Shown here in pieces: positions 1 through 64,000 of a stretch of DNA of 64,000 bases. The DNA is taken from NCBI GenBank assembly GCA_016715865.1, contig JADJXM010000006.1, positions 257,564 through 321,563 on the forward strand. The letters run 5' to 3'. The position numbers and the translations under genes were made by a program. The notes under the pieces were generated by a model. That model ran no database searches and was not told the origin of the DNA. It saw only the letters and a program-made list of their open reading frames with translations. Position 1 is the stretch's first letter, and each line of letters begins with the position of its first letter. This stretch comes from Acidobacteriota bacterium (lineage in GTDB: Bacteria; Acidobacteriota; Blastocatellia; RBC074).

Positions 1-10
1 CGATGAGGAG

Positions 11-379
11 TTGAGCAAGGCCAATGAAGGCAAGCTGATCACCAAACCGGTAATATTCTCACGTGGCGTAACGACGCGCAGCGATCTTGAATACCTTGCA
101 ACCATGCCCGCAAGCGATGTCCGCAACTGGACTCAGGGTCGATACTATCTTGAAATTACGGCGCTCCCGCTCGATCAGAAACGTTCGCAGCTCTTCGTCT
201 CAGCGCATATTCAGGGGAGGATCCCGGATGCGGTGAGCGGCAACAAATGGATCGACGGCCAATCGAACGGCAGACTCGAAGACGAAGTGATCCGCGGACT
301 CGCCAGTAAACTGCTGGGAATCGATCTGGGCTTTAAGAAGGGCGGCAACCCCAAGAGAATTCTCAATTGTGAATATTGA
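11..379 (+). CDS. hypothetical protein (possibly 5'-truncated by window edge)
   Basis: Open frame from window start; no recognisable motif. Coding-like composition; ends just before next gene. Confidence 0.35.
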   Translation: MSKANEGKLITKPVIFSRGVTTRSDLEYLATMPASDVRNWTQGRYYLEITALPLDQKRSQLFVSAHIQGRIPDAVSGNKWIDGQSNGRLEDEVIRGLASKLLGIDLGFKKGGNPKRILNCEY

Positions 380-914
380 AGTGCAAGCTTTCAGTTGATA
401 TAAATGAATTAATGGTTCGCATCATATTTATTATGGCTTTGACTTTGCTGATCGCTCCGGCGGTATGGGCGCAGAGCGCCAGCGGTGCGCCGGTTCCCGT
501 CGAAGAGCAGAGCGAGGCGATGATCGACACCCTCAAGCGGATGCGGATCAAACGGGAAGAGAACGAGCATAAAAAACTGCTCGAAAAAGGCACTCAGATT
601 CTGGAAATCTCGGAAGAACTGGCCAGGAATTACGCACATCAGACCATCACCAGCCTTCCACGCGAAGTCGAGAAGAAACTCAAGGAGATAGAAAAGAACG
701 CTCGCCAGATTCGATCCGAATCGGGCGGCTCCAAAGACGAACCTCTGGAATCGCCCCCGGCAACGCTCGATGAGGCGATAAACCGGCTCGAAGAGACCTG
801 CCGTCACCTCAACGAAGACCTTTCCAAAACTTCCCGGCGCGTCGTCTCGGTCTCAGTCATCAACCATGCGATCGAGGTGATTGAAATCGTACGTGTGTTG
901 AAGGGATATATTAA

Positions 915-918
<4 letters not shown>
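376..918 (+). CDS. hypothetical secreted protein (signal peptide, charged coiled-coil-like body)
   Basis: N-terminal hydrophobic stretch MVRIIFIMALTLLIAPAVWAQ typical of a Sec signal peptide (true start probably the internal ATG ~412); remainder K/E-rich, no known domain recognised. Confidence 0.45.
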
Positions 919-1955
<1,037 letters not shown>

Positions 1956-2097
1956 GGATTCATTGCTGCTCCGGGCTCACTCTGAGCGCCTGCTTGACTG
2001 GCCAATACCCGTCACTTATAGTTAAAAGTTCGCAGGGAATGATTGCTGGAATCATTCCCTCACATCTGCTCACAAGTCAAAGAAGGGATGCAATAAA

Positions 2098-2526
2098 ATG
2101 GGTTTGGGAATGCCCGAAGTGGTTTTGATTCTGGTCATTGCGCTGATCGTATTCGGTCCACGCAAACTGCCCGAACTGGGAAAATCCCTGGGACAGGCGA
2201 TGTCCCAGTTTCGCAGGGCGTCTGATGATTTCAAGCGGACCTGGGAGCAGGAAGTCGAGATGGAGACGATTCGCAAGACCGATTCCATCAGCAGCACTTC
2301 GTCCACATACGAGGATCCGGGTTCGCCGGATTCATATTCTTATGACAACTACTCATCGGATTCGAACGACTACATCCGTGACAACACGTATGAAACCGAG
2401 AGTGATGTCGCAAGCGACACGGCTAAGTCACAGGAAACGACTGAAGCCAGCACTGAGACATCGACCGTCGCCGCCACACCTGCCGCCAATGCCACCCCTG
2501 CGCCCGAGAAGCAGCGCTGGATCTGA
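2098..2526 (+). CDS. tatA: twin-arginine translocase subunit TatA/E with long acidic/Ser-Thr-rich C-terminal tail
   Basis: N-terminus MGLGMPEVVLILVIALIVFGPRKLPELGKSLGQAMSQFRRA matches the TatA TM helix-hinge-amphipathic helix signature (FGP.KLP); directly upstream of tatC. Confidence 0.85.
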   Translation: MGLGMPEVVLILVIALIVFGPRKLPELGKSLGQAMSQFRRASDDFKRTWEQEVEMETIRKTDSISSTSSTYEDPGSPDSYSYDNYSSDSNDYIRDNTYETESDVASDTAKSQETTEASTETSTVAATPAANATPAPEKQRWI

Positions 2527-2548
2527 CAGGCAATGAGTAACCTTAATA

Positions 2549-3598
2549 ATGAGCACCGTGATTGAGCAGGACGACAACCTGCAAATGTCCTTTCTTGACC
2601 ACCTGGACGAATTGAGGCGAAGACTGATCAACTCGGTCGTCATCGTCGCAATCGCGTTCTCGATCTGCTTCGCATTTTCTGATTACATCTACCGGTTTCT
2701 CGCCGTGCCGGTCGTCCAGCAGCTTCAGAAAGAGCGTCGAACACAGCAGGCGGCTTCGGGAAATATCGACATAGCCAGGGTTAAGGAAGGTGAGACTGTC
2801 CAATACACCTTTACCCAGGAGACCGCGGTCAACGAGGTCAAAGTTCCTCTCGGGACCACGATTTCGGTCAAGCGTATAACCAAAGGCAAGGAATCGCTGC
2901 TGGTGCTGGCTTCACCATGGTCGGTGGGAAAAACGATTCTTCCGGCGGAAACCCCTTTGAACACTATTGTCACTGAGGGAAGTTCCCGGTTATTTTTCGA
3001 TGACGAGAATAACCGCCTGGTACTGCGGGGAGTGACGAGCGCCTTCATGATATACATTCGCGTCGCGCTCTATTCGGGCATTGCACTGGCGGTTCCGTTT
3101 CTCTTTTATCAGATCTGGGCCTTCATCTCGCCCGGCCTTTACAAACACGAAAAGAAGTACATCTTCCCGGTCCTGCTCATGGCGACGGTCTTCTTCTCGC
3201 TCGGAGCCGGTTTCGCATACAAGGTCGCCTTCCCGGCCGCCTGCGACTACCTGCTCGGCTGGGCTGAACAGGGAGGATTCCGCACGTTGCTCGACGCTGA
3301 GGACTACCTGGACCTGATCATCATGATCATGATCGGACTGGGAATCGTTTTTCAGATCCCGACCATCGCGTTTGTTCTGGGAAGAATAGGGTTGGTCACG
3401 CCGGGTTTGATGATCCGCGTCTGGCGGTATGCGGTGGTGGCTATCGCGATCATCGCAGCCGTGCTGACTCCGACACCGGATGCCTTCAATATGATGATGT
3501 TCGCCGCGCCTATGTTCGGTCTCTATTTTCTGAGCATCGGCATCGTCTGGGTCTTTGGCAAGCCTCGCAGGACCGATGCCGAAGTCGATAATGAATGA
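2549..3598 (+). CDS. tatC: twin-arginine translocase subunit TatC (with ~100 aa insertion in first periplasmic loop)
   Basis: Conserved TatC N-terminus (MSFLDHLDELRRRLI), six predicted TM segments, synteny with tatA; 349 aa vs typical ~250 aa. Confidence 0.85.
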   Translation: MSTVIEQDDNLQMSFLDHLDELRRRLINSVVIVAIAFSICFAFSDYIYRFLAVPVVQQLQKERRTQQAASGNIDIARVKEGETVQYTFTQETAVNEVKVPLGTTISVKRITKGKESLLVLASPWSVGKTILPAETPLNTIVTEGSSRLFFDDENNRLVLRGVTSAFMIYIRVALYSGIALAVPFLFYQIWAFISPGLYKHEKKYIFPVLLMATVFFSLGAGFAYKVAFPAACDYLLGWAEQGGFRTLLDAEDYLDLIIMIMIGLGIVFQIPTIAFVLGRIGLVTPGLMIRVWRYAVVAIAIIAAVLTPTPDAFNMMMFAAPMFGLYFLSIGIVWVFGKPRRTDAEVDNE

Positions 3599-3800
3599 GT
3601 AGTTTCCAGTAAGAAGAAGTTTCCAGTTTCCAGTTTCCAGTGAGAACACGCTATTTTTCATCTCACGGTTGCATATTTAACTCTTCTTCAGTTGAATACT
3701 ATCAACTGGAAACTTCTTCAGCTGGAAACTTCTTCAGCTGGAAACTTCTTCAGCTGGAAACTTCTTCCACTGGAAACTTCTTCCACTGGAAACTTCTTCT
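3599..3800. repeat. GTTTCCAG-family element (A1): inverted arms, right arm a 16-nt minisatellite (ctggaaacttcttcag x ~5.5)
   Basis: Left arm gaagaagtttccagtttccagtttccag at 3602-3641; right arm tandem 16-mers 3706-3798; fills entire tatC / TPR-gene intergenic space. Confidence 0.85.
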
Positions 3801-3802
3801 TA

Positions 3803-5206
<1,404 letters not shown>

Positions 5207-5269
5207 CGTTTTACCATCCTGCCGGCAGCCGTAACTTAAGTTATGGGCCCGCCGGTTCTCACTTCTCCA

Positions 5270-6181
5270 TCATTTCCCGGGGACTGCAGGCGCAACCACA
5301 TTGAGCGCCTGCGACAGAATATCGAACGTCATCGGCAGTCGGCCGACGACTTCTCCGTCAAGCTGGACGAGCGCGCCTGACTTTGAGTCGGCCTTCGCTT
5401 TACGCGTCCACTGATAGACCACGCCGGAGCTGAGAGTATGCCGTCCGGCAAGGCTCTGAAATGCATAATTCAAATAAGCTATACGGCTGCCGGTATTGAA
5501 CAGACAGATATCCAGTTTATCGTCATCGATGCGGGCCTCAGGCGTCAGCGTGAACCATACCGCATATCGTGATGCATTGCCGATCACCGCGAAAGTGCTC
5601 TCGTAGACATTTCCATTGAAATCGATCGAGAACGGCGTCTGGGGCAGTCGCGCCAGATAATCGACTCCGGCCAGCAGATAAGCTCCGACGCCTGTCCATT
5701 TTTTCAGTCGCGAATCGACTCCGCTGACGATCGTCGCATCCAGTCCGATTCCCGCCATCAATAAAAAGTAACGATGCCAGCCCGTTTCAGGTTTCATCGC
5801 GACGCCGACGCTGATTCGACGCGTTTCTCCACGGACGATCTTCTCTGCCAGTGCCCGCGGATTTGCCGGAACGCCGATCTCTTTTGAAAAGACATTGGCG
5901 GTTCCGCAAGGCCAGACGGCAAGATCTGTCCCGGTTCCGACCAGTGGCTGAACAGCCTCGTTGATCGTTCCGTCTCCGCCACAAACCAGAACCACATCGA
6001 CCCCATCACGCATGGCGGTTTCAGCCAGAGCCGTCGCATGACCCGGGTATTGTGTCGGAATCGACTCGACGGACACGCCCAGGTCGCTCAGAGCACGGAC
6101 GAGGGTCTGAACCTGACATCGAGATCGTTCCATCATCCCCGCCACCGGATTGTATATTAATGATACCCGCTTACACTCCAT
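5270..6181 (-). CDS. diacylglycerol kinase catalytic-domain lipid kinase (YegS/BmrU family)
   Basis: DAGK_cat signature: LIYNPVAG..., VLVCGGDGTINE, GTANVF motifs. Confidence 0.8.
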   Translation of the reverse strand: MECKRVSLIYNPVAGMMERSRCQVQTLVRALSDLGVSVESIPTQYPGHATALAETAMRDGVDVVLVCGGDGTINEAVQPLVGTGTDLAVWPCGTANVFSKEIGVPANPRALAEKIVRGETRRISVGVAMKPETGWHRYFLLMAGIGLDATIVSGVDSRLKKWTGVGAYLLAGVDYLARLPQTPFSIDFNGNVYESTFAVIGNASRYAVWFTLTPEARIDDDKLDICLFNTGSRIAYLNYAFQSLAGRHTLSSGVVYQWTRKAKADSKSGALVQLDGEVVGRLPMTFDILSQALNVVAPAVPGK

Positions 6182-6333
6182 ACGTTTTGTTCTCGTATAG
6201 CATATTGCAAAAACGGTGCCAACTCCAGAGACACAGCTAACCCCTTACATTCCAGCTATTTACATATAGCCGCTATTTAATATGAGAATGATTTTCCAGT
6301 CAGGTGGGGGGTTTAGACGACACTGCGGGAAGC

Positions 6334-7374
6334 CTACCTTATCAGATTCCTTGGAGTGCGGCCTGAGACGGCGTCGATGGCGTTTTCGACTGCCAGCATG
6401 GCCATGGCCGTCCGTGTTTCGCGGGTGGCGCTGCCTATGTGAGGAAGCAGGACAACATTCGTAAGGTCAAGCAGGCCCGGATGAACCGCCGGCTCGTTTT
6501 CAAAGACGTCAAGTCCGGCCCCGGCCAGGCGACCTGACCTGAGAGCGTCAGACAGAGCAGCCTCATCGACTATCGGGCCGCGCGCGGTATTAATAAGATA
6601 ACTGCCTGGCTTGATTCGAGAGAAGACATCGCGATCTATCAGGTGCTGAGTCGTCGCGGCCAGGGGGACGTGGAGACTGACAATATCGGCGTTCTCGATC
6701 AACTGATGAAATGTCGCCCGTCGAGCGGTTGCGCCATCGCTGCGAGAGCTTTGCATGAGGAATCCTGTCTGGGTTCTTGCGCTGGCCTGCTTTGCCAGCA
6801 TATGGGCGTTGTGCTGAGGATCGTCACGGTAGGCCACATCGTCGCGCCCGCAATATATAACGGACATGCCGAAACCATTGGCACGGCGCGCGACCGCTCG
6901 GCCTATGCGGCCGTATCCGATAATTCCCATAGTCTTGCCCGTCAGACCCATCCCGAGCATCATGTCCAGGTCCCATCCGGTGAATTTTCCGGCGCGTAAA
7001 AAGGCATCGGCCTCAACGACACGCCTGGTGACGGCAAGAATCAGGGCCCATGTCAGATCGGCCGTCGCATCCGTCAAAACGTCAGGTGTATTTGTGATAA
7101 AAATGCCTTGTTGCTGCGCACTCGTCACGTCGATATTGTTATAACCGACCGCCACATTGGCAATGACACGCAGCTTCGTGGCTGATTGAATCATTTCCCG
7201 ATCGATCGTATCCGTCAGCAGGCAGATCAGCCCGTCGGCGTCCTTCAGACCTTCTCGGAGCGATTCCCTCTGGAGCTGCCCACTGGTCACACCAACTCGA
7301 TAGTCGCAGACCTCGCCAAGACGATTCATGGCTGCTTCAGGCAGTTGTCGCGTTATGAAGATTTGAGGCCGCAT
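6334..7374 (-). CDS. D-isomer-specific 2-hydroxyacid dehydrogenase (glyoxylate/hydroxypyruvate reductase-like), with internal ~50 aa insertion
   Basis: NAD-binding GxGxxG (GIIGYGRIGRAVARR), catalytic-domain conservation (LLPHIGSAT), typical length plus insertion. Confidence 0.8.
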   Translation of the reverse strand: MRPQIFITRQLPEAAMNRLGEVCDYRVGVTSGQLQRESLREGLKDADGLICLLTDTIDREMIQSATKLRVIANVAVGYNNIDVTSAQQQGIFITNTPDVLTDATADLTWALILAVTRRVVEADAFLRAGKFTGWDLDMMLGMGLTGKTMGIIGYGRIGRAVARRANGFGMSVIYCGRDDVAYRDDPQHNAHMLAKQASARTQTGFLMQSSRSDGATARRATFHQLIENADIVSLHVPLAATTQHLIDRDVFSRIKPGSYLINTARGPIVDEAALSDALRSGRLAGAGLDVFENEPAVHPGLLDLTNVVLLPHIGSATRETRTAMAMLAVENAIDAVSGRTPRNLIR

Positions 7375-7439
7375 ATTATTCAGCTTCTGGTTGCTCTCGT
7401 CAATACCGCCGTTTTGTTATACCTTTCTGTTTCACTTTA

Positions 7440-8345
7440 TTGCAGAAAAGATCAAAATCCAAGTCTGCTAAATGGATCTTTATGGAATATTCAATGGTCA
7501 GGACTTTCGATCATGCCGGTTATTATGAAACCCGCCTGATCCTGATGTTAATCACTCTTGGCATCGCCATCTATAAATATCGCTTCAAGGGCGATCGCCG
7601 ATTTCTGATCATATTCGCAAGCGGAGCATTGCTGTTGACCGTGACCGAATATCTCCTGCAACTCAATGGACTGAGGGGCGCGGGATACAACTTCTCGCTC
7701 TTCGGGATCGTCATTCGAGGAATACACGGGCCGATGCTGCAGGGGTTGCTTGAAGGTGGGTCGTGCGGTCTGATTGCCTTCTGGTTTGCCGATCAGCGTT
7801 CAGCGCAGGCGAAGCGCCGTGAATGGGTTCCGTTTGGTATCGTCTGCGTTATCGTGGTCGTCTTGTCGATTGTCGCGGGTTATGCAGCCCGACCGCATCC
7901 GGTCTCGTCATCAAGACAGATGTTTTCGACTGTCATGGTCTTTTATGCGACGACGATCATCTTCGTTTCGCTGGTCATCGCCTGGCGCAGGGATGCGATC
8001 AGCGATTTCGTCAATTTTTTTGGCGGGCTTCTATTGTATGCGCTGCTCAGCCTCGAACCTTTGCATATCCTCGGAGTCAGATTTATCGGGACGATAACTG
8101 ATTCTCAGGTTCATCCGGCTTCAGTGCCGATCCAGGCTGTCCTCATGCTGCTTTCACACGTCTATGAGATCGCCGGCGCAAGGCTCCATATTTTCATCAT
8201 ACCGGCGCTGTTGGGTCTGGTGGCGCTTCGGGAAAAGAAGGTCATGGAATCCGGAGAAAGATATTCAACCCAGCATTTGCTCGACCTGGCCCAGAGAGGC
8301 TGGCGCAGGCGATCGAAACCCTTCCAGAAAGAAAAATCTCCCTGA
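7440..8345 (+). CDS. hypothetical polytopic membrane protein
   Basis: Multiple hydrophobic TM segments; no recognisable family motif. Confidence 0.45.
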   Translation: MQKRSKSKSAKWIFMEYSMVRTFDHAGYYETRLILMLITLGIAIYKYRFKGDRRFLIIFASGALLLTVTEYLLQLNGLRGAGYNFSLFGIVIRGIHGPMLQGLLEGGSCGLIAFWFADQRSAQAKRREWVPFGIVCVIVVVLSIVAGYAARPHPVSSSRQMFSTVMVFYATTIIFVSLVIAWRRDAISDFVNFFGGLLLYALLSLEPLHILGVRFIGTITDSQVHPASVPIQAVLMLLSHVYEIAGARLHIFIIPALLGLVALREKKVMESGERYSTQHLLDLAQRGWRRRSKPFQKEKSP

Positions 8346-8349
8346 CTGC

Positions 8350-8495
8350 CGGTGAAGTTTCCAGCAGGAAGAAGTTTCCAGTCGCCTGCTACAGATTCGC
8401 AAATAGAAATAAGCGCGAGTTCTTTGGCAAGTATGAACCTGTTCCTGCCCGTAAAACTGGAAACTGGAAACTTCTTCCTGCTGGAAACTTTACCA
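8350..8495. repeat. GTTTCCAG-family inverted-repeat element (A2)
   Basis: gaagtttccagcaggaagaagtttccagt ... actggaaactggaaacttcttcctgctggaaactt, ~60-nt spacer. Confidence 0.8.
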
Positions 8496-8521
8496 GAGAC
8501 TGAGCGGTTGCAAAAAAAATA

Positions 8522-8556
8522 AACGGGAAATCATAAGCGACTTCCCGTTTTCATTG
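8522..8556 (+). terminator. rho-independent terminator-like hairpin
   Basis: aacgggaa-atcataagcgac-ttcccgtt followed by ttcattg; preceded by A-run (bidirectional potential). Confidence 0.5.
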
Positions 8557-8885
8557 TCTGTATTTTATATGTTTGATTGATTCAAATTTTGTTTTAGTCC
8601 GACTCTCGGCTACACATTGAGTTATTCCTGGAGGGGAAATAGCGGGTGATTTCATGGAAGGGACGTGTCAAGGAAGTTGCGGTCAATTAACGTATCAAGA
8701 GACGGGCCTCAATGTGTAGCTAGAGAGTAAACTGAGAACATTGAAAATATTCTCAAACTCGGATGTGGCGTTTAACCTTTACGGGCGCCACGAACAAAAT
8801 TTCAAATATCTATCCCAGCAAATACTGGCCCAGCAAATTCCGGCCTTGTCGTTTCCAGGATCTTCAGCGTCGCGTTTTGCGGTCA

Positions 8886-9092
8886 TTACCGGGCGCTGAA
8901 TTTCTCAAATGCCCAGCGCGTGTACTGCTCTACGGTTATATCCTGCATACCGATTGCTCGACTGACGCTGAATCCCAATAGAGTCAACATAAAAACCGTT
9001 GACGCACCGATCAAAGTGAGCAGTAACGAATATTCGACTACGCTTTGTCCTTCTTCTTCTTTTATGAACTCTATCAGTTTCTCTATCCACAT
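8886..9092 (-). CDS. flp: Flp/Fap family type IVb pilin (orphan)
   Basis: 68 aa; leader followed by G-x4-EY-hydrophobic core: EEGQSVVEYSLLLTLIGASTVF, the Flp prepilin processing/assembly signature. No tad/cpa genes nearby. Confidence 0.6.
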   Translation of the reverse strand: MWIEKLIEFIKEEEGQSVVEYSLLLTLIGASTVFMLTLLGFSVSRAIGMQDITVEQYTRWAFEKFSAR

Positions 9093-9325
9093 AACTGTTC
9101 CCCAGTCCTGATTCGGTACCGGGGGGGCGTACCGTTTATCGTTACTTCAGACACCTGTAGTAATAGCAATGTCCGTGCCAAAGCACGTCCCGGAGCTGGA
9201 CAACAGCCACAACCTATTTGTAATCAATGAAATAACGAAGCAGGAGCTGAGGTTTAGCAGGGCCTGGCGGCGACATATGACACTTGAAGTTTACAAGACA
9301 GTGTGGAAGTGTCGTCACATGTTGT

Positions 9326-9480
9326 CAACAATAGTTTCCAGTTTCCAGTTAGGAAGTTTCCAGTATTCTAGACTGTATAAGTTAATTCCATAGACATTGT
9401 TTCAATTGTGACTGATAACAAACACTAAAGAAGCGACTGGAAACTGGAAACTTCTCCACTGGAAACTTCCCCACGGGAAA
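9326..9480. repeat. GTTTCCAG-family inverted-repeat element (A3)
   Basis: agtttccagtttccagttaggaagtttccag ... ctggaaactggaaacttctccactggaaacttcc; right arm abuts stop of MBL-rhodanese gene. Confidence 0.8.
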
Positions 9481-10878
9481 CTAATTCCCCTCGCATGGAG
9501 TCCCCTCGACGGGATAGCCTGCATTAACCCAAGCGGCAGTTCCTCCAACGACATTGAAGAGATTCGAGAAACCCCGGCGGGCTAGAATGGAGGTTGCGAT
9601 GCTTGAGCGGTAACCGCCGGCGCAGATGATGGCAGTATCTTTTTCAGGATCGATAGCTGAAATCTCTTCGCCGACATGAGCCAGTGGAGCGTTGATGGCA
9701 GTCGGAGCGTGACCGGATTTATACTCACCTGGCTGGCGAACGTCTATGACCTGCAGGTCGGGGTTCTCCTCAAGCCTGTGTTTGAGCTCGTCGACGGAGA
9801 TCTGAGGGATGGTCTGGACAGGAAAACGGACTTTATTCCAGGCGTATATACCGCCAGAGAGATAGCCCTTGATGTTTTCGATGCCGACGCGCGCGAGACG
9901 GGTGATTGAACTGGTTATCTGTTCATCGTCCTCTGCGATAATGACGACAGGAGCATCCAGCTTGATCAGGGTTCCCGCCCATGAAGCGAACTGTCCTGTC
10001 AGCCCGATATTGAGTGAACCTGGTATGTGCCCCGCCCCGAAGGCGACTGGCTGACGAACATCAAGCACAGTGACCCCGTCTTCAATCAGATCCTGTACAT
10101 CAAGTAACGATAAGGCGGCCGGAGTTGGAAGGTCCTCCAGCAGCTTCGCGCCGCTTCGATTTATCTCGGCATCTTTTGAGAAATAGGCTGGAGCTTCCGG
10201 CAGGTCCGTCGTCATCATCCTGACGAATTCCTGCCGTGTCATCGGCTGAAGCGCGTAGTTAAAACGGCGCTGCTGGCCGATGGTCGACGAAGTCTCACTT
10301 GAGATGTTGCGCCCGCAGAGCGATCCGGCGCCGTGCGCGGGAAAAACTTCGACATCGTCGTCGAGCTTGAGCAGTCTATCGAGACTGTCGTAAAGCATCT
10401 CGGCCATCTGCTCTGAGGTATAGCCTTTCGAGCCTGCCAGATCAGGTCTGCCGACGTCGCCGATGAAGAGTGTGTCCCCGGTCAAAACCTTGAGGGGCCT
10501 GTCCGACACTTCCGTATCGACGACCAGAATCGAGATGCTCTCGGGCGTATGACCCGGCGTCTCCCAAAACCTGAGAAGGACTTTCCCGAGCTTTATCTCA
10601 TCACCATCCCGGACAGCGATGTGATTGAATTCAGCCCCGGCACGCTGCCCGAAGACGATCCTGGCGCCAGTCCGCTCCGCCAGTTCCATATGCCCGCTGA
10701 CGAAATCGGCATGCAGGTGAGTTTCGATCACATATTTGATCTTCAGGCCCTGCGAACCTGCATCGATAATGTACTGATCTACATCGCGCTGAGGATCGAC
10801 CACAGCGGCTTCACCATCGGAGCCGATCAGATACGATGCATGCGCCAGGCAACCGAGATAAAACTGTTTGAAGTACAT
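9481..10878 (-). CDS. MBL-fold metallo-hydrolase fused to tandem rhodanese domains (persulfide dioxygenase-sulfurtransferase, CstB/Blh-like)
   Basis: HxHxDH metal-binding motif (ETHLHADFVSGH) of the metallo-beta-lactamase fold; two C-terminal rhodanese modules with active-site Cys loop (CAGGYRS). Confidence 0.85.
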   Translation of the reverse strand: MYFKQFYLGCLAHASYLIGSDGEAAVVDPQRDVDQYIIDAGSQGLKIKYVIETHLHADFVSGHMELAERTGARIVFGQRAGAEFNHIAVRDGDEIKLGKVLLRFWETPGHTPESISILVVDTEVSDRPLKVLTGDTLFIGDVGRPDLAGSKGYTSEQMAEMLYDSLDRLLKLDDDVEVFPAHGAGSLCGRNISSETSSTIGQQRRFNYALQPMTRQEFVRMMTTDLPEAPAYFSKDAEINRSGAKLLEDLPTPAALSLLDVQDLIEDGVTVLDVRQPVAFGAGHIPGSLNIGLTGQFASWAGTLIKLDAPVVIIAEDDEQITSSITRLARVGIENIKGYLSGGIYAWNKVRFPVQTIPQISVDELKHRLEENPDLQVIDVRQPGEYKSGHAPTAINAPLAHVGEEISAIDPEKDTAIICAGGYRSSIATSILARRGFSNLFNVVGGTAAWVNAGYPVEGTPCEGN

Positions 10879-10892
10879 AAGTCCTCTCCAGG

Positions 10893-11962
<1,070 letters not shown>

Positions 11963-12109
11963 GCTTGTGACCAGAGCGGAAATGGCTGGCGGAGTTTGAA
12001 TCGAGAAGGCCGCAAAGGAGCGCGAAGAGAGATTCTGTCTCTTTGCGCTTCTTTGCGGCCTTAGCGATTTAGTTCTCGATCAGTGAAATCTGTTTTCGCA
12101 GCACCAGTC

Positions 12110-12913
12110 TTATTTCTTCAGATACTTTTCGGGAGCCTTGAGCACTGCATCCTTGCAACTCTCGCAGCAGAAATAGACGGTTCGTCCGAAGACCTCTGCC
12201 TTGACGTTCTTATTGACGGGCTCGCCGGTGACAGGGCAGGTCGTAATACCGTCGCCTTTACCGAGAAATGCACTCTCTTCGACCTTTTCACCCGGCAGTT
12301 CATGGCGCTTATGCATGACTGCCATGCCTTCGGCGACGAACTCCGAAACTCCGTCCGAATGCGAATGAAGCAGCTTGACAACGTACGGATCAGTCGTGGT
12401 TTCGATAATCTTGACGCCCTTATCGGTGTTGACGATCTCCATTTTGATCTTGTCAGCGTGCTCGAAGAGCGCCCTGTAAAGCGGATCCCACATGCGAATC
12501 GGCTGCTTCTTTTCAAGCCGGCTCTTCATCGCCCAGACATGCTCGACAATCATGGCCTGAACCTTCGGATCGTCCGATTCAGTGACCGTGACGACTCCGT
12601 TTTCGGTTTTGGTAACAGTTCGGTTGACCTTCTTATGTTCGTCGAAGAGACTGTGAATGGTCTGCATGTCTTCCATACGACCACCCTGGCCGGCACCCTG
12701 GCCCTGCATGCGGCCCTGGCCCATGCCTCTGCCCATCATGCCCTGACCACTGCCCTGACCTGATCCCTGTCCCATTCCGCCTTTGCAACCTTCGCATTTC
12801 TTCTGCTCCTGTTGGCCATGCTGGTGCCCTTGAGCCAGTCCCGTCAGCGAGATCGCCGCAAACAATGCCAAAGCGCCAAAGATCATTGATAGTGTTTTAA
12901 TATTAGTTTTCAT
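12110..12913 (-). CDS. periplasmic Met/His-rich metal-binding protein with C-terminal YHS (TRASH-like) domain
   Basis: Signal peptide; low-complexity MGQG/GQGSGQG Met-rich tract (Cu/Ag-binding-like); C-terminal TCPVTGEPV...[11 protein letters not shown] matches YHS domain Cys pattern; immediately downstream of HME-RND pump. Confidence 0.7.
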
Positions 12914-12970
12914 AATGCCACCTCTTATTGCATTCTCTCACTGGGAACGTCGAACCCCAGTATTATTATA

Positions 12971-16249
<3,279 letters not shown>

Positions 16250-16258
16250 CGCTTTTCC

Positions 16259-17464
<1,206 letters not shown>

Positions 17465-17487
17465 TCCAATGGGGCGCTTGCGGTTCC

Positions 17488-18961
<1,474 letters not shown>

Positions 18962-18965
<4 letters not shown>

Positions 18966-19621
18966 CTGACGCTCTGTTTTGTCAGGGCGATTTTGACGCT
19001 GACGGCTCCGCGAACGTCTCCTTCGTTATAACCAAGCGCTTTATCGTTAGGATACCGTCGCTGCAGCAGGTTCATGACACCATGCGGGACCTCAGTCACC
19101 TGACCGTGACAGTTGAGGCACATCCTGCCGGTGATGAGCGGTTTCATATACCTCAGGTATTCGACATCCTTCTCGCGAACGACTTCGTAATATTCGTTCT
19201 CGAGCTTCTGCTCACGTTTCAGTCGATCGAATTCCTGCAATTTTGCGAACTCGTACTCGTCAGGTATATCCTTCGGATTCCTGTAACCGAGGCTGACACG
19301 CCGCGCATACTGACCGGTCCGCTGGTTGAAATCGCTCGTCACTTTTTGCGCAACTTCAGCGCAGGCTCGGACAGCACCCTCGTATCCGCCTTTTTCAAGT
19401 TCCTGCATCAAAAGTGTTCGCACCTTGTCGGTCAATTCGCCGGTCAGCTTTCTGGCTTCAACCAGTGCGGCATCCTCGCGTGATCCCGCCTGCTGCCCGA
19501 CTGATGCGACGCCCTGGCCGCGCCAGCTGAAAACGACTGCCGCAACGAAAACCGCTACTAAAAACAGTCTGATAAATCTTTCGGACAGGTTGGATTTCAT
19601 GATCCACCTTCCTTCCTTCAT
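18962..19621 (-). CDS. Tll0287-like (DUF3365) periplasmic heme-c protein
   Basis: Signal anchor, DUF3365-like length and conserved CLNCHG (CxxCH heme-c attachment motif) near C-terminus; 4-bp overlap with tolC-like gene start. Confidence 0.65.
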
Positions 19622-19645
19622 TCACCCGATCAGGGGCCATTGCCT

Positions 19646-19873
19646 TTAAACGCGGGCGACCTTGGACGGATCATCTCCGCTTTTTGCGCCCATCCATTTC
19701 AGAAAAGCCATCATCGGACACCAGTTGGTGAAGGCCGATTGAATCAGATTGAGCGCGACGAAACCCGTCAGATAAAACCAGTTCTGGCTGTGATAAGTTC
19801 CAAGCAGCACGCTTACCAGAACAATCGTTCCTGCAATCAATCTCAGATATCTTTCCACTGTCATTTTTATCAT
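19646..19873 (-). CDS. DUF2892 (YgaP-like) small membrane protein
   Basis: 75 aa, ER..R...G..L.....G motif and two TM helices typical of DUF2892; co-located with DUF302 and ArsR as in sulfur/metal stress loci. Confidence 0.7.
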   Translation of the reverse strand: MIKMTVERYLRLIAGTIVLVSVLLGTYHSQNWFYLTGFVALNLIQSAFTNWCPMMAFLKWMGAKSGDDPSKVARV

Positions 19874-20091
19874 CTCCTTTATTGCCGATCGAAATCGGCC
19901 TGATTAACGCTCGAAGCCCGCTCAGGCACCTTCTTAACCCCCATATCATCACGTCGATACTCGACGTCACATGTGTTGTTCATTCAGCCGGGAACGCCGA
20001 AACGCGGCAATACCCACCTCATGACAATCACGTACCCGACGAAAATACCCACTGGCCAGAACCACTCAGCCACTGCACACCCCTTTTCCAG

Positions 20092-20511
20092 CTACAGGCT
20101 GTCGATCGCCCGCTGCAGTTTCTCGTTGACCATCGCAGCCGACTCATCCAGCTTCGGATTGCCGACTACCGATAACATCTTCACGGCATCGATAGCTGCT
20201 ACTACCGATTGGCCGTCCTCCTCATAAACCACCACATTGCACGGCAGCAACAGACCCAATCCAATCTCCTCCTTCAACGCATGCCATGCGATCGGCGGAT
20301 TGCAGGCTCCGAGTATGACGTAGTCCCGGAAATCGACGCCCAGTTTCTCCTGCATCTTTTCCTTGATGTCGATCTCGCACAAAACTCCAAAGCCTTCCTT
20401 CTTTAACGCTTCGCGCGCCAGTTCCACCGCTTCTCCAAATGCCACCGGCAGTCTCCGCGCATATCCATATCCCATTTTTTCAACAGATTTTTTTATTGCT
20501 TTTTCACTCAT
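20092..20511 (-). CDS. DUF302 domain protein
   Basis: 139 aa, characteristic DUF302 profile (MGYGYAR... [13 protein letters not shown]... ILGACNP); partners DUF2892/ArsR. Confidence 0.75.
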
Positions 20512-20800
20512 CTGGTACCTCCTTAATAATTCGACTATTTCTTATTTCGCATTGCTTATGCCACGATCCCTCAATTCCCCCCGATTATTTCTCTCCTTCC
20601 AATCATCAGCCCTTTAACCTCTTTAAATCAACCATTTAACATTATGTAGCCATTCGGATTCGGAGTAGCACCTCGTGTTGATATTGCTTCCGGAATGCGA
20701 AAAATTCCTCTTAAATCCAACCAGATGATTTATTTTCCCCACCCATCATTCATATCTGCATTTTTTTATTGCCTGTCGCTTCAAAGACCGCTATACTCAC

Positions 20801-20841
<41 letters not shown>

Positions 20842-20876
20842 GAAAAGTTTTAGAGTAGTAAGAGGTAAAGATAAAG

Positions 20877-21224
<348 letters not shown>

Positions 21225-21416
21225 GATTGATCAGGCGCCAGAATCAAACAGCCAACCCACACTCTGTCTTGACTTGTCCTGCGGCATTCTGCGCGTTATT
21301 CTATCGGGCTTACATAAAATCAGTGAAAAGTGATGAGTGACTTGAAATTATTCAATAGACAATCGTTTAAATGAATTCTCATCACTTATCACCCGTCACA
21401 TTTCAATTAATCAGAA

Positions 21417-22433
21417 ATGAGGAATGGTCCATCTATGTCCGATTCTGCAAGTGCATTTGTATCATTTTTAGACCGTCACGATGATGCGGCGTGGGCCGCC
21501 ATCGTATCGGAGCTGACGCCGTCGATGCATGAGGTCGATCGTCGAGCGACGCGTATCTGGTTCGCCTTTCATCCGGTCAAGCTGCACCGCGCATTGGCGG
21601 CGTCGGCCGATCCCGAAGAGACGGCGAAGCGGTTGATTCTGAAGGGCAGTTACCGGCTCACCGATCAGATCGATACATCTGCAGAGTTTCTGTACGGGCA
21701 TCGCTACTGGCCGGAGGTGAGGCGTCAAGTCGCCGAGCACGCAGGTCGAGGCAGTGAAGCTCCGCTCTCCGATCAGATCAAAGAGGTCGCCGGTCGAATC
21801 GCCGCTAAGGTCAAGGCTGACACATCGTTCCTGACAGGGATAACAGCGGTGGGATTCGGGACGCTACAACAGGTGGGACTCGAGCTGTTTTCCCAGCCTG
21901 CCGGAAAAGGAAGTTACGGCAGGACATGGAACAAAACCCCGGATCAGATCGTGGCGGACCGTGCGAAGGACGATGGTCAGGGCATCTTCGGATTTCTCAA
22001 AACGGTCGACAAGGAGTTCAGCGTCAGGTTCAACGAACAGACTCCCGGCAGTTCGTTCAAGGTCGTCAACATGCAGGATGTGACGACTGCGGCCGCCGAG
22101 GACAAAGGCGATCACAGCAATCTGGATTCGCGGTGCCGTCCTGGAGAAGGGCCTATCCCTGTGGAATGCCGAACGGCCGCCTGCGGAACGTGCTGGGTCG
22201 GCGTGCTTTCACCGACTGAAAAGATCTCTCCTCCAAACGATCGCGAGATCAATCGCTGGGTCTATTTCGGTTATGAAGGCTTCACCGGCGAGAGCGACTC
22301 GCCCATCCGCCTGGCCTGTCAGATGAAAGCATACGGCAACGTGACGATCGTCATTCCGCCATGGAACGGCCAGCTTGGAAAGCTCGATCGCAAAGAGAAG
22401 AGCGCCTCAGCCGGAGCGGGCGAAATAAATTAA
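21417..22433 (+). CDS. hypothetical protein with C-terminal plant-type [2Fe-2S] ferredoxin-like domain
   Basis: C-terminal CRTAACGTCWVG (Cx4Cx2C) plus downstream IRLACQMKAYGNVTIVIP resembling ferredoxin fourth-Cys segment (VLTCVAYP..DVTIET); N-terminal ~240 aa unassigned. Confidence 0.5.
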   Translation: MRNGPSMSDSASAFVSFLDRHDDAAWAAIVSELTPSMHEVDRRATRIWFAFHPVKLHRALAASADPEETAKRLILKGSYRLTDQIDTSAEFLYGHRYWPEVRRQVAEHAGRGSEAPLSDQIKEVAGRIAAKVKADTSFLTGITAVGFGTLQQVGLELFSQPAGKGSYGRTWNKTPDQIVADRAKDDGQGIFGFLKTVDKEFSVRFNEQTPGSSFKVVNMQDVTTAAAEDKGDHSNLDSRCRPGEGPIPVECRTAACGTCWVGVLSPTEKISPPNDREINRWVYFGYEGFTGESDSPIRLACQMKAYGNVTIVIPPWNGQLGKLDRKEKSASAGAGEIN

Positions 22434-22440
22434 AAAAAAA

Positions 22441-22557
22441 AATGAAGGAGAATGTGGAGTGCGGCGGCCCGGCGCCGCTTTGGTATCCACTTTAAACAAA
22501 GTCAGAAGGTAGTACCAAAGCGGCGCCGGGCCGCCGCACTCCACATTCTCCTTCATT
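22441..22557. repeat. 45-bp perfect inverted repeat (hairpin with 27-nt loop) following ferredoxin-domain gene
   Basis: aatgaaggagaatgtggagtgcggcggcccggcgccgctttggta ... taccaaagcggcgccgggccgccgcactccacattctccttcatt; preceded by A9 run. Confidence 0.85.
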
Positions 22558-22656
22558 TTCAAGCCATGGTCTGAGCAGTTACCTTACCTTTCATATTTAA
22601 AGTCGGCGCGTGTTACAATTCCCCGGAATTTCCAAACATCTGAAGAGGAGCCCGGC

Positions 22657-24993
<2,337 letters not shown>

Positions 24994-24996
24994 AAT

Positions 24997-26847
<1,851 letters not shown>

Positions 26848-26920
26848 AAATATTGCGGGCAACCATTTCTCCACGGGCGTCAATCTAAGCCCACGATCGA
26901 GCGGTCATAGGTGAGCAACC

Positions 26921-29900
26921 ATGCGAATGAGTTATGCCGGCAAATCAACAACCCTTACGTTTTTAATACTCATCCTCTGCGTCCTGACCTGGGATACCGC
27001 AGCTCAAAAACCCGCGAAGAACCCGAAACTCAAAAATGGCAGTTCGTTTTCAGGAGAACTGGCAAAGGATCAGACGAATTCCTATCGCATCAAATTACAC
27101 AGGGATGAGTTTCTATCGCTCTCGATCATCCAGCGACGCGGAGACATCATCGCCTCGCTGGTAGATGAATCCGGGCAATCGGTAATCGAGGTCGATGACC
27201 GGCGCAAGGATGATCAGGAACCTGAACAGCTGAGCTTCATCGCCGAACTGAATGGTGATTACCGGCTCAATGTCCGCTCATCAGGCAAAAGTGAAGAGAC
27301 AGCCGTGTTCGAACTTGCTGTGACCGGTCTGCGCAAGGCGACTGAAAAAGACAAAATGTGCGTATCGGCCGAACAGGCCATGCGCTCCGCCAGGGCTCTT
27401 GCTTCGGGAAAAGAGCCTGAAAAGCTGAAACAGGCCGTTGAGAGATATCAAGCCACACTTTCATCGTGGCAGAAACTTGGGGATAAACGAAGAGAGGCTG
27501 ATGCACAGCGAGGGATGGGTCGTGCGTTGAACTCACTGGGTGAGTATGACCGGGCGATGGAGGCTTTCAACAAGGCGCTGGCTCTGAGGCGGGAACTCTC
27601 GGATCGCCGTGGAGAAGCCCGCTTGCTGGCCGACATCGGCGACGTTCACGAATCGAAGAAGCAATTTCGAGAGGCCGTCGAATCGTTCAAGCAGTCGCTG
27701 CCGCTCTTGCGCGAGGCCGGATTGAAACGCGATGAGGCTGTCACACTGACCAACATCGGCGCCGATTATCACCTGATGAGAGAATATAAACTGGCGCTCG
27801 ATTTCTTCGCTCAGGCGGTGACCGTCTGGAAGACTACTGACAGCAGAAGCGAAGAGGCCGGGGCTCATGTTCGCGCCGGACGAACGCATGAGTCGCTCAA
27901 CTCATTTGATAAAGCCATCGAAAGTTACCAGCTGGCATTCGCGCTTTACCAGGCGGCGGCCGATCAGGCGGGCGAGGCATCGATGCGGTATGATCTTGGC
28001 ATCGCTTACCGCCAGACAGGCCGCAACAAAGAGGCGCTCGAGAGCCTTGAGCAGGCTCTGCGAATCTGGCAGACCCTTGAGAAGAAGAACGAGCAGGCCA
28101 GCACACATAACTATCTGGGCATGGTCAATCGTACGCTCGGAGAGAATCAAAAGGCGATCGATCATTACACTCAGGCTATCAGCCTGAGCCGTGAATTGAA
28201 GAATCCGCGCCTCGAAGCGACGGTGCTCAACAACATGGCCCTCATTAATTTTGCGCTTGGCGATTACCGCAGGGCGCTCGATACGCTGGCGGAGGTGCTG
28301 CCTCTGCGCCGCGCCAACAAGGACCGTGCGGGCGAGGCCAGCACTCTGACAAATCTCGGAGCCATCAACGCCAATCTCGGGCAGAATGAACAGGCGCTCG
28401 ATTTTTACAGTCAGGCGCTGCCGATCTGGCGTGAGGAGAATCGTAAGGGCGAAGAGGCAATCGTCACTCACAACATCGGCGAGACATATGACCGGCTCGG
28501 CGAAAAGCAGAAAGCGCTGGATCAGTTCACCAGAGCGCTCGCGCTGATCAAACCGATTGGAGCAAAGCAACTTGAAGGGCAGACGACAACCAGCATGGCT
28601 ACGCTCTACTTCTCGCTCGGAGAGTATCAGAGGGCAAAGGAACTCTATCTCGCATCGCTCGATGTACACCGGGCAACTGGCAACAAGACAGACGAAACAC
28701 TCACGCTGAATCAGCTTGGCTACCTGCATTATGAAATTGACGAAAATGAGACCGCGCTGAAATATTTGGAGGCGGCGATGGTTCTCTGGAAACAGATCGG
28801 CGACGTGCGTGGAGAAGCCGTTTCACTGAACACTATTGCAAATGTCCACCGGTCACTCGGCGAATCTGAAAAATCGATCGGTTTCGCCGATCAGGCTATA
28901 TCTCTCCATCAGAAGGTCGGCAATCGCGGCGGTGAAGCCGAAGCGTTAATCATCATCGGCCAGATCGCTGGAGCATCAGGAGAGCGGGGAAAGGCTATTG
29001 ATGCACTGACGCGTGCGATCGAATTGAGCCGCGCCGTCAGCGATCCGTCGCTCGAATCAAAAGCTCGCTATGAAATCGCCCGTGTCGAACTCGAATCCGG
29101 TAACCTGACCGAATCACGCGGCCAGATCGAAGAGACGCTGCGCATAGTCGAAACGCTGCGCACAAAGGTCGCCAGTCAGGAGTTGCGAAGCTCGTATTTC
29201 GCCACGGTCCAGAAATATTACGATCTTTACATCGATCTGCTCATGCAGATGCACGAACGCGACGCGGGCAAGGGGTTCGACGGCGAGGCATTGCAGGCGA
29301 GCGAGCGGGCGCGGGCACGCAGCCTGATCGAGATGCTGACCGAGGCCAATGCCAGGATTCGCGAAGGCGTCGCTCCTCAACTGCTCGACCGTGAGCGACT
29401 ATTGCAGCAGCAGCTTAATGAAAAAGCAGACTCTCTCGCCCGGCTATACACAGGCAACTTCACCGCCGAACAGGTCAATGAGCTGAAAAGTGCGATCGAT
29501 TCGCTGACCTCAGAGTTCCAGGAGGTCCGCTCGCAGATCCGCCTCTCAAGCCCGCGCTATGCCGCTCTGACGCAGCCTTCTCCGCTGACGCTCGATCAGA
29601 TTCAGAATCGAATTCTGGATGATGAGACAGTCCTGCTCGAATACGCGCTCGGAGAGAAACGCAGCTTCCTCTGGATGGTCAGCCGGCAGGGCATGAGCAG
29701 CCATGCACTGCCTGACCGCTCGACCATCGAGGCACTCGCCAGGCAGACTCACCAACTGTTCAGCAAACCGAATTCAATAGCAGCGCCGCCCTCGTCGCAA
29801 AGAAGGTTGAAATACATCCCTGGCGCTGAGCCCGACCCGCAGGCCGCAGCCAGACAGGCATTCAATGAGTTGAGCAGGATGCTGCTCGGCCCTGTCGCCG

Positions 29901-30880
29901 GCAAGCTGGGCACAAAACGCCTGCTCATCGTCGCCGAAGGCGCACTGCAATACGTGCCGTTTGCCGCCCTGATCGAGCCCGCGCCAAGGCGAACCGGACG
30001 TAGAAATTCCGGTCGGACGACAGGCGGAGCCGGCGCTCCGTTGATCATCAATCACGAGATCGTCAGCCTGCCTTCAGCCTCGACTCTAGCAGTCATTCGC
30101 AACGAAACAGCCGATCGTCAACCGGCGCCCGAGTTGCTCGCCATCCTGGCCGATCCGGTCTTCGAAAAGGACGATGAACGCGTCCATGGAAGGCCTGATC
30201 AGAAGGTCGCCAAACCTGCCGAATCACAAGGCCAGACTGTCGCTGGTGAACGTCTCATCAAGCATCTCAAGCAAAAAGATGGTCAGACCGGCCCGCTGCG
30301 CATCCCCCGCTTGCCATTCACTCGCGAAGAAGCAGGCATTGTCAGCGCACTCGTTCCGCCTGCAAACCGCCTCGAAGCCCTGGATTTCGCTGCCAATCGC
30401 ACGACAGCGACATCGGAGTCGCTGAGTCGATACCGCTACCTGCACTTCGCCACTCACGGCTATCTCGACAGCGAACGACCCGAACTTTCAGCTCTCGTAC
30501 TCTCGCTGGTCAATGAAAAGGGCGCTCAGCAGAGTGGTTTTCTTTACGCACACGAAGTCTATAATCTGAAACTGCCGGCAGAAGTCGTCGTCCTGAGCGC
30601 ATGCGAAACCGGTCTCGGCAAAGAGATCCGCGGGGAAGGGCTGGTCGGTCTGACACGCGGGTTTATGTACGCCGGTGCTCCGCGCGTTGTCGTCAGCCTG
30701 TGGAGCGTCAACGACAAGGCGACGGCTGAATTGATGGGCGCTTTCTACCGGCATATGCTGGCCGAAGGCATGCGCCCGGCAGCCGCTCTGCGCGCAGCTC
30801 AAATCGAAATGCTTCAGAAGCCCCATTGGCAATCACCATATTTCTGGGCCGCTTTCGTGCTTCAGGGAGAATGGAAGTGA
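26921..30880 (+). CDS. secreted tetratricopeptide-repeat protein with C-terminal CHAT (caspase-like) protease domain
   Basis: Signal peptide; >12 TPR units (repeated A..LG..Y..A...Y..AL pattern, aa ~180-720); C-terminal CHAT His/Cys dyad context LHFATHGY ... VVLSACETG. Confidence 0.85.
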
Positions 30881-30913
30881 GTGAGTAAAAAGTAGAAAGT
30901 ATAAAGTATAAAG
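30879..30913. repeat. GTAGAAAG-family single arm (B4) immediately after CHAT gene stop
   Basis: tgagtgagtaaaaagtagaaagtataaagtataaag; shares the tgagta leader seen in B1/B2. Confidence 0.7.
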
Positions 30914-30982
30914 CGGAGGGAACTGGCAACGGAACCGCAAGCGTCAGCGCGCGTCCCATCAACACCTGCCAAGGAGAACACA

Positions 30983-31924
30983 ATGGGAAGAAAAATGATC
31001 AGTAGTCATGTGATTCAATATTTGTTGATTCCTGTATTTGCCTTCGGATTTCAGTATACAGGACTGGCTCAGGACCCTGAAACCGGCACGCGGCGAATCT
31101 GGGACACCGAGCTGGTCAAGGCGAAGGCCGCCAGCAACACCTCGCCCGGAAAGACGACGCCGCGACGCCGCTATCGTGTGGTGACGCCCCGGATAAACAC
31201 CGAGGGAGTTTCGGACAATGCGGTCCTCGGAGTCACGATCTGGCGGCTCCGCCCGTCAACTCAAACAGATGACAATTCAGTCCGCATCCTTAAACACAAG
31301 AGCGACAATTCCAATATCGCCTCGTGGACTCCTGAACGGATCTCGGCCGAAACCCCGCTTTCGCCGGGTCAGCGCGTTCGCCTGAGCATCGAAGCGGCCA
31401 GAACCGGATACTTGTATGTCGTCGATCGTGAACTTTTTGCCGACGGCACTATGAGCGATCCCTGGCTCATCTTCCCAAGCACGAGCATCGGCGGCGGAGA
31501 AAACCAGGTCACAGTCGGTCGCCTAGTCGATCTGCCCGGCCTGAACGACGATCCGAACTATTTCACGCTCGACCCGAGCCGACCGGATCAGATCGGAGAA
31601 CTGCTCAGCGTGATCATCTCGCCGGAACCGCTGCCCGGTCTCAAAGCCGGCGCCGAGCCGATAAAACTTCCTTCGGATCAGGTGACACAGTGGGAGAAGC
31701 AGTGGGGCACAAATGTCGGCCAGCTCGACCTGGAAGGCGGGGCCGGAACCACCTGGACCAAAGAAGAGAAGGAGGCTGGCCAGACCGATGCCAGAAAACT
31801 GACCGGCAATGCACCCTCCCCGCAGACGCTCTTCTATCGCCCGGGCACAAAGCCGGATGCTCCGCTGCTGATCAACCTTCGCCTGAGTTACGGCAAAGCA
31901 AAGCCGGCAGCTCGAAAGAAATGA
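30983..31924 (+). CDS. secreted DUF4384-like protein
   Basis: Signal peptide; segment QRVRLSIEAARTGYLYVVDRELFADGTMSDPWLIFPS aligns with kinase C-terminal domain ([22 protein letters not shown]...YVVLFPK). Confidence 0.5.
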   Translation: MGRKMISSHVIQYLLIPVFAFGFQYTGLAQDPETGTRRIWDTELVKAKAASNTSPGKTTPRRRYRVVTPRINTEGVSDNAVLGVTIWRLRPSTQTDDNSVRILKHKSDNSNIASWTPERISAETPLSPGQRVRLSIEAARTGYLYVVDRELFADGTMSDPWLIFPSTSIGGGENQVTVGRLVDLPGLNDDPNYFTLDPSRPDQIGELLSVIISPEPLPGLKAGAEPIKLPSDQVTQWEKQWGTNVGQLDLEGGAGTTWTKEEKEAGQTDARKLTGNAPSPQTLFYRPGTKPDAPLLINLRLSYGKAKPAARKK

Positions 31925-31965
31925 TAGACATGGATGGAATTTATATGATCGGAATAAGTTGTAAA

Positions 31966-32370
31966 ATGATTTTTGTGCTAGCTCTCAGCTTCGGCGCCAT
32001 GTGCAGCGCAAAATCAACGGATGGAACCAATGATCCACCGCAACGCCTGCGACCACCCGCATCACTGAAATGCTCTCGCGATCATCTGACATCTTTCCAG
32101 GGACGAATCATCGATTACAAACGTGGTGAAAAAAGCATTTTTCTCAGCGTTCGCACCGATGAAGAGACGACTGAAAATTTCACACTGAAATGGGAAGATA
32201 CCGAAAATGCCGAAAAATGGTTTCTTCTTCGCGGAGAAGAGTTTAAAGCCGAAGACTGGAAGCTGATAGAAAGCGCTCACGGCAGGCTGGTCGACGGCAT
32301 GCGAATCATCGTCTGGGTCTGCGACGACGGATCGAAGCCGGTCTTTGACTGGCGCCCGAAAGAAAGTTAA
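31966..32370 (+). CDS. small secreted hypothetical protein
   Basis: Signal peptide MIFVLALSFGAMCSA; ~135 aa; several upstream in-frame ATGs so start uncertain; overlaps end of previous gene in other frame if longest ORF is used. Confidence 0.4.
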   Translation: MIFVLALSFGAMCSAKSTDGTNDPPQRLRPPASLKCSRDHLTSFQGRIIDYKRGEKSIFLSVRTDEETTENFTLKWEDTENAEKWFLLRGEEFKAEDWKLIESAHGRLVDGMRIIVWVCDDGSKPVFDWRPKES

Positions 32371-32374
32371 AAAC

Positions 32375-32455
32375 AGTTGAAAGTTGAAAGTCAGAAGATT
32401 TGATCTCTTTGAGTTTGATAATAATCTTCTGACTTTCAACTTTTAACTTTTAACC
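32375..32455. repeat. GTTGAAAG-family inverted-repeat hairpin (C1) between convergent genes
   Basis: cagttgaaagttgaaagtcagaagatt ... aatcttctgactttcaacttttaacttttaac. Confidence 0.8.
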
Positions 32456-32458
32456 GAT

Positions 32459-33457
32459 TTATTTCCCTGCCCGATATGTTGTCCACATCGAACTCATGCG
32501 GCCGGACTGTCCGGTAGTGAACAGGAACATGCAGGAATCGTCAGTGTAGTCCATGAAGTTCTGGATCGGGTCGAGGCCTGCCAGGCTGGTGCAGGAATCT
32601 CTGCCAGTCGGACAACCATAGGCAGCAGATTTTTCAGCAGGGGTGTCGGCAACTCCATCCCCGCCGGTGCTCTGTCTGCTGCATCCGCCCTGGAATGTGT
32701 GATAGAGACCCAGCCAGTGGCCGACCTCATGTGTCCCGGTATCGCCAAGGTTGTACGGAGAGGCAGTACCTCCGGGCAACGACTCGTTGAGACAGACGAC
32801 ACCATCGCTGCTCGGATTTGAGCTGTAACTCGACGGGAATGTCGCCCAGCCGAGTAAACCACCTCCTGGATTGCTGATGTAAAAATTCAGATCATCAGCT
32901 GTTCCCTGCCGTAGAGCCGATTTCATTGCTGCCTCTGCAGTGGTTCCGGGGCCCGCTGTATACCAGGTATTGTTTGTAGTGTAATTGGTACCGGCAAGTT
33001 GGAATCTGAATGGCGTATCGACACCGCCCGTGCCACCCGAATAAGCCGCATTTAAAACTGCGATCTGGCTATTTATTTGCTGCGAAGTTACATTTCCCTG
33101 CCCCGATGTGTTCATAATCACATGCATATAAACCTGGATCGTGACACTCCCCGCAGGTAATGGTGTGCCGCCGCCGCCACCGCCGCCGCCCGGTTTGCCT
33201 TTATCGCCATTTGGCCCTTTTTCAGAATCAGGATCATGCCGGAACCCGCAGCGGAGCCCGCTCTCGACGAATGCCTGCTGATTGACGAATACTGTTCCGT
33301 CAGGACCGACGAATGTCCCGTCCGGCTGCATGCCAGGTCGCTGCTGCTGGCCTCTTCCCTGACCCTGTGCGTTAACATCCTGCAGATAGTACCCGCTGAT
33401 CGCCAGGATTAGACCGATAGCAACTGCCGCCATACCCATAAACAGTTTCTTTCTCAT
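32459..33457 (-). CDS. secreted zinc metalloprotease, M43 (pappalysin/ulilysin/cytophagalysin) family
   Basis: Extended zincin motif [14 protein letters not shown] (HExxHxxGxxH), Met-turn region, Cys pattern and DYTDD segment typical of M43B; signal peptide; Gly-rich linker. Confidence 0.8.
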
Positions 33458-33689
33458 TTGTTTATCTCCAAAATGATTTGATTTTCTGACTCGGAAAATT
33501 CCAGACGCTGATTCTGTGACATATGGTGTCGCTCAATTCACCAATGCCTGAAAACTGATTAACCCATTGTCCTGATTACAGAATTATTTGTGAAGTGCTT
33601 CTTTGGAAAGTGTTTAAATTAATTGTATTTCTGTATATCGGGCGGATATTATTAAATAAAACCAACGTTGTCAACAAGAAAAAGAGCAA

Positions 33690-33776
33690 GAAAAAGGGCA
33701 AGAAAAAAGGGGTAAGCTTGATAAGGCTCACCCCATTCAAAATAAATGATAAAGGATGAGCGGCTAGAATCCGCTC
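33690..33776 (-). terminator. two consecutive terminator-like hairpins 3' of subtilase pseudogene (minus strand), second followed by T-run
   Basis: gagcggattctagccgctc directly after stop; then ggggtgagc-cttatcaa-gcttacccc followed by ttttttcttgcccttttttcttg on minus strand. Confidence 0.55.
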
Positions 33777-34812
33777 ACGTTGAGCCGCCCGCCGGTGACA
33801 CACCTGCCGGTGAGCGAAGAAGTTGGCACCGTAGAGTTCAGGATCGCAGTCTTGATCGTCGATGCAAGAACGCCGCCGCCCGGATACCTCGCAGCATAGA
33901 GTGCGGCTGCGTGACATGCGGCGTCGCCATCGAGTGCCGCTGTATGATCCTTGTTCCCCTGAAGAGTTTGGCAGCTCGAATAGATACCCGATCCCGGGCG
34001 CCAAAGATCGACCGAGGTAGCGCCATAGTTCGAAGCTGATCTCGCCCGGACGAGTTATAGACGCCCGCGATGATATTGGTGAACGCCGGATGGCTCGGTG
34101 TCGATCGTTGTTGTCACCAACACCGCGCCGCCATTGCCTGCCGCCGCAATAAACAGGATATTCGCGTTATTGCCGCTGAATTGCTCACAGAGCGCCTGAC
34201 GTGGGTCCCGTGGTCATCCTGCGTACCGTCGTAGGTTGAGTTGTTGTTTCCATCGAAGTCCCACCCGCGGATGTCGTCTTTGTATCCGTTACCGTCGTTA
34301 TCGATGCCATCCACCGGATCGTATGGATTGGTCCAGATGTTCGCGCTCAAATCCTGGTGAGCCCACTGGACTCCTTCATCGATAATTCCAACATAGACCG
34401 TATTGCTGCCGGTATTGCCTGCCGCCCATGCCTCGCCGGCCTGGCTACCGTACTGGTTAGTGGGTGAAGTTCCATCACCGTACATCCCCCACAAACTGCC
34501 GTTTGTGTAGTAGGTGTCGTTCGACGTCGCATCATGCGAATAGATCCAGTTGGGTTCGGCAAAAAGGACATCAGGATCGGACTCAAAGGCGCGCTTCGCG
34601 GCTGCCGGGGTGAAATCTGGCCGATGCCTCACAAGTACGAGATCGCCGCGTCCGTCCTGCCTTCTGCTGCCCGGAAGGACCTCATCCAGAACATCCGCAT
34701 TGGCACGGCCCAGCGCTCGGCCCCTGGACGTTTCATCTGCCCCGGCGCGGAATGCCCAGCATCTCACCAAGCACGATTGGCGCCTGCTGCTGACTGTTTC
34801 GCCGGCGGCCAA
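33765..34812 (-). pseudogene. decayed S8 subtilisin-family serine peptidase (multiple frameshifts/deletion)
   Basis: Three frames carry consecutive subtilase pieces: I9 propeptide (DVLFAEPNWIYSH), Asp region VGIIDEG, His region DDHGTHV in one frame; AAAGNGG (oxyanion Asn) and SNYGATSVDLWRPGSGIYS in a second frame; Ser motif SMATPHV in a third. Terminator hairpins follow the stop. Confidence 0.55.
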
Positions 34813-35044
34813 ACCAGAAACATCAACAACGCTTTTCTCATTATGGTCCTCCAGTCACATATTGTATTGACAGCGATAAGCGGGAAACTGTTTCCGCGGT
34901 CATATATTGTAAAATCTCGCTCCCCGCTCACAGGTATCCCTGTGCGGGTTGCAAATCAGTCATACATTTTTAGGGGAAAGGCTTCGACCGAGCCTTCTGT
35001 GTGGGCAATACTATTTAAAACGATACAGATACGCAGTGTATGCC

Positions 35045-35082
35045 GCGCCCGCTCGTCTTGAAATCTTCAATCGAGCGGGCGC
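35045..35082 (-). terminator. terminator-like GC-rich hairpin downstream of OPT transporter gene
   Basis: gcgcccgctcg-tcttgaaatcttcaa-cgagcgggcgc, 11-bp perfect stem. Confidence 0.5.
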
Positions 35083-35160
35083 ATATTACGCCTTAAAGAA
35101 ATTTGGAGCAAGTTAAAAGTTACTGGAAAAGCGAAAAATTTTAAGATTGCAATCGAGCAT

Positions 35161-37449
35161 TTATTGCTTGTGTTTAAGTATCATCTCGCGTCCGGTCAGA
35201 TAGAGGATAATGGTCAGCAGGACAAACGGGATGAGCGAAAGCAGATTCGAATAATCCCCTTGGAAAAAGGGGTTATGAGTTCCGGCCCATTCCTCGATCC
35301 GCCTGTTGGTTTCGACAGTCACGCCGGCAAGAAAAGCGATAATGATACCGGCGATGGCTCCGCCGGCGATGTAGCCTGAAGCCATGAGAACACCGGGGCT
35401 TTTATCGGTTTCGGCAACTACCTGCTCTTCGGTCAGATTCTTATCGGCCAGTCTCTTTCTCAGAGTGCGATCGACGAGCCAGCGGATGCCGCCGCCGATG
35501 AAGATCGTCAGGGAAGTCGAGAGCGGGAGATAAACTCCGACAGCAAAGGCCAGCGATGGAACGCCGGACGCCTCGAGCATGATAGTGATCATGACGCCCA
35601 GCAGGACCAGCGCCCAGGGCAGTTTACGATCGAGAATGCCCTTGATGATATATGACATGAGCGTCGCCTTCGGCGCATCGAATTTCGGAACCGAGGTGCC
35701 GTCCGGGCGCTTATCGACCGTGCCGTTGATGCCCGGATCGACCTGATAGACCGGCACGCCCTGATCGTTGACCAGATATTTCTGGGCATTGCCCGCGTTG
35801 TCGGTGTGATACCAGACGAAATACGAATTGGAGTCATCTGCAGCCTGCGGACCTTTGAGCGGCTCTCGGATCTTCAACTGTGAACTGTCGGCTCGAAGCT
35901 CAACTGCCGGAATATCTTTAACCGGCACATAAACAGTGCCTGTCTGATTGAGCTGAATCAGAATCGGTCCGAGCAGCAGGGCCGAGGCCAGCGAACCGAA
36001 GAGAATCGCGATCTGCTGATTGCGGGGAGTCGCGCCAACGAGAAATCCCGTCTTGAGGTCCTGCGAAGTGGTTCCTCCATTTGATGCGGCGATACAGACG
36101 ATCGCACCGACCATCAATGCTGTCACGTAATAAGGAGGTGTGGTCCAGCCGACGATGACGAAGATCAGGCATGTCAAAAGCAGCGTAGCGACGGTCATGC
36201 CCGAGATCGGATTCGATGAGGACCCGACTTCACCCGTCAATCGGGATGAGACCGTGACAAAGAGAAATCCAAACAGAACAATCATGATTGCGCCGATCAG
36301 ATTCATGTGCAGAGAGCGGAAAGTAAGGATGAGAACGACCAGCAGGACGATTCCTCCGATCACCCATTTCATCGAGATGTCCTGATCGGTCCTTTGCACC
36401 TTCCCTGCCCCGGCGCGCTGCGCTCCGCGCAGATCGCTCAATCCACCCTTCAATCCGGCCCAGATCGTCGGCAGCGAACGGACCATGCTGATGATGCCCG
36501 CGGCCGCGACCGATCCGGCGCCGATGTATAAAATGTATGCGCTGCGCACATCGTCGGGTGACATCTGGCTGATCGGAACAGTGCCCGGCGCAAGCGGTTC
36601 GCTCAGCCCGTCACCGAAAAATTTGATGGCCGGAATGAGGACCAGGTAGGCCAGTATGCCTCCGCCAACCATGAGGCCGGAGATATACGGGCCGATGATA
36701 AAACCGACGCCTAGCAGCTCAGGCGAAATCTCGGCTGAGAGTGACCCGCCCTTGAACGGGGCGCCGAAAACGCGCTCCGGGACTTCCTTCCACATCTTGA
36801 AAGCGGACATGAGCGCCTTGTATGCCAGCCCGATGCCGAAACCCGTGAAGATAGTCCTGGCGCCGATCTTGACCGCTCCAATCTCGGCCGTGCCGGCTTT
36901 TTCGGCTTCCCGAAGAGAGTCTTCGTCCGCACCGGCCTTGAGCACTTCGGCGCAGGCTGTGCCTTCGGGATATTTCAGCACGCCGTGCTGCTCGACGATC
37001 AAGGCGCGTCTCAAAGGGATCATCATCAGAATGCCGAGCAGTCCGCCAAGCACGCCGACCAGCATGACATTGAGAATCTCGAGGTCAAAACCCAGGATCA
37101 TGATCGCGGGCATAGTCGCGCCGAAACCGAAGGCGATCGACTCGCCTGCCGAACCGGCGGTCTGGACGATATTGTTCTCAAGAATCGTGGCGTTGCGCAG
37201 CCCAACCTTCGAGAGCAGCCTGAAGATCGTGATCGAAATAACAGCGACAGGGATCGATGCGCTGACCGTCAAACCCGTCTTCAATACAAGGTAGAGCGAT
37301 GACGCTCCGAAGACGATCCCGAGAAGCGTGCCGAAGATGAGCGGCAGCACGGTCAATTCCCGGAGTTTCGTCTCCTCGCCGATGAACGGACGAAATAGGA
37401 CGGGTTTGGATGAAGATTGTTTGGCCACGTTTCCGATCTCTGTCGCCAT
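35161..37449 (-). CDS. OPT family oligopeptide transporter
   Basis: 762 aa, ~16 TM segments, conserved OPT N-terminal region ([35 protein letters not shown]...). Confidence 0.8.
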
Positions 37450-37583
37450 GTAAGATCCTCCTGTTTGATGTTTGAAAAGTTCCGTGCACTAAAGTAGACG
37501 GCTAATTTCTTATCACCGCTCACGCGGTTGCGGACATTCACAAAGCTTCGAAAACCCTCAAAATCACACTGGCGGAACGGTGC

Positions 37584-37620
37584 TTTCCACTTTCCACTTT
37601 TTACTTTCTACTTTTTATTT
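37584..37620. repeat. GTAGAAAG-family single arm (B5) overlapping enoyl-CoA hydratase stop
   Basis: ctttccactttccactttttactttctactttttatttcc. Confidence 0.65.
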
Positions 37621-38397
37621 CCCCGTCCAGCATGGAGTACGCTTCTCCAGAAACGCTCCGATCCCCTCCTGGGCGTCGTCGGCCATGGCGTTGAGGCTCA
37701 TGACTTCTCTCGTGTAATCATAGGCTTTCGGCTGATCGAGATCGATTTGAGTGTAGAATGCCTGTTTTCCGATGCCGACAGTAAGCGGGCTGGCTTCGGC
37801 GATCTGGAGCGCAAGCCGCGTCGACTCTTCCCTGAGCGCTTCAGCCGGCACGGCGCGGTTGATCAATCCCCATTCGACGGCTGTCGCGGCGTCGATCGGA
37901 GATCCGGTGAGGAGCATTTCGAGCGCGCGCTTTCGACCGATAGCTCGCGTCAACGCAACCATCGGCGTACTGCAAAAGAGCCCGATGCGGACTCCGGGTG
38001 TGGCGAACCGGGCTGAATCGGCCGCAATCGCCAGATCACAGGTCGCGACAAGCTGGCATCCGGCGGCGGTCGCCATCCCCTGCACTTCAGCGATGACTGG
38101 TTGTGGAATCCGCTGGATCGTCATCATCAACTCGATGCAAACATCGAACAGATTCCGATAGTGACCGATCGACTCACCCCTCAATTCATTCAGATCATGA
38201 CCGGATGAAAAAACCGTTCCGGACGCGGCCAGGATAACGGCCCGCACATCACCTGACGACCCGATACGTTGCAGGATGTCATTGAGCTCCCGCATAAGCG
38301 CGAGCGATAGCGCATTGCGTCGATCAGGCCGGTTGAGGGTTATCCTCGTGATCGAAGCATCGTCATCGACTTTCAGATTTTCATAGTTCGATTGCAT
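37615..38397 (-). CDS. enoyl-CoA hydratase/isomerase (crotonase) family protein
   Basis: ITLNRPDRRNAL..., AVILAASGTVFSSGHDLNE oxyanion-hole region characteristic of crotonase fold. Confidence 0.8.
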   Translation of the reverse strand: MQSNYENLKVDDDASITRITLNRPDRRNALSLALMRELNDILQRIGSSGDVRAVILAASGTVFSSGHDLNELRGESIGHYRNLFDVCIELMMTIQRIPQPVIAEVQGMATAAGCQLVATCDLAIAADSARFATPGVRIGLFCSTPMVALTRAIGRKRALEMLLTGSPIDAATAVEWGLINRAVPAEALREESTRLALQIAEASPLTVGIGKQAFYTQIDLDQPKAYDYTREVMSLNAMADDAQEGIGAFLEKRTPCWTGK

Positions 38398-38531
38398 TGC
38401 CTTTACTCCTCAGCGGGAAAGAAGGTCGTTTGCCATTGAAAAGATCGGCATTCGGGGTCAGCATATCACATGCATTCTGCTGAATATCAAAACACTACGG
38501 TAAAAATCAGGACAATATCCGGAGGAAAAAA

Positions 38532-39476
<945 letters not shown>

Positions 39477-39507
39477 AGTTTTCAGGTAACTGTTACGAAG
39501 TGTGGTT

Positions 39508-39745
39508 AAACGCCAAGAACGCCAAGACAGCCAGGTATTCAACGCCAAGGACGCCAAGTTGGCCAAGAGATTAGATGAAGTGATGATTCGTTGTAATTTC
39601 CATTTCGCCAAAAGCACAATCAAATATGCTGATCACATTATTCTCATTTAAATCCCTTGGCCGACTTGGCGTCCTTGGCGTTGAATACCTGGCTGCCTTG
39701 GCGTCCTTGGCGTTTAAATTCTTTGCCGGCCTGGCGTCGCCGCGT
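39508..39745. repeat. GGCGTCCTTG-family inverted-repeat element (D1) with AT-rich ~90-nt spacer
   Basis: Left arm cgccaagaacgccaagacagccagg...aacgccaaggacgccaagttggccaag; right arm cttggccgacttggcgtccttggcgttg...gccttggcgtccttggcg...gcctggcgtcgccgcg. Confidence 0.8.
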
Positions 39746-39756
39746 CTCACAAAAAC

Positions 39757-40167
39757 TCAAGCTTGGACGTCCGACTTGACGCTGTGACGCAGTTCGTCTC
39801 GCAACTTCTCGATCTCGGTAAGCTTGTCCTGGATCCGTTGAAACAATTGCGATTGCGCCTTGATTCCCTCTTCGACCAGAAATGCGGCAGCATCCGCGCG
39901 TCCCCTGAAAATGCCCGCCGACACAAGTGTATCGATCGAATCGGATGTCGCATCGCTGAGACGGATCAGAACCGTCGTATCGCGAACGTTCATGGCCCGT
40001 TCGACTGCCTTGCCGACCGTGTCTGGAACCCGATTGAAAAGATCCCGCAGCGTCGACGCAATATCGTCCAGAGTCTCGCCCGCCTTGCTGGATGATGAAG
40101 CCGGCGATTGCGTCAAAGGCCCGCCTCCCGCTTCTCCCTGATTTGGGTTCTCATCTGAATTGCTCAT
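39757..40167 (-). CDS. hypothetical protein, possible ribbon-helix-helix fold plus coiled coil
   Basis: TTVLIRLSDATSDSIDTLVSAGIFRGRADAAAFLVEEGI resembles an RHH (beta-strand then two helices) DNA-binding unit; C-terminal heptad-like helix. Weak. Confidence 0.35.
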   Translation of the reverse strand: MSNSDENPNQGEAGGGPLTQSPASSSSKAGETLDDIASTLRDLFNRVPDTVGKAVERAMNVRDTTVLIRLSDATSDSIDTLVSAGIFRGRADAAAFLVEEGIKAQSQLFQRIQDKLTEIEKLRDELRHSVKSDVQA

Positions 40168-40272
40168 ATTACCTCCTCATTTTTTCTTTGCCATCGCCGA
40201 ATTCGGCAACGATCTCAAACCATGATACGCCGGTCACCTGCCGGAAAGTTGCATCAAAGATTTTCCGATCAG

Positions 40273-41139
<867 letters not shown>

Positions 41140-41151
41140 GACCTCTCCTTT

Positions 41152-41408
41152 AAGTCAGTTGAAAGTTGAAAGTTAAAAGTTGAAAGTCAGCGCCATTATT
41201 TTACCGGATTTATAGTGGAAAAATCATTTCTCATCGGAGCGTTCCGATAAGTCAGTTGAAAGTTGAAAGTCAGCACCGTTATTTTACCGGATTTATAATG
41301 GGAAAATCATTCCTGATCGGAGCCTTCCGATATTTGCCGATCACGAAGCGCCCAGCTTTCGACTTTCAACTTTCAACTTTCAACTTTTAACTTTTAACTT
41401 TTTACTCA
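41152..41408. repeat. GTTGAAAG-family composite element (C2): ~98-bp unit duplicated in tandem plus inverted terminal arm
   Basis: Two near-identical units beginning aagtcagttgaaagttgaaagt...cagc(g/a)cc(a/g)ttattttaccggatttata...; closing arm ctttcgactttcaactttcaactttcaacttttaacttttaac. Confidence 0.85.
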
Positions 41409-41410
41409 TT

Positions 41411-43105
41411 TCACATATCTTCGATTTTCAATTGAGTATCAGCCATTTTCCAGGCTTTTTTGAAGTCTTGCTCGACTGTCCGAGCCTGATCGAGTTTACC
41501 CTGTTTTTTCAGGCTTTCGGCCAGACCGAAGAGGGAGCGCCCGCTGCCCTGATTGTTCTCGAGATCGCGTCGAAAGACCTTTTCTGCCTCGGCCGGATTT
41601 CCGTTCAGCAATAGAGCGGCGCCGAGGGACTCGCGGACAGAGTAGTACCAGCCCGGCGGTTCGTCATAATTCAGGGCATCGTGAGCCGAGACGGCTTTAT
41701 ACCAGAAATCGATAGCGGTCTGACGATCACCTTTGGCGGAATGGATCTGAGCAGCCAGAATATTTTCAGCGATGGCCAGTACACCGGCAGCGGTATTGAG
41801 GCCGAAAGGCGTCTCACCCGGCATATTGGCCGCCAGGTCATGCAGGGTCTTCTGCTCGCGTTCGGCATCCTGAATCCTGCCGACGGCGGCCAGGGCGACG
41901 CCCCTCGAGTAATGCCAGATCGCCCTGGTGACGGGCATTTCGGCGCCAGGTTCGGGGTGTTTCAGAATCTCTTCCCACTTATTGAACCGCAATTGAACGA
42001 AAAGGACCGAAGGTAAAAAGCCCTCGAGCATCGGCATCTCTTTCAGGTGACCTCGAACATTATCAGCCAGCTGCGCCGCGGCATCCGCTGCCCGCCGGTA
42101 ATTCCCCGCCCGGTTATATGATTCGACGAGAAAATGCAGGTTGTGGCTGTAGTACATCGCCGGATACATTCCGGTGACGCCGGTCCGGCGAATGTATTGT
42201 CGATCGACATCGGCGGCGACTTCGTTGGCTTTGGCAGAGGCTTCGTAATCGCCGGTTCGGATATAGATATGCGACGGCATATGCACGATGTGTCCCGACG
42301 CCGGCGCGAGGTCCGCCAGACGGGCCGCACTGGGCAGTGCCCGGCCGGGGTTGTTCGAGGCTTCCACAGCGTGAATATACAGATGATTGGCTCCGAGATG
42401 CTGAGGATCGCGCTTGAGAGTATCTTCGAGCACCGCGACAATCTGGGCGGTGTACTCTGTCGGCTTGCCGTCTTTTGTCCAGAGCTGCCACGGTGTCAGG
42501 TTCATCAGGCTGTCGGCATAGAGGGTCGCCGCATCGGCATCTGCCGGATACCGCCGATGAACATCAGCCATTGCGTCCTTGTAGTCCACTGCGCCCTGCT
42601 TCAGATTGTCTTTAAGTGAAAATCGCTTCCAGAGCGCATCGATATAAGCGCGCTCTTTCGCCGATGCGCCGGCAGCCAGCTGGCGCGCTTTCTCCAGCGC
42701 ATGCACGGCCGCTTCCAGCCGCGACTGATCGATCTGAGGCTCGTTGTAATTCGGACCAACTGCGAGGGCTATGCCCCACCAGGCCATGGCCAGGTTCGGA
42801 TCCAGCTGCGCAGCACGCTCAAACGAGCGGCGTGCCTCATCGTGATTGAATCCATAAATGAAGGCCAGCCCCTGATCGAAAAATTTCTGGGCGTCGGCAT
42901 TTTTCGTAGTTACCGGATGATGCAGCTTTCCCGCACCGGCTATGAGCTGTGCCGGTTTCTGCATCCCGCCGCCATGCTGTTCGTGTTGCGCATTAGTGGG
43001 TATCACGGCTCCCAGCATCAACGCAATCGTGGCAATCCACCGAATTCCCGATATTCTCCTTACCATCTTTCCCTCCTCTTTATTTTCAGGTTTATTTTCA
43101 GACAT
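41411..43105 (-). CDS. secreted TPR/helical-repeat protein (hypothetical)
   Basis: Signal peptide (IATIALMLGAVIPTNAQ); all-alpha repeat composition; no catalytic motif. Confidence 0.5.
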   Translation of the reverse strand: MSENKPENKEEGKMVRRISGIRWIATIALMLGAVIPTNAQHEQHGGGMQKPAQLIAGAGKLHHPVTTKNADAQKFFDQGLAFIYGFNHDEARRSFERAAQLDPNLAMAWWGIALAVGPNYNEPQIDQSRLEAAVHALEKARQLAAGASAKERAYIDALWKRFSLKDNLKQGAVDYKDAMADVHRRYPADADAATLYADSLMNLTPWQLWTKDGKPTEYTAQIVAVLEDTLKRDPQHLGANHLYIHAVEASNNPGRALPSAARLADLAPASGHIVHMPSHIYIRTGDYEASAKANEVAADVDRQYIRRTGVTGMYPAMYYSHNLHFLVESYNRAGNYRRAADAAAQLADNVRGHLKEMPMLEGFLPSVLFVQLRFNKWEEILKHPEPGAEMPVTRAIWHYSRGVALAAVGRIQDAEREQKTLHDLAANMPGETPFGLNTAAGVLAIAENILAAQIHSAKGDRQTAIDFWYKAVSAHDALNYDEPPGWYYSVRESLGAALLLNGNPAEAEKVFRRDLENNQGSGRSLFGLAESLKKQGKLDQARTVEQDFKKAWKMADTQLKIEDM

Positions 43106-43331
43106 TATTCAATTTCTGATCAATTCTCAGGATATAATAGCTATTCGGAAAATAAATAAATGGCGGTTGAAATTTAGATCAATTTTTTCTCAACATTGCG
43201 CTGAAGCTGCAAAGTAAGGCGATCAGTATCGATATGGCATTAAATATCAGTCATTTCCGGATCTTTTTACTTTCAGCTTTCTTTTCACAGGAGTCAAAGA
43301 CATAGCACAAATCGAGGGCAAAACATCAGGG

Positions 43332-45017
<1,686 letters not shown>

Positions 45018-45021
45018 CAGA

Positions 45022-45756
45022 TCAGGCGATCTCCATTGCGCGCAGGTGTTCGAGCCGGTTGAGCGATTTCCGAATCTGACGATCGACCTGCGAGACCAGC
45101 TCAGCCATCAGATCGACGCCCATCGAATCGGCGTTCTCAACGCGCAGTTTCAGTTTGTAGATTTCAGAGCCGGTGATATCAGCGAGATCGGCCTCGATCC
45201 CGACAAGTCGCTGACGCGCCTCGGCAACCTTTCGCAACAGCAGGATCATTTCGGCGGACATTACACGGGCGTCAGTGACCTCATCGTGGGCGGCCCCGGC
45301 ATCCAGCAGGTTCTGCAGTCTGTCCTCAGCGCCGGTTTCGTATGCGCGATTGACTTCGACCATCAGTTGATGGCGATGACGACGTTCGTGTTCACAGGAT
45401 GTCAGGTCCGGGTGGAATTTGCGCGCCACTTCGCGGTAGAGCTTCTTGAGCCTGTCTGAATGCATGCGGTTCTGGCCACATCCGACCTCATCTTCAGCCA
45501 GTGAGGCATCGACAACATCCTCATCGAATGGCAGCCCCTGCAACTCCGCGATCTGTTTTTCGATTTCGGCCAGTTGATCGTATTTGTTGCCGACTACGGG
45601 CAGATATCGCCCTTCAAAAATGCGCATTCCCTTTTCCAGGTCTGCGAGTTCGATCTCACGGCCTGCGATCGCGGCTTCAAGCGCGGCCAGATCTTCGCGC
45701 AGTTCTTCGATCCTCTTCTGATCGGCGGCATTGCTTAATGTCAGTTCCGAATCCAT
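45022..45756 (-). CDS. J-domain (DnaJ-like) protein with coiled-coil regions
   Basis: LKKLYREVARKFHPD contains the invariant HPD tripeptide of J domains in correct helix II-III context. Confidence 0.7.
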   Translation of the reverse strand: MDSELTLSNAADQKRIEELREDLAALEAAIAGREIELADLEKGMRIFEGRYLPVVGNKYDQLAEIEKQIAELQGLPFDEDVVDASLAEDEVGCGQNRMHSDRLKKLYREVARKFHPDLTSCEHERRHRHQLMVEVNRAYETGAEDRLQNLLDAGAAHDEVTDARVMSAEMILLLRKVAEARQRLVGIEADLADITGSEIYKLKLRVENADSMGVDLMAELVSQVDRQIRKSLNRLEHLRAMEIA

Positions 45757-45817
45757 CAGTCAGGCAACCTCACTACTTTGTAAAATAAATTTTATATGAT
45801 TTCAAGCCTGGGACAAG

Positions 45818-46018
45818 TTAGCCAAAGGCCATTAAGATGGGCAAGGATTTTAAGTCGCAAAGGGCCATTTAAATGAGAATAAGTGGGGATCAGCATATTT
45901 GATTGCGCTTTTGGCGAACTGGATATTACTGCGAAAACGATCACTTCTTATAATCTTTGGCCGACTTGGCGTCCTTGGCGTTTAACCCTTGGCAGTCTTG
46001 GCGTCCTTGGCGTTGAAA
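45818..46018. repeat. GGCGTCCTTG-family element (D2), degenerate left arm and intact right arm
   Basis: Right arm ctttggccgacttggcgtccttggcgtttaacccttggcagtcttggcgtccttggcgttg nearly identical to D1 right arm; upstream gccaaaggcc/gggcaagg/cgcaaagggcc degenerate copies. Confidence 0.7.
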
Positions 46019-46111
46019 ATCTTATAAAACTTAGTTTACAGAGCACTCACTGCAGAATATTTAAAGGTGTCAGTCCTTCCCTGCCCCGTTTAGCTCTCTT
46101 CAGCCGGCGGC

Positions 46112-47209
46112 TCAGTGCCCTTTGACAGGGGTCAGCGAGCGAGTGTCGGGCAATGGAGTCTCTGCCGTATGCGACGGCAAAATCGGATAATCGATCTTCG
46201 GCATATCGCCCGTCAATGTGATCAGAAACGCCGTGATGTCATCGACCTCGGAGTCGTTGAGCTTCATACCAAGCTGCGACGACCCCATGATCGCCACCGC
46301 CTGTTTGAGATCCCAGACCTTGCCCGAATGGAAGAATGGCGCTGTCAATTCGATGTTGCGCAGAGACGGCGATTTGAAGACATACTCGTCAGTTGCGGTC
46401 CGGGTGATCGCAAAACGGCCCTTGTCGTCAGGCGGCAGGATCTCAGATCCGGGCTGCTCAACTACGCCGAACGGGTAATAGCCTTCACCTCCGGCATTGA
46501 CGCCGCCATGGCATGATACGCAGCCTTTCGACATGTAAATCGAAAGACCGTTCTTCTCTTTGGCGTTGAGCGCTTTCTCATTCCCAGCCAGATACTGGTC
46601 GAATCGCGAGTTCGGGGTGATGAGCGTCGCTTCGAAAGCCTCGATCGCACGGGCCATGTTGTCGAACGTTACAGGGTTGGCATCAACCGGAAACGCCGCC
46701 TTGAACAGCGTGACATAACCGGGAATCGTCCTGAGCGTTTTGACAGCCCGGTCCGGATTACTGTTCATTTCGACGGCAGCCTGAACCGGCCCTTTCGCCT
46801 GCTCCATCAGGTCTTTTGCGCGTCCGTCCCAGAATTGAGCAAGGTTGAAAACGGCATTGAGCACCGTCGGGCTGTTGCGCCCGCCTCTCTGCCAGCCATG
46901 ACCGATGGATGTTTCAAGTCGATCCACACCGCCCATTCCAAGATTGTGGCACGAATTGCAACTGATCATCCAGCTCGTCGACAAACGTGGATCGAAAAAG
47001 AGCTTCTTGCCCAGTTCGACCTTCTCCGCAGTGATCGGATTGTCCTTCAGTTGAGGCGCCTGCGTCGGAATCGGTTTGAATTTCTGACGCGCTTTCTGCA
47101 TCAGTTCCTCTTCGACAGCACTGTTAATACTGAAAAATGAGACGATCAGCATGACCGCCAGCCCCCCAACCGTTCGACCTCTTGAATATTTTTGTTTGAT
47201 ATGAATCAT
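46112..47209 (-). CDS. di-heme cytochrome c peroxidase (CCP/MauG family)
   Basis: Two CxxCH motifs (CNSCHN, CVSCHG) with characteristic spacing; conserved FWDGRA and Trp/Met ligand regions. Confidence 0.85.
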   Translation of the reverse strand: MIHIKQKYSRGRTVGGLAVMLIVSFFSINSAVEEELMQKARQKFKPIPTQAPQLKDNPITAEKVELGKKLFFDPRLSTSWMISCNSCHNLGMGGVDRLETSIGHGWQRGGRNSPTVLNAVFNLAQFWDGRAKDLMEQAKGPVQAAVEMNSNPDRAVKTLRTIPGYVTLFKAAFPVDANPVTFDNMARAIEAFEATLITPNSRFDQYLAGNEKALNAKEKNGLSIYMSKGCVSCHGGVNAGGEGYYPFGVVEQPGSEILPPDDKGRFAITRTATDEYVFKSPSLRNIELTAPFFHSGKVWDLKQAVAIMGSSQLGMKLNDSEVDDITAFLITLTGDMPKIDYPILPSHTAETPLPDTRSLTPVKGH

Positions 47210-47253
47210 TGTTACCCTCTCAAGTCAGAAAGCGGGCATCAGCAATCGCACTA

Positions 47254-47919
47254 TCAGCCGCGCGCTGACCGGACGATGTCTTCCCTGCCCTGCAGCTCGG
47301 CCAGAATACCGTCAAAGGTTTCGAACTCGCGAAAAGGTATCTTCTTTTCCATGCAGTACTGGATCAATGAATGCTTGGCGAAGACTTCGTCAGCGACATG
47401 AGCGGCGCTTCGGTCGGACAGACCATCACCAATGAAGATAGTATATTGACCTGCCTTTCCCGCAGCCTGCAAAGCCCTCGCCTTATCGTGCCCGAACTCA
47501 GTCCCGTCGCGAAAGACGCATTGCCATCCGGCCCGTGGATCAGGATTCAGACTGTTGGCCAAAACCTCGACTCGCGGAAATTCATCGGGCTTGATAAACA
47601 GATCGATGATCTGATGAAAGCCCGCGCTGAGAACCGTCAATGGAATGCCGTGATTTTGGCACCAGTGAGCGAGCGGCGCAAACCCGGGGTCGATCCTTAC
47701 TTTTTCACGCAGCAGGGCTTCGACCTCGCTGAACGGAAGGCGTATGCTGCGCATCTCAGCCGCAATGCCGTCGCGCAGGGAGATAGTGTTGTCACGAATC
47801 AATCTGCCGATCGCCTGAACCATCTCGGTCCCGCCGCCGAGAGTGCTCGCCAGAAAGACCAGGGTGTCCTGATCGGTGATCGTGCCGTCGAAATCTGAAA
47901 AAATATGAATGTTTTTCAA
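47254..47919 (-). CDS. HAD-IB family hydrolase (phosphoserine phosphatase/MtnX-like)
   Basis: Motif I FSDFDGTIT (DxDGT), motif III/IV IGDGLSD. Confidence 0.75.
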   Translation of the reverse strand: MKNIHIFSDFDGTITDQDTLVFLASTLGGGTEMVQAIGRLIRDNTISLRDGIAAEMRSIRLPFSEVEALLREKVRIDPGFAPLAHWCQNHGIPLTVLSAGFHQIIDLFIKPDEFPRVEVLANSLNPDPRAGWQCVFRDGTEFGHDKARALQAAGKAGQYTIFIGDGLSDRSAAHVADEVFAKHSLIQYCMEKKIPFREFETFDGILAELQGREDIVRSARG

Positions 47920-48572
47920 TTGGTATTGCTCCTGATCTCAATGCCGGCGGGAGGCTGAAAAATGAATTGTGCGCCGGCAGCCGGAGCGTTTTCACGAACG
48001 TTGGCAAAGATGAAATCGGATCGTGAGCCATCGTCATCGACAAATGAAAGTCTTGCCAGTTGAAGGCTGGCCGGCTCGACCTCGATGTGCAATTCGCGAA
48101 AGTCCCGGGCCTTTTTCGGGACCAGGCGGATTACGCGATTCCCTGCCCTGACCGGACTTTCAGCAGAAAATTCAATAACCCTGAAATCCCGTCGGAAATT
48201 GCCGCGTCCAAGCAGGAACATAAACGGCGCCCGCAAATCGTCTGCCTCTCTGACACGCGTGCGCGTGGCATAGCCGTCTGACGGCACATATTCATGGATC
48301 CATTTTCCGTCGGAGATGAAGAGCTTGCGTTGAGGGCTGGAGTAATCCCAACGCATTTTGCCAGGCTTTTTGAGCAGCAAACGCCCGCTTTCGCGACGGC
48401 TCTTACCCGTGCGACCGAGATGTATCTGAGTGAAATCGGCGGAAAGAGTTGAGATTTTGTTGTATTTCGCCTGAAGCGCCCTGATCAGCCCATCCAGATC
48501 CTTGCCCTGCGCCGGACCGGGGATCGGCGCCCCGAACCAGATCATAATCGATAAAAAGATTGCTCTATTCAC
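47916..48572 (-). CDS. LolA-like outer-membrane lipoprotein carrier family protein
   Basis: Signal peptide, DFTQ...G.L..K.PGKMRW.Y..P...L.ISDG motif typical of LolA fold; adjacent to ABC exporter. Confidence 0.65.
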   Translation of the reverse strand: MNRAIFLSIMIWFGAPIPGPAQGKDLDGLIRALQAKYNKISTLSADFTQIHLGRTGKSRRESGRLLLKKPGKMRWDYSSPQRKLFISDGKWIHEYVPSDGYATRTRVREADDLRAPFMFLLGRGNFRRDFRVIEFSAESPVRAGNRVIRLVPKKARDFRELHIEVEPASLQLARLSFVDDDGSRSDFIFANVRENAPAAGAQFIFQPPAGIEIRSNTN

Positions 48573-48736
48573 TTGTTTATCATAACAGCCGATAGTGCGA
48601 CGGGGCCACTCAGCCCGATCGATCTTTCAAAGTGCGGACGAAACGATCTTCCAGGGATTCCCGGACAGGGTTGACCGAATTGATACGACCAGCGTGTCTT
48701 TGGACTATTTCAATGAGTTTGCCGAGCGACTGATCA

Positions 48737-49543
<807 letters not shown>

Positions 49544-49546
49544 GAA

Positions 49547-50233
49547 TCAGCGATTGCGAAGAGCATCTGCGCGATCAATTTTGGCCAGTTGCTCGATGCA
49601 GATTTGACGGATGATCCCGTCGCTTGTCTCCTGGTAAAGCCGTGTGAAGATCTCGCGCGCGGTCTCGATGTCTCCTCCCTTCGCGGCCATCGTGGCCGCC
49701 ATTCCCTTCATCCAGTCCGGAGCCCCTTCCAGAGCAGCCCCGGCAGCGTATGCACCGGATGCCTCGTCGAAACGCCCGGCCCGCCAATGGATCATTCCCA
49801 GATCCTGGTAAAGCCTCCACTCATCCGGATTATGCTCGATCCCGCGTCGCGTAAATGCTATCGCCTGTTCGACATCCTGATACGGCAGAAAAAATGCGCC
49901 GAATCGGAACGCCGCGATGTGGTGTGGATCGATCCCGGTTGTAATTCCAAGAAGAGGTTCGAGCAACGGCATAAGTCGCAGATCGACCGCATCACTCGAC
50001 GCACGCTGCGCCTCCAGCTCTCGTCCGAAGTAACGGATGGTCCGTATCCAATATAGATCCGCGAGCAATCCGTTAAAACCAAAGCTCATTCGTCCGAGAG
50101 TCTCGCCTGAGCGCAGGTATAAAGCCTCTTCGTCGGCAACCTGAGTGAATCCATGCCCATCAATCCGAATCCGGATTGCGGCGCTGAAGCCTAACCCCGC
50201 GAGCAACAGTATGACAGCCAGCCAATTACTCAC
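49547..50233 (-). CDS. membrane-anchored TPR-like protein (ABC transporter-associated, hypothetical)
   Basis: N-terminal TM, helical-repeat body; overlaps neighbours by 4 bp suggesting translational coupling within ABC operon. Confidence 0.45.
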
Positions 50234-51012
50234 TTGAAATTCCTTCGCTCGAATATCAGAACAGACGCCGCGATGACGGCTGTCACGTAACAGGCCGCAT
50301 ACAGGCTGTTCCAGCCAATGGTGATGACTGGAACGGCCTCTCCGCGCGCAGTTTCATTGATGGTGTTGAAATTGGCCAGATTCGGAAGCAGATGATAAAC
50401 CAGGCGTCCGATCACCCGCCCCGCAGTCGAACCGACCGTCCGGGTTAGCTGATCGAGGTCCGGTCCCCATCTTCCAATTAAATAGACGAGCAGCGTCAGT
50501 AATGCCGACAACGCCGGCGACGAAAAGCTGGAAAACATAAGTGCGATGGAAGTGACGATCGCCAGCTCGAGATAGATCAGATAGGCAGCCGGCCAGATTT
50601 TAAGCTGCAGGGCATCGAAGCCGCCCTGTGCGTAGAGCAATGCCAAATCAATCGCAATCGTCATGAACAGACATCCGGCGCCGAGCGTCAGCAGCAGGCC
50701 GAGATATTTGCCGGCCAGAAACTGATACCGTCTGACCGGTCTCGACAGGACAACGTCGATCGTCCTTCGTTCGATTTCCCCTGTAACAAGTCCAAGCCCA
50801 AGATAGATCGAGTAGATTACGCCGAAGATCGTCATTCCCGAGAGTCCCATGTCGATGATAATTCGACTTTCAGAACCTATGGCAAGCCGCCCCAGAACAA
50901 GCGAAGCGGCTGTCAGCAGCAGAATGAAGATCACCAGGCCGTACCAGACCCTGTTGCGCACCGATTCCCGGAAGGTGTTCAACGCAATGGCAGTGATTTT
51001 AGTCAAACGCAT
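50230..51012 (-). CDS. ABC-2 type transporter permease
   Basis: Six TM helices, ABC-2 permease-like N-terminus; operon with ATPase. Confidence 0.7.
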
Positions 51013-51042
51013 ATGTAATCGTAGAGTTAGAAACTAAGTATT

Positions 51043-51972
51043 TTATACCTCAGAAGTTGGTCGGATTTTTTCTTCGTCTGCCATCACACGGGCGATTTCG
51101 CCGGCCACCCTGGCATTGTTTTTCAGGAGCGCGATATTGGCCCTCAATGACCTTCCGGCGGTCCGTTCCGCTATCTGAGCCAGCAGAAAGGGCGTCAAGG
51201 CTTTGCCGCTGATGGATCGGTCAGTCGCCATTTTCAGAGACTCATCGATAGTGTCGCTGATTTCGGCATAAGGTATCTCATCTTCTTCAGGAACAGGGAC
51301 GACGAGCAGGATCGAAGACCTGAACCCCATTCCCCAGTGTGTCAGAGCGAGTCTGACGATCTCAACCGGATGGTCGGCTCTCAGGTCGAGTTTGAGACCC
51401 GATGATCGTGAATAGAATGCCGGCAGTTCCGAAGTCTGATAGCCGACGACGGGAACCCCAAGGGTTTCAAGCGCCTCGAGTGTCTTTGGCAGATCGAGGA
51501 TCGATTTGGCGCCGGCGCATACGGTCACAACAGGGTATGAGGCCAGCGCCGTCAGATCGGAAGAGATGTCAAAGCTCTCACCCGCACCGCGATGAACGCC
51601 TCCGATGCCGCCTGTGGCGAAGACACGAATTCGGGCGGTCTGCGTCAGATGCAGAGTAGCGGCGACTGTGGTCGCTCCCCATCCGCCCGCGGCGATGATC
51701 TGCGCCAGATTTGCCAGATTGACCTTGGCAACATCGCTGCGCCCGGCAATCGCCCGTATTTGATCGGAGTTCAGACCGACTACCGGGCACCCATCGATCA
51801 GGCCGATCGTGGCCGGCACGGCGCCGGCAGCCCGCACAGCGGACTCACAGCCTGCCGCCGTCTCAAGATTATGAGGCGAAGGCAACCCGTGGGCGATGAC
51901 AGTCGATTCCAGCGCCACTACTCCGGTTTTTCCTTCTAACGCAGACGCCACCTCCGGCGCGATCGAAATCAT
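51043..51972 (-). CDS. psuG: pseudouridine-5'-phosphate glycosidase
   Basis: Indigoidine synthase A-like fold: [14 protein letters not shown], conserved Lys/Asp regions, ~305 aa. Confidence 0.85.
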
Positions 51973-52223
51973 GCCAGCTTTCGCTCCTGTCTCTTGAAAA
52001 ACAATATGCGGTCTCTTATGCTGACTTTAAAGTCAAGCTTGGTTTGCTCATCCGGAGTAAGCCAAGTTTGACATTTTTCCCGATTTTCTGAGAAAGACAA
52101 TGGCAATCATCCCTCTGGTCGAAGTTTTCTTCGATCTTTGCGGTAGTGCGGGAATTGCCGACGCAATTAAACGCAATAGATTATCCGATAAAGACGGAAT
52201 AAGGATACGGTTCAGGAGTCCAT

Positions 52224-53503
52224 ATGGGAAAAAAGATCTTGACCCTGATTCTGGGCGGCGGCCAGGGCGCTCGTCTGTTTCCTTTAACAAAAGAACGTTC
52301 AAAACCGGCTGTTCCAGTGGGGGGGAAATACAGGCTCATCGACATTCCGGTTTCAAACTGCATCAATTCGGGTATGCATTACATCTATGTTCTGACGCAG
52401 TTCAATTCGGCTTCGCTCAACCAGCACATCGGACGCACCTATCGATTCAGCAGATTTTCAGATGGTTTCGTCGAAATTCTGGCGGCGGAACAGACCCCCG
52501 AGAACCGTGACTGGTTTCAGGGCACGGCTGACGCCGTCCGGCAAGTCATGATGCACATCAAGGATTTCAATCCGAAGGAAGTGCTGATCCTCTCTGGCGA
52601 TCACCTTTATCAGATGGATTACCAGAAGTTTCTCGATCGACACCACGAAACGAAGGCCGATGTGACAATCTCCGTCATTCCGATGGACGCGGAGCGTGCC
52701 TCCGGTTTCGGTTTGCTCAAAACCAATTCTGAGGGACAGATCGTCGAATTTCGTGAAAAACCTCCTGCCGATCAGATCGAAGCGATGCGCGTTGATACCT
52801 CCAGCCTCGGCCTGAGCGAAGAACAGGCCGCGCAAAATCCGTTTCTCGCCTCGATGGGCGTCTATATCTTCAATTACGAAACGCTGCGAGAAGTGCTCAA
52901 AGAGGAAAAATACACCGATTTCGGCGGCGAGGTCATTCCATCCGCGATCGGGAAATACAACGTCCAGGCTTTTCTTTATGACGGGTACTGGGAAGACATC
53001 GGAACGATCAGTTCATTCTTTCACGCGAACCTTGATCTGGCTTCGGCTCTGCCGAAATTCAACCTCTTTAACGCCGATTCACCGATATACACCCGCCCGC
53101 GCTTCCTGCCGGGCTCAAAATTCGTCAATTGCGAGATCAATGACTCGCTCATCTGCGACGGCTGCATACTCAATCGCGTCGGAATATTCAACAGCGTGAT
53201 CGGCATTCGTTCACGCGTCGAGAATTATTCGCGTCTCGAACAGACGCTCATGATGGGTGCCGATTATTATCAATCGCTGCAGGAACTCGCAGACAACCGC
53301 AAAGATGGTCTGCCGTGGATCGGCATCGGCGAAAACACCCATATTCGCAAAGCGATCATCGACAAGAATGTGCGCATCGGATCGAATGTGAGCATTCTCA
53401 ATGAAGCGGGGGTCGAACATTTCGACGGAGACAACTACTTCATTCGTGATGGTATCGTGATCATCCCGAAGGGTGAGACGATCACCGATGGAACTGTTAT
53501 CTG

Positions 53504-53504
<1 letters not shown>
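52224..53504 (+). CDS. glgC: glucose-1-phosphate adenylyltransferase
   Basis: [43 protein letters not shown] nucleotidyltransferase motif plus C-terminal left-handed beta-helix. Confidence 0.9.
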
Positions 53505-54280
<776 letters not shown>

Positions 54281-54282
54281 CC

Positions 54283-54708
54283 TCACCGCGCCGGGTAAAG
54301 GTGGTACAGCATGAGATAGACCACCACTCCCGTGACCGAAACATAGAGCCAGCACGGCAGTGTCCACCGGGCGATCCGGCGGTGAAGGTCGAACCGCTGC
54401 TTAAATGCTCGAATAAAAGTGAGAAAGATCATCGGCACGATCGCGGCGGCCAGAACTGTATGCGTCAGCAGGATCGTGAAATATACGTATCTGACAATCC
54501 CCTGCCCCTGAAAAGGCGTCGAACCGTGATGATAATGGTAGAAAAGGTATGAGACCAGAAACAGCGTCGAGGTGACAAAGGCACTGATCATGCACGCCCG
54601 ATGAGCATCCCGTTTGTTCCGTCGTATAAATGCATATCCGAGCGTCAGCAGAATTACGCTGATGCTGTTCAATATTGCATTGAGTGTCGGCAAATCAGAA
54701 ATCGTCAT
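54283..54708 (-). CDS. DUF420 membrane protein (heme-copper oxidase-associated)
   Basis: Four TM helices and conserved His-rich loop typical of DUF420; adjacent to cox3-like gene. Confidence 0.65.
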   Translation of the reverse strand: MTISDLPTLNAILNSISVILLTLGYAFIRRNKRDAHRACMISAFVTSTLFLVSYLFYHYHHGSTPFQGQGIVRYVYFTILLTHTVLAAAIVPMIFLTFIRAFKQRFDLHRRIARWTLPCWLYVSVTGVVVYLMLYHLYPAR

Positions 54709-54752
54709 AATAATAAATCCGAACCGCGAGCGTCAGCGAGCGCCACGCTTTA

Positions 54753-55454
54753 TCAGTTCCAGAGAAAAATGAGGACCAGCAGGTAGATCCAGAGCCCATC
54801 CAGAAAATGCCAATATAAAGCCGTTGCATCGACAGAGACCCTGCGACGCAGGGCCGTCCAGTTTTCGCGCGGCCGAAATGTCACGACAGAAAGTCCGAAT
54901 AGACCGCCGAGCAGGTGGACCGCATGCAGCCCTGTGAAAGTATAGGCCAGGCTGCTGCGAAAATTCCCTGTCATATAAAAGCCTCCTGCGATTAGCTCAC
55001 GCCATGCCATAGTCTGAGCTATCAGAAATCCAACCCCCAGGGCCAGAGTGATGACAATCCAGACACGAAAAGGCTTTTCGGCCCTTCTTCGCAGGGCATG
55101 ACGAGCGATCTCGAATGACAGGCTGCTGGCCACAATCAACCCCGTGCTCATCCAAAGAACACCGGGAGTGATGATCCGGTGCCTCCCGGCATTCAGATAG
55201 ACATAGAGCGTCGTCAGGGTCAGAAACAATGCGGCAACACTGACGATCGTCAGCCAGACTACGATCAGGTAGCCTTCCGGCGAGGGCGTCCGTTCAGGTT
55301 CCGGCGGACCGCTCCCGCGGCCTCCACCATCGCCGCCGTCACCGCCGAACATGTCGTTCAACCCGCCACCGCTGCCTGATATAAGCTCATCCCGATTTTT
55401 CGATACCAATGTCGCCAAACTACACCTCAAAGTCGTGAGGCGCGACTGCGACAC
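54753..55454 (-). CDS. cytochrome c oxidase subunit III family protein (stand-alone)
   Basis: C-terminal [19 protein letters not shown] matches the Cox3 signature (YWHFVD..W); 5 TM helices; Gly-rich N-terminal region likely non-coding or low-complexity (true start probably downstream). Confidence 0.65.
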
Positions 55455-55579
55455 CTGCCGCTGACGCGCCTCACGATTTTATAGCGGTTTTCAGTTGGAC
55501 GCGACTGCGCGTCAGTATGCTACTCGCTGACGCTCGCAGTTGCGGTGTGCCGCTGTAAGCTGTGAAATTACACCGGACA

Positions 55580-58792
<3,213 letters not shown>

Positions 58793-59067
58793 GCTAACTC
58801 TCCTTAGCTGCTATGGAAATCAATGCGGATTACTGCCCTTTTTTGGGCATCATTTTTCGGGATAAGTTAATACAATTTATTAGGATTTGATTTTATCGCC
58901 GCGATTCGGTCAAACGCAAACCAAGTCATCCCGAAACGTATGAATATGAAACTATTAGGGAGATCTAAACATCAAGCTGAGCAGTGATCGGCTTTCATGC
59001 TGGCATTACCTGAAGAAGGATGAGCAGGAAAAGCCCGCAAGTAATGCGGTAATGCAATCTGATTATT

Positions 59068-60258
59068 TCAGCTATTCGTCTGGACGTTAGATTTCAAACG
59101 GGACCGGTGTTCGCGCATTGATTGGATGAACTGGTGAAAGAGGTAGGTGGCGTCGTGCGGTCCGGGGCCGGCTTCGGGGTGATACTGGACAGAAAAGACA
59201 GGGAGTTTCCGATGGCGTAAACCTTCCAGGCACCCGTCATTGAGGTTGACGTGCGTGATTTCTATCTCTTTAGGATCAAGACTTTCCGGATCAACTGCGA
59301 AGCCGTGGTTATGAGAAGTGATCTCGATGCGGCTCGAGGCGAGGTTCTTGACGGGCTGATTTCCTCCGCGATGACCGAATTTAAGTTTATAGGTTCGACC
59401 GCCGAAAGCGAGTCCCAGCACCTGATGACCGAGACAGATTCCGAAGACCGGCGCCGCCGTCACCAGTCGTTTCACCTGGCTGACGATTTCAGGGATCGCG
59501 GCCGGGTCTCCGGGTCCATTCGATAGAAAGATGCCATCGGGCGAATACTCGAGGACTTCTTCGGCAGAGGTTCCGGCCGGAACGACGCGCACCTTGCATC
59601 CCAAAGCGGTCAGATAGCGCAGGATATAGTACTTAATGCCGAAATCGTATGCGATAACGCGGAATGGCTCTTCTCCCGGAAGCAGTCCTCCGCCATCAGC
59701 CTTCAGCGCGGCGACCGGATCCAGAGTCTTTTGCTCGTCCCTGATCTCGGCCCATTCATATGACTCGGAACAGGTGACGACATCGACCAGATTACGGCCC
59801 AGCATCTGCGGAGCGTGACGCGCTTTTTCGACCAGTCTCTGTTCATCGGAATCGATCGATGAGATGGCCGCTCTCATCGCGCCCTTTTCGCGAATATGGC
59901 GGACAAGCGCACGAGTATCTATCTCTGAGATTCCAACGATCCCGTGATTTGCCAGATATTCGTCCAGCGATAGATCGGCTCGCCAGTTCGACACGATTTC
60001 GGACACTTCGCGAACGACGAACCCTTCGGCAAACGGCTTGCGCGATTCCATGTCTTCATAATTGACACCGTAATTGCCGATCAGAGGATAGGTCATGGTC
60101 ACAATCTGACCGGCATAAGACGGATCGGTGATGATCTCCTGATAACCCATCATCGATGTGTTGAATACAATTTCACCGAAACGCTCGCCATCAGCGCCCC
60201 AGGCACGCCCCCGAAACGTGCGTCCATCTTCCAATGCCAGAATCGCGTCTTTGCTCAT
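59068..60258 (-). CDS. carA: carbamoyl-phosphate synthase small (glutamine amidotransferase) subunit
   Basis: CarA N-domain ([14 protein letters not shown]...[14 protein letters not shown]) and class-I GATase triad context (GICLGHQ). Confidence 0.9.
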
Positions 60259-60393
60259 TCTTACTCCAGAACAGGAATTTCAGCCTTTCACGGACAAATA
60301 GTTAAACGGCATCATTATCACAAACCGGGGCCGTCAACAATCCCTATACGACATGCAGAGGATGACGTCGGCCGGATTTTTTATAACGGAGAA

Positions 60394-61674
60394 TCAGGAT
60401 CTCTCCCGCAGGAAGTTTTGCGCCAGGTGAAGCCACTGCCTGTCGGTACGGTACTTGTAAGCCGGCGCGGTCTTGACCGATTCGATGCATTCCTGCATCT
60501 CGAGCAGCGATTCCTGCGTGCGACCGAGTTGATGCAGCGTCATACCTCGCCAGTAATGGCCCTGAGCATCAGATGATCGCTCCGCCAGAAAACGGTCGAA
60601 CATGCCCAGCGAATCCAGGTACTGGCCGGCTGAATAATAGACAAGCCCGGTCTCGCGCCAGATTTCGTGGTGAGAGTGAACCGGGTTCTGCTGCACGACC
60701 TTCTCGAAATGCATAACGGCCTGCGAGAAATTGCCTGTCTCCCGCAGTATCCGACCGAGCTGGTAATGAGCATCCGTCTCCTGATCGTCGATTTCGACAG
60801 CGCGTTGAAAAGATGCTGCCGCAGAGGGCAGGTCTCCCCGCTGCTGGTATAACAATCCGAGGTTGTAATGCGCCGAGGCATCAGCCGGATTGAGCGTAGC
60901 CGCTTCAAGATTCTGCTTGAAGGACTGCCGTGCGCGGGAATTCCGCATGAAATCATCGATCCTGTCACGGAGCAGAAACAGCAGCAGTAGAACCAGGAAC
61001 GGCGAGGCGCAGATGAATGTCGCCGCCTGCATAAAGACCGGCATGATCATGAGCGAAAGCAGCGATATCAGCGTCGCCCCGACCGCCGCCAGCCAGCCGA
61101 TGCGAAAGACCGTGCCGATCGCGAGCGTCATCAGCGCCGCGAATATCGGCAGAGGGATGACCAGCAGCAGAATGAAATATCCGATCACGGCATTGCTCGA
61201 CAACCACGCACTCTGCCAGCTGATGATCGACGCCGGCAGGATGGTGATCAGGATCGAGACAGCCAGTGAAGCCAGCGTGCAAGAGAGGACTGAGGCGAAC
61301 TCCTCGCGAATGACGACCGTGAAACCGGCCCGTCTTTCAAAGACGTTCGCGAGAAGAATGACAAACGGAACATAGACCACCGAAACGAAGAGAACCACCA
61401 TGAGCGCAGTCATTGCCGCCCGAAACACGCCGCTCATCAATAACTGCAGAATTCCTGCCATGAGCCCGGACCCGCCTCGCACCGATCCGATTCCAGTTCT
61501 GCCGATCCCGCGCTGGACGAAATCTATCAGCGGAATCAGCAGCAGGATATAGACAAGCGTCATCAGCCACGCCGCTCCGACGGTGAATGCCACCGGAGCT
61601 CGATCACGCAACTGACGCAACGCCGTCAGGGGTTGCCAGAGCAGACCGAAAAGTAATCGAAAATTCGCAATCAT
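60394..61674 (-). CDS. polytopic membrane protein with C-terminal TPR repeats (hypothetical)
   Basis: Five or more TM helices followed by 3-4 TPR units ([14 protein letters not shown]..., [14 protein letters not shown]...). Confidence 0.5.
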
Positions 61675-61803
61675 ATTTGACTGGTTCGTGACCGTCAGCT
61701 CTCCGTCGTCGCTTCAATAAGCGAAAGCGCGGACAGCTTTTGGCCACCGCGCCTTCTTAAACCTGTAATAATTCTGTTAAACCTCTTCTGTTCAGAGCCA
61801 GCA

Positions 61804-62457
<654 letters not shown>

Positions 62458-62594
62458 CGCCCCGTTTTTGAACCCCTTTTAAGACATCTCCAGGTCGATT
62501 TCTACGGCATTAGTCCAGTTGAAACCGGCCAGCACGAAAAGATAGTACGCGACCCCGGCCTTGTCAATAAACTGTCCCGTCAATCCGGGCCGGA

Positions 62595-62876
62595 TCAATG
62601 GGAGATCGTCCCTTCGAGCGACGTATCTATCTGAGTCTGCAACCCTTTGCCGAACAGAAATGACTCCATGTTCTGAATCAGAAACTGTTGATGTTCAGGG
62701 TTGATGGTGCTCAGACCATAGTGATTGATCAATTGATTCTGCGTAGCGACCCATGCTTTCCAGCAGGCTTCGCAGATCTGTTCGTGAATCCTTTTTCCCA
62801 GTGCGCTGCCGAATGGCGGTTTTTCCAGAGCCGGCAGTTTATGCCCGCATCTTTCGCATTTGATGACATCAGCCAT
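62595..62876 (-). CDS. yggX: Fe(II)-trafficking/oxidative damage protection protein YggX
   Basis: 93 aa; pattern V.C.....P.LEKPPFG.LGKRI.E.I...AW..W...Q..LINHY.L...N.EH..FL...M..FLF matches YggX throughout. Confidence 0.8.
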
Positions 62877-62945
62877 AAATCCTCCTTCACAGTCCAGAGT
62901 TCAGTCGATTATCAACAAGTAATGATCTGTTCGCAACCCGACCAA

Positions 62946-63443
<498 letters not shown>

Positions 63444-63635
63444 TTTCCATCTGACCTGTAATAAAGCCTTCTAACCATACGAATCAAACCCGGTCACAGT
63501 CAAATCGGATCTGCTGCTCTCTTCCTGATCGCGCAGATTGCCGCTGCCGGGTGACAAATCCGCCCGCAGTTGCTAGCATAGTCTTTACCAGCTTAACGCT
63601 CAGCCCTGACTGACAGGAAATATCGACGTACTTTT

Positions 63636-63998
63636 ATGAATCAAAATACAAATTTGCGCGAAGATATTCGCAATGTGGCGATAATCGCCCACGTAGACCA
63701 CGGCAAGACGACACTGGTCGATGCCATGCTCAGGCAATCCGGCCTTTATCGCGCCAACGAACGAATGGTCGAGCGGGTCATGGATTCGATGGATCTTGAG
63801 CGCGAGCGCGGCATCACGATCATGGCCAAAAACACCGCCGTGCGATACGGATCGACGAAGATCAACATTCTGGACACTCCCGGGCACTCAGATTTCGGCG
63901 GCGAAGTCGAACGCGTGCTCAAACTGGCGGACGGCGTTGTGCTTCTGGTCGACGCTTCAGAGGGGCCGTTGCCTCAGACACGATATGTGCTCTCGAAA
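63636..63998 (+). CDS. typA: translational GTPase TypA/BipA (3'-truncated by window edge)
   Basis: [22 protein letters not shown] (G1), [22 protein letters not shown] (G3) identical in pattern to BipA/EF-G family N-terminus. Confidence 0.9.
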
Positions 63999-64000
63999 GC

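Follow-up and report, generated by a model that had tools for sequence, protein, structure and literature searches.

The segment spanning positions 8350 to 9480 of the window (by which we mean the whole 64-kb stretch analyzed here) lies between two inverted-repeat elements, A2 (8351-8494) and A3 (9333-9483). As a preliminary description of the locus had stated, it is mostly noncoding: the only credible open reading frame (ORF) between 8346 and 9480 is a flp-like prepilin gene (8886-9092, minus strand) of 68 aa, and the remaining frames are short, overlap one another, and have no Pfam match. The predicted product consists of a 15-aa leader, the processing motif G15-QSVV-E20-Y21 (predicted cleavage, G|QSVVEY) continued by LLLTLIGASTVFMLTLLGF, a hydrophobic helix, and a conserved C-terminal tail ending in TVEQYTRWAFEKF. 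It thus has the G/XXXXEY motif of prepilin peptidase substrates, together with the short leader, the hydrophobic helix, and a size between 50 and 80 aa. The G-x4-EY motif had been recognized from the single sequence, and our alignment of 35 family sequences shows G15, Q16, S17, E20, and Y21 to be invariant.

The Flp assignment was searched against several databases. In Pfam, the check that had been proposed, the window protein scored 14.4 bits against Flp_Fap (PF04964) and did not reach the gathering cut-off of 32.2; 33 of the 35 family members matched the same model, all below threshold (best E value, 2.3e-4). The window protein had no match in NCBIfam, and its top PDB matches, restricted to the helix, were Caulobacter PilA (8u1k, E = 0.2) and a Flp pilin (8u2b, E = 0.9). 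We found 67 homologues, and NCBI and JGI apply the name Flp pilin to homologues; exact-protein look-ups of the window protein and of P0001 returned no record. Compared with the Flp/Fap pilins of Tad (tight adherence, type IVc) pili, such as Caulobacter PilA and Aggregatibacter Flp1, the product is alike in its size (60 to 70 aa), short charged leader, G/XXXXEY cleavage motif, and single hydrophobic helix. It differs in that the family scores under the Pfam gathering cut-off, in its motif (GQSVVEYSLLL here versus the usual G(A/V)TAIEYGLI), in its conserved polar C-terminal tail (TVExYTxWAYEKF), and in being encoded by a solitary gene outside any tad/cpa operon. Going by its sequence, the ORF is a Flp-like pilin gene of a subfamily with an invariant G-QSVV-EY. 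No tad/cpa genes occur among the window ORFs scanned with Pfam, in the part of the window that is syntenic with the related locus L008, or within 10 kb of flp at L001, L002, L005, L008, L009, and L032. The "orphan" status previously given to the gene therefore extends further: judged by these neighborhoods, flp stands alone, with its own promoter and terminator and never within a tad/cpa operon, and this is true of the whole subfamily.

Upstream of the gene, an exact match to the sigma-54 (-24/-12) consensus TGGCAC-N5-TTGC (TGGCACGGACATTGCT, 9165-9180, minus strand) is located 73 nt before the flp ATG. It has GG at -24, GC at -12, and the fixed spacing between them, and its orthologous position is kept, with a sigma-54 promoter at the same place in 18/18 genome loci and 19/19 metagenome loci that carry flp (85 to 125 nt before the ORF in all 37 of these subfamily loci). 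An alignment of 21 lineages revealed conserved blocks at about -95 to -165 from the promoter (9272-9332, minus strand), which in most lineages read TGTCAYCA-N-GTGGACA and ATCAYCA..TGTGGACA and which we regard as putative activator (enhancer) binding sites. The same alignment contains a conserved A/T-rich block between these sites and the promoter (9209-9237, minus strand) that could be a DNA-bending site. The 5' leader, with its predicted transcription start, covers 9093-9153 (minus strand) and includes a conserved hairpin, CGGTAC-GCCCCCC-GGTACCG, and a GGGGA ribosome-binding site. PilR-type sigma-54 control is known for the type IV pilin genes pilA of Pseudomonas, Myxococcus, and Geobacter, which serves here only as a lead: flp would resemble them in that a -24/-12 promoter immediately precedes a pilin gene and in the TGTC/GACA half-sites of its candidate upstream sites. 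At L001, a 1,258-aa Y_Y_Y/sigma-54-activator gene is the divergent neighbor of flp, which is not so in the window.

Downstream of the flp stop codon, the minus strand carries a series of conserved elements. A conserved A/U-rich motif, ATAGATATTTGAAATTT (the ATATTTGAAATT motif, 8797-8813), opens the conserved 3' RNA and may be a processing site. The 3' UTR also has a 15-nt tandem repeat of CCAGTATTTGCTGGG (8803-8845, ~2.3 copies), which is expanded in the close relative L002 and breaks the assembly there. Next come hairpin P-1 (GTGGCG..CGCCAC, 8765-8791), read from the lineage sequences and retained as a hairpin across lineages even where its sequence has been wholly replaced, and hairpin P0 (GAGAATAT..ATGTTCTC, 8734-8754), in which 5 of the 6 pairs show compensatory changes and 92% of the cells are paired. 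The largest element is stem P1 (CTCTC-TA-GCTACACATTGAGG / CTCAATGTGTAGC-C-GAGAG, 8603-8727), which comprises ~20 bp and encloses an 85-nt loop (8622-8706) that is C-rich and G-poor. Its core is the 14-bp perfect inverted repeat that had been noticed 3' of flp (13 nt by our tool, 8609-8621 / 8708-8720, 86 nt apart), and covariation supports the proposal that this region forms a structured RNA. Indeed, among 35 distinct sequences, 97.0% of the cells are paired and compensatory changes occur at 10 of 21 pairs; none of 500 shuffles was as good, and slid controls were 24 to 53% paired. The strand is indicated by a near-invariant G-U closing pair (17/21) and by 30 G-U pairs against 6 A-C mismatches when the RNA alignment is read on the flp strand. 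Conservation amounts to 0.63 in P0-P1, 0.66 in the coding sequence (CDS), and 0.25 in the spacer between them; the structured RNA is thus as conserved as the flp coding sequence.

The P1 loop is itself strongly constrained. Near-invariant within it are GATACGTT, ATTGACCGCAAC(C/T)TCCTTGAC, and GTCC, in addition to an anti-Shine-Dalgarno-like ACCUCCUU, which has the same eight bases as the usual 16S rRNA 3' end and reads ACUUCCUU in the window. No inner helices were predicted within the loop, and a window-wide search for sites complementary to its conserved part returned only the locus itself. We rejected a small ORF in this place, because a 1-nt indel separates L001 from L008 inside the loop and a conserved start is lacking. 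Pairing between the leader and the 3' RNA was also assessed in 34 lineages, where duplex energies were no better than those of shuffles (z, about -1.8 to +2.9). The RNA core is present in a single copy in the window, and scanned viral contigs gave 0 matches. The suggested Rfam check of the 3' and 5' regions yielded no family: no match in the window passed the Rfam 15 gathering thresholds, and at E values up to 10 the two regions gave chance hairpin matches only, mainly array arms against miRNA-precursor models. By its covariation and its distribution, this appears to be a previously undescribed structured RNA that is conserved across the class.

The RNA is followed by the terminator hairpin that had been described, a 13-bp stem and then ATTTTTTTTG (8521-8550, minus strand), which we interpret as the intrinsic terminator of a transcript carrying both flp and the RNA. 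Of 39 distinct loci, 17 have a canonical terminator after the RNA on the flp strand, and 3 have one on the opposite strand. The linkage between gene and RNA is visible from both directions: scanning with the RNA core, flp and the promoter lie upstream in 18 of 19 acidobacterial matches, and scanning with the protein, the RNA is present at 16 of 18 informative subfamily loci. Its orientation and distance relative to flp are fixed in genome and metagenome loci. The two deep-branching subfamily loci L048 and L057 keep the promoter and the ORF without the RNA, and the RNA is therefore not obligatory for the flp gene. The converse case is L021, where the flp ORF is deleted and the promoter and RNA are intact, as seen on a single MAG contig that could be a misassembly. 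By the logic of the sequence, we infer that the RNA is cotranscribed with flp on the flp strand, and it may subsequently be processed. Our literature search on a link between Flp, sigma-54, and RNA in Acidobacteria found nothing relevant.

The elements that flank the segment belong to a family of short repeats. We counted 23 copies of the unit GTTTCCAG in the window, where 1.7 would be expected (none of 100 shuffles reached 23), and they cluster at 3602-3793 (A1), 8357-8488 (A2), and 9334-9466 (A3). A3 consists of inverted arrays of AGTTTCC units, spaced by 7 and 15 nt, around a unique 72-nt center, with 25-nt arms that are 88% complementary and 78 to 93 nt apart; it overlaps the MBL-rhodanese stop codon and adjoins the conserved blocks upstream of flp. 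It is found with the same center orientation in 9 close assemblies, among which unit numbers differ, and it is absent from L001 and L008, where one ACTGGAAACT is retained. A2 is likewise made of inverted AGTTTCC-unit arrays around a unique center (32-nt arms, 97% complementary, 80 nt apart); it separates the flp terminator from the stop codon of a convergent 301-aa gene and has an identical orientation in 4 close assemblies, and L001 has a single GTTTCCAGCAGG at the equivalent place. The two bracketing elements had thus been seen correctly, and each of them is a complete inverted pair. A1 (3599-3800), with 4 units in its left array and 6 units of 16 nt in its right one, is located 4.5 kb away, outside the 8350-9480 interval, and fills the spacer between the convergent TatC and TPR genes, a place taken by AGTAGGC arrays in L001 and L008. 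The centers of A1, A2, and A3 are unrelated to each other; that of A1 is weakly similar to the L008 center (20 of 30).

Such arrays are common in these genomes. The window has at least 12 arrays with units of 7 to 9 nt: besides A1, A2, and A3, similar arrays with other units fill at least 9 further spacers. A period of 7 is the commonest (45 of 99 arrays), with units including AGTAGAA, AGTTGAA, AGTATAA, and AGTTTCC, and the genomic background is about 1 array per 5 to 7 kb. Most Blastocatellia-type loci contain arrays, whereas 3 nonacidobacterial control loci contain none. Inverted AGTnnnn arrays of fixed polarity are also found in Poribacteria prophage-like contigs, and a megablast search with a Poribacteria-like prophage locus against GenBank phages found no match. 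Their polarity is 5'-(AGTnnnn)n, center, (nnnnACT)n-3', with a unique center of typically 12 to 85 nt. From these comparisons, the arrays are best described as stand-alone inverted elements in spacers at the edges of transcription units, which change by unit slippage.

We found no description of heptamer arrays in Acidobacteria in the literature searched, and we compared them with three known kinds of elements. Cyanobacterial STRR heptamer repeats have units such as CCCCAGT and CAACAGT. The arrays described here share with STRR and TAACTGA repeats the 7-nt units, intergenic arrays of 2 to 7 copies, the several to many unit families per genome, the frequent contact with start or stop codons, and the AGT/ACT within the units. 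Both of these known kinds are described as direct arrays, located mostly upstream of start codons; for the TAACTGA repeats, which occur in Beggiatoaceae, Cyanobacteria, and Bacteroidetes, one inverted array was reported among 170 (PMC4679880). The window-type arrays, in contrast, are typically inverted pairs of fixed polarity around a 12- to 85-nt unique center. REP/BIME sequences and REPINs (inverted REP doublets moved by RAYT transposases) resemble them as short, intergenic, genome-specific inverted pairs with a less conserved spacer that are common after stop codons and can form hairpins. The arms of the window elements are nevertheless tandem heptamers without internal dyad symmetry and hence not palindromic, the centers of different members are unrelated, and no RAYT/Y1-transposase domain was found among the window ORFs scanned with Pfam; we do not place them among REPs or REPINs. 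Invertons, i.e., invertible promoters between inverted repeats, also have a short segment flanked by inverted repeats. The close relatives L001 and L008 differ in the orientation of the TatC/TPR element's center, the only inversion seen, whereas the centers of A3 (n = 9) and A2 (n = 4) show no inversion polymorphism in the close assemblies that cover them. No sigma-70-like site was found in 8200-9600 and no promoter-like site in the A2 or A3 centers, and the window has no recombinase or invertase; with a single center orientation, A2 and A3 are not assigned to the invertons.

The bracketed layout had previously been read as a mobilized cassette or a repeat-mediated insertion, i.e., A2 and A3 would be the cassette ends or mark the event that brought flp here. 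Two elements of one repeat family do bracket the block, and all three GTTTCCAG elements lie within 6 kb, suggesting local spread. The comparison with relatives, which had been proposed as a check and a possible refutation, speaks against this reading. The neighborhood of flp in L008 is that of the window (MBL-rhodanese, flp, a 287-aa membrane protein, 2-hydroxyacid dehydrogenase, DAG kinase, TPR, and TatC), L001 shares it partly, and both relatives have single GTTTCCAG copies only, without GTTTCCAG arrays. The convergent 301-aa neighbor, which has no match in PDB, Pfam, or NCBIfam, is common to at least 7 lineages at identities down to 45 to 51%. Every element is complete in itself, an inverted pair around a unique center of its own, the block contains no transposase or recombinase, and no direct repeat or edge duplication was seen at its outer edges. 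Moreover, unrelated arrays of other units occupy the corresponding places in other lineages, and the window has about 12 such arrays. We consider a cassette origin highly improbable, and the block does not qualify as a composite transposon or MITE. A regulatory role of A3 within the flp enhancer is somewhat less improbable, although still unlikely. Its ACTGGAA units would bind a regulator or set the DNA geometry, so that the unit number would tune or phase-vary sigma-54 activation. This would fit the contact of A3 with the conserved upstream blocks, the differences in unit number between close strains, the one ACTGGAAACT that L001 and L008 keep at the position of A3, and the presence of arrays at the flp-upstream spot in 8 of 21 aligned lineages. 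However, A1 and A2 share the units, yet no promoter faces away from either, and the frequency of arrays at that spot is not clearly above the background. In other lineages the spot holds unrelated units (GGGGACAA, GGGGAAT, GGGTAGT, and GGTGAAGG) or none, and therefore no conserved protein site is involved.

The 3' structure admits other readings as well. It might act in cis only and determine the half-life of flp mRNA, whether as a stabilizer, by protecting the 3' end, or as a fold associated with the terminator. Long stems are known to block 3' exonucleases, as established for REP and terminator hairpins, and the structure follows the stop codon and precedes the terminator on the same strand; the base of P1 has an alternative partner in L013 and L017, a downstream CTCTCGG, with which it can form the terminator, and L048 and L057 dispense with the RNA. 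A stabilizer, however, needs a stem and not 85 nt of near-invariant unpaired sequence, the RNA is conserved to the same degree as the CDS, and it is kept where the ORF to be stabilized is deleted. We regard a purely cis-acting role as possible but doubtful. A protein site or cruciform at the DNA level, or a functional RNA from the plus strand, is much less probable. Such a plus-strand RNA would be G-rich with several GGA motifs (GGAGG and GGAAGG are present), like a CsrA-type sponge, and its fold is also stable (-47.7 kcal/mol, z = -3.6). The G-U closing pair and the excess of G-U over A-C cells nevertheless fit the flp strand only, the terminators are on that strand, the plus side has no conserved promoter and a variable flank, and the orientation relative to flp is fixed. 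Least credible of all is that the ORF encodes a small membrane peptide, for example, one of the type I toxin kind, whose translation is controlled by the structured UTR. The product is indeed short and hydrophobic, misses the Pfam threshold, and has no assembly genes nearby, and the UTR is long and structured, but the G-x4-EY motif is invariant, the closest matches are Flp pilins, and no 5'-3' pairing signal was found. In addition, a sigma-54 promoter with an enhancer is usual for pilin genes and not for toxin genes.

Collectively, we favor, with a probability of roughly 0.7, the reading that 8495-9332 is one self-contained minus-strand transcription unit that has been vertically inherited in Blastocatellia-type Acidobacteria and is not a mobile cassette. 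Directly seen in the sequences are the promoter motif and its retention across loci, the family to which the ORF belongs, the structure of the RNA and its association with flp, the terminator, the synteny, and how abundant the arrays are and how they turn over. An activator would bind the upstream blocks at 9272-9332 and fire the sigma-54 promoter at 9165-9180. The resulting transcript would comprise the leader, the 68-aa Flp-type prepilin-like ORF, and a 3' UTR of ~370 nt, ending at the terminator at 8521-8550. In that UTR, the A/U-rich motif, hairpins P-1 and P0, and the ~20-bp stem P1 would present the 85-nt loop. The RNA probably has a sequence-specific job of its own, most likely base-pairing with G-rich Shine-Dalgarno-like sites or binding of a protein, which it would perform either as part of the mRNA or after cutting at the A/U-rich motif, and it would be made under the same sigma-54 signal as the Flp-like peptide. 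For its putative assembly into a pilus, that peptide would depend on a TadV-type peptidase and on Tad machinery from other parts of the genome. Both GTTTCCAG elements lie outside the transcription unit and are not cassette ends.

A partial parallel to this predicted arrangement is provided by the CcsR ("cuckoo") sRNAs of Rhodobacter, which share a transcript with ccaF1, a gene for a small protein, and which RNase E cuts out of the ccaF1 3' UTR (PMC8034643). In both cases, a small ORF under an alternative sigma factor is followed by a conserved structured RNA on the same transcript (predicted here), the RNA contains a C-rich anti-Shine-Dalgarno-like sequence, and an A/U-rich stretch precedes it. 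The two are unrelated in sequence and in Rfam; there is one RNA here and four repeats in CcsR, the CCUCC lies in a large loop closed by a 20-bp stem here and in small hairpin loops there, and the ORF is a Flp-like peptide here and a DUF1127 protein there.

A bolder interpretation, which we put forward only tentatively, is that the RNA, and not the peptide, is the main product of the unit and, separately, that the flanking AGTnnnn arrays represent an undescribed cross-phylum intergenic element that is self-propagating or invertible. If so, the RNA would represent a new class of acidobacterial regulatory RNA under sigma-54 control. Its large C-rich loop (ACCUCCUU and its neighbors) would titrate either an RNA-binding protein or Shine-Dalgarno-like sites, and translation of other genes would thereby be coupled to a surface or pilus signal.

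For these genomes, our results mean that paired short-repeat brackets are a background feature and should not be taken as a sign of mobility. They also bring to light a subfamily of Flp-like genes that, as a whole, stands outside any tad operon, which raises the question of whether the encoded peptides are pilins in the first place or depend on machinery acting in trans. Acidobacteria abound in soil, but, to our knowledge, almost nothing is known about their RNA-based regulation, few phylum-specific structured RNAs having been described. The RNA of this locus is well delimited and supported by covariation, its promoter type (sigma-54) and its partner gene are fixed, and a natural variant has lost the ORF; it should therefore be directly testable in cultured Blastocatellia.

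Between the array elements A2 and A3, the sole credible open reading frame (ORF) is flp (8886-9092, minus strand), whose 68-aa product bears G-QSVV-EY. The preliminary description read this as an Flp pilin motif; taken strictly, the profile does not support it (14.4 bits against Pfam Flp_Fap, with a cut-off of 32.2), and an NCBIfam search of the ORF returned no match. The family nevertheless comprises at least 67 closely related proteins from Acidobacteria and Blastocatellia, several of them named as Flp pilins by NCBI or JGI, and the solved structures that it matches best are PilA of Caulobacter and one other Flp pilin. Across 35 aligned members the prepilin processing motif is invariant, and 33 of the 35 match Flp_Fap below threshold. 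We treat the ORF as a putative, divergent Flp-like prepilin that lies outside the formal Pfam family.

An exact sigma-54 promoter, TGGCACGGACATTGCT (9165-9180, minus strand), lies upstream of the flp ATG. A match occupies the equivalent place in 18 of 18 genome and 19 of 19 metagenome loci with a member of this Flp-like subfamily, and it is missing from the more distant Flp-like matches L058-L063. Farther upstream than the promoter are an A/T-rich block (~-40 to -70) and conserved blocks (~-95 to -165). Such upstream blocks are usual in the layout of enhancer-dependent promoters, and those of flp fit it, from which we infer that an activator may bind there. In the related locus L001, the neighbor on the upstream side of flp is a 1258-aa protein (150-3926, minus strand) with Y_Y_Y, sigma-54 activator, and HTH_8 domains, a candidate activator of the flp promoter that is not adjacent to flp in the window. 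The only other exact TGGCAC-N5-TTGCA in the window (6206-6221, minus strand) lies 25 nt upstream of a DAG-kinase-like ORF (5270-6181); with at most one mismatch, the pattern has two window matches against 1.9 expected, approximately the chance level. The flp leader is conserved in most lineages (e.g., L017, L005, and L044), with hairpins GUCGAAAGCGAC and ACGGUGCUCCCGGUACUGU followed by UCACCUCA, which could pair with a GGGG(A/U) ribosome-binding site; in the window lineage, a hairpin loop carries GCCCCCCC in place of UCACCUCA.

Alignment revealed a strongly conserved stretch of ~165-180 nt 3' of the flp stop codon. An A/U-rich motif, ATATTTGAAATT, opens it and is followed by hairpin P-1, whose sequence is swapped wholesale among lineages, hairpin P0, and stem P1 (CTCTC..GCTACACATTGAGG / CTCAATGTGTAGC..GAGAG). 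P1 is the perfect inverted repeat (8609-8621 / 8708-8720) of the preliminary description, which also suggested a structured 3' region, and covariation bears this suggestion out. More specifically, among 35 distinct sequences, 97.0% of cells are paired and compensatory changes (e.g., A-U 18 / G-C 16 and A-U 26 / G-C 9) occur at 10 of 21 pairs, a set of 21 sequences also being used; none of 500 shuffles came up to the observed values, and slid controls were 24-53% paired. A-C cells are far rarer than G-U pairs, among which is a near-invariant closing G-U, a pattern that only the flp strand fits. Of 39 loci, 17 have a canonical terminator after the RNA on the flp strand and 3 have one on the opposite strand; the window terminator is at 8521-8550 (minus strand). 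In L013 and L017, CCGAGAG, the 3' side of the P1 base, has an alternative pairing partner in a CTCTCGG that lies downstream and precedes a T run; the P1 base and a terminator hairpin are therefore mutually exclusive there. A 15-nt tandem repeat, CCAGTATTTGCTGGG (8803-8845, ~2.3 copies), separates flp from the RNA within the 3' UTR; it has expanded to many copies in L002 (2090-2270), where a 100-N assembly gap breaks it.

P1 closes an 85-nt loop that is poor in G, in which GAUACGUU, AUUGACCGCAAC(C/U)UCCUUGAC, and GUCC are nearly invariant and no inner helices are predicted; a 1-nt indel that distinguishes two closely related lineages rules out a coding role. Conservation of P0-P1 equals that of the CDS (mean pairwise identity, 0.63 and 0.66, with 0.25 in the intervening spacer), and the Rfam search recommended at the outset gave no match in Rfam 15.

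The RNA and flp occur together. Searching 185,579 species-representative genomes for the loop core yielded 22 loci, 19 of them acidobacterial, the other three being chance matches in other phyla. In 18 of the 19, flp and its sigma-54 promoter lie upstream on the same strand; the remaining one, L021, keeps the promoter and the RNA, with leader and ORF deleted. In this locus (DATEMY010000562.1, ~6250-6670) the promoter is degraded (TGGCATAGACGTTGCG), deletions of the leader and the entire flp ORF follow, and the intact 3' RNA scores among the best; L021, represented by one MAG contig, appears to be a natural ORF-less variant. A protein-based metagenome scan identified 19 subfamily loci, with the RNA in 16 of the 18 that had enough downstream sequence. 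It is missing in the deep-branching, high-GC L048 and L057, where the flp region runs directly into a convergent gene, and a scan of viral contigs found no copies. Collectively, these data confirm the suggested structured RNA and extend it across the class, as an undescribed RNA linked to the sigma-54 Flp-like gene.

The convergent downstream neighbor of flp in the window (7440-8345, plus strand) encodes a multi-pass membrane protein of 301 aa that matches nothing in Pfam, NCBIfam, or PDB. It holds this position in at least seven distinct lineages (45-64% identity, conserved C-terminus RGWRRRSKPFQ), with a gap to flp of only 27-40 nt in L048 and L057, and is a candidate functional partner for the Flp-like peptide.

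From the architecture of promoter, ORF, and RNA, we infer that a signal-dependent activator would turn on the sigma-54 promoter and that the Flp-like prepilin and the RNA would come from a single transcript. If the prepilin is a pilin, its processing and assembly would depend on Tad components whose genes lie elsewhere. Because a closed stem presents a long, invariant, single-stranded C-rich loop, the RNA may act in sequence-specific recognition, either through base pairing to sites that are G-rich or resemble Shine-Dalgarno sequences or through protein binding. The loop sequence ACCUCCUU is identical to the usual 16S 3' end, and its window version reads ACUUCCUU. No site complementary to the loop was found elsewhere in the window, and no leader-RNA duplex rose above background. 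The nearest documented analogy is the Rhodobacter ccaF1-CcsR transcript, in which a small-protein mRNA carries, in its 3' UTR, sRNAs with anti-Shine-Dalgarno motifs that RNase E cuts out (PMC8034643). The chief rival to a recognition role is that the 3' structure is a purely cis-acting stabilizer, an explanation weakened both by the invariance of the loop and by L021, in which the RNA outlasts the ORF.

The surroundings of flp are rich in repeats. The window contains 23 copies of the unit GTTTCCAG, compared with an expectation of 1.7, and 20 copies fall in three clusters, each an inverted pair of short tandem arrays flanking a unique center: A1 (3602-3793; four units on the left and, on the right, six units of 16 nt each), A2 (8357-8488; 32-nt arms, 97% complementary, separated by 80 nt), and A3 (9334-9466; 25-nt arms, 88% complementary). 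The segment was accurately described beforehand, its repeat clusters, ORF, inverted repeat, and terminator all being located, and no tad genes were found among the scanned window ORFs or in the part of the window syntenic with L008. The proposal that it is a mobilized cassette or repeat-mediated insertion did not hold. The A2-flp-A3 layout is common to the close relative L002 (Flp identity, 96%) and seven more assemblies (99%), with differing unit numbers. In the more distant L008 and L001 (77-80%), flp sits in the same neighborhood without GTTTCCAG arrays, with one ACTGGAAACT remaining beside the upstream blocks and one GTTTCCAGCAGG at the A2 position, and in other lineages these positions are taken by inverted arrays built from very different units (GGGGACAA, GGGGAAT, GGGTAGT, GGTGAAGG, and CGCCAAG). 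The window holds at least 12 arrays with 7-9-nt units (AGTAGAA, AGTTGAA, AGTATAA, CTTTCCA, and CGCCAAG), the majority paired inverted and many in contact with stop or start codons; of 99 arrays across 328 kb of related loci, 45 have a period of 7, and three non-acidobacterial control loci had no 7-9-nt arrays. Given this abundance in the window and related loci, a gene between two such elements is unremarkable here. On the grounds of flp synteny in relatives lacking GTTTCCAG arrays, other units at the same spots, and widespread arrays, we rejected insertion: the flp block is not inserted.

Further intergenic arrays with 7-9-nt units (AGTAGAA, AGTATAA, AGTTGAA, CTTTCCA, and AACGCCAAG), mostly inverted pairs with centers of 12-170 nt and many touching stop or start codons, lie at 918-1008, 10905-11009, 17489-17526, 30884-30913, 32372-32454, 37583-37622, 39506-39717, 41157-41406, and 45965-46013; L008 also has, at the same place, the AGTAGAA element that separates the amidohydrolase and MBL-rhodanese genes. 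Long inverted repeats of another type, without tandem units, occur directly after gene ends at 22439-22559 (47-nt perfect arms, 27 nt apart), 26769-26849 (30-nt perfect arms, 21 nt apart), and 11999-12069 (32-nt arms, 88% complementarity, 7 nt apart), and are likely strong terminator or REP-like hairpins.

Every AGT-type paired array in the window and the compared loci has a single polarity, 5'-(AGTnnnn)n, center, (nnnnACT)n-3'. The mirror order was found nowhere in the Blastocatellia set and in none of nine viral loci (L066, L069, L073, L079, L086, L089, L091, L097, and L114) from a viral-contig scan for AGTTTCCAGTTTCCAGT, all of which follow the rule. The viral array loci include prophage-like regions with a capsid protein matching Candidatus Poribacteria, and contigs of this kind mix GTTTCCAG-type inverted arrays with AGTGGCC, AGTAACC, and AGTCACC units. 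Unit numbers differ among strains, and one array element is present in L008 and absent in L001. In addition, the center of the TatC/TPR element (~70 nt) is inverted between the closely related L001 and L008 (alignment score of 82 as reverse complement vs 16 direct), with arm polarity unchanged. These elements (L001 11199-11387 and L008 16683-16943) are the A1 equivalents, in the same TPR/TatC spacer with AGTAGGC/GCCTACT arms; the window A1 center is weakly similar to that of L008 (20/30), although the A1 arms are GTTTCCAG. The A2 and A3 centers have one orientation in every close assembly covering them and contain no promoter-like sites. The elements resemble STRR/TAACTGA heptamer repeats (PMC4679880) as well as REP doublets, yet fall outside both definitions, and candidate functions are hairpins at transcription-unit ends or selfish spread. 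The significance of these findings would be greater if the RNA acts in trans, or if the arrays are a distinct type of mobile or invertible element.
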